From the IMG/VR virus record IMGVR_UViG_649989924_000003: a stretch of DNA of 64,000 nucleotides; one strand, written 5' to 3'. Below the pieces are notes generated by a model, which saw only the letters and a list, made by a program, of their open reading frames with translations, was not told where the DNA came from and did not search any database. Below are positions 1 to 64,000 of this stretch, in pieces; position 1 is the first letter of the stretch; each line of letters begins with the position of its first letter. Made by a program: the position numbers and the translations under genes. This stretch comes from a virus (lineage: Duplodnaviria; Heunggongvirae; Uroviricota; Caudoviricetes).

Positions 1-751
1 TGAATTTAATTAATCTGTTCTTTCTACAAGCAATTGATGACCTACTCCTATTTAGTTTCATCATACTATTGTCAATTGAATTTGATAAGATAAAATTATC
101 GTCCTCTTTGCTCCAATATTTGCGAGTAATTTTATTTTTTGTGCGTTTCCAAGATAAATTCTCTTGATATTTCTGATATTTTCTATCTAAATATAGATGA
201 CTATCACCATATAGAAAATTTCCCAACGTAATTGCATCTTCATTTTTAACAGTTATATTGTAACAGTCATCTCTCTTATTTTTATTACATATTTTTATTA
301 TACCAAACTCTTCTTCCAGCAATCTTAAATATGAATTAGCTAAATCTTCACTTTTTGTTATTAATGATATATATGGGTCACCATTTTTTATTTGACCTAT
401 ACTTCCATCACCATCAATAACTCCTCTCCAAAAATCACATTTAGAATACTCGCAGTTAGGTGGTCTTGCATTTATTGCTTTTTGGCATTTGGGATAACCT
501 TGCTTAAAAAAATAATCTCTATACTTTTTGTAAAACAAAGAAAATATACAACTTTCATGGTTTTGAGAAAAGTTTGTACTCCGTTGTCTAATACTTATTT
601 TGCTTTCTGGAAATATTATATGTAATTTATCTAAAATATTTCTATCTCTAATCGAAAGTTCTATCTGAATTTTACCCCTATTGCGTGTTGATGTTGTTAT
701 TGTTCCATCTGTGAGAACAAGTCCATAAAAATAACTAAATTCTTTATTCAT
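1..751 (-). CDS. LAGLIDADG homing endonuclease (double-motif), C-terminus beyond window edge
   Basis: Minus-strand frame is open from ATG (complement of 749-751, preceded by GAGGAG RBS) to position 1. My translation contains two LAGLIDADG-type motifs (YFYGLVLTDG... and FWRGVIDGDGSIG). Not in the supplied ORF track because no stop lies inside the window. Confidence 0.55.
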   Translation of the reverse strand, partial: MNKEFSYFYGLVLTDGTITTSTRNRGKIQIELSIRDRNILDKLHIIFPESKISIRQRSTNFSQNHESCIFSLFYKKYRDYFFKQGYPKCQKAINARPPNCEYSKCDFWRGVIDGDGSIGQIKNGDPYISLITKSEDLANSYLRLLEEEFGIIKICNKNKRDDCYNITVKNEDAITLGNFLYGDSHLYLDRKYQKYQENLSWKRTKNKITRKYWSKEDDNFILSNSIDNSMMKLNRSRSSIACRKNRLIKF

Positions 752-867
752 TTCACTCCTCTCTACTAAATTTTAATATCTTTATACATACAAAAAAGTC
801 TATATAAAAATAGACTTTCGTATGTTTTATTAATTATATCATATTTAGATAATTCATATTGGTTACC

Positions 868-1269
868 TTATAATTTATTCTTTTCATTATTTATTTCATA
901 ATAATTATTTACAACATCTACACATTCAAAACTATCAAGATAAAGTATTTGAGAATACTCTTCCATTTCGATTTTTGTCCAAGGTCTTGTCTCATCAACC
1001 TCATAAATATAAATAGAAGCAAAGTAATTATCATCTTTTATGTTTTCACTTTTCAAACGAATGGATAATGGTCTTGTTTTTGCTCTCACATACCCATATT
1101 TCTCCATCTTCTCCTTTATATTGTCATAATTATCAGTATTGATTGGATATTTTTCTTCAATAAGTTTTGTCATATATAAATTTGATTCGACCCAATTAGA
1201 AAATTCCTTTTTATTTAATTCGTCTTTTAACCATTGTGGATATTCTTCTACAGATGCTAACTTTATCAT
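868..1269 (-). CDS. hypothetical protein
   Basis: 133-aa ORF, co-oriented with neighbours, no recognisable motif. Confidence 0.45.
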   Translation of the reverse strand: MIKLASVEEYPQWLKDELNKKEFSNWVESNLYMTKLIEEKYPINTDNYDNIKEKMEKYGYVRAKTRPLSIRLKSENIKDDNYFASIYIYEVDETRPWTKIEMEEYSQILYLDSFECVDVVNNYYEINNEKNKL

Positions 1270-1270
1270 A

Positions 1271-1525
1271 TTAGTTTACTCCTTTAAATTTAAAATAAAG
1301 CGTATCTTTTCTTCCTTTAACCAACATTTTGCGTCCAACTCTGGCACCAATTCCACCAATACCGCTTAACTCTTTAGTCCAAGGATTCCAACTATCTACA
1401 CCATCTTTGTATCTCCGATACTCCCAGCTATTCTCATATTCTTCTTTGATACTTTTTAAATTATAATAAACATATCTTAATTCATTTTCAGTAATATCAT
1501 CTTTTGTATTAATTTGTATATTCAT
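1271..1525 (-). CDS. hypothetical protein
   Basis: 84-aa ORF, stop/start abuts downstream ORF (operon-like). Confidence 0.4.
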   Translation of the reverse strand: MNIQINTKDDITENELRYVYYNLKSIKEEYENSWEYRRYKDGVDSWNPWTKELSGIGGIGARVGRKMLVKGRKDTLYFKFKGVN

Positions 1526-1790
1526 TTTATTATTTTCCTCCTGTAATAAAAAAGACTCATTCCTGCTAGAAAAAGTCTCTTACTTCGTATATATTACAAC
1601 TCTAGTATAGCATATTTCTTGTAGTAAAAGTGATGGTTAGAATTGCAAAGAATAAGTTTTTAATACACTCAGTATATGTTTATGTAAAACAAAAACAGTA
1701 ACCACCACATCACGCAAATGTAAAATTACTGTTTTCGTATAAAAATATTTAATTGACATTTCATAGCAATCACTTTTCTCATTAAAGTCC

Positions 1791-1991
1791 TTACCAAATC
1801 TTTTCATTCTTCTTAATTTCAGGGTGTGTAACTTCCATATAAATTGTAAGAGCCATTAATAATTTACCAAGCCTCTCATTCATTTCATAAATATCCATTG
1901 GTTGGCGACATTCTACAATTTGTCTTTGTTTCATTAATTCATCATAAAAACCTTGTAAATTCTCAGAAAATTCTTTCTTATCATATTTCAT
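1791..1991 (-). CDS. hypothetical small protein
   Basis: 66-aa ORF immediately downstream of 1992..2594 with 0-nt spacing. Confidence 0.4.
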   Translation of the reverse strand: MKYDKKEFSENLQGFYDELMKQRQIVECRQPMDIYEMNERLGKLLMALTIYMEVTHPEIKKNEKIW

Positions 1992-2594
1992 TTATTTTTT
2001 CTCCTCCATTTCATTTATTTTCTTAATCACTCTATCATTATTAGGAACTTTATCTGAAATATGAATAACTAATCCATCAGCAGAAAAAACACCACTTGGA
2101 ATCAATTCCTCGATGAAGTTTCTATCTTTATCCATTCTTTCCATTCCATTTTCGTCTTCATATCCCCAATCACTCCTATCATCAAATGAATAATCTTTTG
2201 TGAGGTTCAATAATTCTTTCAAATTATCTACTGCCCAACTACTTCCAAATATCTGAACAAAATAACCTTCTATATCATGATGATATAATACAATATCTAC
2301 TAAAAAATCATTTAGATAGCATACAAACCATGAATCAATTCTATATCCAACTTCCTTTTGTCTCGCAACATCTTTTCGGAGTATATGAAAACAATAATTA
2401 CACCATTGCTGGTATGTTTGTGGCTTCTTTCTATCTGCAAATTCTTCATACTTCATGAAAAACTTCAATTCGCTCTTAATGACTTCTGGAATTCTATCTT
2501 CAAGTCTTTTTTGATATTCATTTTTAGCAGTAAGCAAACTTCTAAACAACTCTTCAGAATTCAATTTGAATAAATTTGGTACAACTGTTGACAT
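1992..2594 (-). CDS. hypothetical protein, candidate toxin partner of Panacea-domain gene
   Basis: 200-aa ORF 4 nt downstream of the Panacea-like gene; no known motif recognised. Confidence 0.45.
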   Translation of the reverse strand: MSTVVPNLFKLNSEELFRSLLTAKNEYQKRLEDRIPEVIKSELKFFMKYEEFADRKKPQTYQQWCNYCFHILRKDVARQKEVGYRIDSWFVCYLNDFLVDIVLYHHDIEGYFVQIFGSSWAVDNLKELLNLTKDYSFDDRSDWGYEDENGMERMDKDRNFIEELIPSGVFSADGLVIHISDKVPNNDRVIKKINEMEEKK

Positions 2595-2598
2595 TCTA

Positions 2599-3159
2599 TC
2601 ACTCTCCTTGTGTCAATCTTGATATATATTCTATTTTCAAATAGTCTAAATCAATTATTTCTCCTGAAACTTGATAAGCCCAGCTATCAAAGATAACTGA
2701 TTTTAATAGTTCAGTATTGCTGATAATCACGAGTTTATTTATGGTCTGTTCAAGAATTAATCTTGTTATTTCATCCAATTCTTCATTTTTGTAATATGCC
2801 AAAGCAAACGTATCATGACAATCAGGATGTACTAAGTATCTCCTGTAATAGGGAATACTGCAAAAAATGAACTCAGCCCAATACATATAATTAACTTCTA
2901 AATAAGTTGATGGAATAGTATTACCACCATAACTCTTTAGAAAAGCTTTATCAACTTCTTCAATTCTAACTCCATACTTGCATTTTTTTATTTCATCTTT
3001 AAATAATGGTTGGTGGTATATAGCTAAGGAAAGCCCTTGAGCTACATAAAGCAGCTTGCTCATTTTTAAAGGCGAGAGATAGCATTCTAATTGTTTTTTA
3101 TGAGTATAATCTACCATATAATATGCTAATTCTAATGCTGTATATTTTGCTTCTTTCAT
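2599..3159 (-). CDS. Panacea-domain (DUF4065/SocA-like) protein, putative antitoxin
   Basis: Motif KMSKLLYVAQGLSLAIYHQPLFKDEIKKCKYG resembles Panacea consensus K.QKLLY.AQG..LA....PLF...I.aWKYGPV. Confidence 0.5.
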   Translation of the reverse strand: MKEAKYTALELAYYMVDYTHKKQLECYLSPLKMSKLLYVAQGLSLAIYHQPLFKDEIKKCKYGVRIEEVDKAFLKSYGGNTIPSTYLEVNYMYWAEFIFCSIPYYRRYLVHPDCHDTFALAYYKNEELDEITRLILEQTINKLVIISNTELLKSVIFDSWAYQVSGEIIDLDYLKIEYISRLTQGE

Positions 3160-3168
3160 ATTTCCCTC

Positions 3169-3474
3169 CTATTCCAAATAACAATAACTTTCTACCAGTT
3201 TCTCATAGTCCTCATCTTCATTTGCTTCAATGACAACATATTCTCTTATTTCATCATCAGTAATAATGCTTCTATAGATTGTTCTCTCAAAGATATCATT
3301 TGACGCATCTTCCTCTTCTCTGATGTTAATACTCTTCACATCTCTTAATACTCTCTCATGCAACTTATCATAAGATGTGTATATACCTAAGAAAGTGGTA
3401 TTTCCTGATATCCCGTAATCTCCGTACTCTAAAAGATTTTTGGTATTTTTCAGTAATATTAATAGTTTTTTCAT
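3169..3474 (-). CDS. hypothetical acidic protein
   Basis: 101-aa ORF, operon-like spacing. Confidence 0.45.
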   Translation of the reverse strand: MKKLLILLKNTKNLLEYGDYGISGNTTFLGIYTSYDKLHERVLRDVKSINIREEEDASNDIFERTIYRSIITDDEIREYVVIEANEDEDYEKLVESYCYLE

Positions 3475-3581
3475 GGCTTTCCTCCTTTCTTTGTAACAAA
3501 AAAGGATGTACGTTTATGCACATCCAGTCGTTTAACTTTACTCTTCTATTGTATCATAAATATCACTAATTATAAGCATAT

Positions 3582-3929
3582 TTAGTATCCGATAGTATAC
3601 TCTATACTTTCTTTTACCTCTCTATAGTCTTTTGCTGGAATCATTTTCTTTAGCAATGTTACAGCTTTAAAATGTGATTCTTGATGATTTCCTTTCATTG
3701 TCATTCTTCCCTCTGAAGAAACATTTTCAATAATGAAAAAATCAATATAATCAGTTAATTTCAGTGGAAATCCATTTGAATTAAACGTATATATGATGAG
3801 ATTATTCTTATTATAGACTTGTTTCAGATTTCTCAAACAGATAGATTTGCTTTCCTTAAATAATAAGTTCTTCAATTTTTCATCATGATTTGAATCAATA
3901 ACCAATGTGTTTTCAGTAATCAGGCTCAT
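3582..3929 (-). CDS. hypothetical protein
   Basis: 115-aa ORF. Confidence 0.45.
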   Translation of the reverse strand: MSLITENTLVIDSNHDEKLKNLLFKESKSICLRNLKQVYNKNNLIIYTFNSNGFPLKLTDYIDFFIIENVSSEGRMTMKGNHQESHFKAVTLLKKMIPAKDYREVKESIEYTIGY

Positions 3930-3950
3930 ACTCTTTCCTCCTCTGATAAA

Positions 3951-4199
3951 CTACAAAATAAAAACGCAGCAAATATGGTTTGCGAGTTGATTTTCTATAG
4001 TTTGAATATCATCTTCTAAGCCATTCTCATAAACAATTTGAGTAGCAACCTTTACACCAATATATGAGCTTGGTCCTCCATGCTTATTTTGAGGGTATGT
4101 GACAACAATCTTCGTTCCAAATGGCAACCCCCTTATATCCTCTGCTCTTATTTTTTTCATGTAATCCCTCCTACCTAATTTATTATGAATGAACACCAA
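3951..4199 (-). CDS. hypothetical protein
   Basis: 82-aa ORF. Confidence 0.4.
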   Translation of the reverse strand: MVFIHNKLGRRDYMKKIRAEDIRGLPFGTKIVVTYPQNKHGGPSSYIGVKVATQIVYENGLEDDIQTIENQLANHICCVFIL

Positions 4200-4398
4200 G
4201 CATTAAAGAATACAATTCTTTTTCTCTGCACCCTTTATGAAACATCTTTAATGCATCTTCTAAAATAATCTCTCTTGTCATCAGAGTTAAGGTCTGCCCA
4301 TATAAGACTTCTAAATTCTTTAAACACGCCAGTTCCTCTTTTGCCATTTTTGCTACTAAGTCCCAATCATATTCAATTGTTAATTCCATTTCTATCAT
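4183..4398 (-). CDS. hypothetical protein
   Basis: 71-aa ORF overlapping downstream gene by 17 nt. Confidence 0.4.
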   Translation of the reverse strand: MIEMELTIEYDWDLVAKMAKEELACLKNLEVLYGQTLTLMTREIILEDALKMFHKGCREKELYSLMLGVHS

Positions 4399-4478
4399 CC
4401 TTTCTCTTCTACTTGAAAATAAAAAGAGATATATCTCTATAATGATATACCTCTTATTTCTCGTTTATTGTTACATCT

Positions 4479-4751
4479 TTATTTTATCATAAAATCTAAA
4501 ATCTTTCTTTTATCACTACTTATTTTCTTATTGCATATTAGCGTATCCAACTGAACACAGAGAAGATACAGCTGGTCTCCATTCATATCCTCAATATCTA
4601 GATTTTTGATATGGGCATTCTTTTTTAGCTGTTGATAATTTTCGCCTCTCTTGTAAGAAACTTTTAAACTATCTAGTTTCTCCATATTTCTTTTGGCTTC
4701 CTTAAGAAGTTCTTTTTTTGTGAATGAAGATATTTTCTTATAATAACTCAT
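4479..4751 (-). CDS. hypothetical protein
   Basis: 90-aa ORF overlapping the 3' end region of the DHH gene start. Confidence 0.4.
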   Translation of the reverse strand: MSYYKKISSFTKKELLKEAKRNMEKLDSLKVSYKRGENYQQLKKNAHIKNLDIEDMNGDQLYLLCVQLDTLICNKKISSDKRKILDFMIK

Positions 4752-5697
4752 TTCTCAACCTCTTTTTCCTAAAAATGATATTTATATAATCTGAAACAAC
4801 ATCAGCTGTTAAGGGAAACCCAGCAGCTTTCTTATGACCTCCACCATTAAATCTCTTTGCAAGAACACTGACATCAATATCTTCTTTAACAGTTCTTAAT
4901 GAAACAGTCCTACTTCCAATAATCGCAATTGCATCATATTCTGGATAGTTAAGTGCTATCTGATTTCCTAGTTCAGATACATACTGCTCAGCAAAGATGA
5001 CTCCCAAATGATATTCATATAGCTGTAATTCAAATATATCCTTTTCCTTTGCTTTTATGTAGTTACTTATTCTATGACGCTCCGATGTCAGTAAAACACA
5101 ATCAGTTTCGCGCAATAATAAGTTATCGCTTGTATCAAGAAGTATCTCAATCATATCTTCAGCAAAATTCTTAATACCTTTTATATATAACAAATCGTTA
5201 ATATCTTTTGCTAAGAGATTATTATATTTGCTCCAGTCCCATGTATCATAAGAACGAACTGCTTCAACAAAACGTTCTAGCTTATTAAAGATATCAAGCT
5301 GTAATTTAAATTCATAGGTTTTCTTAAGATATTGATAAAATAAGTATGTCCCTGACATGAGTTTATCATCTCTCTGTATACAAATGTGTGCAAAATCATA
5401 TTTGTTTAAGTCTAATGCACTTTTATGATGGTCAATGATTGTTGTTTTTTCTACAACCTCAGGTGTGAAAAACTGCTGAATATAATCATCATAGACAACA
5501 ATATCAGTCATGTAGATATGCTCATAATCATCTCCTTTTAATATAGTCTCTGACATCATTTCCTGAATATTGGAATGTGTACAATATGTTACATCAACAC
5601 CATAATGATGCTGATGAGCAAGTAGTATTTTTGCTACAATATAACATCCAACGCCATCTAAATCGTTGTGTGTCAGTAATTTAATTTTCTTTTTCAT
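4738..5697 (-). CDS. DHH-DHHA1 phosphoesterase (NrnA-like nanoRNase/pAp phosphatase family)
   Basis: DHH motif I LLTHNDLDGVG, motif III IIDHH, C-terminal DHHA1 GGGHKKAAGF. Confidence 0.7.
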   Translation of the reverse strand: MKKKIKLLTHNDLDGVGCYIVAKILLAHQHHYGVDVTYCTHSNIQEMMSETILKGDDYEHIYMTDIVVYDDYIQQFFTPEVVEKTTIIDHHKSALDLNKYDFAHICIQRDDKLMSGTYLFYQYLKKTYEFKLQLDIFNKLERFVEAVRSYDTWDWSKYNNLLAKDINDLLYIKGIKNFAEDMIEILLDTSDNLLLRETDCVLLTSERHRISNYIKAKEKDIFELQLYEYHLGVIFAEQYVSELGNQIALNYPEYDAIAIIGSRTVSLRTVKEDIDVSVLAKRFNGGGHKKAAGFPLTADVVSDYINIIFRKKRLRNELL

Positions 5698-5707
5698 ATT
5701 CTCTCCT

Positions 5708-6016
5708 TTATCCCAATAAGGCTATTTCTTCATTTGGTACATTATCAAAGCAGTAACTATCCATTCTTAGTGCCTCTAGCTCATCGGGATTGCTGTCAAT
5801 CATGTAAAACAATCCATGATAACCATTACCTTCATCGTCATTTGTAATAAATAATTTCTTTGCACCATTGCCTTGTATAACTTCTTCTAAAGCATTTTTT
5901 GCTAAACAGTGAATTTTATAAGGTCTTTCACTATCTAATTCGTCTTTTCCCAAATGATTTAACACCAAAGTGGCAGCCTTTAAAACTTCCAGTTCTTCTC
6001 TTGTTGCTTCAAGCAT
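5708..6016 (-). CDS. hypothetical protein
   Basis: 102-aa ORF. Confidence 0.45.
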   Translation of the reverse strand: MLEATREELEVLKAATLVLNHLGKDELDSERPYKIHCLAKNALEEVIQGNGAKKLFITNDDEGNGYHGLFYMIDSNPDELEALRMDSYCFDNVPNEEIALLG

Positions 6017-6353
6017 ATTTCATTTCCTCCTTTTCATCTAAATAGTCATAAATATTTGTTTGTCCTGTTATGGGATAATGATTTTGAGAATCCGTTTTGA
6101 TGACTCGCACCTCAATAGCCTCAATCATATTCTCATGAAATGAAGAATCTTTTGCAGCCCATTTTATTGCATCAGATAATGACTCTGATTCATAGATACC
6201 AATAAAATGATTAGGAATAAAATCATTCCAATTGTCATCTTCCGAATTATCATTGGAATCCATACTTCCACAATAAATCTGTGTATCTCTTAAATAATCT
6301 GACTTTAATAACGCAATATACTTTTTCATAATGTATTCCTCCTCTCTAAACAA
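6009..6353 (-). CDS. hypothetical acidic protein
   Basis: 114-aa ORF. Confidence 0.45.
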   Translation of the reverse strand: MFREEEYIMKKYIALLKSDYLRDTQIYCGSMDSNDNSEDDNWNDFIPNHFIGIYESESLSDAIKWAAKDSSFHENMIEAIEVRVIKTDSQNHYPITGQTNIYDYLDEKEEMKYA

Positions 6354-6426
6354 AAAAAGAATCGCTTCATCTGAAACGACTCCATTCGTATATATTACAT
6401 ATATATTTTATCATATAATGAGGTAA

Positions 6427-6789
6427 TTATTGAATTGGTATTATATGGATTGTTAGTCCATGCTGCATTGCCTGCTTAATTATATTGGATGTCCCTCTGC
6501 TTCCATTATAGAACGCAATTAAGACATCACTATATTCTGCCATCTGCTGATTACGCAGTGGTCCTGCAGATTTTCCGTATTTATCCCAGTCTGCTGGAAA
6601 TTCTTTCAATGGATAAGAAAACTCCTCTGCATATTGTTTAGCAATCGTATCAACACCTTTTGCTCCACCTTCAACAATCTCAGTCCAATCTTTGCCATCA
6701 TGATATAAAATCTCTAATTCTAAAAGTTTTGAAAAGATAAATTCTTTATTTGTAAAATTTCTTGGTCCTGCTATAACTACTTTTGCCAT
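6427..6789 (-). CDS. SLOG-family (DUF2493/YspA-like) Rossmann-fold protein
   Basis: VVIAGPRNF...GGAKGVDTIAKQYA...PLRNQQM pattern typical of SLOG/DUF2493 proteins common on conjugative plasmids. Confidence 0.5.
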   Translation of the reverse strand: MAKVVIAGPRNFTNKEFIFSKLLELEILYHDGKDWTEIVEGGAKGVDTIAKQYAEEFSYPLKEFPADWDKYGKSAGPLRNQQMAEYSDVLIAFYNGSRGTSNIIKQAMQHGLTIHIIPIQ

Positions 6790-6801
6790 TTTTCTTTCCT
6801 C

Positions 6802-7041
6802 CTAAAATCCCAATAATAAACTCTTATCAGTCATGTCCTCTTTATGAATAACAACTTCCTTCTTTTCTCCATTTAACATCACTACATACTCTTCATCAAG
6901 AGAAATGATTCCTTGTGGAAGCTCACCTCCTTCAATATCAAAAACCTCTTGCTTATCCAAATCAACCTTACAAATAGATTTTATATTGATTTTTCCACGA
7001 TTATAAATGGAATGATAATATGCATATACAATTTTATTCAA
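6802..7041 (-). CDS. hypothetical protein
   Basis: 79-aa ORF. Confidence 0.4.
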   Translation of the reverse strand: MNKIVYAYYHSIYNRGKINIKSICKVDLDKQEVFDIEGGELPQGIISLDEEYVVMLNGEKKEVVIHKEDMTDKSLLLGF

Positions 7042-7182
7042 TTTATCTGCCTCCTTTTTATATCCTTTCTTCTCTTTCGCCTAATAGCAAAAAAACTGTA
7101 ACTTTATTCTGTTACAGTTCTTGCTTATCGGAATATCTATACATCTATTTTACCATATATCTAAAAATTTTATATTTCATGC

Positions 7183-7647
7183 CTAGAAATCTTTCACATC
7201 GTCCTCAAAATCCTTTATCATTTGAACAACAAGTGTTAAATCGCTATTAGGAAGTTCTTTTTTTAACAATTCTATCAACTTTCTGATAATCTCAAAGTAT
7301 TCTTCTGCACTTAAAGAGTTATCTGATGAATAATCACGAGCTGATATATCTCCACTTTTATTCCTTATAGATTCCTTGAGCATAAATTCTCGATAATCTC
7401 CATTTTCATTATCCAATAATTCCTTACTAATATCTTCTCTATGCTCTTCGATAAATGTCAATACATTTTCAATATCATCAAAACAATTTTTCAGATGTTC
7501 ATCATCGTTTAACTTGTTTTTTAAAAGATTATGAACATCTATAATACCTAGCATTATTCCTAAAGAGTTCTCGTATTCACACTCGCAAGTGCATTCTCCA
7601 TTCATAAAAGTAAACTTCCCATTAAATATATAATTCTCCATTATCAA
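7183..7647 (-). CDS. hypothetical acidic Cys-containing protein
   Basis: 154-aa ORF. Confidence 0.45.
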   Translation of the reverse strand: MIMENYIFNGKFTFMNGECTCECEYENSLGIMLGIIDVHNLLKNKLNDDEHLKNCFDDIENVLTFIEEHREDISKELLDNENGDYREFMLKESIRNKSGDISARDYSSDNSLSAEEYFEIIRKLIELLKKELPNSDLTLVVQMIKDFEDDVKDF

Positions 7648-7721
7648 CCTCCGTAAAATCTTTACAATTCTTATTTTATCATGGAAATAGACATTTAAGA
7701 AATATCTTCCCTATCTATTCA

Positions 7722-7750
7722 TTGACTAATTTTACTTTATATGTTATAAT
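7722..7750 (+). promoter_or_regulatory. Consensus SigA-type promoter (TTGACT-17nt-TATAAT with TGn extended -10), copy 1 of a recurring module
   Basis: TTGACT 7722-7727, 17-nt spacer, tgtTATAAT 7742-7750; precedes topB. Confidence 0.6.
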
Positions 7751-7761
7751 TCGTTGGTAGA

Positions 7762-9948
7762 ATGAGGTGTTTTTTAACAATCTTCCTCTTCTTGGAGGTT
7801 ATTCCTATAAAGAAACTTATTATTGCTGAAAAGCCTAATGTTATGAGAGAATTTGTTCACGCTTTGGATTCTCATGCCAAGAGTATTTGCTATGCCAAAC
7901 CATATGTATATTACTATGAAGGAAAGGATTATATATTTGCAGCTGCTAATGGACATTTGTTTCAGGCAAAAAATCCTGAAGAAATTAGTATGAACAATAA
8001 AAAATGGGACGCTAAAAAACTAGATATCCCTGAAATTATTCCTATTAAGATAAATAAGCAATATGCTCAGTCATTTTATTGTCTAAAAGAACTTGTTAAA
8101 AGAAAAGATATTGATGAAATCATTGTTGCAACAGACCCAGATAGAGAAGGACAGTTAATATGGGAGCTGATTGCAAGAAATCTAAAAATAAATGTTCCTG
8201 TTACACGTATTTGGATTAATGAATGGACAGAAGCATCACTTATAAAAGCTTTTCATGGCAGAAAAGACAATAAGGCTTATCAGAACCTTGCCGATGCAGG
8301 CTTAGCAAGATTACAATCTGATTATCTTATTGGTATGACAGGTACTAGAGTGCATACTGTCTGCTTTGGTGGTTATAAAAATGTGATTAATGAGGGTCGT
8401 GTTCAGTCTCCTACTCGCTATTTAGTAGGAACTCTGGAAAAAACTATCATGAACTTCAAACCTGAAAATTATCATATCATCCAACTCCAAACTGGGTCTG
8501 ATGAAGCAGAAGCAATGACTCTCTTGAGTCATAAGTTAGACACAAAAGAATCATCAGGATTATTAGAGGTCTTGCCTTCCTATCAATATGAGATTTTAAA
8601 AGATGTTCATAAGGTTTCAAAAAAGGGGCCTAAACTATACAAGACAAATGATATTCTTATGGATGCAAATAATAAATTAGGCTTATCCGCTGAAAAAACA
8701 ACAGAAATTCTTCAAAAACTTTATCAGGACTATGCCTTAACAACATATCCGCGTACAGAAATCCAACAGATTTCTATATCTGCATCCAAAGAGGTTATGA
8801 AAATAGTCAACAGCCTTGAGGGGGTAGGTCTTGTTGATGAGATTATTGATGAGATTAAGTCAAAACATATGACATTCCAAAAGCATCTTATTAATTTTAG
8901 TGAGGGAGAAATGCCCCATGAAGCTATCACGCCTACATATGAAGGGAATCCAAAAGCAACCTTATCAAAATTATCTCATGATGAAAGAAATGTTTATGAG
9001 CTGATTGTAAGAAGATTTTTACAGGGATTTTATCCTGAAGCTATTATAGAAGAAACAAAAGTAGCAACTGTTATTTCCTATAGTGAAAAAGACTATACTT
9101 TCTCAAACTCTGGAAAAATCATTGTTGAACCATCATGGATGAAAGTGCTAGGCGTACCTCGTGACACTTATCTACCAGCCATTACTGACAGAAAAACCTA
9201 TCCTTATGTCAATTCATTACTTGAAAGGAAAACAACAAAACCACCTTCAAGGTTTACTGAAGCAACTCTCTTAAATGCTATGGAGAATGCAGCAAGATAT
9301 GTTGAGGATTCCTCATCAAAGACTATACTAAAAAAATCCAAAGGAATTGGTACAGGTGCTACTAGAAATGAAATCATTAAAAACCTTTATAAAAGTGGCT
9401 TTATTATCAAAAAAGGAAAAACTATCTATCCAACTGATAAGCTTATGCAATGGATGGAAATTCTTCCAGAATCCCCTCTAAAATCTCCTCAAATGACTGC
9501 TGATTTAGAAAGTCAATTATCTGAAGTTGAAAAAGGAACATTATCCTTTCATAACTTTATGAATTCAGTTAATAATCAATTAGATGAACTTATCAAAGTT
9601 GCTTTATCCTCGCCTAAAACAAGTATTGTCTCATCGTCTATCAAAACTCCTTCAAAAGACACTCATTCATTAGATTCTTTGGGGAATTGTCCAATCTGTG
9701 GAAAACCAATGAGAGAAAACAGCAAAAGCTTTTACTGCACAGGATACAAGGAGGGATGTAAATTCTCTATTTGGAAAGAAATTAAAGGCAAGAAAATTAG
9801 TAAAAGAACAGCCGAAACATTAATTCATAAAGGCTATACTGGAAAATTAAAAGGCTTTTATAGTGACAAAACTGGAAAGGATTTTGAAGCAAAACTTAAA
9901 ATCAATAAATCAACACAAAAAGTTGAATTTGATTTTGATAAGAGGTAG
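7762..9948 (+). CDS. topB: DNA topoisomerase III (type IA)
   Basis: TOPRIM KLIIAEKPNV...ATDPDREGQLIW. C-terminal Zn ribbons CPICGKPM...YCTGYKEGCKF. The true start is probably downstream of the annotated ATG, after GGAGG at ~7794. Confidence 0.9.
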   Translation: MRCFLTIFLFLEVIPIKKLIIAEKPNVMREFVHALDSHAKSICYAKPYVYYYEGKDYIFAAANGHLFQAKNPEEISMNNKKWDAKKLDIPEIIPIKINKQYAQSFYCLKELVKRKDIDEIIVATDPDREGQLIWELIARNLKINVPVTRIWINEWTEASLIKAFHGRKDNKAYQNLADAGLARLQSDYLIGMTGTRVHTVCFGGYKNVINEGRVQSPTRYLVGTLEKTIMNFKPENYHIIQLQTGSDEAEAMTLLSHKLDTKESSGLLEVLPSYQYEILKDVHKVSKKGPKLYKTNDILMDANNKLGLSAEKTTEILQKLYQDYALTTYPRTEIQQISISASKEVMKIVNSLEGVGLVDEIIDEIKSKHMTFQKHLINFSEGEMPHEAITPTYEGNPKATLSKLSHDERNVYELIVRRFLQGFYPEAIIEETKVATVISYSEKDYTFSNSGKIIVEPSWMKVLGVPRDTYLPAITDRKTYPYVNSLLERKTTKPPSRFTEATLLNAMENAARYVEDSSSKTILKKSKGIGTGATRNEIIKNLYKSGFIIKKGKTIYPTDKLMQWMEILPESPLKSPQMTADLESQLSEVEKGTLSFHNFMNSVNNQLDELIKVALSSPKTSIVSSSIKTPSKDTHSLDSLGNCPICGKPMRENSKSFYCTGYKEGCKFSIWKEIKGKKISKRTAETLIHKGYTGKLKGFYSDKTGKDFEAKLKINKSTQKVEFDFDKR

Positions 9949-9953
9949 AAAAA

Positions 9954-10415
9954 ATGCATCATAAAAAAATAAATCTTATTATCTTCTCTTTTCTTGTTAT
10001 TTGTTTTTTTTGTACTGGATGTACAAGTCGGCAACTAAAAGGAATAGAAGGAAAATGGTTGTTAAATAATCAGTCTCTTATGCTTATTGAGGAAAATACA
10101 TTTGTTTGGTATCAAAACATTAATAAAACAGATACAGATTACTTAAAAGGAAAAGATGTAACCATTCTCTCTGGAGAAGAAGCACTTAATGCAATTAAGG
10201 TCCCTGATGCGAACAAAGATAAATTATTAAACACACACATTTATTATTTAAGTGTCACTTATACAACAGTGGACATAAACGGTGTAGATGCTAGCCAACA
10301 AGCTGATGGAAAACTGAGTGAATTTGCCTTCCAGTTAAGTGGAAAAGACCAATTATCTATTGTCAATTTAAATACAAATGAACAATACACTGCAAAAAGA
10401 GAGGTAAAAAAATGA
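9954..10415 (+). CDS. lipoprotein
   Basis: Signal peptide with lipobox FFCTGCTS. Confidence 0.55.
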   Translation: MHHKKINLIIFSFLVICFFCTGCTSRQLKGIEGKWLLNNQSLMLIEENTFVWYQNINKTDTDYLKGKDVTILSGEEALNAIKVPDANKDKLLNTHIYYLSVTYTTVDINGVDASQQADGKLSEFAFQLSGKDQLSIVNLNTNEQYTAKREVKK

Positions 10416-11197
10416 GAATTTTTATAACTGGTGATACCCATGGTGATTTTTCTTCTATACATACATTTTGTGAAAAGATGAACACAACAGTAAAAGATAT
10501 TTTAATCATTGTTGGAGATTCAGGAATTAATTATAATGTCAATTCCTTTCATAATTCTCAATACAGTTATGAAGATACACAAGAGAACTTATGTTTTAAA
10601 AATTATCTGTCATATTTACCAATAACTCTATTCTGTATTCAAGGAAATCACGAGGCTCCGGCTGAACTTGTAAAAGGATATCATCTAATACAGAATGTTC
10701 ATCCACTTTTTAAAGAGCAATCTGTATTTTTACAAGATAATTATCCAAATATTCTTTTTGCAAACGAAGGTGAAGTCTATAATTTTTTAGGAAAAAGCGT
10801 TGCAATACTTGGTGGAGCGTATAGTGTTGATAAAAATTATAGAATTGCAATGAATAGAAACTGGTTCCCTGAAGAACAACCAGTAATAACTGGTAAAGAT
10901 AAATTGTTTTTAAAAAATCTAGAAACTCATAACTGGAAAGTTGATATTGTTCTTTCACACACTTGTCCATTTCACTATATGCCAACTGAAATGTTTTTAA
11001 GTGGAATTCAACAGGACCTCGTAGATAATACAACAGAGGAATTCCTTGAACATGTAGAAAAGAAATTAAATTATAAACAGTGGTATTGTGGACATTTTCA
11101 CACAGATAAAACTGTAGATAAAATAAAGTTTCTCTTCCACAATATTATTACTTTTATAGAAGATAACGAGGTACCCAATGACAAGACACAATACTAA
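10412..11197 (+). CDS. calcineurin-like metallophosphoesterase
   Basis: IFITGDTHGD, VGDSG, GNHE motifs. Confidence 0.6.
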   Translation: MRIFITGDTHGDFSSIHTFCEKMNTTVKDILIIVGDSGINYNVNSFHNSQYSYEDTQENLCFKNYLSYLPITLFCIQGNHEAPAELVKGYHLIQNVHPLFKEQSVFLQDNYPNILFANEGEVYNFLGKSVAILGGAYSVDKNYRIAMNRNWFPEEQPVITGKDKLFLKNLETHNWKVDIVLSHTCPFHYMPTEMFLSGIQQDLVDNTTEEFLEHVEKKLNYKQWYCGHFHTDKTVDKIKFLFHNIITFIEDNEVPNDKTQY

Positions 11198-11675
11198 AAA
11201 AAGACGAATACTTGATATTATTCCTATTATTATTTCGATTCTTCTGGTTATTGGAATTAATTTCTGTTTTCAACTGGTTTTAGTGAATGGTGATTCAATG
11301 AATCCAACATATCAGAACAATGACTTTTTAATCTCTTCAAAAATCGCCTATAAAAACCATTCTCCTCAAAAAGGAGATATCGTGATTGTAGATGGCAAGT
11401 CTAAAGATTTAGATATAGACATCATTAAACGAGTTGTAGCAACCGCAGGTGATACTGTAGAAATTAAAAAAGGCCAACTCATTATTAATGATAAAAAAGT
11501 AAAGGAAGACTACATAGATGAAACAATGAATAAGGATATGCATAAAATGACTGTAAAGAAGAATACAGTGTTTATTATGGGAGACAACCGAAATCATAGT
11601 ATAGATTCTCGGGTTTTTGGAAGTATTCCTGTTCAGGATATCATGGGGAAAGTTATCTTTGATTTGAAATTTTAA
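11178..11675 (+). CDS. signal peptidase I (S26)
   Basis: N-terminal TM, VNGDSMNPT (Ser box), IIKRVVATAGD (Lys box), GDNRNHSIDSRVFG. Confidence 0.8.
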   Translation: MTRHNTKKRRILDIIPIIISILLVIGINFCFQLVLVNGDSMNPTYQNNDFLISSKIAYKNHSPQKGDIVIVDGKSKDLDIDIIKRVVATAGDTVEIKKGQLIINDKKVKEDYIDETMNKDMHKMTVKKNTVFIMGDNRNHSIDSRVFGSIPVQDIMGKVIFDLKF

Positions 11676-11733
11676 GAGGTATCAGAAGATACCTTTTATT
11701 TTATATCCACTGTTAACTTAGAGTTAATTTATA

Positions 11734-11762
11734 TTGACTAATACCTCTTCATATGATATAAT
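11734..11762 (+). promoter_or_regulatory. Consensus SigA-type promoter, copy 2 (TTGACTAAT...tgaTATAAT)
   Basis: TTGACT 11734-11739, 17-nt spacer, TG-n-TATAAT 11754-11762; precedes FtsH-like gene. Confidence 0.55.
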
Positions 11763-11798
11763 ATCACTGTAATATTTACATAAGTGGAGTGATATTTT

Positions 11799-13439
11799 AT
11801 GAAAAAGAAAAAAGAATCGATGAAAAAAAACTCAATTATCCCATTTCTCTATGGGCTCGTTTTCATTGCTATTTATATATATTTAAGATATACAGCAGTT
11901 ACTGATGGCGTTCTTATTGCTTTTCTTCTTGTAGGCTTAATTAGCTTAGCTATCATCACATATAATCAGCTCAGAACAAATGAAATGGCTCATAGAAATG
12001 AAATTCTTACAAATGAAGCTGTTCAGTTAACCCAAACAGCTATGCATTCTCACCCCAGCAATAGGAATGCATCTATGAAGTCAGATACTGAAAATTCTAC
12101 ACCTACTCTATTTAAAGTCTACTCACCAGACAATATGAAAACAAGGATGAGTGATGTGGCTGGATGTAGTGAGGTCAAAGAAGACCTTATGGAAGTTATT
12201 GATTTCCTTAAAAATCCTCAAAAATATAATGAAATGGGTGCACACATACCTCATGGAATTCTATTTATGGGGCCTCCTGGCACAGGAAAAACAATGCTTG
12301 CAAGAGCTGTTGCTGGTGAAGCTAATGTCAAGTATATTTATTGTTCTGGCTCAGAATTTGTAGAAAAGTTTTCTGGGGTTGGGGCTGCTCGTGTCCGCGA
12401 ATTATTTGAAGAAGCTAAAAAAGCACAGGGTCCTTGTATTATCTTTATTGATGAAATTGATGCTATTGGTGGAGCTCGTAATCTTTCTGGAAATGACGCA
12501 GAAAAAGACAAAACCTTAAATCAGTTACTAGTTGAAATGGATGGATTTGAGAAATCAAATGATATCATTGTGATTGCTGCAACAAATCGTAAGGATATGC
12601 TAGATGAAGCCCTACTGCGTCCTGGGCGTTTTGATAGACAGATTCTTGTCGGATTGCCCACAAAAGAGGAACGATTAGAAATCCTAAAAGTACATTCCAA
12701 AAACAAGAAGGTCTCTTTGGATTTGGATTTGGAAAGTATTTCAAGAAAGACTCCAGGATTTTCGGGAGCTCAGCTTGCTGCAGTCCTTAACGAGAGTGCT
12801 CTGTTCGCTGTAAGAGAAAATAAACCATTCATTACAAATGATTTCGTGGATGAAGCAATTGATAGGGTTCTTATGGGTCCATCAAAAAAGAACAGAAAAT
12901 ATATTGATATAGAAAGAAACATCGTTGCTTATCATGAAGCTGGTCATGCTGTTGTAGGATTGACTTTGGAAAATGCCATGCAGGTTGAAAAAATCACAAT
13001 CATCCCTCGAGGTGATGCTGGTGGGTATAACTTGTTTTCTGAAAAAGAAGAGCGTTTTCTTAATACAAAAAACAGTATTCTTGCTGAAATTACTGGACTT
13101 CTTGCAGGACGAGCTGCTGAAGATTTAATGTTTAATGACATTACAAATGGAGCAACAAGTGATTTGAAACAAGCAACAAACCTAGCTAGGCGATATATCT
13201 GCCAATATGGGATGAGTCAATTGGGTCTTGTGCAAATGGACGATGTTCGAAATCTTTCACCTCGAACATCTGAAAAGGTTGATATTGAAATCAAATCAAT
13301 TCTTGATGAATGCTATTTAAAGAGTAAAGATTTATTAACTATGCATAAAAACCTTTTAGATGCCATTGCCTTGGAACTTTTGGATAAAGAAACAATTGAT
13401 TCAACTCAAATTCAGAAATTGGCATGCCAGTATTGCTAG
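11799..13439 (+). CDS. ftsH: FtsH-like membrane AAA+ Zn-metalloprotease
   Basis: N-terminal TM helices, Walker A GPPGTGKT, Walker [10 protein letters not shown]41 zinc site HEAGHAV. Confidence 0.85.
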
Positions 13440-13458
13440 AAACCTAATGTGACTTAGT

Positions 13459-13492
13459 GAAGCCTCTACAAACTATGTTTTGGCTTCTTTTT
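13459..13492 (+). terminator. Intrinsic terminator downstream of ftsH-like gene
   Basis: GAAGCC...GGCTTC hairpin followed by TTTTT. Confidence 0.45.
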
Positions 13493-13811
13493 CATAAATA
13501 TTTGCATTCTTCAACAAACTTTAGATTATAGAATAGAAATATAGAAAAATTTCCTAGTGATTTTATGTATGAGTTATCACTTGAAGAAATAGATTAAATA
13601 AAAATTATCAAGGTCACAAATTGTGACTTCACCAAATCACTTTCCACAAGACAAAATTCCTTTTTTATCAATAGCATAATATAATTTCTACTCTATGATA
13701 TAATATATATATATTTTCTAATCGAGGTATATTTCTATGAAAATAGAATAAAAACATAAACAAGGTTATAGTGGTTTGCTATAGCCTCTTATTATAATTG
13801 GAGGTGGTTCA

Positions 13812-14279
13812 ATGCCCTATTTAGATATCGCTTTTACATTTGTTCTCTTAAGTATCTGTGCCTACACTGATACAAAGTTCAGAAAAATATATAACTGGAT
13901 GACTCTTCCCTTCATAGCTATTGGTATTCTTAATACACTCCTGCTCTATGGACCTAAAGAGGGATTCATGAATTGTCTTTGGCTAATTCCTGCCCTTATT
14001 CTTTGTATTATCCTCTTTAAACTGCATCAGATTGGTGGAGGTGATGCAAAGCTTATTTTAAGTGTTGGGGCTCTTATGGGTCTGGAATACACTCTTATTA
14101 TCCTTCTTATTTCCTTTATATTAGGCTGGTTCTATTCAATATATCAGCTTCTTAAAAAAAGAAATAATAAAAAAGGAGTCTTAAAGGGACATCAGAAGAT
14201 TATGATTCCTCTTGGAAGTATTATGCTGGTGGCTTTTGGGATTGTTGGGGGATTACAGGTATATTTGTTGTATTTATAA
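13812..14279 (+). CDS. A24-family prepilin peptidase (TadV/CpaA-like short form)
   Basis: Polytopic; GGGDAKL motif and N-terminal Asp region. Confidence 0.6.
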   Translation: MPYLDIAFTFVLLSICAYTDTKFRKIYNWMTLPFIAIGILNTLLLYGPKEGFMNCLWLIPALILCIILFKLHQIGGGDAKLILSVGALMGLEYTLIILLISFILGWFYSIYQLLKKRNNKKGVLKGHQKIMIPLGSIMLVAFGIVGGLQVYLLYL

Positions 14280-14469
14280 AACCTAAAGAAGAAGTTTTTT
14301 ACTTCTTCCTTTGTATACTTTTCTTATTTCAAATAACACAAACACAAAAAATTTTATCACCTCCGTATAGAAACAATTCATTTATTTAGAATCTGAATGA
14401 TTTCTATACGGTTTTATTTTCATTTTTTTGACTATATGATTCAACTATTGCATGAGTTTACACCTAATT

Positions 14470-14726
14470 CGCGACAAAATAAAACTACACAGAAGCCTCC
14501 TTTATTCCCTATTTTTTTATAATCTAGATAGACTATAAAATAAAGGAGAAAACAAGTATTACTCTGCGTAGAGGTGAATTTGCCTTTGGCTTGCAGGATA
14601 AAACCTGCCCTAAAAAAAATGCTTGCCAAGTATCCTATTCATCGTTTTTGTAGATGGGACTATTAACGTTGTCTCAGAATTTTGGAGACATGAGCCATAA
14701 AAAGCAAGGGAGCAAAGGCTCCCTTT
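14470..14726 (+). repeat. Structured direct repeat A1 (copy 1 of 2) ending in a bidirectional intrinsic terminator; embedded 15-codon peptide frame MLAKYPIHRFCRWDY
   Basis: Shares >90% identical blocks with 26995-27262: 9-bp stem CTAC(A/G)CAGA/TCTGCGTAG, GCAGGATAAAACCTGC hairpin, and the terminal GGGAGC-AAAG-GCTCCC hairpin followed by TTTTT. Confidence 0.6.
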
Positions 14727-14853
14727 TTCCTTGGCTTAATTATATTATATAATGTTTTTGTTTTTTATTTATTTTTGATTGTGATTTGAAATTATCTATC
14801 TTGTAGCTTAAACTCAAGATAATAAAAAAGAGAACCCTCTCAGATTCCCTCAA

Positions 14854-15696
14854 TTAACATTTTACAAACTCGTTAAATACTTTTATCCCCTCTTCATTTC
14901 CTAGATGATTTTTCAAACAGTCAAGCAGGTCCATTTTACTTTGATAAGCTTCAACTACATAATCACTAATAGATAATTTTTCCGCCTTTTCTTTTAACTT
15001 CCGACTTGGATACAGTCTTTTATTATTTGAATAATTTTCGAAACATTTTAGTGCCTTTTTATATTCCTTCAACTTATTTATTTGTTTTCCGTTTATTAAA
15101 AATTGAAATTCTCTATTAAATATATCCCATTTCAAATTCAATATATCATTACGAATCTCTTCATGTCTAAGTAATATTAACTTATCATAGTTAAGCTGAC
15201 CTAGTAATTGGCATAGCTCATTCTCATTTCTTATATACACTAGCATGTCCAAATCTATAAATTTTTCCAATCTCTTTATTAAGAGTGGTTCTTTTTGATA
15301 ATCAGTAAGTATTTGACTAATAGATACATTAGGTATGCAGTCAATGTTGATGCTATAATCACCTTTTAATATGTTTATGGCATCACCATATCCTTTATCT
15401 TTCGATACAATATAATACTCTTTGTTTTCTTTATATTTTAAAACCATCTTTGTTAGCTCAACAACAATACAAAAATCTAGTGAGTTCTTCTTTTGTTTAC
15501 TGGCTGTATGTGTATAAAGCCCTATATTTCTATGATTCATCAATGTATTCACACTATTAAAATCTATTTTTGCATTATTATTGCAAAAATAATAATAGTA
15601 CGCATTTTTATCAATTGGAAAAGGCAATTCAAAACCTACATTTTCACAATCAATAAAATAAACTTTCTTATATTTCTTGAATTTATTATTAAACAT
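14854..15696 (-). CDS. NYN/PIN-like nuclease domain protein (tentative)
   Basis: N-terminal VYFIDCENVG resembles the NYN motif vFIDgeNv; rest unassigned. Confidence 0.35.
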   Translation of the reverse strand: MFNNKFKKYKKVYFIDCENVGFELPFPIDKNAYYYYFCNNNAKIDFNSVNTLMNHRNIGLYTHTASKQKKNSLDFCIVVELTKMVLKYKENKEYYIVSKDKGYGDAINILKGDYSINIDCIPNVSISQILTDYQKEPLLIKRLEKFIDLDMLVYIRNENELCQLLGQLNYDKLILLRHEEIRNDILNLKWDIFNREFQFLINGKQINKLKEYKKALKCFENYSNNKRLYPSRKLKEKAEKLSISDYVVEAYQSKMDLLDCLKNHLGNEEGIKVFNEFVKC

Positions 15697-15767
15697 TTAC
15701 ACCCTTCTTTCCATTTAAATTGCCAATTTTGGGGGCATTTCACTGCTCGTCCACACCTTTACAATGA

Positions 15768-16340
15768 TTACTTTTTATGCTCTATCCCATTTAAATTCTC
15801 TAGCTTTTTTTTCATTAGCAAAGCTGTATTATATGCATCATAAGAAGCATGATGTTCAGTCCCCTTAAACTCTCCAAATTCCTTTTCAACAATCTGCATA
15901 AGTGATGGCAACTGCTGAAAGTTTTCCTGTTCCATGATATAGGATTGAAGGTCAATAAACGTCATCTCATTAAACTCCTTCTCGAATCCATTATCCTTAC
16001 AGTTCACTCTTAAAACTGCTGAATCTCTAGGCCCCCATGATACATATAAAGTCTCTAAATTATCCTTATGAATCCATTTCAGGAATTCTTTAAAAACTTC
16101 ACTAAAATTTATTGATGATAGTATTTCATCTCTTGAAACTCCTGTTAAGGACAAGATAGAATTGGAAGGAATGTTATGAGGTTTAATGATTCTTCTGAAT
16201 TTATCTCCTTCAATAATTCTTTCTCCATATCTTGTTGTATATATTTTCTTAGCTGCTAATTCAAATATTTCTGTCTTATTCCTTTCTTTTGAAAATTCTA
16301 AATCAATAACGATATATTGCCCAGCATAATCATAATTCAT
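15768..16340 (-). CDS. DEDDh 3'-5' exonuclease (DnaQ-like)
   Basis: Exo I YIVIDLEFS (D-x-E), Exo III HHASYDAYNT. Confidence 0.65.
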   Translation of the reverse strand: MNYDYAGQYIVIDLEFSKERNKTEIFELAAKKIYTTRYGERIIEGDKFRRIIKPHNIPSNSILSLTGVSRDEILSSINFSEVFKEFLKWIHKDNLETLYVSWGPRDSAVLRVNCKDNGFEKEFNEMTFIDLQSYIMEQENFQQLPSLMQIVEKEFGEFKGTEHHASYDAYNTALLMKKKLENLNGIEHKK

Positions 16341-16488
16341 TAATGGTTTTCTCTCCTTTCATTCTCCAAATAAAAAGAATCTACAATTGCTATGTAGATT
16401 CTTTTGTTTCGTATATATTACCCTTATATTTTACCACATATCAAAGGATATGTACTATGTTCATTTGAATATCAATCAATTTATAATT

Positions 16489-18669
16489 TTAGCATTTTTT
16501 AAACACCTTAAACATTTCATTTGGCAGATTCTGCGGATTCTTAACACATACAGAATTTTCATAAATTTGTCTAATTGAATCAAAATCAAAATTACCTAAA
16601 CCAATGCCAACTGAATGGACTTGATAATGTTTTTTAAAAGTATTCATGATTTTCTGCATATCCTCTATTGCAGAAGCTCCACTATATTGTGCTGCTGCAG
16701 GTTCGCCATCTGAAAGTATAAAGAAATAAAGGTCTTCATCAGGTTGAGATGATTTTACCAACTCCCTTAAAGAATGAAATATAGCCAACCCATCTCGGTT
16801 ATTGTCATGAGCCTTAATATGAAAGAGATTATCGAGGGCCTGAAGTTTTCGACAGTTTTGGAAAGATATATATTTTCTTATTCTAAATACTTCTGAAGAA
16901 AAATCTTCATCATGTCCATATACAGCAAATGGGATTTTCAGCTTTTGAGCAGCCTTTGCTACCATCCAGCAGCCAACGATTGCATTTTCTATTTTAGAAC
17001 CTCTCATACTTCCTGATTCATCTACTAAAATGATAAATCGGACTTTTTTCTTCTCTCCAGACGTTTCCTTCTTAAAAACCTGCAAATCAGTTTTTATTCT
17101 ATAAAGTCCACTCATATCTATGCTTCCTTCAAATCTGCCTTTTGATATATCATCCTGACTTCTGTGCATAAGTATCTTTTTCATTTTTTTAGATAATTCA
17201 TTCACAGATGATGATAATTCATCTTTCTTTATCATTTTTAATGCTTCTTTTCCCTCTGATGTATATTCTTCTTTCATAGAAAGAGAATCCTCCAAATCAA
17301 TCATAGATACAGAAACGCTATGATGACACGCTGTCTCGCCTGCTCTTTCATCTTCATCAGATGTAATAGAGGCTTTCTCTGCTCTATCTTCAGTCTTCTC
17401 GAAAGTTTTTGATGCTCCATCTAAAGCTTCACTCATTGAATTGATGGCTTCATCTTCTAATTCCTTTGCTGTTGGTTTTGTTCTTTCTGGAGCAGCTGAT
17501 TCATCTGACTTTGAATCAGCTTCATCTTTCAGACTCTCTTTACCAAGTTCTTTTGCAGATTCTTCCATTTCCTTTTTTAAATCCTCAGGCAATCCTAAAT
17601 CATATTTGCTTGGAGCAGAAGATTTCATTTTAGCACCACCTCTCGCAGTGCCTCCTCCGCCCATGCTTTTCACTACTTCTGAATCAACTGAACCTGTACT
17701 TTTACTATGACTTTCTGCCTCTTTTGCCATTTTTTCCATCATCTCTTTGGCATGGTCAATATTATAAAGGTACTCATTTGTAAGATTATCTGCTATTTTG
17801 TCAAGTAGTGGCTGACAAAGATTCAGTAATGCTTTGGCAGTTGCTGCTCTTTCATAGGTTGTTGGTGCTTCAAATCTTGCATATAAAGCAAGATTCTTAA
17901 TCTTTTCAATATCATCATCTTCAAACAATGCATTCAATACCTGTATATCAATATGTTTTCGATATCCAACATGTCCAAAAGCCTGTGCTTCAAAAAGCAC
18001 AGCTCTTAGAGTATTGTCATCCCAATTATCCATGTCAAGGCATACATAACCTGATTCAATGGCCTGTCTGAAAAGTTCTTTCTGCTTATCATGTCCTATA
18101 TCCCTTAAAAATGTTAGGCATCCATTTTCTTCCCTTCCTTTTTCACACATACATCTATCTACAGATAAGTCTTCATATATGTTATTGACCTCTGGCATAT
18201 TAACTTTAAAAACAAAGTCTCCTACCTTTTCTCTGACAAGAGGAATTAAATCTGCCTTATCTTCTTCCTTGGCAGAATGATAATCATTTGCTGCTTTTTC
18301 TACTTCTTTTTTAGCATCACAAAAGTCTTGGTGAAGCTGACCTATTATATTAAAGTCTGAATAAAGCAAATGCCCAGACTCATGGTAGATGAGGGCTTTT
18401 GCAATGATATGATAATGAGATGTATCAAAGGCTTTATCTTCATAAGTCCACAAATCTATATTCATAATAGGATTGCCATCTTTATCAAAACTTGTAAAAC
18501 TGCTCCCAACCTTATCCATATAAAAGTTTAAGTTCATTCTTTTGGAAACTATCTGAGCCAAACTCTTGAAAGAAGCTTTGTACCCCTTGCTGGAAAGTAA
18601 TTCTATCCCTGTTAAAATTCTTTTTTTACTTTTCTTTCCCAATAGTGATTTCTTTGTTGGTTTCTTCAT
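16489..18669 (-). CDS. von Willebrand factor A domain protein (NorD/CbbO-like partner of the AAA+ ATPase)
   Basis: C-terminal MIDAS motif ILVDESGSM; long acidic low-complexity middle. Confidence 0.7.
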   Translation of the reverse strand: MKKPTKKSLLGKKSKKRILTGIELLSSKGYKASFKSLAQIVSKRMNLNFYMDKVGSSFTSFDKDGNPIMNIDLWTYEDKAFDTSHYHIIAKALIYHESGHLLYSDFNIIGQLHQDFCDAKKEVEKAANDYHSAKEEDKADLIPLVREKVGDFVFKVNMPEVNNIYEDLSVDRCMCEKGREENGCLTFLRDIGHDKQKELFRQAIESGYVCLDMDNWDDNTLRAVLFEAQAFGHVGYRKHIDIQVLNALFEDDDIEKIKNLALYARFEAPTTYERAATAKALLNLCQPLLDKIADNLTNEYLYNIDHAKEMMEKMAKEAESHSKSTGSVDSEVVKSMGGGGTARGGAKMKSSAPSKYDLGLPEDLKKEMEESAKELGKESLKDEADSKSDESAAPERTKPTAKELEDEAINSMSEALDGASKTFEKTEDRAEKASITSDEDERAGETACHHSVSVSMIDLEDSLSMKEEYTSEGKEALKMIKKDELSSSVNELSKKMKKILMHRSQDDISKGRFEGSIDMSGLYRIKTDLQVFKKETSGEKKKVRFIILVDESGSMRGSKIENAIVGCWMVAKAAQKLKIPFAVYGHDEDFSSEVFRIRKYISFQNCRKLQALDNLFHIKAHDNNRDGLAIFHSLRELVKSSQPDEDLYFFILSDGEPAAAQYSGASAIEDMQKIMNTFKKHYQVHSVGIGLGNFDFDSIRQIYENSVCVKNPQNLPNEMFKVFKKC

Positions 18670-18708
18670 AATTTCTCCTTTATATTGAAAGGGATGAAAA
18701 AATCATCC

Positions 18709-20505
18709 CTAAACTAATTCTATTGTTTCAAATTCATATTCTTTTCTTGGCATTTTAGGTTTAACGCCTGCAAATGTATTCATAATCTCATTATAAGCAT
18801 AATCAATCACAGGGTCTCCTGTTGCAGTAAAGTCTTCTGGTTTATTTGACCCCTTTACTCTATCAACTTCTTTTGATAGAGGGGCAAGTACTGTTGTAAA
18901 AGCGGCCCTTACTGGATTGTCAATATCCTTAATCTTTTTAGCCCAAGATAGACAATTACGTAAGTCAATATTTTGTGTTGTTTCATCTCCATCATCTCTA
19001 ATTTGTGTCTTGATGTTATTCTTGCATTTAATAATCTTAGAAGCTAAATCTCTATCAATACCCGTAGAGTTAACTATGATATTTGTTTCTGTCATCTCAT
19101 CATACCCTGATAAATTATGCCACTCATCAACACGTGAAATATGAGACAAATTATCTTCTTTTGTTCCTTCATATCCTATATTCATAGCTTCACAATATCT
19201 AAAATTATCATGAGCGATGATTGTTTCTCCAGTTTGAGGAATTGTATACATTCTTGTATCATCAAGCACATTATTTGTTGCTGAAACAACTCCTGCATTC
19301 ACCATGTTTCTTTCATCAAAGAAAAAGATTCCACCATATCTCATAATTCTTGTCAATGGACCTTCACAAAATTCTGTTGTACCATCCTTAATTGTCATAT
19401 ATCCATATAAGTGAGATGTTTCTGTATCACTATTTCCTGTCAGAATCATGAAAGGCAATTTTAACGCCCCTGCCATCATTTTAACGAATGTTGTTTTCCC
19501 TGATGCAGATGGACCATAGAATCCCATTTTCCAGATATTTCCGTTTTTAAAGCTTTGAATTGATTCCCATAACTCATCTGTTATTGACTCCTTATTTTTT
19601 TCAAATAAGTCCATAGCAATTTGACGAGTTCTTTGTAAATCAAGTGGTAATTTCTTTGCTTCTGCATCAGACATTAATGAATAGTCTCTTTCAGAATATG
19701 GTACAAATACAGTTGCTGCTTTAGCCTCTTTTCCTTTTTTACTCTTTCTTTTAATAGTTGGAGCATGAATTTCCTTAACTACTTCATCCCCAATATCAAG
19801 AGATAAATCATATACATTATTGTGCATTGCAACTAAAGGAAGAATATTATATTGGATATAAGGGGCATATTCTTCATCAATGAGTTCATCATTGTCAATC
19901 TCCTTGAAATTAAATCCATCAAATGTTTTAGCAGTAAAATATAGCGAATCACATAAAGGCAAAAATTTCTCTGCTTCTGATGATTCGACTAAAGTTCCTG
20001 CGGTTATAGAATCATATTTTTCCTTAGGAAGATTTTTAAATTCACACAAATATGAGAAAACTTCTCTTGCTTCATCACTTGCTTTATTCCCCTTTTTCAC
20101 AAACTCTAATAAATCATATCCCAAAATCAATCTATAAAAGAGATGTGAATAGATATTTGTAGCATAAATCATTTTATCTGCTGGAATGACTACGAATGTT
20201 TCAATAGGATTTTTCGTACCCCCAGTGAATTTACATAAAAGAAATTCCTTTTTATCCTTTTTTCCCCACGCCATAATTGTGTTTTCATCAACAATTTGCG
20301 AATCAATTACTGCTTTAGCAATTTTACTTGATAGCCTTGATACGATTTTTCCACTCGATGGTGAAGGTGTTGTATTTTTAATTGAATAAAAATGCTCATC
20401 CTCCTTGTTTGCTGTAAATTGAGTGTTTGGAATTAAACTTCCTGCATCCGTTGAAGAAAATGCCATCCTAGATGCTTGATAAATCGTTTTTTTAATTGCT
20501 GCCAT
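18709..20505 (-). CDS. MoxR/NorQ-like AAA+ ATPase
   Basis: Walker A GPSASGKTT, Walker B IFFFDE; directly upstream of the vWA gene. Confidence 0.65.
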   Translation of the reverse strand: MAAIKKTIYQASRMAFSSTDAGSLIPNTQFTANKEDEHFYSIKNTTPSPSSGKIVSRLSSKIAKAVIDSQIVDENTIMAWGKKDKKEFLLCKFTGGTKNPIETFVVIPADKMIYATNIYSHLFYRLILGYDLLEFVKKGNKASDEAREVFSYLCEFKNLPKEKYDSITAGTLVESSEAEKFLPLCDSLYFTAKTFDGFNFKEIDNDELIDEEYAPYIQYNILPLVAMHNNVYDLSLDIGDEVVKEIHAPTIKRKSKKGKEAKAATVFVPYSERDYSLMSDAEAKKLPLDLQRTRQIAMDLFEKNKESITDELWESIQSFKNGNIWKMGFYGPSASGKTTFVKMMAGALKLPFMILTGNSDTETSHLYGYMTIKDGTTEFCEGPLTRIMRYGGIFFFDERNMVNAGVVSATNNVLDDTRMYTIPQTGETIIAHDNFRYCEAMNIGYEGTKEDNLSHISRVDEWHNLSGYDEMTETNIIVNSTGIDRDLASKIIKCKNNIKTQIRDDGDETTQNIDLRNCLSWAKKIKDIDNPVRAAFTTVLAPLSKEVDRVKGSNKPEDFTATGDPVIDYAYNEIMNTFAGVKPKMPRKEYEFETIELV

Positions 20506-20681
20506 AAATTTTCTCCTTTCTTTTCTGCTCTTTTTATCTGATATCTTTTTTCTCTCATACGTATTGTCTCCATGACTTTTGTCAAAAGAAAAAAGACTTT
20601 CTCTCTGTAGACACAGATAAAAAGTCGTTTAATAATACATATATATTTTATCATAAATCATTTGATTTGTGATAAGTCTTT

Positions 20682-21038
20682 TTATTCTATAGAGGATTTT
20701 GAATGCTTTTGAAACATCTTTTCAAACTCCTCTCTCTTCCGATGAAGATTTTCCTCGTCTAGCTGTTTCCATAACTCTTTTTCCTTTGAAATGCGTTCAT
20801 ATGCATCATTTAAAAAAAGTGCATCTGGAGACATTCCAAAATAGCGTGAGATAAGATAAGCATCATTATATGAGAGTTCATTTAACCCTCTTTCTAACGC
20901 ACTCACATATTGAGGTGTTTTTCCTATAACTTTTGCAACATCAGCCTGTGTAATATTTAACCTTTTTCGCGTTTTTCTATAATGATTTAATCTTCTGCAT
21001 TCCTGTAAATTCATAACTTCCCCTCCACTATCTAACAA
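20682..21038 (-). CDS. XRE-family HTH transcriptional regulator
   Basis: LNITQADVAKVIGKTPQYVSALERG helix-turn-helix. Confidence 0.7.
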   Translation of the reverse strand: MLDSGGEVMNLQECRRLNHYRKTRKRLNITQADVAKVIGKTPQYVSALERGLNELSYNDAYLISRYFGMSPDALFLNDAYERISKEKELWKQLDEENLHRKREEFEKMFQKHSKSSIE

Positions 21039-21328
21039 AATTCTATATTTGTCATTTTATGATATAATAAATATGTACCTTTAGTACGAATTGTTTTTTT
21101 GTGATTCATATTGACTTTCCCTCCCTTTTATTGAGGATAGAAATAACATATCAGCTTATTTTATCCTACTAGAGTTTATATCCAATCACAAGACCTATAC
21201 AAATGAGTTATCTCCCTAACAAGTTTGTATATCATGTCATTAATTTGACTTTGAAAGTAATTGATTTTAAGAGACAGCATATAATATGTCTCGTCCGAAG
21301 CCCCTCATCTAGGGGCCCTTTTTTATAT

Positions 21329-22024
21329 CTATATATTGACATTCGTATCTACATTCTCATTAAAATCAATCATATTTCCACTCACTGCATTATAAAATTC
21401 CTCATTTTCATCAAAAGGTATAAACCATTGCTGTTTCTTATCATCATAATAAAACTCAACAATAAATGTTTTCTGATAATTTCTTTTTATTGTATGGACT
21501 GCGGATTTAATCTTTTCAATATTACGAGTTAAAAATTCCTCATGATTATAATTTATATCTATCTGTGTATCATCGTTCACAAGCTGCTCGATAATCTTAT
21601 CTAATATCTCTAAATTATTATATGTCGTTACAGTTATCTTTGCTTTGGAATAAGGAATATGACTTGACCAGTTATCAACTGTCATTGTCTGTATTTGATA
21701 AGAAACATTCCCGTATATATGTTCTTCTATTATATTGTGAATATCCTGATTATTTTCAAATCCTGTCTCAATAATAAACCTTTCTGGAGCGGTTTGAGAA
21801 ATCTCTGCAATTTCTTCAACGTTTTTATTATTCCATGCTATAAATAGCGATTCTACTTTAGCCTGAATTTGAGTCCGCTGCCTATAATTATCTTTTAGCA
21901 CTCCTATAACCAATAGCAAAGCGAAGCACATGAAAACAGACATTAGCATTTTTGCTATTTTTTTATAATTAAATAATCCCCATAAAATGAATGATTTTAT
22001 CTTTAGTTTTAATCCTCTTATCAT
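21329..22024 (-). CDS. membrane-anchored hypothetical protein
   Basis: N-terminal TM segment, 231 aa. Confidence 0.45.
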   Translation of the reverse strand: MIRGLKLKIKSFILWGLFNYKKIAKMLMSVFMCFALLLVIGVLKDNYRQRTQIQAKVESLFIAWNNKNVEEIAEISQTAPERFIIETGFENNQDIHNIIEEHIYGNVSYQIQTMTVDNWSSHIPYSKAKITVTTYNNLEILDKIIEQLVNDDTQIDINYNHEEFLTRNIEKIKSAVHTIKRNYQKTFIVEFYYDDKKQQWFIPFDENEEFYNAVSGNMIDFNENVDTNVNI

Positions 22025-22226
22025 TTGTCACCTCTCTCATTTCCTTTTTATTATATCACTATAATCACATTTCTATATTATACAAACTATAATTATAATT
22101 TTTTAGCATTTATACAAATTGTGATATAATATAAGTGTCTTTTTAATACGAATTTAATTATTATAATTACTTTCAAAACGTAAGTCCTAGTTATCCATAA
22201 ATCTAGGCAGAAGGGAGAAAAATTTT

Positions 22227-22751
22227 ATGGAACAATTTATTTTATTATCAGTTTATTCAGAGTATGAAAAAACATCAGAAATGATAGCTAATACTCAAAG
22301 ATTTATACCTTTTATTGCGCTTGCATTTATATTCTTTATAATTGTACTAGTTATTGTTGGAATTTGTACTGCCTTTTTTAGCTATAAGGAGCTAACTGTT
22401 AAAAGAAAAACAGAGCAAGCAAAAATTAGTGCAGAATTATTGAAAGCGAAATCAACTTTATTAGCTGCTCAAGCACAGTTTGCTCATGCTCAGCAAAAAG
22501 ATGTTGATAGTGTAACTGCAACTGCTTTAAGAACTGCTTTTGCTAAGATTAAAAGTCCTGAGGATGTTTTATCTGTTGTTGATTCAGCTGAACATCAGGC
22601 TCATTCTCAACTTTTAAAATCACCTCTTTTTGATGATGATTTCACTATTGAGTCTGAAGCAGACCTTAATCATTTTCTTGACCGCATGGCAGAAGATTTA
22701 ACTTCTGGTTTACAATCTCAAGATGTAACTGATACTATTCCCGTAGAGTAG
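22227..22751 (+). CDS. single-pass membrane protein with coiled-coil
   Basis: TM helix FIALAFIFFIIVLVIVGI then Ala/Gln-rich helix; RBS GGGAGA upstream. Confidence 0.5.
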   Translation: MEQFILLSVYSEYEKTSEMIANTQRFIPFIALAFIFFIIVLVIVGICTAFFSYKELTVKRKTEQAKISAELLKAKSTLLAAQAQFAHAQQKDVDSVTATALRTAFAKIKSPEDVLSVVDSAEHQAHSQLLKSPLFDDDFTIESEADLNHFLDRMAEDLTSGLQSQDVTDTIPVE

Positions 22752-22805
22752 GAATTCAAAATTCTGTAGCATTTGCTACAGTTTTTTTGTGCATTATTTT
22801 ATAAA

Positions 22806-23297
22806 TTATATCTTCCTATATTCTACCTTCAAATCTTTATCAAGCTTATAGGAGATTATGGAAGGAGTGTCTTTTTTATATGCATGGACATTCATAATAT
22901 ACCCTTCATCTATCTGATGAAATTCTATTGCAATTGGAATAATAGATGTTGTCTTTAACATATCGGATACTCTCCTATGTTCTATTTTAACACTTTCACA
23001 AATCCATAAAATGTTTGAAATATTTGTAAGTTGAGAATAGATAAGAACTTGTCCAAGGTGCTTAGAGTCACTGTTTTCATACTGATTCTCTACAATCAGC
23101 CCTCCTTCTCCCTCTTTCTCTTTGTATATCATATCTATTCTATACTCACCTATTGTGGCTTCTGTTTTAAAAAGAGAAATAGGATTATCAAAGATGTTGA
23201 GGGTTTTAGCTATATCTGGAATAAGATTATTTTTAGCCAGCCATGGTGTAAAATCTGTAGTCTCATTTGGGAAGATATCTCGTAAATCAATTTTCAC
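22806..23297 (-). CDS. possible PD-(D/E)xK nuclease-fold protein
   Basis: GEYRIDMIYK...GGLIVENQYE...GQVLIY resembles the D...E.K core of NucS/Hjc-like folds; weak. Confidence 0.3.
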   Translation of the reverse strand: MKIDLRDIFPNETTDFTPWLAKNNLIPDIAKTLNIFDNPISLFKTEATIGEYRIDMIYKEKEGEGGLIVENQYENSDSKHLGQVLIYSQLTNISNILWICESVKIEHRRVSDMLKTTSIIPIAIEFHQIDEGYIMNVHAYKKDTPSIISYKLDKDLKVEYRKI

Positions 23298-23329
23298 TCC
23301 TTTCTCACTCCTGGACGTTTGCCCAAATT

Positions 23330-23995
23330 TTACTTCATCGAAAAATCTAATATCTTTATCTGATTATCTCTTTCTTTTGTCTTTATATATAAATCAAAAT
23401 GATAAAACATTTCATATAATGAATCTTCCTCATAACAAAATAGGAATTTCTTCTCCTGCAAATCAAGTATGGAATATACCCCTGTACTATTCCCTAAGAA
23501 ACATTTTAATTCTATTTTTCCCATAGTTCCAAATAAAGGATTATAGTTAGCCAAATAACTTAGATAGGGAGTGAAAACAGCAAATTCACAAAAGCCATAC
23601 TCATCTATCAGAATATCTAAACAAAAAGATTCACCTTGATTCTTGTTTCTTAAAAGAGAAAAGTTATCACTATAATATAAAGAAGCCTTTGCCTTTTCTT
23701 TCTCCATTGGTAAAACATTCATTTTCTTTAGGCTTTTCAAAATCTTTTTAAAATCATCACCCACTACAAATAGATGCCGAATACTTCCATAATTCAATTG
23801 ATGGTTTCTTATAAGAATTTCTTCTTCAATACTTTTCAGGTATGTTTCTAGTTTCAAATCAAATAACCTCCATAAAAAAAGTGTCAGGCTTAGCACGACA
23901 CTTAAAAGTATAATATCTATATAGAATCTGCTTTGGCTCCTTTCTTTTCTTGATTTGTTTTTTGAATGCTCTTGATAACATCTATTTTTACACAA
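23330..23995 (-). CDS. N-terminally anchored membrane protein
   Basis: TM IDIILLSVVLSLTLFLW; overlaps the NTase gene 3' end by 79 nt, so the true start is likely internal. Confidence 0.45.
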   Translation of the reverse strand: MCKNRCYQEHSKNKSRKERSQSRFYIDIILLSVVLSLTLFLWRLFDLKLETYLKSIEEEILIRNHQLNYGSIRHLFVVGDDFKKILKSLKKMNVLPMEKEKAKASLYYSDNFSLLRNKNQGESFCLDILIDEYGFCEFAVFTPYLSYLANYNPLFGTMGKIELKCFLGNSTGVYSILDLQEKKFLFCYEEDSLYEMFYHFDLYIKTKERDNQIKILDFSMK

Positions 23996-24819
23996 TCTGA
24001 AACATAATCCTCAAAAAGAGAATTAAGTTTATCCAACGTTATATCATTAACTGTGAGAGAATTATTCTCCAGTAACTTGTTTATTTCACATTCGGCTTTT
24101 TTCACATATGTATCAGCCAAATAAATTGCTTCTGAATACTCTATTGGTGCTGTTTTATATTTCTTAATCTTATTTTTCTCTTTTATTGATAGAAAATCAA
24201 GATTCATAAGTGATTCAAAGTTTACTTTTCCATCTAATCTAGCAACTTCTGAGACCATTTCAGATAAACGTGCAAGATGATGCAACTGCTTTGGGTTATA
24301 TTTATAAATATCAAAAATTTCTTGTCCAGAATCTGTTCTCTTTTCAAGCCCCTTTCTTTTTTCATAAATAAATCCCTGCATTGACTTAACAAATCTTTTT
24401 ACATCCCGATTTGAGATATCGTCTCTCATTTCCTTCAAAGATTTTAAAAATAATAAAGTTCTAACACGTTGGTATTCCTTATTTACATAGAAATATGGGG
24501 TATATAATAACTCCAGATATGTTGGATTCATCTTATAAAGAAGATTTCCTAATAATCTAATATCTTTCACTTCAATATGACTCTTATCATTCATGACAAG
24601 TTCTTTAGAAATCATATTTGGTCTTTCAAGTAAGTCTTTAAGCGTTGGGATAATAAAGCACTTAACATCAAAATCACTGCTATAGTCGTCAGTATATTCG
24701 TCAAAACCATAATTCTGGGAACCTTGTAAACACATAAATGCAACATGATAATCAGTATTTTCTTTAAGCCAGTTCATTTTCTTTTTCATTTCATTTAATA
24801 CCATTTGTTTTTTTGCCAT
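23917..24819 (-). CDS. Pol-beta superfamily nucleotidyltransferase (ANT/CD-NTase-like architecture)
   Basis: GS-x16-DFDV motif (LQGSQNYGFDEYTDDYSSDFDVKCF) plus a ~200-aa helical C-terminal region. Confidence 0.5.
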   Translation of the reverse strand: MAKKQMVLNEMKKKMNWLKENTDYHVAFMCLQGSQNYGFDEYTDDYSSDFDVKCFIIPTLKDLLERPNMISKELVMNDKSHIEVKDIRLLGNLLYKMNPTYLELLYTPYFYVNKEYQRVRTLLFLKSLKEMRDDISNRDVKRFVKSMQGFIYEKRKGLEKRTDSGQEIFDIYKYNPKQLHHLARLSEMVSEVARLDGKVNFESLMNLDFLSIKEKNKIKKYKTAPIEYSEAIYLADTYVKKAECEINKLLENNSLTVNDITLDKLNSLFEDYVSDCVKIDVIKSIQKTNQEKKGAKADSI

Positions 24820-24863
24820 ATTTCTATCAATCCCCCTATCTCAAGTATTTCTTTACAACCACA

Positions 24864-24892
24864 ATTATAACATATAATTAGATTTTAGTCAA
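24864..24892 (-). promoter_or_regulatory. Consensus SigA-type promoter, copy 3 (minus strand)
   Basis: Reverse complement reads TTGACTAAAATCTAATTATATGTTATAAT; drives NTase operon. Confidence 0.6.
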
Positions 24893-24925
24893 TAATATGA
24901 ATTTTATTTACTTAGATAAATTATT

Positions 24926-26176
24926 TCATCTTAAAAAACCTGGTGGATGAATATCCATTCCTAACTGTGTTGAAAAATCAGAAAGCTCCTCATCTAGTAG
25001 ACTATGACCATATTTTATGCTTTTTTCTCCCCACCTCTCTTTAATTTCCTGAATAACCTCCTCTAAATGCAACTGTTCATAACGGTCCTCTTCATTAGCA
25101 GTATTAAATAGACTCATTTGATACGCATAAGTTTCCTTCTCAACAAGGCTGCTGACAGATATTGAAAGACTTCTTAAAGGAATAGCCATATTCCAATTAT
25201 CCCTAAGAAGAATCATTACCATATCCAAGATTTCCTGTGCTATGTTTGTAGGAGTATCTACTCGCTTTTGCCTGCTTAATCCCTGTAAATCCTTATACCT
25301 CATACCAATGGATATAACAGACCCTAGCTTATTTGATTGTCGCAATCGTTTAGCAACACTTTCTGCAAGCATTGACAGGACTATCTTTGCTTCCTCAATA
25401 GTATGTATATCATGTTTTGCTGTTATGCCATTCCCTACACTCTTTATCACTTGCTGACTTGAATTGACTGAGAGAGTGTCATAGCCATTTGCAAACAGCC
25501 ATACCATTTCACCATTCTTCCCCAGAAAACTCTTGATATATTCTTTAGATGATAATGCTAAATCTCCTAATGTATAGATATTTCTTTCATTCAATTGTGA
25601 TGATGTTGCTTTTCCTATATAAAGAATATCTGCAACGGGTAATGGAAAAACCATATCTTTAAAATTATCTCGTGTTATCACTGCAAGCCCTTGTTTCTTA
25701 TCTAAGTCACTTCCTAATTTTGCAAAAACCTTATTAAAGCTTAACCCCATCGATACTGTCAACCCAAGTTCTTTAAACACTCTTCTTTGAATCTCCTCGG
25801 CTAATTCCATAGCAGTCTTATGAAAAAGTTTTTCGGTTCCTGTAATATCAATCCAGGCTTCATCCAAGCCAAAACTTTCAACCTTATCACTATATTCTCG
25901 ATAAATTCTTTTGACTTCCTCTGTATAGAATAAATAGTCATCATAATGCGGAGGAACAATTAACAGTTCTGGGCATTTCTGAAAAGCGTCTCTCAGTGAT
26001 TCACCAGTTTTAATATGATACTTTTTAGCCAAATCATTTTTTGCAAGAATAATTCCATGCCTGTCCTCTTCATGACCTCCAATAGCCATTGGAACATTTC
26101 TTAATTCTGGATACATCATTTCTTCAATCTGAGCATAGCAATGATTAATATCACTATGGATTATCCATCTTTCCAT
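24926..26176 (-). CDS. Y-family DNA polymerase (UmuC/DinB/ImpB-like)
   Basis: N-terminus MERWIIHSDINHCYAQIEEM typical of Y-family; 416 aa. Confidence 0.85.
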   Translation of the reverse strand: MERWIIHSDINHCYAQIEEMMYPELRNVPMAIGGHEEDRHGIILAKNDLAKKYHIKTGESLRDAFQKCPELLIVPPHYDDYLFYTEEVKRIYREYSDKVESFGLDEAWIDITGTEKLFHKTAMELAEEIQRRVFKELGLTVSMGLSFNKVFAKLGSDLDKKQGLAVITRDNFKDMVFPLPVADILYIGKATSSQLNERNIYTLGDLALSSKEYIKSFLGKNGEMVWLFANGYDTLSVNSSQQVIKSVGNGITAKHDIHTIEEAKIVLSMLAESVAKRLRQSNKLGSVISIGMRYKDLQGLSRQKRVDTPTNIAQEILDMVMILLRDNWNMAIPLRSLSISVSSLVEKETYAYQMSLFNTANEEDRYEQLHLEEVIQEIKERWGEKSIKYGHSLLDEELSDFSTQLGMDIHPPGFLR

Positions 26177-26289
26177 ATGTCACCCTCCTTACAATTCCAT
26201 TATATATTCTTTACAGATAATGTGATTTATTATCTGTAATAATAAAACCCTTTTTTCGGTGTTAAAACAAAAAAGAGCAGCAATGCTAC

Positions 26290-26697
26290 TCATTCGTATC
26301 TATGTTTTTTCTTAGTACAATCTTTCCAGCTTCTGCTATATTGTCTTGATATGTCATCCCATGATGTTGGCAGGTTTTTTATTCTACCGTTTTTTAAAGA
26401 TAATTTTGTATTTGGATAATTCTCCTTATATTCTCTTCTCTCCTCTTTTGAAACTATGTTCTTTAAACTATGTGTAGTGTAAGGGGTTCTATAGTGTTTA
26501 TAATGGTTATGTCCAATATGAGGACAACTTTTGTATTTGCGTTTGTAAAATTCAAGTCTTTCATTGCGGTAATTATCATAGAGTTTTTGAAGATTAATAT
26601 AAGTTTTTGTATTATATTCAGCAAAAAGGAAAACTGTTCCCTTTGTACACATGAAATAATCATCTTGAATTATAAAAAAAATTATTTTTCCAAACAT
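26290..26697 (-). CDS. hypothetical basic protein
   Basis: 135-aa K/R/Y-rich ORF. Confidence 0.4.
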   Translation of the reverse strand: MFGKIIFFIIQDDYFMCTKGTVFLFAEYNTKTYINLQKLYDNYRNERLEFYKRKYKSCPHIGHNHYKHYRTPYTTHSLKNIVSKEERREYKENYPNTKLSLKNGRIKNLPTSWDDISRQYSRSWKDCTKKKHRYE

Positions 26698-26994
26698 CTT
26701 CCCAATTTTGAAAATTTAATGTATCTGAAAATTCCCATTTACTGTCTATGATTAATTTTCCATCTTCTGAAAATTTGTAAGTGGCAGAATAAATATCGTA
26801 AGTTTTAGCTTTATAATTTGAATGTATAGCTTTCATATCTTCCTCCTAAAAAAGACTATCTTTCCTTGAAAAATAGCCACTTCGTTATATATTACTATAA
26901 ATAGTATATCATGATTAAAAACATATTTAATTTTATCAACAGGTTTATTCTTATTTTTATAATTCAAGTTATACTTGAATCTATTTTATATTTA

Positions 26995-27262
26995 TGACAA
27001 AATAAAACTACGCAGACAAGTGATTACTCTGCGTAGAGGTGAAATTGCCTTTGGCTTGCAGGATAAAACCTGCCTTAAAAAAATGCTTGCCAAGTATCCT
27101 ATTCATCGTTTTTGTAGATGTCATAGAATGCCTGGCAACAAAAAACATGTCACTCATAAACACAATTATCTTTACCCTGATTGTAGATGTGACTATTAAC
27201 GTTGTCTCAGAATTTTGGAGACATGAGCCAAAATAGGCATGGGAGCGAAAGCTCCCTTTTAT
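26995..27262 (+). repeat. Structured direct repeat A2 (copy 2 of 2); peptide frame extended to 38 codons by an in-frame 63-nt insertion
   Basis: Same stem-loops and terminal terminator (GGGAGCGAAAGCTCCC+TTTT) as copy 1. The insertion is flanked by TTGTAGATG direct repeats and keeps the frame MLAKYPIHRFCRCHRMPGNKKHVTHKHNYLYPDCRCDY. Confidence 0.6.
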
Positions 27263-27373
27263 TATATCACATTTAGAAATTTGTAATGTTTTTTTTAACC
27301 TCTAAGAAATGCATATTGTATTTTTAGTGCTCATGGAAAATTATATATATCTTCTTTTTACATTATCAGCAAA

Positions 27374-27940
27374 TTATTTATTCTGAATGAATTGATTATC
27401 CAGGTACTTTCTTACATTTGTTGCAGACTGCTCTTGAATCTCAATAATTTGGGCACCATTTATATAGGCTATTTCTTTTAGTTCCCTACTGATTCCCGTA
27501 TAATCTGATGCTCCTACTACCAATAATGTATCTCCTTTACCTAGTTGTGAAACCATTTGTATCGCCTTGTTGTAGTTTGGTGCAATATCCCCATAAAGAA
27601 TAGGTTTATCTACAAGTAATGATGCATTATCTAATTCTTCTTCATCTGGAAGTGTTCCATGTAATTCTAGGGCATCACTTCCAGCATCCTTATGTAAGCC
27701 ATCAATATTCATTGTTATAATAGGAATTTTATACTCAGCCAGAGCTATATGAGCATCATTGGGCTTTGCTTCATTCACATTCGCCTTTAATTGTTGGATA
27801 ACTTCATTATATTCATCAGGAAAACTATTGGCATATTCTCTTGTCAGTTTATTTCTCAAGCCTTTCTGATTTTCAAAGGTTGGTATACCAGATTCTTGAG
27901 AAATACCTGCGCCAGTAAATGCTATTATCACCTTTATCAC
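27374..27940 (-). CDS. Sir2-family NAD-dependent deacylase/ADP-ribosyltransferase lacking the zinc-binding module
   Basis: FTGAGISQESGIPTF, PNDAHIALA, ITMNIDGLHKDAGS..LELHG catalytic His, LLVVGAS; no CxxC pairs; only 188 aa. Confidence 0.75.
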   Translation of the reverse strand: MIKVIIAFTGAGISQESGIPTFENQKGLRNKLTREYANSFPDEYNEVIQQLKANVNEAKPNDAHIALAEYKIPIITMNIDGLHKDAGSDALELHGTLPDEEELDNASLLVDKPILYGDIAPNYNKAIQMVSQLGKGDTLLVVGASDYTGISRELKEIAYINGAQIIEIQEQSATNVRKYLDNQFIQNK

Positions 27941-28010
27941 CTCAGTATATTTATGACTTTCTATACCATTAATTATATCATATTCATCTTTTCTTTATGC
28001 TATAATTTAT

Positions 28011-28730
28011 GTGAAAGGATGTTTGACTATGGAAAGCGATGAACTAGATATTTTAATGGAAGAATGGCAGGAATATGAAAGAAACCGCCTTGGGAATGAG
28101 TTCAAATATTTTATTAATGATGGATTTATTGATAAGAAGGCTTGGATGAATCAAACAGGAGTCAAGATTTGCTATTTTCTAAAAGAAGCCTATCATGATG
28201 AAAATAATGATACTCCGGAACATGTTCTTAATTGGATTAGAGATTGTATTCAAAAGGATGGTCCGACACATATGTGGAAAAAAGTATCTACATGGACTCA
28301 AGCCATTAAATTAGCTGAACTTTTAGAGATACCCGTGTATAATTACAAAGAAATTTACACAAATTGTAAAAAGAGAACTCGTGAAATCGCCTTTGTGAAT
28401 ATTAAGAAAAGCAATGGTTTATCTCATTCGGATTCAGAGGAACTGATGAAATTGGTAGAAGATAAGCAAACTGCTGAATATCTCAAAAAGGAATTAGAAA
28501 TTATTAATCCTGATGTTATTGTCTGTGGAAACACATTCAAATATCTTCAAAAAATCCTTGGTAATGAACTAACTGGGGAAAAGCCTAATGAAAAATACTT
28601 TGCATTTTGGAAAGATAGAATCATTATTAATTATTATCACCCAGCATCACGAACTTCACAAATTGTTAATTTCTATGCCTTAAGTGCAATTTATAAGGCA
28701 GCCATAAACGAAAGCAATCACAGCTTATAA
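28011..28730 (+). CDS. hypothetical protein divergent from the Sir2 gene
   Basis: 239-aa ORF with ATG 12 nt after a GAAAGG RBS. Confidence 0.5.
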   Translation: MKGCLTMESDELDILMEEWQEYERNRLGNEFKYFINDGFIDKKAWMNQTGVKICYFLKEAYHDENNDTPEHVLNWIRDCIQKDGPTHMWKKVSTWTQAIKLAELLEIPVYNYKEIYTNCKKRTREIAFVNIKKSNGLSHSDSEELMKLVEDKQTAEYLKKELEIINPDVIVCGNTFKYLQKILGNELTGEKPNEKYFAFWKDRIIINYYHPASRTSQIVNFYALSAIYKAAINESNHSL

Positions 28731-28852
28731 ATATTGCTTAATGCAAATTATAAAAAGAAATATAGGGAGTCAGTATGAAACGAGCCTCAAAATTTGGATA
28801 ACCAAATAATTGAGTTCACTTCTAAATAGGCTCCCTTTTTATTATTCTATAA

Positions 28853-30829
28853 TTATGCTTCCATAAAGAAGTTATTATCCAGTAATGATACCTCTTTAAC
28901 CTCTTTAGCCTTTTCTAAAGTTAGAATGACTTCTGCCTCTTCTTTATTATTGACCAAAATGCACCCTTGTCCTGTAAGCAGAGCTTCTAAATAAGTCTGA
29001 AGAGTAAATTGAGATACTTTTTTCTTCCCAGTTCCTTCATCTTGTGACCCATTAAAGATAAGAATCCTTCTCTTAACATCTATATAGCCATAATTCATAG
29101 CACGTCCAACTCCCTTTAAATGATGAGAAAAGAAACAATTCTTTTTATTATACAGTTTAACATCTTCTCCCAACTGGTTAACAGCTAGCATACCAACAAA
29201 ACACTCATCAATATCTTTGAAATTATCATATCCACTAAAGATATTAATAGAAGCATTTACAAAATCAAGTGACTGATTTTCTAAATCAACATCAATATAC
29301 TCTGCAGCATTGCTATGCGTAATGTCTCCTGACATAACAATTCCTTCTTTTTTATAGTGACTGTTCCACCCAATATGAATATCTTCCCCTTCAAGATTTC
29401 GTGCAAATGCATGTAAATCTATATCAACTCGTCTTTTATCATTCCAGTAGACAAAGAATCTCAATCTCTTCACAGCATCTGGAATCTTCAATGCTAATCC
29501 GCTTCGAATATAGCCTCCCTCCTGAGATTTTGAGTTCGTTTCTATCAGGGAGTTTTCAAGACTGATATTATTCATTTCAAGATATACCGAACGTCCAGTC
29601 AAAGCTGTTTTCAATGTTGTGGCTTTAGCTTCAAAGACTGCAAGGCAGATATTATAAACATCACGTGCTTCCTCCTCTTTTTCACCTTCAAACTCCTGAC
29701 CAAAATGAGTGAGAATGCTTACCAATGTCTGCATACTTAAGCTTTCAACATGCTGAATCAATTCCATCTGAATCTTTTCAGGAGAATATCCTAATCTCAC
29801 TAACCATGAAACCATTCTCAGTAGAGTTCCTGGATGCTGTCCAATAAAAGATACAGCATTTTCATCTTTTATAGAAAGCAAGTCATGAACTTTAGAATAC
29901 CAGGAATGAAGCTCCTTTTGTCTTAAAGACTTAACAGCCTGATTATGTTTTCGACTTCTTGAATACTCCTGATAATCAAGAGCCTGTAGTGCAAATAAAG
30001 TCTCTTCTCTTTTCTTATTCGAAATCATAATATTGACTTTGAAATCTGAAATAGGGAAACTTTCTAAAACCCTTACAAACATCTTTTTATTTGACTTTGT
30101 AAAATGATAATGGTTTCTTTTGTATACATATGATATGACTCTTAGAACATCCCCTGTATGCTGACAAATAGATGACATTGCCTTTATAAACTGTTCTTTT
30201 TTCATTGTCTCGAAAAATACCCAAGATAATTCCAATAAATTCTCCTTAAACTGAATAGAAGTATCTTTTAGGATATGTTCTGGGATATGAATACATGCCA
30301 TTGAAATCATTTCTTTTTCAGGGATTGTCATTCTCTCTCTCTTAGAAAGAATACGGATAAAAGGAGTTTGATATTGGTTTGTTTGGGGAATTAATTCTAA
30401 TACCTTAGCCTCCAATAATTTATCATCTTCTCTTGTTTTGATGCTTTCTTTAACATTAGGAAGCCAACCTTTAGCAACTTCTACAGGAAACAATGATTCA
30501 ACTCCATAAGTGGAGAAATAATGAACAAGCTGATGCATACGATATGTTGCTTCATCTATTTCCATAACCTGAGTTGGAAAATCAGGATACATAGGCTTTG
30601 CTGGTATTTCGTCCATTAGGGAAAGTAAAGAGTGATAAAAGGTATCTAGAGATAACGACTGAGCTAATAAAATAATATCTTTAGCATTTAATGTATAACC
30701 TAAAGAGAGCAGATTTTCATTTAATGTCACTGCTTTTGTCAAACGTTCATGAGTTAAAGAAAACTCCTCTGTGTTGTCATATAAAGCAATTCTTAATTCA
30801 GATAATAATAATTTTTCATATTTTTGCAT
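28853..30829 (-). CDS. Large protein with C-terminal TerD-like domain
   Basis: C-terminal ~190 aa match the TerD pattern: VDIDLHAFA..GEDIHIGWNS (DLDASAFLL..DFVFYNN), GIVMSGDITHSNAAEYIDVDL (GDNRTGEGDGDDExIxIxL), LDFVNASINIF. The N-terminal ~450 aa are unassigned. Confidence 0.5.
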   Translation of the reverse strand: MQKYEKLLLSELRIALYDNTEEFSLTHERLTKAVTLNENLLSLGYTLNAKDIILLAQSLSLDTFYHSLLSLMDEIPAKPMYPDFPTQVMEIDEATYRMHQLVHYFSTYGVESLFPVEVAKGWLPNVKESIKTREDDKLLEAKVLELIPQTNQYQTPFIRILSKRERMTIPEKEMISMACIHIPEHILKDTSIQFKENLLELSWVFFETMKKEQFIKAMSSICQHTGDVLRVISYVYKRNHYHFTKSNKKMFVRVLESFPISDFKVNIMISNKKREETLFALQALDYQEYSRSRKHNQAVKSLRQKELHSWYSKVHDLLSIKDENAVSFIGQHPGTLLRMVSWLVRLGYSPEKIQMELIQHVESLSMQTLVSILTHFGQEFEGEKEEEARDVYNICLAVFEAKATTLKTALTGRSVYLEMNNISLENSLIETNSKSQEGGYIRSGLALKIPDAVKRLRFFVYWNDKRRVDIDLHAFARNLEGEDIHIGWNSHYKKEGIVMSGDITHSNAAEYIDVDLENQSLDFVNASINIFSGYDNFKDIDECFVGMLAVNQLGEDVKLYNKKNCFFSHHLKGVGRAMNYGYIDVKRRILIFNGSQDEGTGKKKVSQFTLQTYLEALLTGQGCILVNNKEEAEVILTLEKAKEVKEVSLLDNNFFMEA

Positions 30830-30848
30830 ATCTGCACCTCCATTAATT

Positions 30849-30873
30849 TAAAAAAAGAGGAGTCAAAGACTCC
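30849..30873 (-). terminator. Intrinsic terminator inside the 5' leader of the TerD-like gene (attenuator or riboswitch expression platform)
   Basis: Minus strand reads GGAGTC-TTT-GACTCC then TCTTTTTTT, 20 nt before the GGAGGTG RBS and ATG. Confidence 0.6.
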
Positions 30874-31123
30874 ATGTGAGCAATCTTGTAGCAGTTCTTC
30901 TTTTCCCTTCATATTTACAAGATTTTGAATCAAAAGGATGCTACAACATAATAGAAAAGAAGTTCGCCCACAGCTGAACAATCCGATAGCAATAAAGTTC
31001 TTTTTCTGCAAAATGTCTTCTTTACAAAATAAAAGGAAGCTATCATATATAAATTTATTGAAATAACAATAAATTTGAAAAAAGAACCACGTCCAGCGAT
31101 TAATCTCTTTTCATTGCATAACT

Positions 31124-31152
31124 ATTATAACATATAATTTGTTTTTAGTCAA
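31124..31152 (-). promoter_or_regulatory. Consensus SigA-type promoter, copy 4 (minus strand)
   Basis: Reverse complement TTGACTAAAAACAAATTATATGTTATAAT; TSS about 290 nt upstream of the TerD-like ATG. Confidence 0.6.
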
Positions 31153-31219
31153 TTATATTTAAGATTATATGTCTTATTCTTAATTTCTTAAATGGTTATA
31201 AGTAGGTGTATTTCATTAC

Positions 31220-32479
31220 TTATTTTTTAACCCTTTCATTTTCTTTCACATCTATTTTACATTTTTCAGTCTTAATTGGTACTTTGTTATAATCAGTTAG
31301 GTAAGCAAATTCACCTTTCTCTACAAAATATGTTTTGATTTCGCTCTCTTCGTCATCACTCTTTATCATTTTTGTGTCAATTATTTTCATAATGATTTTT
31401 TCATTGTTTTTATTTTCTAATAACAAATATTTGTTTTCTTGATTTTCTTCAATAATATGATGTATTTCTTCATCAAGAAGGATATCTATTCCTTTATTAT
31501 AGAAATTATCTAGCAAAGATGACATACTGTAGATAAAATAACATGTCATTGCGAAAATAATAAGTATAGAAGATACAAGATAAAGAAATGTTTTTATTTG
31601 CATTTTATTATCTACATCTTCCTTTTTTTCTTCTTCATCTTGATTATCTTGATTAACTTCTTTTTTTTGAGTGACTTTTTTACCTTTATTTAAGTAACCT
31701 AGCCTATCTAATCCATCAACAAAGTAAGGTATATAAATAATATATGAAATTATAAAACTAATACTTAACCATCCTTGAGCTTCAATTTGTTTTAAACTAT
31801 ATATAAACCACACAGTCATACCAATAATAATGGCTATTGTACAACAACTTCTTATTACAATATTTTTTTGTGCTATAAAAACAATATAACCAAAATAACA
31901 TAATATCATAATAAGAAATATAACAATTGGTTTTATTATGAATTGAATTATTTCAATAGTTCCTGTATTCCCATAAAATATCAAAGTACAAATAATAAAA
32001 AGTAATGTTATCTCCATGAACACACAGGGGAAAAATATAACCTTATATACTAATTTATTCTTAAATTTATACATAATAATTGCTTCTATAAAAATTATAA
32101 AACAAACCGACAGGCCAACAATCAAATTACTCCAGTACGAAGAAACTTCAACATTTAAAGGAATATTATTTAGTCCCAAATATTCACAGTATCCCTCTGT
32201 CATAATTTGATTAAAATACCCCATTAACCATGGAAAGATACCAACAGTAATTGCAAATATAGCCCCAAAACTCGTTGCATTCTTTAAAAAGAAAAACAAA
32301 AAAGGATATTTCTTCTGTAACTTATCCTCAGCGGGGGTGTTTGTCTCACCCTTTTCTGGATTTTCAGCCAATTTTACTTTTTTGTCTTCTTCCATTTCTT
32401 GAGAAGTGGGTTCACCTTTTTGTTTCAGATTTATCTGTTCATTTTTTAATTGTTTCTTTGGATTCTTTCTTTTGCTCAT
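31220..32479 (-). CDS. polytopic membrane protein, basic N-terminus
   Basis: 419 aa, at least 8 hydrophobic helices. Confidence 0.5.
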   Translation of the reverse strand: MSKRKNPKKQLKNEQINLKQKGEPTSQEMEEDKKVKLAENPEKGETNTPAEDKLQKKYPFLFFFLKNATSFGAIFAITVGIFPWLMGYFNQIMTEGYCEYLGLNNIPLNVEVSSYWSNLIVGLSVCFIIFIEAIIMYKFKNKLVYKVIFFPCVFMEITLLFIICTLIFYGNTGTIEIIQFIIKPIVIFLIMILCYFGYIVFIAQKNIVIRSCCTIAIIIGMTVWFIYSLKQIEAQGWLSISFIISYIIYIPYFVDGLDRLGYLNKGKKVTQKKEVNQDNQDEEEKKEDVDNKMQIKTFLYLVSSILIIFAMTCYFIYSMSSLLDNFYNKGIDILLDEEIHHIIEENQENKYLLLENKNNEKIIMKIIDTKMIKSDDEESEIKTYFVEKGEFAYLTDYNKVPIKTEKCKIDVKENERVKK

Positions 32480-32608
32480 TGTATCATTCCTTTCTTTAAC
32501 TTCTCACAAATCTCTGTCATCATTATACAAAATTCAACAATTGAAAATCAAACAAACAAAGCAAAATAACAAGAAACTCAACCTTTTAGCAGCAAAAAAA
32601 GAGGATTC

Positions 32609-32890
32609 TCATAAAATCCTCCTAAAAAACACAAAACTTCCTACAATTACGCTGATATAGTATATATAATATGGCATACTCAATATATATATCACTTCTT
32701 TATTCACACCACAATCTATCCACCTACTTTTATAATCTTTCCATATATAGGCTATAAAACATCCATGAACAATCCCCATTGGGCCTATAAAAATAAGAAA
32801 TATATTGTATCTCATCAAAAATAAAATAAGTAATAATAAGCCAAATACAAACCAAAATTGCAGCCATTTCCTAACATATTTATTTTTCAT
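32609..32890 (-). CDS. small membrane protein
   Basis: 93 aa, 3 hydrophobic segments. Confidence 0.4.
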   Translation of the reverse strand: MKNKYVRKWLQFWFVFGLLLLILFLMRYNIFLIFIGPMGIVHGCFIAYIWKDYKSRWIDCGVNKEVIYILSMPYYIYYISVIVGSFVFFRRIL

Positions 32891-32979
32891 TGATATTTTC
32901 TATAGAAATATTAGCATCTCCTACCAAATATTTTATGACGAACACTCACTTTTTGCGTGTTGCTTTATAAAATAATGAT

Positions 32980-33054
32980 GGTGATTGTAGCACAATGGTA
33001 GTGCGGTGGATTGTGGCTCCAACTATACGGGTTCGACTCCCGTCTTTCACACCA
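32980..33054 (+). tRNA. tRNA-His(GTG)-like with G-1, probably defective or chimeric acceptor end
   Basis: D-arm GCAC/GTGC, anticodon loop TTGTGGC, T-arm ACGGG-TTCGACT-CCCGT and CCA encoded. The acceptor has two T-T mismatches (5-68, 6-67) and discriminator A73 opposite G-1. Confidence 0.5.
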
Positions 33055-33456
33055 AAGAAGAAATTTATTATAATGAAAAGACATCTGGGCATTTTGTGCC
33101 CATAAGTGATTTCACAATACAAGAGAACAATAACTTTATCAGATATAATCAAAGAAGGTAAATTTTAAATCAGTCATAACAAAAGAACTTATGTATCTGC
33201 GAAGTTGTGCCAGTAACATGAGACCGACGTAAAAGGCAATAGGGGACAATGACTCATATCAATTGAGAAACAGAAGAAAAACTTGGAAAAGCCTATGTTA
33301 GACACTTGAAGAGTTAGGGTTCATAGGAAAGTTCGCAATATATTTATATTTCAATACTTAGATTTAAGTGAATTAGAAATAAAAAAGACTCTATAAATGA
33401 TATTCATTTATAGAGTAAGATTCTATTTATTTTTTTTTTGCTTATGAAGAATAATA

Positions 33457-33711
33457 CTATTTAAAACTACCCACACGAGAATAGAAATTAAATGAAAAGG
33501 ATATAAAAATCCATTTTTTATTTAATTCTTCTGTGATATGAGGAAGATATCCATTGAAATATACAAACAAATATATTGAAATAAAAGAAACTATTAATCC
33601 TCCCTCAATAAATATAATGTATTTTTTTAAATCATTTTTTTTAATAAGTTTTAGAATATTAATAAAGATTAATAATAAAGTAATGGTTTCAATTAAAAAG
33701 TAAAATATCAT
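33457..33711 (-). CDS. small 2-TM membrane protein
   Basis: 84 aa; overlaps the upstream secreted-protein gene stop (4-nt overlap). Confidence 0.4.
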   Translation of the reverse strand: MIFYFLIETITLLLIFINILKLIKKNDLKKYIIFIEGGLIVSFISIYLFVYFNGYLPHITEELNKKWIFISFSFNFYSRVGSFK

Positions 33712-34511
33712 TTTTTCACATAAGTTCCTTTTCCATACATTATTCCAGGGTCTTTAGCAATTGGATAAGTTGGCCATAAATCAGATGCAGAATGACCATA
33801 CCATTTTCCTTGATAAGAAGTATTATATGCTGCATGAATAAGTCCTACACCAGCTTCATGGGCTCTTATATATGGTCTTTGTTTCGTAAAAGTACTGTAT
33901 TCTTCTAATATAAGATATGCACCAATAAAAGTTGTTCCGCAACCAAGCCAAGTTGCAAAAGCTGTTGCTATACTCTTTTGTATTCCTTTGTTTATAAGAT
34001 GATTAACAGCTTTAGTTAAGCTCCATCCAGCAATTTCTGTAATACTACCTTTAAACACTGAAACATATGAACTTGAATTAAACCCTGCCACCATATTTTT
34101 TACTTCATTGTAAGTCATATATTCAACACTTTTCATCCATACATTACCATTACTATTAACATTTGGTGCTCCACTCGTATATTTCCAATAGGCACCATTT
34201 GGTGCAGTTCCGTGAGATGTACCACTTAAAATGCCATCAAATAAACCAAATGTTGATACTGTTGGAACTTGTAAAGACACTATAGCTTCTTTACCCTTTT
34301 CTTCTAAATACTGTGTAAACATCGGCGAGGTTTCTTCATTTAAAATATAAGGGTTTTCAGCACTTCCGTCACCAGCAATAATAGATTCAGATATTTCTTT
34401 TTCATAAATATCATCTAAATCTGCTGCGAATACTGGGGTTACATTTATAGCAGCAAAAGTTAATGCTAAAATTGATACCCCAACAAAAAAATTCTTAAAA
34501 CTGAGCTTCAT
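33708..34511 (-). CDS. secreted protein of unknown function
   Basis: Signal peptide ILALTFAAINVTPVFA; 267 aa. Confidence 0.5.
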   Translation of the reverse strand: MKLSFKNFFVGVSILALTFAAINVTPVFAADLDDIYEKEISESIIAGDGSAENPYILNEETSPMFTQYLEEKGKEAIVSLQVPTVSTFGLFDGILSGTSHGTAPNGAYWKYTSGAPNVNSNGNVWMKSVEYMTYNEVKNMVAGFNSSSYVSVFKGSITEIAGWSLTKAVNHLINKGIQKSIATAFATWLGCGTTFIGAYLILEEYSTFTKQRPYIRAHEAGVGLIHAAYNTSYQGKWYGHSASDLWPTYPIAKDPGIMYGKGTYVKK

Positions 34512-34705
34512 AATACATTCCTCCCTTTTGAAACTCTTGAAATAAGAGTTGATTTATAATATAAATGTAGCATGATTTAAAGAAATTGTAAATATGTAAC
34601 AGGTTTTTATATGATTTTATACTTTGCAAAAGAAAGTAATAAGTTAAGTATTATAAATTTAAATAAATAAAAGGTACTAAAGTATCTTAATGAGGTGATT
34701 TTTAA

Positions 34706-35308
34706 ATGATATCAAAAGCTGTTGAAGATGAATTTAATCATCTTGTCACTTCTCAAAAAAACTTTTTCAACGACCATTCAGAAAATGTGTCAATGTATAT
34801 AAAAAGATTTGTTGAGAGATTGGACAAGGATATCCCTTCGTTAAACTTAACTGATTTATTTAAGTTTCATGTTGAATTGGCGGCTCTTGTTCATGATATA
34901 AGGAAACTTGCTATTCCTTTGGAAATTCTTTCAAAAAAGAAAACATTAACAAATAGGGAATATCAGATTATTCAAAATCATACTCAATATGGAACATATT
35001 ATCTCTGTAATCTTTTTAAATACTGTAAAACAGATGAAGATTTTGATTTTGCAAGCGTTTGCCAAAATATTGTCTTATATCATCATGAAAGAAATAATGG
35101 GAGTGGATATTTGCAGAATTTAAAGGGAGATACTATCCCTTTAGAAGCAAAAATAGTTGCAATTGTAGATAGTTATGATGCTTTAACATCTCAAAGATGC
35201 TACAAGCAAACACTAACGACGCAAGAGGCTATTCAGAGATTATTGGAAGAATCTTCTCAATATGATGAAAGATTGCTGAAAGTATTTATAAGGAGTTTAA
35301 AAGAGTAA
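34706..35308 (+). CDS. stand-alone HD-GYP domain phosphodiesterase
   Basis: HD (LVHDIRK), HHERNNGSGY (HHExxDGxGYP-like), DSYDALTSQRCYK. Confidence 0.7.
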   Translation: MISKAVEDEFNHLVTSQKNFFNDHSENVSMYIKRFVERLDKDIPSLNLTDLFKFHVELAALVHDIRKLAIPLEILSKKKTLTNREYQIIQNHTQYGTYYLCNLFKYCKTDEDFDFASVCQNIVLYHHERNNGSGYLQNLKGDTIPLEAKIVAIVDSYDALTSQRCYKQTLTTQEAIQRLLEESSQYDERLLKVFIRSLKE

Positions 35309-35335
35309 AAAGAATAAAAGAACGGAGGTGAGATA

Positions 35336-35545
35336 ATGAAATATAAACTAGAAATACAGAGTAATGGATTCAATATTGAAGAAAGCAGAATCATTAAGGA
35401 AGTTAAGGATTCCTTAAAACATAAAAAAATAATTCTTAACAAGATTAATGATTTGGAAATCTATTATGTAACTGATAAAAAGATTATTTATTATAATGGG
35501 CTATATAATGATGAAATCGTTAAAGGTGAAATCTATATTATATAA
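35336..35545 (+). CDS. hypothetical small protein
   Basis: 69 aa, GGAGGTGAG RBS upstream. Confidence 0.4.
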   Translation: MKYKLEIQSNGFNIEESRIIKEVKDSLKHKKIILNKINDLEIYYVTDKKIIYYNGLYNDEIVKGEIYII

Positions 35546-35700
35546 ATCATGATAGAATACAACAGTTCTATTTTTCTTTATCCTAATAATCTATGGTAAA
35601 ATAGAATTATGGAAATCGTGAGAGGACCTGTATAATATTGGCTGTTCACTTGGAGAGGTGAATGGCTTTCTTTTCACGATTTTTATAAGTATTCAGTGAG

Positions 35701-35961
35701 GTGAAGACAATGTCATATACTGAAAAAAGACATAATAGAGCAGTTTCTAGAAAGAATGAATTCAGGATTATTGAAAGAAAGAAAAAGATTTTGGATAGTT
35801 ATGGTGAGGGAGTTTTAGAGGAATTCACAAATGGGCAAACACATAGACTTGCTAAAAGTAAAATCCATTGCAGCTGTCCAATGTGTCAGGCAAAGACAAG
35901 AGCAATTGGATGGAAACATTCTGATAAAGTAAAGATTGAAAGATGCAATTATGTAGAATAA
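35701..35961 (+). CDS. small basic Cys-pair protein
   Basis: CSCPMC plus C-terminal Cys; 86 aa. Confidence 0.4.
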   Translation: MKTMSYTEKRHNRAVSRKNEFRIIERKKKILDSYGEGVLEEFTNGQTHRLAKSKIHCSCPMCQAKTRAIGWKHSDKVKIERCNYVE

Positions 35962-36280
35962 AGTTCCATAGTTTATAAATATTATATTATGATAAGGAAA
36001 AGACGTATCAAATGAGGTATGTCTTTTTCTTTATATAATGACAGCAGAGGGAAAACAGATAAATATTTGTTGTTTTCATAAATATATATAAAAAATTATT
36101 GTAAAAATAACAAATAAATGATATAATAGACTCATAAAGAAAGGACAGGTGCAAATAAATGACAAAGCATATAAAAAAAGAATGCACCTGTCTGCATTCT
36201 TTTTTTGAGGTGAAGACATGAAATAAGAAAGTTTAACAAATAAGAATGAAACAATTGAATAAAAAGAAAGGAGGTAGATT

Positions 36281-37738
36281 ATGTTAGATTTTTTAATGAA
36301 TACTGGAGTGATTACAAGTGTTTTAGTAGGAGCTCTTATTTTAGTGATTGTATTGACAGGATATGTCAAGGCATCACCAGACACTGCGTATATTATTTCA
36401 GGACTGAGAAAACAACCAAAGGTTTTAATTGGGAAAGCAGGAATTAAAATTCCATTTCTAGAGAAGAAAGATGAATTGAATTTACAGTTAATTCCCATTG
36501 ATGTCAAAACGTCTAGTGCTGTACCAACTGCTGACTATATCAACATTAATGTAGATGCAGCAGTCAATGTCAAGATTAGTGATAACAGTGAACGTTTAGG
36601 ATTAGCTGCACAGAACTTCTTGAATAAGAGAGTTGATTATATTGCCAATGTTGCAAGAGAAGTTTTGGAAGGGAATATGCGTGAAATCGTAGGACGTATG
36701 AATCTTGAGGAAATGGTTTCCGATAGACAGAAGTTTGCTGAATTGGTAAAGGAGAATGCTGAACCTGATTTGGCAAAGATGGGTTTGGATATTGTTTCGT
36801 TTAATGTTCAGAATTTTGTTGATGGTAATGGTGTTATTGAAAATCTTGGGGTTGACAATATTGTAAAGATTCAAAAAAATGCAGCAATTTCTCGTGCTGT
36901 GAGTGAAAGAGATATTGCTCAGGCTCAGTCAAAAGCATTCCAAGAAGCAAATGATGCAAAAATTGCTGCTGAAACAATCATTGCAGAAAAGAATAATGAA
37001 TTAGCTATCAAAAAAGCTGAATTAAAGAAGACTGCAGATGCAAAACAAGCTGAAGCAGATGCAGCATATACAATTCAGCAGGAACAGTCTCGTAAAGCAA
37101 TTGAAATTGCAACAGCTGACGCAAATATTATGAGACAGGAAAAAGAAATTGAATTGAGACGTAAAGACGTTGAAGTTACAGAACAGGAACTTGATGCAAA
37201 AATCAAGAAGCAAGCTGAAGCAGAAAAATTTGCTGCACAGCAAAGAGCAGAGGCTGATTTATATGCACGTCAGCAAAATGCAGAAGCGTGGAAATTTGAG
37301 CAGGAAAAAGAAGCTCAAGCCAAGAAAGCACAAGCTGAAGCCTTAAAATATCAAATGGAGCAGGAAGCCTCAGGTATCCGTGCAAAAGGGGAAGCAGAAG
37401 CCAAGGCTATTGAAGCCAAAGGTATTGCTGAAGCTGAAGCATTAGATAAAAAAGCTGAAGCGATGAAAAAATATGGCGAAGCAGCAATTGCAGAAATGTA
37501 CTTCAATGCATGGCCAAAAGCAGTTGAAGCGGCAGCCAAACCACTTGAAAAGATTGGCAACATTACAATGTATGGTGAAGGGAATAGCGCAAAACTGATT
37601 GAGGATGTCATGAAGACAACTCATCAAGTAAATACAGGAATGGAACAAGGGTTGGGCTTAAATCTTAATCAGATTCTTGGGTCATTAGTTGGAGTGAAAG
37701 CATTGGAAAAAATGAGTAATGATAAGAGAGAGGATTAA
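36281..37738 (+). CDS. flotillin-like SPFH/band-7 protein
   Basis: N-terminal TM, SPFH core, long Ala/Glu/Lys/Gln coiled-coil repeats. Confidence 0.8.
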   Translation: MLDFLMNTGVITSVLVGALILVIVLTGYVKASPDTAYIISGLRKQPKVLIGKAGIKIPFLEKKDELNLQLIPIDVKTSSAVPTADYININVDAAVNVKISDNSERLGLAAQNFLNKRVDYIANVAREVLEGNMREIVGRMNLEEMVSDRQKFAELVKENAEPDLAKMGLDIVSFNVQNFVDGNGVIENLGVDNIVKIQKNAAISRAVSERDIAQAQSKAFQEANDAKIAAETIIAEKNNELAIKKAELKKTADAKQAEADAAYTIQQEQSRKAIEIATADANIMRQEKEIELRRKDVEVTEQELDAKIKKQAEAEKFAAQQRAEADLYARQQNAEAWKFEQEKEAQAKKAQAEALKYQMEQEASGIRAKGEAEAKAIEAKGIAEAEALDKKAEAMKKYGEAAIAEMYFNAWPKAVEAAAKPLEKIGNITMYGEGNSAKLIEDVMKTTHQVNTGMEQGLGLNLNQILGSLVGVKALEKMSNDKRED

Positions 37739-37772
37739 TACCTCTCTTTTTAATAAAATATGAGGTTCAAAA

Positions 37773-38093
37773 ATGTGGAAAGAGAAAAAAGAAAGTTATG
37801 TATTGGAGTATTGCTACCAAAATGGTTTCGTTTCAATACCCTTCAAATTCTCCAAAAGTCTTACCTTAAAGATTGTAACTTATACAGATTTAGAAGTCAC
37901 TGGTCTTAGGACAGCAAAACTCCTTTGCAATTTGAAGGGTGCAGGCAAGGTTGCATTATGGAAGATAAAACAAGATATTAAGGCAAAAGAAAATTATCTC
38001 ATAACAGATGAAAAATATCTTCAAGATGCTTGTTACAATCTTTATTTATCTTCTCATATTCTTTACATAGTGAAAATGGATACAAAAAAATAA
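37773..38093 (+). CDS. hypothetical protein
   Basis: 106-aa ORF. Confidence 0.4.
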   Translation: MWKEKKESYVLEYCYQNGFVSIPFKFSKSLTLKIVTYTDLEVTGLRTAKLLCNLKGAGKVALWKIKQDIKAKENYLITDEKYLQDACYNLYLSSHILYIVKMDTKK

Positions 38094-38108
38094 ATAAGAG
38101 GAAATAGG

Positions 38109-38183
38109 ATATGAATGATGGTACCCAATATAGGAATCGAACCTATAATTGATGGTTCGTAGCCATCTGTTTTATCCATTAGA
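38109..38183 (-). tRNA. tRNA-Arg(ACG)
   Basis: Cloverleaf read by hand: acceptor ACCCAAT/ATTGGGT, anticodon loop CTACGAA, T-arm ATAGG-TTCGATT-CCTAT, CCA encoded. Confidence 0.55.
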
Positions 38184-38191
38184 CTAATTGG

Positions 38192-38265
38192 GTATGTTTT
38201 TTGGAGGCCTCGACCAGACTTGAACTGGTATAAATAGGGTTGCAGCCTATTGCATAGCCATTCTG
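38192..38265 (-). tRNA. tRNA-Cys(GCA)
   Basis: Anticodon arm ATAGG-CTGCAAC-CCTAT, T-arm ACCAG-TTCAAGT-CTGGT. Confidence 0.55.
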
Positions 38266-38319
38266 CCACGAGGTCGCAAATATTTTCTTTTTGTTTTACA
38301 ATATTTTAACTTTATATTT

Positions 38320-38649
38320 TCATTTAATGACCCATTGAAGTTTTGAATCATCAGTAAAATATAATTCTCCTCCATAATCAGAGCACCAACTTTTGTCCAA
38401 ATTGACTTTTTCTTCATTGTTTTTCAATTCTATTTCATAATCTTGTTTCATCTGAGAAACTAAATTATCTTCTCGTGAAATTGAAATATTACTCTTCAAA
38501 GTTTTGTTTATAATAACATTTCCACTAATAAGACTATCTTTAAATTCATCTATAGTGGCTTTTTTAATGATTTTTTTATATATTTTTTTATTTTGCACTT
38601 TCATAACAACAAATCTGTAATACTTTGCGTATTTGAAAATTAGGCTCAT
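38320..38649 (-). CDS. hypothetical protein (insertion within tRNA array)
   Basis: 109-aa ORF. Confidence 0.4.
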   Translation of the reverse strand: MSLIFKYAKYYRFVVMKVQNKKIYKKIIKKATIDEFKDSLISGNVIINKTLKSNISISREDNLVSQMKQDYEIELKNNEEKVNLDKSWCSDYGGELYFTDDSKLQWVIK

Positions 38650-39400
38650 ATCTTCCTGCTAAATAAATAATTATTGGGTTTACATAGTTACTAAATGTAA
38701 AAAGTCTTTTTTCTTTATCATCTAATTTTAGAGGAAATAAAATGATATAATCATATTTTTTATTTTCATCTAATTCACATAAAGAAGAACAAGTGTCCTC
38801 AACTCCATTATAGTTATAGATAATTTCATAATTCAAAAAATAATTATTTATAAGTTTTTTAATATCCTCATACTCTTTTATTTCTTTCAAAGGCTTTGCT
38901 TTCATTTTCTTTTGATTAAGAACATCAATAATAATATTTATGTATTCTTCTGTGACATTTTTATTATTAATAAATATAGGCTCAGATGTAAAATCGGTTG
39001 TACGATATAACTGAATTGTTTTTTCTCTATATATTTCATTTAAAACGTTAGCTACTTTATCAATATGATTGACATAAATATCCTTTTTCAAGAAAATATT
39101 TTCAATATAAAACTTTAAAACATCTTGCCAATTATTATTAACAAATAAATTTTCCATATCTTCTGGTGATGTAACATAAAAAAGTGTTTTTAACTTATCC
39201 ATCAAAATCTCTGATTTTATAAATGAGTCTTTTGTAAACATACTACTTAATTTATTATAATTGTCTATAGTTTCCTCTACATTTTCTCGAAGATGTTTTC
39301 CATGAAAAGCTTCTTCAAGGTTATTATAATATTTTTCCTTATACAAAAAACCATCTGAATATGTCGGTGACAGATTTAACTCTTTAATATTTGTTATCAT
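38588..39400 (-). CDS. hypothetical protein (insertion within tRNA array)
   Basis: 270-aa ORF. Confidence 0.45.
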   Translation of the reverse strand: MITNIKELNLSPTYSDGFLYKEKYYNNLEEAFHGKHLRENVEETIDNYNKLSSMFTKDSFIKSEILMDKLKTLFYVTSPEDMENLFVNNNWQDVLKFYIENIFLKKDIYVNHIDKVANVLNEIYREKTIQLYRTTDFTSEPIFINNKNVTEEYINIIIDVLNQKKMKAKPLKEIKEYEDIKKLINNYFLNYEIIYNYNGVEDTCSSLCELDENKKYDYIILFPLKLDDKEKRLFTFSNYVNPIIIYLAGRYEPNFQIRKVLQICCYESAK

Positions 39401-39676
39401 ATAACACCTCTCTCGTCCATCTAAAGGCTTTATAGTAGCCTTTTAAAAACTAGTTAAAATAAATCAATACTCCTTAAAAACCCCTGCTGGCATCTGCCAT
39501 ATATATTCTGGAGTGCTTTTCAGTATTCTGACTTACCATGCCAATATCAGAAGTTTGATGAACTGAAAAGAATTTTTTGAATAAGGTTTTACATGGATAT
39601 TTATATACCTTATACCTGTAGAGGAAAATTTTAGAATATGTTATCAGCAAAAACAATTTATATCCTAAATAATATT

Positions 39677-39704
39677 TGGTGCTCATAGTAGGATTTGAAC
39701 CTAC
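39677..39704 (-). pseudogene. Orphan tRNA 3' fragment (T-arm + acceptor 3' strand + CCA)
   Basis: Minus strand GTAGG-TTCAAAT-CCTAC-TATGAGC-A-CCA with no matching 5' half. Confidence 0.5.
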
Positions 39705-39716
39705 ATATGGGCATTT

Positions 39717-39792
39717 TGGTAGGAATAATAGGAATCGAACCTATATTGCACGATTATCGGTCGTGAGTACTCACCAGTTGTACGATACTCCT
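39717..39792 (-). tRNA. tRNA-Ile(GAT), C33 anticodon loop
   Basis: D-stem GTAC/GTAC, anticodon arm CACGA-CCGATAA-TCGTG, T-arm ATAGG-TTCGATT-CCTAT. Confidence 0.5.
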
Positions 39793-39795
39793 ATA

Positions 39796-39869
39796 TGGTA
39801 TCCGTTGGTGGTAATGCTCCACCGTCTTCAACTTGTAAGGATGATGTTTTCCTTTTAAACTAAACGGAT
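39796..39869 (-). tRNA. tRNA-Val(TAC) with atypical T-loop
   Basis: Acceptor ATCCGTT/AACGGAT, anticodon loop CTTACAA, T-arm GGTGG-AGCATTA-CCACC. Confidence 0.45.
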
Positions 39870-39870
39870 A

Positions 39871-39947
39871 TGGTCTCGATAAAAGGATTTGAACCTTTAC
39901 AAACTCGGTCCCAGGCCGAGTGCACTACCAAATTATGCTATATCGAG
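39871..39947 (-). tRNA. tRNA-Pro(TGG), C33 anticodon loop
   Basis: Anticodon arm CTCGG-CCTGGGA-CCGAG, T-arm AAAGG-TTCAAAT-CCTTT. Confidence 0.55.
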
Positions 39948-40074
39948 AGGAAAGAGAATATCTCTTCCGTATTTATGCTGGACCAGACATAATATGTTTA
40001 TCTATCACTACAATAGACTGGACTCCGAGATACTTCCCAATATCTTATCTTTACCTTATTTCATGAAGGAAATT

Positions 40075-40148
40075 GGCACCTCTTGAAGGAATTGAACCCT
40101 CATCGTGGAGGTAGAAACTCCATGCTCTATCCATTAAGCTAAAGAGGT
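40075..40148 (-). tRNA. tRNA-Arg(TCT)
   Basis: Acceptor ACCTCTT/AAGAGGT, anticodon arm TGGAG-TTTCTAC-CTCCA. Confidence 0.6.
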
Positions 40149-40351
40149 AATAATGATAACTATTTATCGCAATAGCCTTAGCATCTGACTCCTTATACAG
40201 AATATACTTTCATTTTCTATTCTTTCATGCACTTTCAAATATACTAAGAAAATATATATTTTCGTCAAAGCCAACCTCCTAGCTCGTGACTATCTGCATC
40301 CATTGCTTATGCAGTTTCCACATGGTTTTATTTAATAAATTATATAATCAT

Positions 40352-40428
40352 TGGTGGACGATATAGGATTCGAACCTATGACCAGTCGGTTATGAGCCGA
40401 CAGCTCTGACCATCTGAGCTAAACGTCC
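40352..40428 (-). tRNA. tRNA-Met(CAT), elongator type
   Basis: Anticodon arm GTCGG-CTCATAA-CCGAC, T-arm ATAGG-TTCGAAT-CCTAT. Confidence 0.55.
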
Positions 40429-40440
40429 ATATTTTTAAAA

Positions 40441-40519
40441 TGGTGGAAACTTTGGAATTCGAATCCAACTGATTTCCTGTGTGCAAAACAGGTGACCACA
40501 CCTAGCAGTCCCAGTTCCC
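40441..40519 (-). tRNA. tRNA-Ala(TGC)
   Basis: G3-U70 wobble pair present, anticodon arm CCTGT-TTTGCAC-ACAGG. Confidence 0.6.
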
Positions 40520-40531
40520 AATAATACATTA

Positions 40532-40619
40532 TGGCGCTGACTATAGGACTCGAACCTATGCTAGATTTACATCTAGTACGGTTTAGCAAACCGCTGCTTT
40601 ACCACTCAGCCAAGTCAGC
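40532..40619 (-). tRNA. tRNA-Ser(GCT), class II
   Basis: Long variable arm; anticodon arm GCGGT-TTGCTAA-ACCGT. Confidence 0.6.
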
Positions 40620-40627
40620 AAAAATAT

Positions 40628-40714
40628 TGGTACTCCTAATGGGAATCGAACCCATACGAGCTTTTGCCCACAGAAGTTTAAGTTCTGTATGTCTACCGAT
40701 TTCATCATAGGAGT
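40628..40714 (-). tRNA. tRNA-Leu(TAA), class II
   Basis: Anticodon arm CAGAA-CTTAAAC-TTCTG, long variable arm. Confidence 0.6.
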
Positions 40715-40717
40715 ATT

Positions 40718-40802
40718 TGGTCTTCTCGAAGAGATTTGAACTCTTACGCTATAAAGCACTAGTTTCTAAAACTAGCATGTCTACCTATTCCATCACGAGA
40801 AG
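40718..40802 (-). tRNA. tRNA-Leu(TAG), class II
   Basis: Anticodon arm CTAGT-TTTAGAA-ACTAG. Confidence 0.6.
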
Positions 40803-40807
40803 ATGAT

Positions 40808-40884
40808 TGGTGGTTTCAGATGGACTTGAACCAACGCTACGAGAAGTTTCAGTTATCTGCTCTACCAGATTGAGCTATGAAACC
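40808..40884 (-). tRNA. tRNA-Phe(GAA)
   Basis: Anticodon loop CTGAAAC, D-arm GCTC/GAGC. Confidence 0.6.
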
Positions 40885-40898
40885 AGATGATAAAATAT

Positions 40899-40973
40899 TG
40901 GCACCTCTGTAAGGAGTCGAACCTTAAGTTTTGGTTTTGGAGACCAATGTGTTCCCTTTTACACTACAGAGAT
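40899..40973 (-). tRNA. tRNA-Trp(CCA)
   Basis: Anticodon arm TTGGT-CTCCAAA-ACCAA. Confidence 0.6.
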
Positions 40974-40975
40974 AT

Positions 40976-41052
40976 TGGCATCAGGGAGAGGGCTCGAACC
41001 TCTAAATGTGGGAGTCAAGGTCCCATGTGCTTACCAGTTTCACCACCCTGAT
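40976..41052 (-). tRNA. tRNA-Gln(TTG), C33 anticodon loop
   Basis: Anticodon arm TGGGA-CCTTGAC-TCCCA. Confidence 0.55.
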
Positions 41053-41068
41053 ATCTAAATAGATTTAG

Positions 41069-41141
41069 TATACTTAGAAGTGGTTGAACCCTCATACCCT
41101 CTATTAGAAGTCGAGTGCATTACCAACTTTGCTACAAGTAC
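41069..41141 (-). tRNA. Degenerate tRNA-like gene (anticodon TCT, Arg-like), no encoded CCA
   Basis: Acceptor pairs only with two G-U wobbles; mismatches in anticodon and T stems. Confidence 0.3.
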
Positions 41142-41166
41142 AATATGTAATTATGAAATTTTTTAA

Positions 41167-41253
41167 TGGTGGGCCCCCCTGGATTCGAACCAGCAGCGTT
41201 TCTAATGTCACAGATTTACAGTCTGCTTCCTTCACCAATTTGGATAGAGACCC
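41167..41253 (-). tRNA. tRNA-Tyr(GTA), class II
   Basis: Anticodon loop CTGTAAA, long variable arm. Confidence 0.6.
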
Positions 41254-41260
41254 ATATGTT

Positions 41261-41347
41261 TGGCGCTCAGTGAGGGACTCGAACCCCCAAGTCCTTTCAG
41301 ACCAACTGTTTTCAAGACAGCACGACTACCAATTATCACAACTGAGC
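41261..41347 (-). tRNA. tRNA-Ser(TGA), class II
   Basis: Anticodon arm GCTGT-CTTGAAA-ACAGT. Confidence 0.6.
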
Positions 41348-41530
41348 GTTTTTAAATTATAAATATTGATTGACCTCACAACACTCCTATGAAATCACCC
41401 AATGGTCTATTGACAAGAAAGATATCATCTCAGAGTTTTTAATTATCTACTGTAAACTTTTTTTTACAATAATAAATAATCACAAGCTATACTTTTATGG
41501 TAGATACTGGAGAAAGTAACTAATGATTAA

Positions 41531-41604
41531 TGGTATCCGAGGTGGGAGTCGAACCCACGATATCTGATAGAGCGCTAAAGCGTAAACTGCTTGCCAACTC
41601 GGAC
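41531..41604 (-). tRNA. tRNA-like gene with canonical acceptor and T-arm but no canonical D/anticodon arms (isotype undetermined)
   Basis: T-arm GTGGG-TTCGACT-CCCAC and acceptor GTCCGAG/CTCGGAT+A+CCA are clear. The body contains an AAGC-AGTTTAC-GCTT hairpin that does not fit cloverleaf positions. Confidence 0.3.
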
Positions 41605-41609
41605 ATATT

Positions 41610-41686
41610 TGGCGGACCCTACAGGACTTGAACCTGTGACCCTTACGTTAACAGCGCATCGCTCTAACCAACTGAGCTAAAGGTCC
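41610..41686 (-). tRNA. tRNA-Asn(GTT)
   Basis: Anticodon loop CTGTTAA, D-arm GCTC/GAGC. Confidence 0.6.
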
Positions 41687-41707
41687 ATAAAATAATAAAA
41701 TGATACT

Positions 41708-41782
41708 TGGAGTGGGTAAAGGGAATCGAACCCTCATCCTCTGCTTGGAAGGCAGATATACGAACCATTATACTATACCCAC
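41708..41782 (-). tRNA. tRNA-Gly(TCC)
   Basis: Anticodon arm TCTGC-CTTCCAA-GCAGA. Confidence 0.6.
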
Positions 41783-41786
41783 AATA

Positions 41787-41862
41787 TGGTGCCATCTGAG
41801 AGATTCGAACTCCCAACCAACTGATTACAGGTCAGCTGCACTTCCAGTTGTGCTAAGGTGGC
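41787..41862 (-). tRNA. tRNA-Thr(TGT), C33 anticodon loop
   Basis: Anticodon arm GCTGA-CCTGTAA-TCAGT. Confidence 0.55.
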
Positions 41863-41866
41863 AAAT

Positions 41867-41941
41867 TGGCGGAACATAGGAGAATTGAACTCCTATCTCT
41901 TGATAGACAGTCAAGTATATTTTCCATTATACGAATGCTCC
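41867..41941 (-). tRNA. tRNA-Asp(GTC)
   Basis: Anticodon arm CTTGA-CTGTCTA-TCAAG. Confidence 0.6.
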
Positions 41942-41942
41942 A

Positions 41943-42019
41943 TGGTTGCAGAGGCAGGATTTGAACCTGCGACCTCAGGATAATGAGTCCTGCGAGCTAC
42001 CAAACTGCTCTACTCTACG
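41943..42019 (-). tRNA. Initiator tRNA-fMet(CAT)
   Basis: C1-A72 mismatch, D-arm GAGC/GCTC, anticodon arm CAGGA-CTCATTA-TCCTG, 3' end GCAACCA. Confidence 0.6.
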
Positions 42020-42125
42020 ATATTTCACAAAAGAAAAAGTTCCTCATACGAGAAACAATAAAAAAGAAAATTTAAAATATCTCGTTTATTGTTTGTTTTT
42101 CACTTCCTTTCGTGATTTCATAGTT

Positions 42126-42154
42126 ATTATAACATATAATATAAAATTAGTCAA
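42126..42154 (-). promoter_or_regulatory. Consensus SigA-type promoter, copy 5 (minus strand), about 100 nt upstream of the tRNA array
   Basis: Reverse complement TTGACTAATTTTATATTATATGTTATAAT. Confidence 0.6.
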
Positions 42155-42159
42155 TATAT

Positions 42160-42186
42160 AAATAAAAAGTGCATATAAATGCACTC
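42160..42186 (-). terminator. Intrinsic terminator downstream of 42217..42471
   Basis: Minus strand AGTGCAT-TTATA-TGCACT then TTTTTATT. Confidence 0.45.
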
Positions 42187-42216
42187 TTCATTTCTATAAA
42201 CAACATTTAATACAAA

Positions 42217-42471
42217 TTAATACTCATAATCAATTAAAAAATCCTTGACTGTGTATTCATTTGATTTTAATCTTTCATCTTCAGCTTTTTCCATTGCTTT
42301 TTGAATTGCTTCCTCAAATGGAATTTCATCATCTGCAATTGCTAGCAGGATTTGGTTGATTTTATTATTGTCCTCTAAAATATGTTCAGCACATGATTGT
42401 AATATATAATCATCACTATATCCAAAACTTTCTAATCTTTCTTTGACTTTATTTCTCATACTTACTTTCAT
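42217..42471 (-). CDS. hypothetical acidic protein
   Basis: 84-aa ORF. Confidence 0.45.
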   Translation of the reverse strand: MKVSMRNKVKERLESFGYSDDYILQSCAEHILEDNNKINQILLAIADDEIPFEEAIQKAMEKAEDERLKSNEYTVKDFLIDYEY

Positions 42472-42525
42472 TTCTTTTTCCTTCTTTCTTTTTAAATATT
42501 TTCTGCATAAGTTTTATATAATTTT

Positions 42526-42876
42526 TTAAATATAATTCCATCCATGAACTTCATTGTTCATAGCATAAACAAGCAACTCAAAAGGAGGAAGCTGTTCTAT
42601 AGCTTCATAATAACGAGAAATTTGTTTTGCCCTTGCTAATAGGACAGTACAAACTTTTGAGCTTCTCGCATTTAAAATTAAAATAATTGCTTTTGATAAT
42701 AAAACATGAATCTCGGGACCATTGGGATGCCCTTTATCAACCCAAAAAATATCCACAATATTCTGTTTGTGAATGTTCTCTATTAACATTCTGTTTTGTC
42801 TTTGTTTCATATGCTTAGATTCTATAAGATTATCTAAGGATATATGAAAGTTTTGATTTTCCTTTATAATCATCAT
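42526..42876 (-). CDS. hypothetical protein
   Basis: 116-aa ORF. Confidence 0.45.
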   Translation of the reverse strand: MMIIKENQNFHISLDNLIESKHMKQRQNRMLIENIHKQNIVDIFWVDKGHPNGPEIHVLLSKAIILILNARSSKVCTVLLARAKQISRYYEAIEQLPPFELLVYAMNNEVHGWNYI

Positions 42877-42934
42877 AATTCTGTCCCTCCTTTTTGAATT
42901 GATGAAAATAACTGCAATCTTTCTTGCTAAAAAA

Positions 42935-43138
42935 TCAATTGTATTTTAGATGTAGATACATCAGAGCAAATACTAGCTCTGCAACTAAAAAAAGACATCC
43001 ATCTAATGCTGTCTTATCAACTACTCCTAAAAATACTAAAATCATAATTTTTAAATAATTTAAATTTAATAGTGCGAGAACTGGGATAATCATGGTTAAT
43101 ATGACATGATTCCACTTAACTCTTTGTAGAAGCTTCAT
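42935..43138 (-). CDS. small 2-TM membrane protein
   Basis: 67 aa, two hydrophobic helices. Confidence 0.4.
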   Translation of the reverse strand: MKLLQRVKWNHVILTMIIPVLALLNLNYLKIMILVFLGVVDKTALDGCLFLVAELVFALMYLHLKYN

Positions 43139-43346
43139 AATTTCTCCTTTCCAACTTCTAATAATTTACGAATTTTCCCTCCAAAACTCATATCAGAATA
43201 AATTTATGGAACTCGTATAGATTACACTTATATTATAGCATAATCCTAAATATTATTAATTTTATATATGATAAGTCTAAATTTTATTAAATAAAAAAAC
43301 TATGACCTATGAAAATATTTCTAAGGTTATAGTTCGTTTAGTTCCT

Positions 43347-45059
43347 TTATTCATCCCACCAGTTATAATTTTTAATGTCATCTTCAATCTGATGAGAGCT
43401 TGAGGATGATTGTTTTTTTATTTGCCTGATTGCTTCACTTTCTTGAATTCCCGGAGAAAACCATGCTGGTTTATCTGAGTTGTTCTTCAAATCATTAAAC
43501 AAAAATGTTAGAAAGCAGTTTATTTGATTATCTGGAGTCTTGAAAGAATATCCAGAGGTTTTTATTCTATCAAGAATATTAAGCATAATTGAATCAAAGG
43601 ATGCCTGATGAATAATAAGTTTTTCAAGATTCATTATTAACAAATCCCCTTCTATCATTTTCGCTTCTTTACTCATATAGAATTTCTTAAAGAGCTTCAG
43701 TTTATTGAAGCAGGCATTGAGAAAGTCTTTATCAGTGTTTTCTATAAAGATTGAATTATAAATAGAAGAATTGATTTCATTAATTAAATTAATTAATAAA
43801 GAATCGTTTTTATTATTTTCAGTATAAGTATTTAAAGTTTTATTAATGTTGATATCTTTTTCGCTATTTTGTTTCTTTCTTTTTGAAGAAATTGTTTCTT
43901 TCATATCTGATGAAATGATGGCTCTTGATGGAGTCTTGATATCTGTCAAATTCTCTGAATTATGGCTCTTTTCAATTTTTTCTTCATCATCACAAGTCAA
44001 ATTCACGAAATTGTGGCTCTCATCTAATATGTCATAATCATCAAATTGTGGCTCACTGGATTCTTTCATGTCTATATCTTCAAGGTATTGCTTTACAAAT
44101 TGATATATTTTATCTGGGAAGTTTCTTGTTCCATTTTCCCATTTGGAATATGTCTGTTTATAAAGGCTTAATGAATATTTTTTATTTATAGCCTCTACTA
44201 TCTGTTTTTGGGTTAAGTTATGCTTTAAGCGAAGCTGTTTAACATATGTATAATTTCTTTTATTTTTATTGATAATTAAATCTTCTTTGAGTTGGTCCAT
44301 GCGACTCTTTAGATATAGTTTTTTGTTTTTGCTGTCTAAGCTTTCAAATTCTTCAACATTATCTTCAAAGTTGAAAAGTTTTAATAGATAGAAACGGGTA
44401 TCCTGTGAAAATGCTCTATATTCAAATAATAAACCACAGGCTTTTAAAAGATATCTTCCTCTTTTTAATGCTGACTGTCCAAGCCCTAATTTCTTTTCCT
44501 GAGTTTCAAGAGATTCTTGGAAGTATATTCTTTCTTTGTCATCCACAAAATAATTCATTTGAGATAAACACATTGTATCAAAGTATATAGAATATTGAAG
44601 TTTTGTAGCTAGAGGTAGATTGTTATAGATATCATCAAATAATTCATTTGGAAACCTAAAGAAATTGTAACTATCTAAATCTGTTTCATAATAAAACTCA
44701 TCTGTTTCATCTTTTTTATTATAGTTATATAGATATATCTTATTATTTCCAACGCTTCGCTTATAGTTGATGAGTCCAACCCTCTTTAAATCTGCTCTTG
44801 CTCGGCAACATGTTGATTCACTAATTTTTAATTTATTCATTATATCAGAATCTGAGTAGATAATATAAGGACCACTGTTATCTTTATAAGTGGTAATGAT
44901 ATATCTGTTTAAATAGAGAGAATACATAAACTTTGCTGGAACAGAAAGTTTTTTGAATCTATTATCTGAAAATAAGACTTTTGGTATAGATAAGAAAGCA
45001 TCTATTTTTGTTGTATCATTAATATTATAGTATTTAGATTCTTTATCCATAGAAAACAC
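43347..45059 (-). CDS. RepA_N-type replication initiator with internal HTH
   Basis: N-terminal region (LSIPKVLFSD..LSVPAKFMYSLYLNRY...RVGLINYKR) resembles Firmicute RepA_N proteins. Central HTH LTQKQIVEAINKKYSLS. Confidence 0.55.
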   Translation of the reverse strand: MFSMDKESKYYNINDTTKIDAFLSIPKVLFSDNRFKKLSVPAKFMYSLYLNRYIITTYKDNSGPYIIYSDSDIMNKLKISESTCCRARADLKRVGLINYKRSVGNNKIYLYNYNKKDETDEFYYETDLDSYNFFRFPNELFDDIYNNLPLATKLQYSIYFDTMCLSQMNYFVDDKERIYFQESLETQEKKLGLGQSALKRGRYLLKACGLLFEYRAFSQDTRFYLLKLFNFEDNVEEFESLDSKNKKLYLKSRMDQLKEDLIINKNKRNYTYVKQLRLKHNLTQKQIVEAINKKYSLSLYKQTYSKWENGTRNFPDKIYQFVKQYLEDIDMKESSEPQFDDYDILDESHNFVNLTCDDEEKIEKSHNSENLTDIKTPSRAIISSDMKETISSKRKKQNSEKDININKTLNTYTENNKNDSLLINLINEINSSIYNSIFIENTDKDFLNACFNKLKLFKKFYMSKEAKMIEGDLLIMNLEKLIIHQASFDSIMLNILDRIKTSGYSFKTPDNQINCFLTFLFNDLKNNSDKPAWFSPGIQESEAIRQIKKQSSSSSHQIEDDIKNYNWWDE

Positions 45060-45262
45060 CTCCTCCCTTTTTTATTATATCTTAATATATGAATATAAGA
45101 TTTGTATAATCTTATTTTAAAACCTATTTATTGGAGTTGTTTTACTTAATTTTCTTGACTTTTCTTATAAAAATGTTAAGATAAAAGTGCAAAAAATCTC
45201 TTATGCCAAAAAGAGTATTATAAAAACAACTGTCCGCAATGCCAATTTGGACTAAACTGATG

Positions 45263-45288
45263 ACCGTCTGCCAGGACGGTTTTTCTTT
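45263..45288 (+). terminator. Plus-strand terminator upstream of and antisense to the rep leader (candidate countertranscript end)
   Basis: ACCGTC-TGCCAG-GACGGT then TTTTTCTTTT. Confidence 0.4.
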
Positions 45289-45512
45289 TATAGAAGTGCC
45301 ACCTTCTAAAGAAAAAACAGCTTACTTGAACACACAACCTATGTCGTCGAAAATAATACTGAAATAGGTGATACACATCACCAAAAAGTGGTTATGTGCT
45401 CAAATAAACTGTTTTATAAAAAAATATATTCAAATGTTAAAAAACTCAAGATAAAAAATGTTATTATTTTCGACACTAAGATTATAACAAAAATGGGAAA
45501 ATAAAGCAAATG

Positions 45513-45564
45513 AAAAAAAGACATACATGAAAAGATGAAAATCTTTATGATGTATGTCTTTTTG
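45513..45564. terminator. Bidirectional terminator
   Basis: 10-bp stem AGACATACAT/ATGTATGTCT flanked by A-run and T-run. Confidence 0.45.
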
Positions 45565-45565
45565 C

Positions 45566-45967
45566 TTAAATGTGTGTGAGCTTAAAGCGCGGATGAGTTG
45601 TTAAGTTTGCAGCTTCAATAATAATAATCTCTTTTTTTGAATATTCTGTTTCATGGGTTATTGTCTTGATATATTTTAATCTAATTCGTTCTCCCTTTCT
45701 TGTAATGTAGTGCGAGAATCCATCAAATTGATTATGAGTTTTGTAGTATTTCTTTAAAAGTTCAAAAAGCTTTATTTTAACGTCATAGTCAAAAGAATTC
45801 TGACAATCTGCACATACAAAATTAATCTGTCGAGGCTTGCTCTCATCCATTTTAAATCCTTTGCCATTCAAATCCTTAATATTGGAGATATTCTGTCCAA
45901 CATGACATGCACATATCAATGCAATTGAGCCCCAATCATTTAAGGGGAAGCTATCTAACTGAGACAT
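45566..45967 (-). CDS. hypothetical Cys-containing protein
   Basis: 133-aa ORF. Confidence 0.45.
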   Translation of the reverse strand: MSQLDSFPLNDWGSIALICACHVGQNISNIKDLNGKGFKMDESKPRQINFVCADCQNSFDYDVKIKLFELLKKYYKTHNQFDGFSHYITRKGERIRLKYIKTITHETEYSKKEIIIIEAANLTTHPRFKLTHI

Positions 45968-46268
45968 TGATATTAAAAACAGCTAATTCAGAGTCTGTAT
46001 CTGCTATTTTTTCTAAAATAAACACAGGTGTAGAAATTTCTAGAATTTTGTTTTCAGTTTCTAAAAGCTTCCCTGCTCTGGCAATTGTTTTCATTGTGTT
46101 GGCAATGGCTCTGTTACCCATAGCCTTAATAGTTACTGTACTTCCTTCTTCAAGGAAATGCATTAAAGAACTTGAACATTTTGTAACATATGCAGGGATA
46201 TCTTGAATCCCTTCTTCAGTTCTGATAACTCCTTTCGTGATTTTCATAACCTTATTTCCGTTTTTCAT
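45951..46268 (-). CDS. SpoVS-like (Alba-related) protein
   Basis: TIKAMGNRAIANTMKTIARAGKLL resembles SpoVS IQAIGAGALNQAVKAVAIARG. Confidence 0.5.
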   Translation of the reverse strand: MKNGNKVMKITKGVIRTEEGIQDIPAYVTKCSSSLMHFLEEGSTVTIKAMGNRAIANTMKTIARAGKLLETENKILEISTPVFILEKIADTDSELAVFNINVSVR

Positions 46269-46364
46269 TTTCTACCTCCGTAGCTTTGCTACAGGAAATA
46301 TTATATCATGTATTTATGAAATCAGTAAATTCGTTTGTGAATATAACAAATATACATATTTATC

Positions 46365-47117
46365 TTAAATATTAAATAAATGCCCAACTATGAGAGTTGC
46401 ATTATCTTCTCCGCCTGCCTCATTAACTTTCTTTAAAACCATATCGACTCCTTCATTTATTGTTTGAGCTGTTGCTAGGATTGATATGACTTCATCAGGT
46501 GTTATATATCTATAGATACCATCACTTGTCATTAATACAACATCATCCTCTTTTAGATTTCCTGTTAAAAGGATATCTGCAGAAACTTCTGGAAATACTC
46601 CCAATGCAGATGTTAGACGACATCTTCCAGGATGTATATAGAAATCTTTTTCTTCAATTTTACCTGCCATCAACTCTTCATATGTTTCAGAATAGACTCT
46701 ATTCACTCTTTTAAACTGTCCATTTCGAATAAGCTGTATTTCCGTATTTCCAGTTGACGCTGTTAAGAAGTTAAATGATGTTTTACTGATTACTGATATT
46801 GATAGTGAAGAATAAATATTTCTGTATTTTTCACTCATTGCGTTGATTGATAGGAATGCCTGTGAGACTACATAAAAACCGAAATCTAGAGAGTCTCTAA
46901 TATCTATAATGGTTGTTTTATCATTAATGATTTTATGTAGATACTGGCTCATAATATGAATAGCGAGCTGACCTATATTAATATCTCCAGCCTGCCCACC
47001 ATTACCATCAGCTACCATAAGTATATAATAATCCCCTATTTCCTCCATTAAAATTCCATCTTCCAGCTTATCAAGCTGACATTTTGCTGTATTCCCATAA
47101 AAATAAAGCTGCTTCAA
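46365..47117 (-). CDS. PP2C-family Ser/Thr phosphatase
   Basis: LMVADGNGGQAGD and C-terminal GGEDNATLIVG motifs. Confidence 0.7.
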   Translation of the reverse strand: MKQLYFYGNTAKCQLDKLEDGILMEEIGDYYILMVADGNGGQAGDINIGQLAIHIMSQYLHKIINDKTTIIDIRDSLDFGFYVVSQAFLSINAMSEKYRNIYSSLSISVISKTSFNFLTASTGNTEIQLIRNGQFKRVNRVYSETYEELMAGKIEEKDFYIHPGRCRLTSALGVFPEVSADILLTGNLKEDDVVLMTSDGIYRYITPDEVISILATAQTINEGVDMVLKKVNEAGGEDNATLIVGHLFNI

Positions 47118-47247
47118 TTTTAATCACCTCTTTTTTCATCGTACTCTCCTATTATATATCAATATTTGTTAAAAGAACAAATATAAATGCATAGAGTTAT
47201 GAATAAAACAAACCATGTTATAATAATGAGGTAATGGAGGTGATTAC

Positions 47248-48237
47248 ATGAAGTTTAAAAAGATTGTTATGAGTATCATGGGTATTGGACTCTCATTAAA
47301 TCTTGTAGGAGTCTCGCCTGCATATGCAACAGATAATCCTTTGAAAGATTCCCAAGAGAAGGAGCAGGAAAATTTGAAGAAAAAAGCTCAAAAAGAAGAT
47401 ATTTCTAATAAGGCTGACGAAAATCAACCCTTTAGCATAAAGGATGAGGCTTATTCAATCTATGCATCATCTAAAGAGTCTTTTAATAATTTACAGATGC
47501 AATATGGCCATTTAGATGGAGACTCTCAAGCTGGTCAAGGATTTAAATCATATCTTAAGATAATAAGTGAGGATAAGGAAAATCAGCAGTTACAAGCAAG
47601 ATTAAATCAAATGGCACAAGGAGATTATAGTGTGAACGTTTCTGCTGATAAATATGATTCATTGAAGGACGCTGTTGAAGGAGTGACTGATGAACAAAAG
47701 GAATCTAATATGAATACTCAGGAGAATGAGGAGTCTAAAAGTAAGGATTCCCAGATTATAAATTCAGATGATTACAATAGTGATATAGCTTTTGGTTCGG
47801 GTTATCAGTCATATGTTCAGCAATATACCAATAAATATGAACAGAATAAAAAAGATACTCAAGATAGCTCAGAGGAGGTAACTTCGCAACAAACCAAGGA
47901 ATTTGGCAAAAGCAAGGAGAATAGTCAAAGTCAAAGTGAGAAAGATAAACAGGAAGTTGCTCAAAAAGAAAAAGAGAATAGGGAGGCTATTCAAAGAAAT
48001 TACAATAAGCAATTTGATTCTCAAAAGAATGAGAATAGCCAAAGTCTTTCCAAAAACGAAAAGGCTAATGAGAAGTTTTTAGAGTCTGGAAAGAATAAAA
48101 GTATTCTTAAAAGCTATAATCAATTGAAAAATGCGATTGTTGCTTCTCAAAAGGCTGTTTCTAATGCTGGAAAATCAGCAAGTGCATCAAAGAGTTATGA
48201 AAATAAAGTAAAAAACATAATTGCAAAATCTAATTAG
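47248..48237 (+). CDS. secreted low-complexity (Q/E/K/S/N-rich) protein
   Basis: Signal peptide then a compositionally biased sequence. Confidence 0.5.
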   Translation: MKFKKIVMSIMGIGLSLNLVGVSPAYATDNPLKDSQEKEQENLKKKAQKEDISNKADENQPFSIKDEAYSIYASSKESFNNLQMQYGHLDGDSQAGQGFKSYLKIISEDKENQQLQARLNQMAQGDYSVNVSADKYDSLKDAVEGVTDEQKESNMNTQENEESKSKDSQIINSDDYNSDIAFGSGYQSYVQQYTNKYEQNKKDTQDSSEEVTSQQTKEFGKSKENSQSQSEKDKQEVAQKEKENREAIQRNYNKQFDSQKNENSQSLSKNEKANEKFLESGKNKSILKSYNQLKNAIVASQKAVSNAGKSASASKSYENKVKNIIAKSN

Positions 48238-48712
48238 GAGGAGAAAAATGAGAAAATTAATAAGAATCATATTGGTTTTCTCTTTCTTTTTGAATATTTA
48301 TGGTTGTCAGAATGTTGACAGGAAAGAAATGTTAGATTACAAAGAGATAGAGATTGCCAATCGTCATAATGATGAGGATTTAATTGATAAAGCAAAAGAT
48401 ATTTATACTTCGAATCTATCCAAGGCACAGGAAGATGAGGAAAGGCAAGTCGCTACAGTCAAATATTTGGATGATATTTATCAGATAGCTTCTACACGAG
48501 TAAATCTGGATTTAGATATACTAAATGTTTTTTCTGAAGATTATGAAACATATATTGCTACAATGCAGGCATATTCGGAAGTATATCTTAAGGAACGTGG
48601 AGAATTAGTTAAAAATCAGTCTTTATCAAAAAAAGAAAATATTGATAAAACAAGTACAGGAAAAATGCTAAAACTTTTATATCAGGCAATTGATGAGCAA
48701 GAGACCCAGTAG
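48221..48712 (+). CDS. lipoprotein
   Basis: Lipobox NIYGCQN after hydrophobic leader. Confidence 0.5.
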   Translation: MQNLIRRRKMRKLIRIILVFSFFLNIYGCQNVDRKEMLDYKEIEIANRHNDEDLIDKAKDIYTSNLSKAQEDEERQVATVKYLDDIYQIASTRVNLDLDILNVFSEDYETYIATMQAYSEVYLKERGELVKNQSLSKKENIDKTSTGKMLKLLYQAIDEQETQ

Positions 48713-48738
48713 GGTCTCTTTCGTTTATATAATAGCAT

Positions 48739-49731
48739 TTAAAGTATCAATACAGTATCATTCATTTTGAAATATTCAGAACTGAGATATAACTCCTCAG
48801 CATTCATGAGAAGTTTTGTGAATTTGTAAGATTCAATAGGCTTTTTGACTGTTACTTTTTTTGATATCTCAAATATTTTTTCCCCTTGCAAATAGAATAT
48901 ACCATCAATCACCTCAATAATGACCTTGAATGGGGCATTTGTTTTTTTATTAATAGAACTATTCTTCTTTTTTAAATTCAATTCCTTCAGCTGTTTCAGT
49001 TCTTCCAAAGAAAGAGCATATTCTCTTGCTTTGGCATATTCACATAAGTATGCTTCATCTGTGTCTATTAAAGGAGCTACATAAATATCATTTTTCCCCT
49101 TAAATATTAAAGTTGAGGAATGATTGCGAGTTTGGATGGATAATTCTATATTTTCATATAATCCATCAGCAAAGCTACTTATTGCCTTGCAGATACTCTT
49201 TGAGAGATGATATGCAAGATTTTTGTTGGTGCTTGTGACACCTTCAAGTCTTAGCTGATGAATGCAATCTGTTCCCCAAAAATAAAGTTCCTTATTTTGA
49301 AGAATGAAAGTGGGATGTTGCAGGAATTTTAGATAGCTGAGACCTGTTGTCATTTCCTCTAGAATATTAAAATTTCTTAGCGTTCTGGAATGAATATTCC
49401 CTATAGCCTCACCAGTAATATCCAATATACTTAAATCCGCCTCTTTATAGGGTATTGTTATTTCTTCTACTAAGCTTCCATTCTTTTTCATATAAATAAC
49501 TATCCTATGGTTTTGAATGCCAAAGACATGCTTTGCGCCATGAATTCTCTTATATCCCTGATAAAAATCCTTTATTGTAAACATGATAGGTGCTTCAATC
49601 TTTTCTGGTAATATATGAATTTCTTTCGTTTTTGCTATGCTATCAGTTATACAGCATTTGTTATCAATAAAAATAATATCCCCTTCCCTATTCTCATAAT
49701 TCTCTATAAACTTAATATTTCTCTTAATCAT
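48739..49731 (-). CDS. hypothetical protein
   Basis: 330-aa ORF in DNA-metabolism operon. Confidence 0.5.
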   Translation of the reverse strand: MIKRNIKFIENYENREGDIIFIDNKCCITDSIAKTKEIHILPEKIEAPIMFTIKDFYQGYKRIHGAKHVFGIQNHRIVIYMKKNGSLVEEITIPYKEADLSILDITGEAIGNIHSRTLRNFNILEEMTTGLSYLKFLQHPTFILQNKELYFWGTDCIHQLRLEGVTSTNKNLAYHLSKSICKAISSFADGLYENIELSIQTRNHSSTLIFKGKNDIYVAPLIDTDEAYLCEYAKAREYALSLEELKQLKELNLKKKNSSINKKTNAPFKVIIEVIDGIFYLQGEKIFEISKKVTVKKPIESYKFTKLLMNAEELYLSSEYFKMNDTVLIL

Positions 49732-50069
49732 CTGACTACCTCTTTGTTTCTATATGGTCCTTTTCTTTTTGGATGAATATCCATAGAGATTGTAAAGATT
49801 GATGTCTTATCCTTGTATCGGGAAATATATTCATAGGTTTTGGAAAGAATGTTGAGAGAATCGGTGTTTATATAAAGGCTGATATTATTGGGAATATAGA
49901 TTTCATTGAATAGGTAATTTGTAAGTTCCTCATTTGTAAGAAATTCATCAAATCGGGGGTTTTGAAGATATAGCCAAGCAAGATATGACTGTAGGAATTC
50001 CTTATAGATATCCCCCATTTTCTCTAAAGCTTTTGATTTTTTTTTCTTAGCTTGTTCTTTTAGGCTCAT
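49728..50069 (-). CDS. hypothetical protein
   Basis: 113-aa ORF, 4-nt overlaps on both sides. Confidence 0.45.
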   Translation of the reverse strand: MSLKEQAKKKKSKALEKMGDIYKEFLQSYLAWLYLQNPRFDEFLTNEELTNYLFNEIYIPNNISLYINTDSLNILSKTYEYISRYKDKTSIFTISMDIHPKRKGPYRNKEVVR

Positions 50070-50650
50070 TTGCTTTCACTCCTGATAGATACATCAAGTT
50101 CTTTATTTTTTGAGATTCCTTTTCTACTATATATATCCTTGTCACGGAAAGCTTTTTTGGAAATAGATATGTAGTCTCTCAATTTATCATCTTCAGCTAG
50201 AGACGTTATGAAGTCCTTTGCATTTTCTATATTTGGCACAGTAATATATTTACATGTGACAGTTCCATATCCCTTAAAATGTATTGATTTCTCTGTTAGC
50301 CCTTCTTTTTTTGCATCAGTCATAATCAGTTCACCAATCTCAGACTTAATACTGTCAGACGCCCCTTTTATTCCTTTAAGTGTTTTTCTTGCTTCATTGA
50401 CATATGTTGAGGATTCCTTAATTAGCGTTTTGGCTAGATTGTGTATTTCTTTATCTGTAAAGCCTCTGTCTTTTAGTGTGCTGATTGTCTCATGAAGCTC
50501 TTCAGGAAAGTCTTCACTATTCTCATAGAATGACTGAATCATTTTGTTTGCACTATCAGAATACTCATCAAAGCGTGAGATATCTTGATTTATATTTTGT
50601 AAGTCTTCTAGCCTATCTAGAATTTTTTCCTCTGTTTTATAATCTTTCAT
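50066..50650 (-). CDS. hypothetical protein
   Basis: 194-aa ORF. Confidence 0.45.
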   Translation of the reverse strand: MKDYKTEEKILDRLEDLQNINQDISRFDEYSDSANKMIQSFYENSEDFPEELHETISTLKDRGFTDKEIHNLAKTLIKESSTYVNEARKTLKGIKGASDSIKSEIGELIMTDAKKEGLTEKSIHFKGYGTVTCKYITVPNIENAKDFITSLAEDDKLRDYISISKKAFRDKDIYSRKGISKNKELDVSIRSESK

Positions 50651-51206
50651 TGTCTTCCTCCTTTACTGTAATTTTGTTTTTATCAATATCTTCATGATAA
50701 CTTGCAAAGAGTGCAAAGGCATCACTGATATCTTCGTTTGGAAAAATATATCCATATTTTAATCCTAGAATTTCTCGGACTGTTTCCTTTTTTGCGTGAC
50801 CATCACCTGTTATGTTTTTTTTAATAACTGATGGTGATAAAAAGTACTGCGGAGTATCTATAAAATAGGACATTAAGAAACCATGGAGTTTCAAGAGTGT
50901 TTGTGATGATTTCAATCTCTTAGGATAAATAAAAATTCCTTCCATATACACACCTGTAATAAAATATTGGTTTTTAAGAGTATCTAGATAGTTTTTTATG
51001 CAGCCAAACTTGAGCTTTTCAAAATCCTCAGGTTTCATTTGGAGAGGTTTTTTGATTTTTGAGAGATTTATATCATCTAGTAATATTCTCTTACTTTTTT
51101 CTTCATAGATGACAACGCCAGTATTTGATGTTGAAGCATCTAAAAAGAGTTGAATAGATGGCTTCTTTTTTAAGAATTTCGTTTCACGTGAAACATTTTT
51201 TGTCAT
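50637..51206 (-). CDS. RuvC-family Holliday junction resolvase
   Basis: LFLDASTSNTGVVI (RuvC LGIDPGSRVTGYGV), VYMEGIF (Glu), ITGDGHAKKETV (VVGIGSAEKSQV), DISDAFALFA (DAADALAIA). Confidence 0.65.
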   Translation of the reverse strand: MTKNVSRETKFLKKKPSIQLFLDASTSNTGVVIYEEKSKRILLDDINLSKIKKPLQMKPEDFEKLKFGCIKNYLDTLKNQYFITGVYMEGIFIYPKRLKSSQTLLKLHGFLMSYFIDTPQYFLSPSVIKKNITGDGHAKKETVREILGLKYGYIFPNEDISDAFALFASYHEDIDKNKITVKEEDNERL

Positions 51207-51258
51207 ATTCCTAAACCTCTTCTTTAGCAGAAAAAGAGGCTTTATAGCCCCTTTTCAC

Positions 51259-51933
51259 TTAATCGATTAAACCTTCAGCTTTAAATGCTTCAACTGCTGC
51301 TTCTGTAATGGCTTTGGCTGCTTCGGTATTGAATGTTCCACAATGTGGAGCAGCTTTCCATTCCTTATTTGCATCTTGATAGCGTCTTGATGGGAATCTT
51401 AAATGATACTTTCCATTTTCATGATGCAATTCGACATCATGCATTGCCATTTTTTCAGTTGTTACAAATGATGCATTTCCAACGAGTGCCTCAAAAGTAG
51501 GAACATCGCGCAATGTAGGGAAACGGATAATTGTTGGGTTTTCTTCTAATGCATTTGCCATTTCATCTTTCTCTGTTTCCACAAACTTTTCTTCCACTGT
51601 ATCTTCAAAAGCTTTAACTACAGCAGCTTGAACTCTATCACGAACTTCCTTAGAAATAGGATGAATATAGCTTTGAGTCTGAGTTTCTCCATTTTTATCC
51701 TGATACTTTTTATATGGGAAGAAGATTGAGAATTTGTCATCTTCTTTTTCTGTCAATGAGACATTGCCAAATAGAGGTAAGCCCTCTGTTGTTACAGAGA
51801 AGAATCCGACTAATGTTGGATTATTTTCGAATGAAACTTTTCTAGGAAAAGTTACCTCCACTGATGGATTTTCTTTATCAGCTGTTGATTTTGAAGCTGT
51901 AGCTGCAGCTTTTTTTGCTTTAATGCTTGCCAT
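51259..51933 (-). CDS. Tandem double SpoVG-domain protein
   Basis: Two ~95-aa repeats each ending in a SpoVG-like motif (IHPISKEVRDRVQAAVVKAF; second repeat ...FNTEAAKAITEAAVEAFK). Confidence 0.55.
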   Translation of the reverse strand: MASIKAKKAAATASKSTADKENPSVEVTFPRKVSFENNPTLVGFFSVTTEGLPLFGNVSLTEKEDDKFSIFFPYKKYQDKNGETQTQSYIHPISKEVRDRVQAAVVKAFEDTVEEKFVETEKDEMANALEENPTIIRFPTLRDVPTFEALVGNASFVTTEKMAMHDVELHHENGKYHLRFPSRRYQDANKEWKAAPHCGTFNTEAAKAITEAAVEAFKAEGLID

Positions 51934-52047
51934 GTTTATTTCCTCCTTATGTTTCGCATAGATTTACGTATATATTTTATCATAAATTTCATGAGTTGCG
52001 TTTTTCTGTTTGGATGTTATAAGTGTCAAAGGGGTTAGATAGCCCAT

Positions 52048-52785
52048 TTACCCTTTGTCATGAATTATCCAATGCATAATAGCTAATTCTTTTAGCACTT
52101 CCTTTCTGACAACAATGTTAATTGGCTGCTCATATAATCCACATGATAAGACTGGATAGATATTCATGCGATTCCTATTTTTGACTAACTCTCCTTTTTC
52201 ATTGAACCTTGCAGCACTCTTTTGGTGTATTTCATATGCTCTTATCTTATCAACAAGTACCTCTAAATCTCCTAAATGTCTTTCAATCTCTTTTTTAAGA
52301 GTTTCTTTATTGATAAGCATTGCTTCTGTTTCAGCTACATTATCTTGTGTCATAAGAGCCTTACCTTGCCTGTAGGATGAAGCTCCAATAATCTCATGAT
52401 AGACGATAAGATAGTATTCTGTTTCTACATCTGGGTTAATTAGCCAACCTTTTTGCGAAGTGTTTATATTTCCTGAAATTTCAAAGCAGAATGTTGGAAG
52501 CTGTGAAGCAATAGACTTTATATCTACTTTGATATCCTGACCATAAAGTTGAGCAATGACGTCAATTCCTCGTAGCTGTCTATCCCTGTCCTTCACAATT
52601 TCCTGAATATTCATATCCTTAAATATATTCGTGTTTTGAAGATATTGGATAGAAGTTTCTTCAAATGCTTTATCCCCTACCCAGTTTGTTCTTTTATTTG
52701 ATTGTGATGAATGGATAGACCGAGATGTCCTGTTTCCTAGATTTAGTTTGTATGCGTGGTTATTTTCTCTTTTATTAAAATCCAT
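52048..52785 (-). CDS. hypothetical protein
   Basis: 245-aa ORF. Confidence 0.5.
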   Translation of the reverse strand: MDFNKRENNHAYKLNLGNRTSRSIHSSQSNKRTNWVGDKAFEETSIQYLQNTNIFKDMNIQEIVKDRDRQLRGIDVIAQLYGQDIKVDIKSIASQLPTFCFEISGNINTSQKGWLINPDVETEYYLIVYHEIIGASSYRQGKALMTQDNVAETEAMLINKETLKKEIERHLGDLEVLVDKIRAYEIHQKSAARFNEKGELVKNRNRMNIYPVLSCGLYEQPINIVVRKEVLKELAIMHWIIHDKG

Positions 52786-52806
52786 AAAGTTTCATTCCTC
52801 CTTCCT

Positions 52807-53472
52807 TTATTTTTTATCAATATTTAAGATAGGCAAATCACCATTATAGTCTTTTTTTAGATGTTCAAAGATTTGATAAAGTGCTTCAACATCGTTAATA
52901 GCTCTATGTGCGACATATTCAATACCATATAATTTTCCTAAGTCAGACTGCTGATTTGATGCAACAAGTCCTTTTTCTTTTAGCTTCATGTTTATTGCCA
53001 TCTTTAGTGTGTCTAGACTCCTTTCAAATGGAAAGTTAAGTTTGAATCTCTTTGTAGCTACTTTTAACATTCTGTTATCAAAACTATTAATATTTTGTCC
53101 AACTGCTAGACTTGTTTCTTTGCTGTTGCACCATTCAACAAACTGTTTAACTACATCATATTCTGGTGGCTTATCACTTAACATCTTATTTGTAATACCA
53201 GTAATCTCAACAATTCTTTGAGTGATAAAAATCCCTGGATTGCATAGTGCTGAAAATGAGTCAACAATAGTATTATCTTCAACATAAATAGCTCCAATTT
53301 CAATGATATGGTCCTTATTAGTTAAACCTGTTGTCTCTAGGTCATACATGATATAATTACCAAGCGTTTTATCTGTGACTTGCTGATAGATGCAAATCGG
53401 AAATCGCAGGCATCTTAAATCATTTGATTCATCCAATAGGCAACCACATATTGGACACTTGTTCTGTTTCAT
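52807..53472 (-). CDS. DnaQ-like 3'-5' exonuclease with N-terminal zinc finger
   Basis: CPICGC...C..C then Exo I YIMYDLETTG; Exo III-like HRAINDV. Confidence 0.7.
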   Translation of the reverse strand: MKQNKCPICGCLLDESNDLRCLRFPICIYQQVTDKTLGNYIMYDLETTGLTNKDHIIEIGAIYVEDNTIVDSFSALCNPGIFITQRIVEITGITNKMLSDKPPEYDVVKQFVEWCNSKETSLAVGQNINSFDNRMLKVATKRFKLNFPFERSLDTLKMAINMKLKEKGLVASNQQSDLGKLYGIEYVAHRAINDVEALYQIFEHLKKDYNGDLPILNIDKK

Positions 53473-53743
53473 CTTTATCCTCCTTTAAATAATAAGATAA
53501 TTGAAATTGTATAATAGACTGTTCTTTGATGTTCCTCCTCCTTGAATTGTTTAGACAGAGTCAATATGCTGACCTTGTCTTCAACAAAAAAAGATATACC
53601 TCTGCTGAGATATACCTCTTCTTCGTTCTAATATACATTCATATTGTATCATATTTTTTAGCATTGAGTATTTATATTAATCATGAAATTATTGTTTTAA
53701 GAGAAGTGACTCGTGAAATAAAAAGGGTTAGTTAACCCATTGT

Positions 53744-53765
53744 AAAGGTCAAGGGCTATTTAACC
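53744..53765. repeat. 22-bp inverted repeat, left arm (partner at 54487..54508)
   Basis: AAAGGTCAAGGGCTATTTAACC vs reverse complement of GGTTAAATAGCCCTTGACCTTT. Confidence 0.6.
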
Positions 53766-53807
53766 TTTTTTTATAAAAATGCTCTAATTAATTTGCAGGA
53801 TTTTATG

Positions 53808-53859
53808 TTGACTTTTAAAAGGGTTCTTCTTAAGTAAATATAACACTAACTTTATATTT
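53808..53859. repeat. 52-bp inverted repeat, left arm (partner at 55617..55668)
   Basis: TTGACTTTTAAAAGGGTTCTTCTTAAGTAAATATAACACTAACTTTATATTT; partner reverse complement differs at ~4 positions. Confidence 0.6.
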
Positions 53860-54486
53860 ATAATTATTTTTAAGAGAATTTTGGTCGTTTATTTATGGTT
53901 TTTCTTATTTCTTATTCAGAATGCATTTTATTGGATATTTTTTCAGAAAAACGCATATTTTTTCAATTTTTTGAATTAGCATTATACTATCACTATTCAG
54001 CCTTTGTTAAGTATAAAGTGAGGTGGGAGGGATTTATCAGGTATCTTGAAAAACTCTTTGAATATACTACCTCCTTAACATTCTTTAAAAACTCCTCCTA
54101 TACCCCTTTTATTTCATTTGAGCTTATATGCTATAGCAAGTTTTTATATGATTGCTTATATAATCTCTAAATTTCAATTCTAAGAGACTTTTATGTGCTT
54201 GGTGGATAGTCAGAGGGTGTTTGCGAATAGGAGGCGGAGAGAGGGATTTAAGAGCGTTTTTATATGCTTATGCTTAAAAATATATAAATGTTGATAAAGT
54301 AATAATTGAGTAACATCTCTTAACATCCCTCAATCTCTTTTAAACTCCTTTTTTTAAATTATGTTGGACCGTGATTCGTTTCATCATCTATTGAGAATCA
54401 CCTTATGAAAGGTAGCAGAAAAGCATGTAGAAAGAATTTTATATAGAGCAAGTTTTTATATTGGATATAAAAGGATTGTAGGGAGG

Positions 54487-54508
54487 GGTTAAATAGCCCT
54501 TGACCTTT
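54487..54508. repeat. 22-bp inverted repeat, right arm
   Basis: See left arm. Confidence 0.6.
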
Positions 54509-54863
54509 GATAAAGGTTAATTAGCCTTTGTATATAAAAGAAATGACTGGCATAGGTGATAATCCTATTTACATTCCAGTAAAAATCTAATGACATAAAA
54601 AACAGGTAGTTGTGGAAGGAGTTAAAGAGATTTTTGTCATGCAGATATGTGTTAGTATATAAAAGTTTCCTTTTATAATTCCTTCTATCCTCTTTTAATT
54701 CTAAATTTTAATAGATACAAAGAATGGTAGGAGGTTTTAATGAGAGTCTGCCTGTTAAGGGGAGTAGTTGGGGTATAAAGAGAATTTTGAGAGTAGATAA
54801 AGCTTATCTAGAAAAGTATGACTTGAGTTTGAGTGGAATAAAAAAAGACTCTCGAGAGAATCT

Positions 54864-55268
54864 TTACAAACACTTTCTAAGCTGTTCAGAGAGACTTCTA
54901 AGAATTTCCTGAGGGTATCTTACAAGCATGTTCAATGAGTCAGTATAGCAAAACTGTTTAGACTGAAATCTAAATATTATCCATGATAATCCTACTAAAA
55001 ATATAAATAGTATGAGCAGCACCAGAGAAAATGCCTGAGCATTCCATTGATAAGAAATGAGGATATAGAGGAGTGTTAGGAATGTTGAAAGAGCAATACT
55101 CATCAAATAATAAGTTGAAGTTTTAAATCTTGTATAAATATCAATCTTTGTTTTCTTTCCAGTCCCTAATAAAAACTCTATACATTCCTGCTTGATAAGA
55201 ATAGTTTCTCTTAAGTTAAATTTCATATATGACACCTCTTTTTTTTGTGAGTTACGAATAGCGAACAT
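54864..55268 (-). CDS. small membrane protein
   Basis: 134 aa with two long hydrophobic helices. Confidence 0.4.
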   Translation of the reverse strand: MFAIRNSQKKEVSYMKFNLRETILIKQECIEFLLGTGKKTKIDIYTRFKTSTYYLMSIALSTFLTLLYILISYQWNAQAFSLVLLILFIFLVGLSWIIFRFQSKQFCYTDSLNMLVRYPQEILRSLSEQLRKCL

Positions 55269-55616
55269 CTTTTATAGTTAGGATTATAACATAAATACTT
55301 TTGGAAATCAATAAATATATGTTGCATCAGGTAAAGTATTGCTTTAGCATAAAACTAGGAATGTGGTTGAATCAGAAGCAAACAAAGTATTTTGGGTAAG
55401 TGAATGGAATGGGTTTTTAAGAGAAAGGAAATGAATGTTGAGAGGAGGATAGGGGAGTAGGGAGAAGGGAGAGAGGTAGTAGGGGATAGAAAATGCGAAA
55501 TCAATAAAATCGCTTTAAAATCTTCAAAATTAAAAAATTCACCATAAAAAAGTATGATGAAATAAAAGTCCAAAAAAACGCTCAAAAACCTCTAGAAACT
55601 CCTTAAAAATAGTGGC

Positions 55617-55668
55617 AAATATAAAGTTAGTGTTATATTTGCTTAAGAAGAACTCCTTTAAAAGTCAA
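55617..55668. repeat. 52-bp inverted repeat, right arm
   Basis: See left arm. Confidence 0.6.
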
Positions 55669-55871
55669 ACCTTATTGACTCTCAATATATAATTATCTAA
55701 ATATATTAAAAAAAATCCAAAAACTTAAAGAATTATGCTTATGTGGGCTAACTAACCCATGAAAATAATTTCTATTGCGGAAAAAGTCAATTCAAGTTAT
55801 AATTGACTTTGATTAGAGTATCTTGGATATAAAAATATTATCAAAAAGCAAGGAATTTAATTGAGAAGGGA

Positions 55872-56825
55872 ATGGTAGCAATGGGCAAAAACACAAAAGT
55901 AATTACACTCTATAATCAAAAAGGAGGCGTTGGTAAAACAACAACAACAATTAATCTCGCTCAAGTTCTAGGGAGTACCTTTAATAAAAAAGTATTAATT
56001 ATTGATAATGATGCTCAAAACTCTCTTAGCTTTCTGGCAAATATACAAATAAGAAATAATGGAGCTGTAGAAGATGAAGATGGATTAAAGACATTAGGGT
56101 GGCTGGAACAGATGTTTCAGTTATACGGAGATGTTCCAACAGTTCGAGATATTCAGGAAACAATTATAACTCCAACATATCAAAAATCGGAGAGAATTGA
56201 AGGAACCATTGAGTGGGATATAGTCGAGAAAAAATTTGCGTTCGATATGATTCCTGGAACTGGAAAAGACTTATCTTTGGCTGAATTGATTTTTATCACG
56301 CCCAACGATGAACCTTTTATTCTTAAGCCAGAAAATAGAAAATTGGCGCCATATGTCTTGAAAGTTATCATTGAGCAAATAAAGAAATACTTTGATTATG
56401 ATTATATCTTAATTGACTGTCCTCCATCACTAGGTATCTTAAGTATGGGAGCTCTAGTTGCATCAGATTATTTAATTATACCAACAACAAGTGATATGCT
56501 ATCAACGATAGGGATTCAAACAATTATAGACAATCTTAAGGAATTACACTTATATGTACCAGACTTTAATATATTAGGGGTTTTGTTTAATTGCTATTCA
56601 GATACAAAATATGATAATGAGTTGATAGAAGATGTAAGAAATTTTGGAGACTCTCAAGGAATATCTGTATTTGAAGTGAAAATTCCTAAGAAAAATCAAA
56701 TGAGAATGGTAAGTTCTGAAGAGATTATAGCAGTTCTCAAAAACGAGAAGGCTTTTAAGAGTTATACTGAGTCAATTATTGACCTTGCTCAAGAAATTAT
56801 AAAGAAAAGTGAAGGGGGAGAATAG
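55872..56825 (+). CDS. parA: ParA-family partition ATPase
   Basis: Deviant Walker [15 protein letters not shown], Walker B ILIDCPP. Confidence 0.85.
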
Positions 56826-56827
56826 TT

Positions 56828-57856
56828 ATGCCACCAAAAAAGAAATCGATGAGTGATACGGGAACACATAAGGCTTCTTCATCAAGTCTGTTCTCAGCTC
56901 TTGGAGATGGAATAGATGTTACTGGTTTTGACCCAGATTCAAAAACAGTGAGTGAAACATCCAGATTTAGAACCGAATATCTAGAACTATCAAAAATTAT
57001 AGACAATAAAAGTAACAATTTTAGAGCCTTGGATACATTCTATTTGGAATTGTCAATTGCAAAGGTAGGGCAACTTCAACCAATTATTCTAGTTCCAGAA
57101 GTTGTAGAAGGAAAATCAACTGGGCTCTATGAAATAAAAGTGGGGTCTCGACGTTTTGCTGCATTAAATAGGCTACTAGAAAAAGCTTTTAAAAAGAGTA
57201 ATCAAAAGGACATTGAAAAGTACTCAAAAGCTTTTGCAATTATTCTGCCTTATGGTGCTACTCAAGATGAAATTGAAACAATTTATCGAGAAACGAATAC
57301 TACAGCCAGACCATTAACTGTAGAAGAAGTTTTCGCTCATTTTGATGGTATCTTTAAAATAAGTGACACAGGTGAATTTGTTCATATTCCAAAAGGTGTC
57401 AACAAGTATGAATATGTATCCAAAGAGTTTAAGAGGATGGGATTTGATTTTTCAGCAACAAAAGTCAAAGAGTACTTAACAATTTATAGTGCATCTGATA
57501 AAAGAGTTACAGACTGGTTTGAAGATAAGCTTTTAACACGTCAGCAGGCTGTAGAAGTGTCAAGAATGCCTTCGGCTATGCAAATATCTGTAATGGATAA
57601 GTTTGAGCAGATGACAACTAAGGAAATAAGTGATTATATTAAGACTTACATGCTAGAAAAGAAAACAGAGAAGCTTACAAAGAAAATGAGAGGAATCGAT
57701 GCAATTAGCTTTGTAATAAAGAGCAATAAAAATCTGAAACATATTGCAGTAATGGAAAATATCAGATTTCAATCAGAAGATGAGAAACTTAGTTTCTTAA
57801 GTCAGATACAGGAGCTTCAGGACCATTTGAATAAAATTGAAAAATTATTAAAATAA
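56828..57856 (+). CDS. ParB/Srx-fold N-terminal domain protein (partition or nuclease-like)
   Basis: IKVGSRRFAALNRL resembles the ParB GxRR box; translationally coupled to parA. Confidence 0.55.
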   Translation: MPPKKKSMSDTGTHKASSSSLFSALGDGIDVTGFDPDSKTVSETSRFRTEYLELSKIIDNKSNNFRALDTFYLELSIAKVGQLQPIILVPEVVEGKSTGLYEIKVGSRRFAALNRLLEKAFKKSNQKDIEKYSKAFAIILPYGATQDEIETIYRETNTTARPLTVEEVFAHFDGIFKISDTGEFVHIPKGVNKYEYVSKEFKRMGFDFSATKVKEYLTIYSASDKRVTDWFEDKLLTRQQAVEVSRMPSAMQISVMDKFEQMTTKEISDYIKTYMLEKKTEKLTKKMRGIDAISFVIKSNKNLKHIAVMENIRFQSEDEKLSFLSQIQELQDHLNKIEKLLK

Positions 57857-57873
57857 TAAATGAGTTATAAAAA

Positions 57874-57887
57874 GGGTTAATTAGCCC
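57874..57887. promoter_or_regulatory. 14-bp palindrome GGGTTAATTAGCCC (family member; also the terminator stem after parB-like gene)
   Basis: Followed by TTTTTATTT; related palindromes at 53725-53738, 54487-54501, 54515-54526, 55745-55758. Confidence 0.45.
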
Positions 57888-58027
57888 TTTTTATTTAATG
57901 AATATTTTATGTAATAAAATATGATATATGCGAAGCAGGACAACACATATCTTTAGATATGTGATACAATATATATGTAAATTTAAACGAGGCATCAGGA
58001 CTATATTCTCATAATATAGTCTTTTTT

Positions 58028-58486
58028 GTGCTCAAAAGGAGGAAATTTATGAGTTTAAAAAGTAGATTGAAAGAAAATCAAACAGAAGGAGATGTAAAAG
58101 AAGATGTTAAGAAATCTTTGAGTGAGGAAGAAACAGAAAAAATGAGCGATACATATGAAACACCGGAACGAATTGCGTTCAGCAAAGGAGAAAAAGATTA
58201 CCCAAAAAAAATAGACAAAGTTTATGCTCAAATGAAAACAGGAGATGTTTTTTTAGAAGTTCTTGAAGATGGTTTTAATCTAACTGATGAAGATAAGGGA
58301 TATAACACAAAAATTCATATCAATTTCTCTCAGCTGGATAAAAGTATGAAACAAAAAGCATTTAAAAGTCATTATCTTGACTTAACTAATTTTCTATATT
58401 TAAGAAACATTTTTCTCTCAGGTAAATATTCCGTATTAGAAGAATTGGAAAGAGCGACGTTAAATGCTAACAAAAAAATATTGTGA
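58028..58486 (+). CDS. hypothetical protein
   Basis: 152-aa ORF. Confidence 0.45.
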   Translation: MLKRRKFMSLKSRLKENQTEGDVKEDVKKSLSEEETEKMSDTYETPERIAFSKGEKDYPKKIDKVYAQMKTGDVFLEVLEDGFNLTDEDKGYNTKIHINFSQLDKSMKQKAFKSHYLDLTNFLYLRNIFLSGKYSVLEELERATLNANKKIL

Positions 58487-58734
58487 AAGTATTTTTTCTG
58501 AGTATAAACAGCCTGATAAAAGTATTTCAAATACTTTTTATGTAACTCCAGGAATGAAACAAGGCAATTGGATGATTGGCATTGTAGAAGTGAATTCAAA
58601 GACTAAGGAAAACCAAAGAATTCAGGTGCCAGTTACAACTGCCCGATTGATTGCCATGCTTGAGCTTATTTATTTAGCTTACCAGAAACATCTTTTTAGA
58701 AACTAATATTTCAATTGAACAGGAGGAGCTTTAA

Positions 58735-59124
58735 ATGGACTTAAGATTAAAGGATAGATACAAGCAAAGGCTGGCGAAGAATTCTATGCCAGCTTCTTCT
58801 CATAAAAAGGAAAATGAACTGGAAACAATTAGAGGTGCTGTTCAATATCGAATTGTACCTAGAGGATTTTTAGAATCAGATAAGTTAATCTGGGTAGTCA
58901 TGGATATTAAGGATGTTGCCACAAAAGAGCATATCAAAGTTGTTGGAGAAACCAATCACTACAATGTTGGAGACTATTTGGAATTTTATGGAACATGGGT
59001 AGAAAGAAATGGAAAAAAAGAATTTCATTTTAAATATGCATTAAGAGTAGATGATGATTATGTTGGTGCAACAGCTATGCTAGCTTTTCTATTTGGAGCA
59101 AAGACAGCAAAAAAGAATTATTGA
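58735..59124 (+). CDS. hypothetical protein
   Basis: 129-aa ORF with GGAGG RBS. Confidence 0.45.
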   Translation: MDLRLKDRYKQRLAKNSMPASSHKKENELETIRGAVQYRIVPRGFLESDKLIWVVMDIKDVATKEHIKVVGETNHYNVGDYLEFYGTWVERNGKKEFHFKYALRVDDDYVGATAMLAFLFGAKTAKKNY

Positions 59125-61039
59125 GCATTATGATAACAAACCTCAAGAACCTATGAATATCTTTAAAAACAATGAAGAGAGATTTAGAGAAGATATGAAG
59201 TCAGTTAAGGGAATAGGTGATAAAAAAATTCAAAAGGCCTATGAGAAACATAAAAAATATATTGCAGTTGATGCTCTTTATTTTAAATTTGCAAGATTCA
59301 ATCTTTCATTGTCAAAGGCTCTTAAACTTATTAAAAAGTGGGGAAGTGCAGCAGCCGATATTATTGATGAGAATGTTTATCAGTTAATTCATATTGATGG
59401 TTTCTCATTTGAAACAATTGATAGAATTGGATTAGGATATTATAAGTTTGATAAAAAGGATGGAAGGAGAATAGAAGCATATCTTATTCAAATTCTAAAA
59501 AATGCTGCATCAGGAAAAGGAGACTGTTTTTTGCCATTAGAAGGACAGGAAGGTCTTATTGCTCAGGCACAATTAGGCTTAAATATATCAGATAATCTTA
59601 TTAGAGAAAAAGTCATTGACCTTATCTATAAACAAAAGCTGTACAAAAGATTATATGAAGGCAATATAGTTATATATCTTCCTCATATTTATAAAGCTGA
59701 AAAAACTGTTGTGCAAATAGTTTCATCTGCAATACATAAGAATAAAGTTATCAAAGAAGATAAAGTTGATATGATAATTGCTGATTATGAAAAGAGAAAA
59801 GGCTTTACTCTTGCAAACAAACAGAAGGAAAGTATTAAAACCTCATGTATTAATCAGTTTAGCATAATATCTGGTCCACCTGGTTCTGGCAAAACAACAA
59901 TTGTTGATGTCATATGTGAAGTTTTTAGAAGGCATAAAAAAACATGTAATATCAAATTGGCTGCCTTGGCTGGGAAAGCAGCAACACGAATGGCTGAAAC
60001 AACAGGGATAGAAGCCAGTACAATTCATAGATTGCTAGGATATAATCCAGACACTGGATGGACATATAATGAAAAAAATCAGTTGCCAAATGTTGACTTG
60101 CTAATTATTGATGAGTTTTCTATGGTTGACATTCTTCTGTTTGAGAAATTGATGAAAGCTGTCTCAAGAGATACCGTTGTGATTTGTGTAGGAGATAAAG
60201 ACCAGTTACCATCAGTGGATTGTGGACAGGTTTTAGAAGACTTAATTGATGTTCCTTATATTCCTAAGACCATTCTAGAAGAAATCTATAGACAAAAAAA
60301 GGATAGCACCATTTTAAAAAGAGCTCTTGCATTTAATAAAGAACAAATTCCCTCTTTAACTGAAGCGAAGGATTTTAAATTTATTTCCTGTGAGGTAAAT
60401 GATATTAAAAAGACTTCAGAGACTGTCTTGGATTTATATGTAAATAAAATTAAGCAATGGGGAATAAAGAACGTCTGTCTCATGGTTCCACAAAATGTCA
60501 AAGAACTAGGAGGAGATATAATGAATCTTCAACTTCAAGGAATTATTAATCCGCCTGATAAAAGCAAAGCTGAAATCAGTAGTGGGCATAAAAGAGTTTT
60601 TAGAGAGGGTGATAGAGTTATCCAGTTGAAGAATATTGAGAATGGGATTTCAAATGGAATGGTTGGAACTGTTATTGAATGTTTTCCTACGGATAGACAT
60701 ATAGCATCAGAAGATAAGTTTACAGTATTATTTGATAATGGAAATGAAAAGACATATGCCAGAGAAGATTTTGATATGTTAAAGCTTGCATATGCATTAA
60801 CTATTCACAAAAGCCAAGGTTCAGAATATAAATGCATCATTATGCTGATGGATGAGCATCAGAGATTTATGATAAGAAAGAAATTAGTCTATACAGGAAT
60901 GACTCGATGTAAAGATGAACTTTTTATCGTTGGACAGGAAAAGATGTTTGAGCATGCCTTGAAAAATAAAGATAAGCGAAGAAATACTATGTTAACTCAC
61001 TTATTTATGGAATATAAAGAAGGAGCCACAATTTCATGA
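59093..61039 (+). CDS. recD2: RecD2-like SF1 DNA helicase
   Basis: Walker A SGPPGSGKTT, Walker B LIIDEFSMVD, VGDKDQLPSV, LTIHKSQGSE. Confidence 0.8.
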   Translation: MEQRQQKRIIEHYDNKPQEPMNIFKNNEERFREDMKSVKGIGDKKIQKAYEKHKKYIAVDALYFKFARFNLSLSKALKLIKKWGSAAADIIDENVYQLIHIDGFSFETIDRIGLGYYKFDKKDGRRIEAYLIQILKNAASGKGDCFLPLEGQEGLIAQAQLGLNISDNLIREKVIDLIYKQKLYKRLYEGNIVIYLPHIYKAEKTVVQIVSSAIHKNKVIKEDKVDMIIADYEKRKGFTLANKQKESIKTSCINQFSIISGPPGSGKTTIVDVICEVFRRHKKTCNIKLAALAGKAATRMAETTGIEASTIHRLLGYNPDTGWTYNEKNQLPNVDLLIIDEFSMVDILLFEKLMKAVSRDTVVICVGDKDQLPSVDCGQVLEDLIDVPYIPKTILEEIYRQKKDSTILKRALAFNKEQIPSLTEAKDFKFISCEVNDIKKTSETVLDLYVNKIKQWGIKNVCLMVPQNVKELGGDIMNLQLQGIINPPDKSKAEISSGHKRVFREGDRVIQLKNIENGISNGMVGTVIECFPTDRHIASEDKFTVLFDNGNEKTYAREDFDMLKLAYALTIHKSQGSEYKCIIMLMDEHQRFMIRKKLVYTGMTRCKDELFIVGQEKMFEHALKNKDKRRNTMLTHLFMEYKEGATIS

Positions 61040-61114
61040 TTATGACAGATACAAAGTTTCTAATAACGAGGAGGAGCCATAAATTCATGAATTTGACATG
61101 TTGGAGGAATAAAA

Positions 61115-61642
61115 ATGAAAAAAAGACTTATTTTGGATTTTGATGGAACTCTGGTTGAATTTAAACCAGTTGAGAGATTAGATGAACTATTGACTCCTGG
61201 ATATTTTTCAAAACTATTTGTTTTTGAGAATGTTGTTTTAGCTATTCAGGAATTATACAAAAGGCATCCAGAAATAGATATACTCATAGGAAGTAAAGTG
61301 CTAGATGCACCACATATTCCAAAAGACAAAGATGTAATTATAGATAAGCACTTGCCATTTATAAATAGAGAAAATAGAATCTATATCCCTTATGATGCTA
61401 AAAAAACCGATTATATACAAATTACGTCTTGTGATTATGTTTTGGATGATTTAACAAAAAACCTTGTAGAGGTTGAAGAGAGTGGGGGACATGGTATCAA
61501 ACTCTTGAATGGAATAAACGCTAATAAAAGAACATGGAAAGGACCAGCTGTACATAAGGATTATCCTTATACGCTTATTGTTGAGCAGCTAGAAATTTAC
61601 ATGAATTTGAAGGAGAAAGAAAATGAAATGGAAAAAGTATAA
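61115..61642 (+). CDS. HAD-family 5'(3')-deoxyribonucleotidase-like hydrolase
   Basis: Motif I ILDFDGTLVEF near N-terminus; ~175 aa. Confidence 0.5.
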   Translation: MKKRLILDFDGTLVEFKPVERLDELLTPGYFSKLFVFENVVLAIQELYKRHPEIDILIGSKVLDAPHIPKDKDVIIDKHLPFINRENRIYIPYDAKKTDYIQITSCDYVLDDLTKNLVEVEESGGHGIKLLNGINANKRTWKGPAVHKDYPYTLIVEQLEIYMNLKEKENEMEKV

Positions 61643-63461
61643 TAAGATAAGTGGATTGCATGTATGTCCTCAAATGGATATGTATCTTACATCTTGTGGA
61701 TTTACCAAGGCATCCGCCTACTACTTAACTCACCCTTGTGAGATGCATGATAAATATCTTCTACACGATTTAAGAGAAGTTGTTCATGCTATTGGGGAGT
61801 TTATTAAAAATAATAAAAAGATAGTTATTATAGGAGATTATGATGCAGATGGAGTGACATCAACAAGCTGCTTATATTTAACTCTAGATTATTGTGGGGC
61901 TTGTGTGGAGTATCTCATTCCACATAGAGTCAAGAATGGATATGGATTAAGTCATGCTTTGGTGGATGATGCTATTGCAATTAATGCTGATGTTATCTTA
62001 ACATGTGATAATGGCATTTCCGCCTTAGAAGCAATCCGATATGCTAAAAGCAAAGGAATCATTGTTATTGTGACAGACCACCATACACCAGGAGAAACTT
62101 TGCCAATTGCAGATTATATTGTTCATCCTGCTTTAGGAGACTATCCATTTTCTAATATAAGTGGATGTCAGACAGCATATAAACTATGCTTAGGTATCAT
62201 TGAAGAGTGCTCCCCATTAAAGGATAAGAAATTAATAAAAAAAGCAATGAGGAGAAAGGAATTCCAATTGAAGGACTATCTGTTTCAGTTGTCAGCAATT
62301 TCTATTGTAACTGATGTTATGCCACTTGCTTCCATTGATGAAGATACAGCAAAAGTCAATGAAAATAGAAAATGGTTAATGGATGGAATTGAAATGATTA
62401 AAAAGAATCCAGATTGGAGAATTCAAATGATGTTAAAAGAACTTGGGGTCAATCAAAAAACATTTGAAGAAACATCAATTGGGTTTTATGTTGGACCGTG
62501 TTTAAATGCAGTTGGAAGGTTAACTGATGCAGGTAAAGCAGTTCAATTTTTAACAGCACAAACTAAAGAGGAAGACAAAAAAAAGATTTTCATTTATGTA
62601 CTATATCAATGAAGAGAGAAAAAGGTAAAGTTGGAGTGCCTAGAAAAAATTCATATGAGTGATAAACATAAGATTAATTTAATTGTCCAAAAGGAACTGC
62701 ATGAAGGGGTACTTGGGATTTTGGCATCTCATTATACAAATCAGAATGGATATCCAACTTTTGTATTGACTGACTGCACAATCGAAAGTGGTCAAAAAGC
62801 TTGGAAAGGTTCAGGAAGAGGAGTAGAAGAACTAAATTTGTATGATATTCTTTCTCAGGTTCAAGATGAAACAGGGACACTCTATACCTTTGGTGGACAT
62901 GCGGGGGCAGTAGGGGTTACTGTTCTGGATGAAAATATTGAACAATTTAAAAGCAAAATAACTGAAATTGTAGAGGACAGACTTGCTCATTCCTCTTATG
63001 CAAAGAATTATATTCAATTGACAACAATTGAACAAAGAAAGGAAATTGCTGAAGCGGTCAAAGAATTAAAGCCTTTTGGAAATGGACTTCGTTTGCCAAT
63101 CGTGGAATTAAGCTATAATGTTAAGGAAATTAATCTGTATTATAAGTCTAAACACGCTAAATTTCTTCATAAGGAACCTGATAAATCAGGAACAAAGACT
63201 ATTTGGAATAATTTTGAATTATGGAACTATGGAGGATTAGAAGAAGCTAAAATACTATGTAATAGAGATTTTGTTTTATCTTTTGACAATGTTCAAAAAC
63301 TTATAAATAATGGAAAAACAGAATCTGAAGCTCAACAGCAAAAATATGAAAAATATATACGAAAAACGAAGGAATCAAGGGTGACATATAAAGTTGAAGT
63401 TGGTTATAGTGATTTTTGTGGAATGGGGCCAAGATTTAATGTTTTAGAGGTTACTTTTTAG
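61623..63461 (+). pseudogene. recJ: recJ-like DHH/DHHA1 ssDNA exonuclease interrupted by a single in-frame TGA (62610-62612)
   Basis: ORF 61623..62612 carries IIGDYDADGVTS and VTDHHTP. ORF 62631..63461 continues in the same frame with DHHA1 FGGHAGAVG. Only a TGA separates them. Confidence 0.6.
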
Positions 63462-63646
63462 TAGCCTTTTTTATATATTAGTAAGGTAATGTACAACTGA
63501 GTAGCATCTGTTTAATAATATATATAGGTTATATATTACACTTCTTAAGATATGTGATACAATAATAATGAAATATATAACGAGCAGAGGATATGTCATG
63601 AAGGCGTATCCTCTTTTGGTTAATAAACAAAAAAGGAGGAAATTTT

Positions 63647-64000
63647 ATGTTAACAGCGTTTGATGAGAAAGCGCAAAAAGCAATTGTCATTGCAGAGAGT
63701 ATTGCTTTTGATTTAGGACATAGTAGTGTAGGAAGTGAACATCTTCTCTTATCTCTTTTGAAGATAAAAGATTGTCCTTTTTCTAAGATATTAAAGACGT
63801 ATCATGTTGATGATGAAATGATATATGAGGATGTTGTAAGGTTGTTTGGTGAAAAAGATATTCAACCTTTTTATATGGAGTACAGTGAAGTCGTAAAGAA
63901 GATTTTAGAAGATGCTATGAGTATGAGTGAAGCGAAAAAAGAAAGTAAAGTTTCTTTGAATACTTTATCAATTGCTATGTTACTACAAAAAGAAGTGTAG
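63647..64000 (+). CDS. Clp ATPase N-domain protein (ClpC/ClpB-like), truncated by window end
   Basis: Clp_N repeat FDEKAQKAIVIAESIAFDLGHSSVGSEHLLLSLL. Confidence 0.6.
   Translation: MLTAFDEKAQKAIVIAESIAFDLGHSSVGSEHLLLSLLKIKDCPFSKILKTYHVDDEMIYEDVVRLFGEKDIQPFYMEYSEVVKKILEDAMSMSEAKKESKVSLNTLSIAMLLQKEV

Follow-up and report, generated by a model that had tools for sequence, protein, structure and literature searches.

A probable partition and transcription-control region beside parAB on a RepA_N-type element of Coprobacillus cateniformis

Genes of the Locus and the Element That Carries Them

The gene-poor DNA examined here occupies 53.5–55.9 kb of a 64-kb window (the whole stretch of DNA analyzed), between a leftward exonuclease operon and the rightward genes parA and parB, which are organized as follows.

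55775..55809, plus strand: parA promoter, with a -35 TTGCGG, a 17-nt spacer and a -10 TATAAT (55798-55803), within AGTCAATT-N8-AATTGACT
55872..56825, plus strand: parA, 317 aa, Walker-type ParA/PrgP-like ATPase without N-terminal HTH
56828..57856, plus strand: parB, encoding a divergent 342-aa protein of the ParB/Noc/KorB fold that bears the motifs GSRRF and ETNT..R

ParA matches the Pfam family AAA_31 (1e-35), and also CbiA, together with the ParA-like PHROG (1e-41); its matches to the ParA/PrgP-like entries of NCBIfam fall under the curated cut-offs. In the parA promoter, TTG and CAAGTTATAATT are invariant across 4 lineages. ParB is very divergent: as a single sequence it reaches a Pfam E-value of just 0.008, and a PDB match appears only when a profile is used. 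The profile search matched Noc and ParB, and the AF2 model (pLDDT 75) matches Noc, ParB-CDP/CTPγS and KorB (8qa8) over ~230–245 columns with a probability of 1.0. The GSRRF and ETNT..R motifs are invariant in 13 homologues. The locus combines a Walker-type ParA encoded directly ahead of parB, a ParB/Srx domain with the GxxRxxA arginine patch, the ENxxR box and an HTH, and palindromic parS-like sites near parAB.

The window comes from a RepA_N-type extrachromosomal element, ~190–206 kb in size, that is carried by the gut bacterium Coprobacillus cateniformis and is most likely a megaplasmid or a phage-plasmid. Within the assembly collection, 1,319 blocks index a ParA identical to this one, and the contigs concerned reach 206 kb; the element is extremely common across human gut metagenomes. 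Our search found no literature on this C. cateniformis element, and megablast of positions 53400–58000 against phage and plasmid collections gave no match. Scanning viral contigs with ParA returned just two relatives, at 28% identity; the ParB scan of the genome contig collection and the ParB alignment scan of the metagenome contig collection each returned zero.

Palindromes Clustered Around parAB

The window contains eight copies of the palindrome GGGYTA-NN-TARCCC, all of which lie inside 52.0–57.9 kb, i.e., within 5.9 kb around parAB, and the other 58 kb contain none.

52032..52045, no strand: parS/operator-like palindrome GGGTTAGATAGCCC, located ~50 bp ahead of the SpoVG-like gene's extended -10 promoter
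52433..52446, no strand: palindrome GGGTTAATTAGCCA, within the ORF 52048-52785 (minus strand)
53725..53766, no strand: parS-like palindrome doublet (53725-53738 and 53753-53766), with an inverted copy at 54486-54527
54486..54527, no strand: second parS-like doublet (54486-54499 and 54514-54527)
55745..55758, no strand: parS/operator palindrome GGGCTAACTAACCC, whose end is 16 nt ahead of the parA -35
57874..57887, no strand: palindrome GGGTTAATTAGCCC with A-run and T-run flanks, 18 nt past the parB stop, a parS-like site and bidirectional terminator

With at most one mismatch, GGGYTANNTARCCC gives 7 matches versus 0.16 expected, a number reached in 0 of 100 shuffles, and the looser pattern GGTTANNTAACC adds one extra copy at 54515 (54514/5, in the second doublet). 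The next 9 kb on the right side contain no further copy. The palindrome family reported in the earlier note at 53725, 54487, 54515, 55745 and 57874 is real and non-random, and three additional members, at 52032, 52433 and 53753, had been missed. The 22-bp inverted repeat described there (53744/54487) is present too, but is longer than was thought, a module of 43–48 nt comprising two palindromes (53718-53765 versus 54487-54533, 81%).

Related 14-mers, aligned on their centers, occur in six other ParB lineages (L023, L024, L025, L027, L029 and L032), on syntenic as well as non-syntenic backbones; in each lineage a site precedes parA, and usually one also directly follows parB. The sequence of the palindrome varies by lineage, e.g., with an apparent N2 versus N4 spacer unless the center is used for alignment, and since the sites differ between lineages, the family assignment relies on the 4–5 positions of each half-site that they have in common. 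Palindromes keep their place with respect to promoters in the window and in L024, where an equivalent palindrome (4017) precedes the promoter of the SpoVG-like gene. Likewise, the palindrome ahead of the parA -35 is in the same place in L023 and L029, and also in L024, with a 19-bp insert. Population variation in the palindromes is not clearly below that of the surrounding intergenic DNA, and the copy at 57874 has a flipped allele in 3 copies of the element. The candidate ParB-binding palindrome sequence is GGGTTAGTTAACCC.

Altogether, clustering limited to parAB, copies located in genes or lacking T-runs, relatives in six lineages and the fold of ParB support the centromere (parS) function first proposed for this region. 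The palindromes are best read as parS/operator sites that a ParB/Noc/KorB-fold protein would bind.

Promoter–Leader–Hairpin Modules

Palindromes are not the only repeats around parAB. An outer inverted repeat (53623-53784 versus 57821-57990, E 6e-11) and an 11-bp direct repeat correspond to two copies, facing outward, of a promoter–leader–hairpin module used throughout the element. The module consists of an extended -10 promoter, a start region with the conserved GTA..ACGA, and a leader hairpin that resembles a terminator.

53473..53660, minus strand: exonuclease-operon promoter–leader module, with an extended -10 TGATACAAT (53643-53651), GTA..ACGA, a hairpin and U-run, and an RBS (53479-53485)
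57960..58042, plus strand: next-operon promoter–leader module, with TGTGATACAAT, GTA..ACGA, a hairpin (57998-58021) and T-run, and an RBS

Both copies of the direct repeat GATATACCTCT signaled earlier do exist, at 53593 and 53609, one base away from the positions first given. On the minus strand they form a hairpin containing G·U pairs (arms 53593-53603 and 53609-53619; -19.7 kcal/mol, z -5.7), followed by a U-run. The module has at least 9 occurrences in the window, 7 of which were aligned, and all eight leaders tested fold into a hairpin with a U-run. The leader and terminator hairpins elsewhere in the window all differ in sequence.

The Segment Between the Arms

The center of the region is enclosed by two long inverted arms, described below. 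It had been reported as 1.76 kb holding only small ORFs; the ORFs are indeed small, but one of them (54864-55268, minus strand) is a real gene.

54229..54335, no strand: long imperfect hairpin/inverted repeat, whose purine-rich and pyrimidine-rich arms enclose a loop of ~60 nt; 54604-54697 holds a similar structure
54444..54480, plus strand: degenerate duplicate of the parA promoter/5'-UTR, GCAAGTTTTTATAT..TTGGATATAAAA
54864..55311, minus strand: gene of a two-TM membrane protein, 134-aa ORF (120 aa from an ATG with RBS), with a TG-extended promoter TTGATT-17-TATAAT at 55283-55311

Two diverged relatives also carry a gene where the small gene lies, and the two-TM product of the latter matches no protein family. 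None of the small ORFs anchored by an RBS is conserved between lineages, and a 62-aa ORF (54724-54912) was discarded for want of an RBS. A short common motif of the CTCCTTAA/TTAAAGG type is enriched, yet too fuzzy to define a site.

The non-coding center could instead encode structured or antisense RNAs, or an array of small RNAs with the palindromes as terminators. Several long hairpins have negative z-scores (-3.3/-3.7 and -2.2 for the central ones), many arm pairs of L024 and L023 differ in sequence but remain complementary, and a promoter-like TTAACA-18-TATAAT (54010 to 53981, minus strand) faces the terminator at 53738 to 53725. We nevertheless consider such RNAs unlikely. In Rfam 15 the window reaches gathering scores only for tRNAs, and the best E-value over 53400–58100 is 0.58, with no match to this region counted even up to an E-value of 10. 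The center is unalignable across lineages apart from patches of ~50 nt, and population variants weaken the central hairpins, with no compensatory change among 21 haplotypes. The sigma-70 scan gave 28 promoter-like matches versus 24.3 in shuffles, i.e., no excess, and the arms yield neither a consensus structure nor covariation on either strand.

Paired Arms on Bent DNA and a G-rich Tract

The inverted repeat of 52 bp reported at 53808/55617 is genuine (49 of 52 positions identical), and is the core of a repeat of ~185 nt (53808-53991 versus 55485-55668, 72%, E 8e-24).

53808..53995, plus strand: left arm, with the invariant core TTGACTT-N8-GGTTCTTCTT at its outer end, followed by ~12 T-tracts in 10-bp phase that make the DNA intrinsically bent
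55421..55491, plus strand: G-rich polypurine tract, with a G4-type motif at 55452-55485 (longest loop 12 nt)
55480..55668, minus strand: right arm, mirror image of the left arm, core at 55645-55668

These arms of ~190 bp are kept in three syntenic lineages, in 6 of 6 arms, with the invariant TTGACTT-N8-GKTCTTCTT, and the 10-bp phasing of the T-tracts is significant in all six. Each element has exactly two cores, which occur nowhere else in the 64 kb and display almost no population variation. Arms are more alike within one genome than with their orthologues, which suggests recombination or gene conversion between them. Although the core contains TTGACT, no acceptable -10 is present at 16–20 nt from it in any of the six arms, and the arms are therefore not called promoters. 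Scanning viral contigs with the core pattern gave ~120 single matches, evidently by chance, and no paired sites.

The right arm is adjoined by the sole G4-type motif of the window (55452-55485), and the position of the G-rich tract is conserved in L023 (8711) and L024 (8356). Three purine tracts had been described as anomalous for this DNA. The description applies chiefly to 55440-55486, such tracts being otherwise common on the coding strands of the window; a strict purine/G filter retains 54225-54246 and 55440-55486.

The partition function by itself gives no reason for 2.4–3.5 kb of gene-poor DNA, for the bent arms or for the G-rich tract. The arms are conserved DNA-level elements, most likely paired binding sites on intrinsically bent DNA. 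More tentatively, and with considerable doubt, the arms and the G4-prone tract may form a new architectural component of a plasmid centromere/control region, kept at less than 50% ParB identity. If so, the paired bent-DNA anchors may loop or insulate a ParB-loading zone of 2–3 kb via a putative protein, or else the arms and tract may serve a second, R-loop/G4-dependent function. The arms could also have a function separate from partition.

Origin, Terminator, and Inversion Hypotheses

The earlier note had also considered a replication origin. The region would then be or contain the vegetative origin, with unwinding of the bent AT-rich arms and an R-loop primer seeded by the G-rich tract, in the style of ColE1, mitochondrial CSBII or phage T4. 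Several features are in line with this: the non-coding DNA is large, conserved, AT-rich and bent, the G4/polypurine tract is conserved in position, parAB and replication/repair genes adjoin, and parAB lies directly beside repA_N in L025 and L027. Moreover, the global gene orientation switches here, and the GC-skew analysis proposed in the note, once run, places the raw cumulative minimum at 54 kb. When gene strand is modeled, however, the switch fits far better at 32–44 kb (RSS 222–264 versus 411 at 54 kb, for 64 kb of ~190 kb), such that no replication-associated switch in strand composition falls at the site. The RepA_N initiator gene is located 9–10 kb away, at 43.3–45.1 kb, with internal direct repeats (48-nt x2, 13-nt x3), iteron-like at 43.9–44.05 kb. 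RepA_N plasmids usually carry oriV inside the internal repeats of repA. Neither an iteron array in 53.5–55.9 kb nor a DnaA-box cluster was found, so that the AT-rich bent DNA is not accompanied by the repeats of an oriV. Finally, the purine tract is on the plus strand at both inner flanks in two lineages, hence not mirror-symmetric, which argues against an origin. We regard an origin at this site as quite unlikely.

The palindromes could also be mere intrinsic (bidirectional) terminators in a region of decayed gene remnants without specific function. The copies at 53725 and 57874, with their flanking A/T runs, do resemble intrinsic terminators and score as such. The center is slightly more variable than the flanking genes, and the degenerate promoter duplicate, together with an extra 700 bp of pseudogene-like DNA in L023, suggests decay. 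On the other hand, the palindrome hairpin recurs at none of the numerous other gene ends within 58 kb, several copies lack a T-run, and others are intragenic (5062 in L024; two copies of the window in or at genes, including 52433, whose location inside an ORF speaks against termination as the sole role). Lineages share the half-site, which accompanies parAB onto unrelated backbones, and the arms with their invariant core are kept across deep divergence. This explanation is very unlikely.

Alternatively, the 1.8-kb segment bounded by inverted repeats might be a switch that inverts, or else a mobile insertion, MITE-like and non-autonomous. This idea draws on the long repeats, which flank a one-small-gene segment and show their strongest conservation at the outer ends, on the likeness of arms within a genome, which implies recombination or gene conversion, and on a short-read contig of L029 that breaks 150 bp upstream of parA. 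It is extremely unlikely and already largely refuted. Colinearity holds in 20 of 20 independent assemblies (98.3–100% identical), so that a single orientation is seen in populations, and segment and small gene keep that orientation in three lineages, with ParB proteins only 44–48% identical. No target-site duplication or direct repeat lies at the arm ends, and the two cores of the pair are the only ones in the 64 kb, as in every locus, rather than the mark of multiple copies per genome. Among the flanking genes that were examined (exonuclease and parA), none was noted to encode a recombinase or transposase, and the only gene inside encodes the two-TM protein. Persistence of the arms at an orthologous site is unexpected for a decaying MITE. 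On anatomy alone, we also set aside hix/gix-like sites, cer/Xer-like resolution sites, Ter fork traps and oriT, owing to wrong symmetry or skew polarity, lack of inversion or lack of supporting genes.

A Probable Partition and Transcription-Control Hub

We favor, as rather probable, the reading of the region as a partition and transcription-control hub of the C. cateniformis element. The divergent ParB would load at the eight palindromes over 5.9 kb, likely in a CTP-dependent manner by analogy with ParB, Noc and KorB, and the eight sites together would constitute the centromere that ParA would act upon. Palindromes are found directly ahead of the parA -35, ~50 bp before the -10 of the SpoVG-like gene, and 85–100 bp before the exonuclease-operon and post-parB promoters, from which we infer that ParB probably acts as a regulator too. 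It would autoregulate parAB and tune the neighboring operons, as KorB does at OB sites. The arms would most likely organize or bound the complex via a putative partner protein. The central hairpins and extra palindrome doublets appear to stem from local direct and inverted duplication of parS–promoter pieces.

The centromere/operator sites and the promoter grammar could provide handles for Erysipelotrichaceae vectors or stability cassettes. Mapped sites would be usable for plasmid tracking, and offer a way to ask whether a Gram-positive ParB is a KorB-like regulator. The pair of bent arms is a small, well-defined unit that can be removed or swapped experimentally.

Comparison with Known Systems

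KorB of the IncP plasmid RK2 is a ParB-family CTPase with 12 palindromic OB operators, one of which is the centromere. The present locus similarly associates a ParB-fold protein with palindromes of 13–14 bp at set distances from several promoters, an arrangement that suggests a combined role as centromere and regulator. Unlike OB sites, which are plasmid-wide, the palindromes lie within ~6 kb of parAB in the 64 kb seen, and their sequence bears no relation to that of OB. We identified no KorA-like partner here, the host is a Firmicute, the replicon is of the RepA_N type, and both binding and regulation are putative.

Chromosomal ParABS systems (Spo0J/ParB with several 16-bp parS around oriC) resemble the locus in that palindromes, some of them intragenic, cluster, here around parAB, in the GxRR and ENxxR-type motifs of the N-domain, in the HTH, and in a ParA without N-terminal HTH. 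The site is GGGYTA-NN-TARCCC, however, and not TGTTNCACGTGAAACA, the element is a plasmid and its ParB is very divergent. RepA_N plasmids of the pAD1/pCF10 type combine repA with a divergent repB–repC or prgP–prgO pair, and repeat clusters adjoin their par operon at either end. They share with the locus a repeat-bearing RepA_N initiator, a PrgP-related ParA and centromere-like sites on both sides of parAB, and in the relatives L025 and L027 repA_N and parAB are divergent neighbors. In contrast to that type, the locus encodes a 342-aa ParB_N/HTH protein instead of a small RepC/PrgO, uses palindromes rather than 8-bp direct iterons, and lies 9–10 kb from repA_N, with 2.4–3.5 kb of conserved gene-poor DNA in between.

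With F sopC and P1 parS (type Ia), the locus shares repeated ParB-type inverted repeats adjoining the par operon, as well as bent DNA, made by IHF in P1. Here, however, the sites form neither a tight tandem array nor a one-sided one, ParA lacks the N-terminal HTH of type Ia, and the bends, due to phased T-tracts, are intrinsic and present twice, as an inverted pair. Apart from one conserved feature, the arms, the locus probably belongs to the known ParABS kind.

Palindromes around parAB

The 14-bp palindrome family GGGYTA-NN-TARCCC of the earlier note is genuine: GGGYTANNTARCCC occurs seven times in the window with at most one mismatch, against 0.16 expected, and relaxing the pattern adds an eighth at 54514/5. 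The eight are confined to 52032-57887; none occurs in the remaining 58 kb of the window, nor in the next 9 kb as checked on longer contigs. The framing genes are:

DnaQ-like exonuclease operon, leftwards from 53472
parA, 55872-56825, right of the repeat region
parB, 56828-57856, right of the repeat region

A ParB search returned only 16 relatives, whose loci were retrieved. Three are syntenic (ParB identity 48% for L023, 44% for L024 and 47% for L029). L023 and L024 share the order exonuclease (minus strand), a ~3.5 kb gene-poor region with one small minus-strand gene, parA, parB and a RecD2-like helicase gene; in L029 the contig begins 150 bp upstream of parA and shows the parA–parB–RecD2 side alone. 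In two RepA_N plasmids, L025 and L027, repA_N and parAB are transcribed divergently. L032 and L030 have different backbones: the former encodes a related ParB, and in the latter parAB has no adjoining palindrome of this family.

Palindromes flanking parAB in the window and in related loci
Window: upstream of parA 55745; after parB 57874
L024: upstream of parA 8940; after parB 11034
L023: upstream of parA 8988; after parB 11096
L029: upstream of parA 62; after parB, none of this family
L025: upstream of parA 8384 and 8776; after parB 11102
L027: upstream of parA 8951; after parB 11048
L032: upstream of parA, not seen; after parB 5337, 5529 and 5758

Centre-aligned 14-mers from every lineage have in common G at -7/-6, T/C at -4 and A/T at -3/-2. 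A conserved promoter, TTG-N17-CAAGTTATAAT, follows the parA-upstream palindrome, with a gap of ~15 nt in three of the four syntenic lineages; another palindrome lies ~50 bp upstream of the promoter of a SpoVG-like gene in the window and L024 alike, the exonuclease and post-parB operons have others 85–100 bp upstream of their promoters, and intragenic copies are found at 52433 (window) and 5062 (L024). The 22-bp inverted repeat described earlier is real but longer, being a 43–48-nt module of two palindromes.

ParB matches Noc and ParB in a profile search, its GSRRF and ETNT..R boxes are invariant among homologues, and its AF2 model aligns to Noc, ParB·CDP/CTPγS and KorB across the N-domain and the HTH domain. 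ParA begins straight at the P-loop. In type Ib and chromosomal systems, where ParA likewise has no N-terminal HTH, regulation by ParB is expected, and ParB-mediated regulation is therefore the expected mode here. Because of the conservation and placement of the sites, the fold of ParB and the HTH-less ParA, we read the palindromes as putative ParB loading sites that would build the centromere, and that may double as operators in the manner of KorB. The centromere (parS) idea, with palindromes flanking parAB across lineages and a ParB-fold protein predicted to bind them, is the best-supported part of the original proposal. That the palindromes are purely terminators is possible but improbable, given that the half-site is kept across lineages, that copies lie inside genes, and that the many other gene ends of the window have none.

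Seven of the eight window palindromes are hybrids of one GGGTTA and one GGGCTA half (T·G at positions 4/11) and only one is perfectly symmetric, which could be chance (p about 0.04) or constraint. At 57864-57936, three of 20 copies (L009, L010 and L016) carry an alternative allele, in which T57877C and G57884A turn the post-parB palindrome into its exact reverse complement and the ~40-nt spacer downstream gives way to a different hairpin, the remaining locus being unchanged.

Bent arms and the G-rich tract

The 52-bp inverted repeat seen earlier (49/52 identical) is likewise genuine, but only the core of a ~185-nt repeat (E 8e-24).

53808-53995, left arm
55480-55668, right arm
55440-55486, purine tract with the only G4-type motif of the 64 kb

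All six arms from the three syntenic lineages can be aligned. Their core, TTGACTT-N8-G(G/T)TCTTCTT, is invariant, lies at the outer end and occurs exactly twice per element; every arm has T-tracts with a 10-bp period across ~130 bp (0–5 of 500 shuffles were equally periodic), a phasing which indicates intrinsically bent DNA. Arms within one genome are more alike than orthologous arms, and population variation in the cores is almost nil. Neither strand of the arms has predicted RNA structure or covariation, and no acceptable -10 follows TTGACT in the core. The arms can be shown to be conserved DNA-level elements. The purine tracts noted earlier hold up. In each of the three lineages a G-rich polypurine tract, home to the sole G4 motif of the locus, is found on the plus strand on the inner side of the right arm. 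Besides the ParABS, the locus has one further conserved feature, the bent arm pair with its adjacent G-rich tract.

At 55784-55809, the parA -10 lies within a perfect 8-bp inverted repeat, AGTCAATT-N8-AATTGACT, containing the TTGACT(T) heptamer of the arm cores, and AAGTCAA-N6-TTGACTC closes the right arm. Both may point to a common operator protein serving the parA promoter and the arms, though relatives keep the -10 palindrome only in part. Between exonuclease promoter and left arm, L023 has ~700 bp of extra pseudogene-like sequence (5750-6300) and lacks the palindrome doublet present there in the window and L024.

A promoter–leader module

An outer inverted repeat pairs 53623-53784 with 57821-57990 (E 6e-11). 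When the stretches before the exonuclease operon and after parB are aligned from four lineages, one common module emerges. The repeat is therefore a pair of copies of a promoter–leader module used across the element; they face outward, and each is preceded by a palindrome. The module reads T(A/G)TGnTAnAAT – N6 – GTA – N6-8 – ACGA – hairpin + U-run – AAGGAGG; nine strict matches lie in the window, and the pattern is found again in the loci L003, L023, L024 and L029.

Copies of the module
Minus strand: window 3556, 4489, 6413, 16436, 20653, 43240 and 53651
Plus strand: window 21060, 57962 and 63555; L003 19995

Folding of eight leaders yielded a stable hairpin and then a U-run in every case; copies 21060 and 43240 match the pattern with no obvious hairpin. 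This design suggests a regulon under attenuation or antitermination control. The supposed 11-bp direct repeat does exist in two copies, at 53593 and 53609, which pair with each other on the minus strand to form a hairpin, with a U-run after it (z -5.7).

The centre of the region

The centre holds a small two-TM gene with its own promoter and is otherwise non-coding; between lineages it aligns only in ~50-nt patches. It contains long imperfect hairpins (one arm purine-rich, the other pyrimidine-rich), another doublet of palindromes and, in degenerate form, a copy of the parA promoter/5'-UTR. L024 has ~350-bp units here, with a palindrome in each. The pattern looks like turnover in which parS–promoter pieces are duplicated locally, in direct and inverted orientation, and not like a structured RNA, as population variants weaken the central hairpins without compensation. 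An array of RNAs is an improbable reading.

The proposed origin and inversion

A replication origin here, as also proposed earlier, is not supported. The raw GC-skew minimum does lie at 54 kb, but it coincides with the switch in gene orientation; a skew model with gene-strand and replication terms puts the switch of the replication term at 32–44 kb, near repA_N, and DnaA boxes form no cluster in the repeat region. The internal direct repeats of repA_N (43914-44043; 48-nt twice, 13-nt three times) are the probable oriV. An invertible or MITE-like segment is excluded as far as assemblies can show: all 20 near-identical copies (98.3–100% identity) are colinear, with two arm cores per element.

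The element and its relation to known systems

The window (GC ~31%) encodes a RepA_N initiator:

43347-45059, minus strand, RepA_N initiator gene whose product has an additional HTH_3-like domain

It has 22 tRNA genes, 21 in an array at 38119-42019 (minus strand) and a separate tRNA-His at 32981-33054 (plus strand). The tRNA array and genes for Pol III alpha and RecD2, RecJ-like, RuvC-like and CobS/CobT-like proteins resemble those of large phages; no virion genes were seen among the scanned proteins. Exact ParA/ParB sequences occur on 190–206 kb contigs from many human gut metagenomes, as well as on two scaffolds from isolates, ~189.5 and ~189.9 kb long, and the organism named by these sources is Coprobacillus cateniformis. 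The window is probably the end of scaffold GL636582.1 (L021), with which it shares frameshift-split genes:

58028-58706, split into 152+80 aa
58735-61039, split into 129+648 aa
61623-63461, split into 329+276 aa

Metagenome copies are intact (218, 767 and 612 aa); the splits probably reflect frameshift errors made in sequencing the isolate scaffold, not pseudogenes. On one JGI contig (L018, 16819-21029), HTH, ABC-transporter and FtsX genes come after a full-length Clp-like gene (667 aa), in place of the usual plasmid genes, which could be a chimeric assembly or an integration/recombination junction.

We found no paper mentioning the element, and a search of deposited phages and plasmids gave no close match. 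The plasmid is abundant in the gut but undescribed; a ParABS with multiple parS/operator sites is of a known kind, and the dual use predicted for these sites, as centromere and operator, likens the system to KorB.
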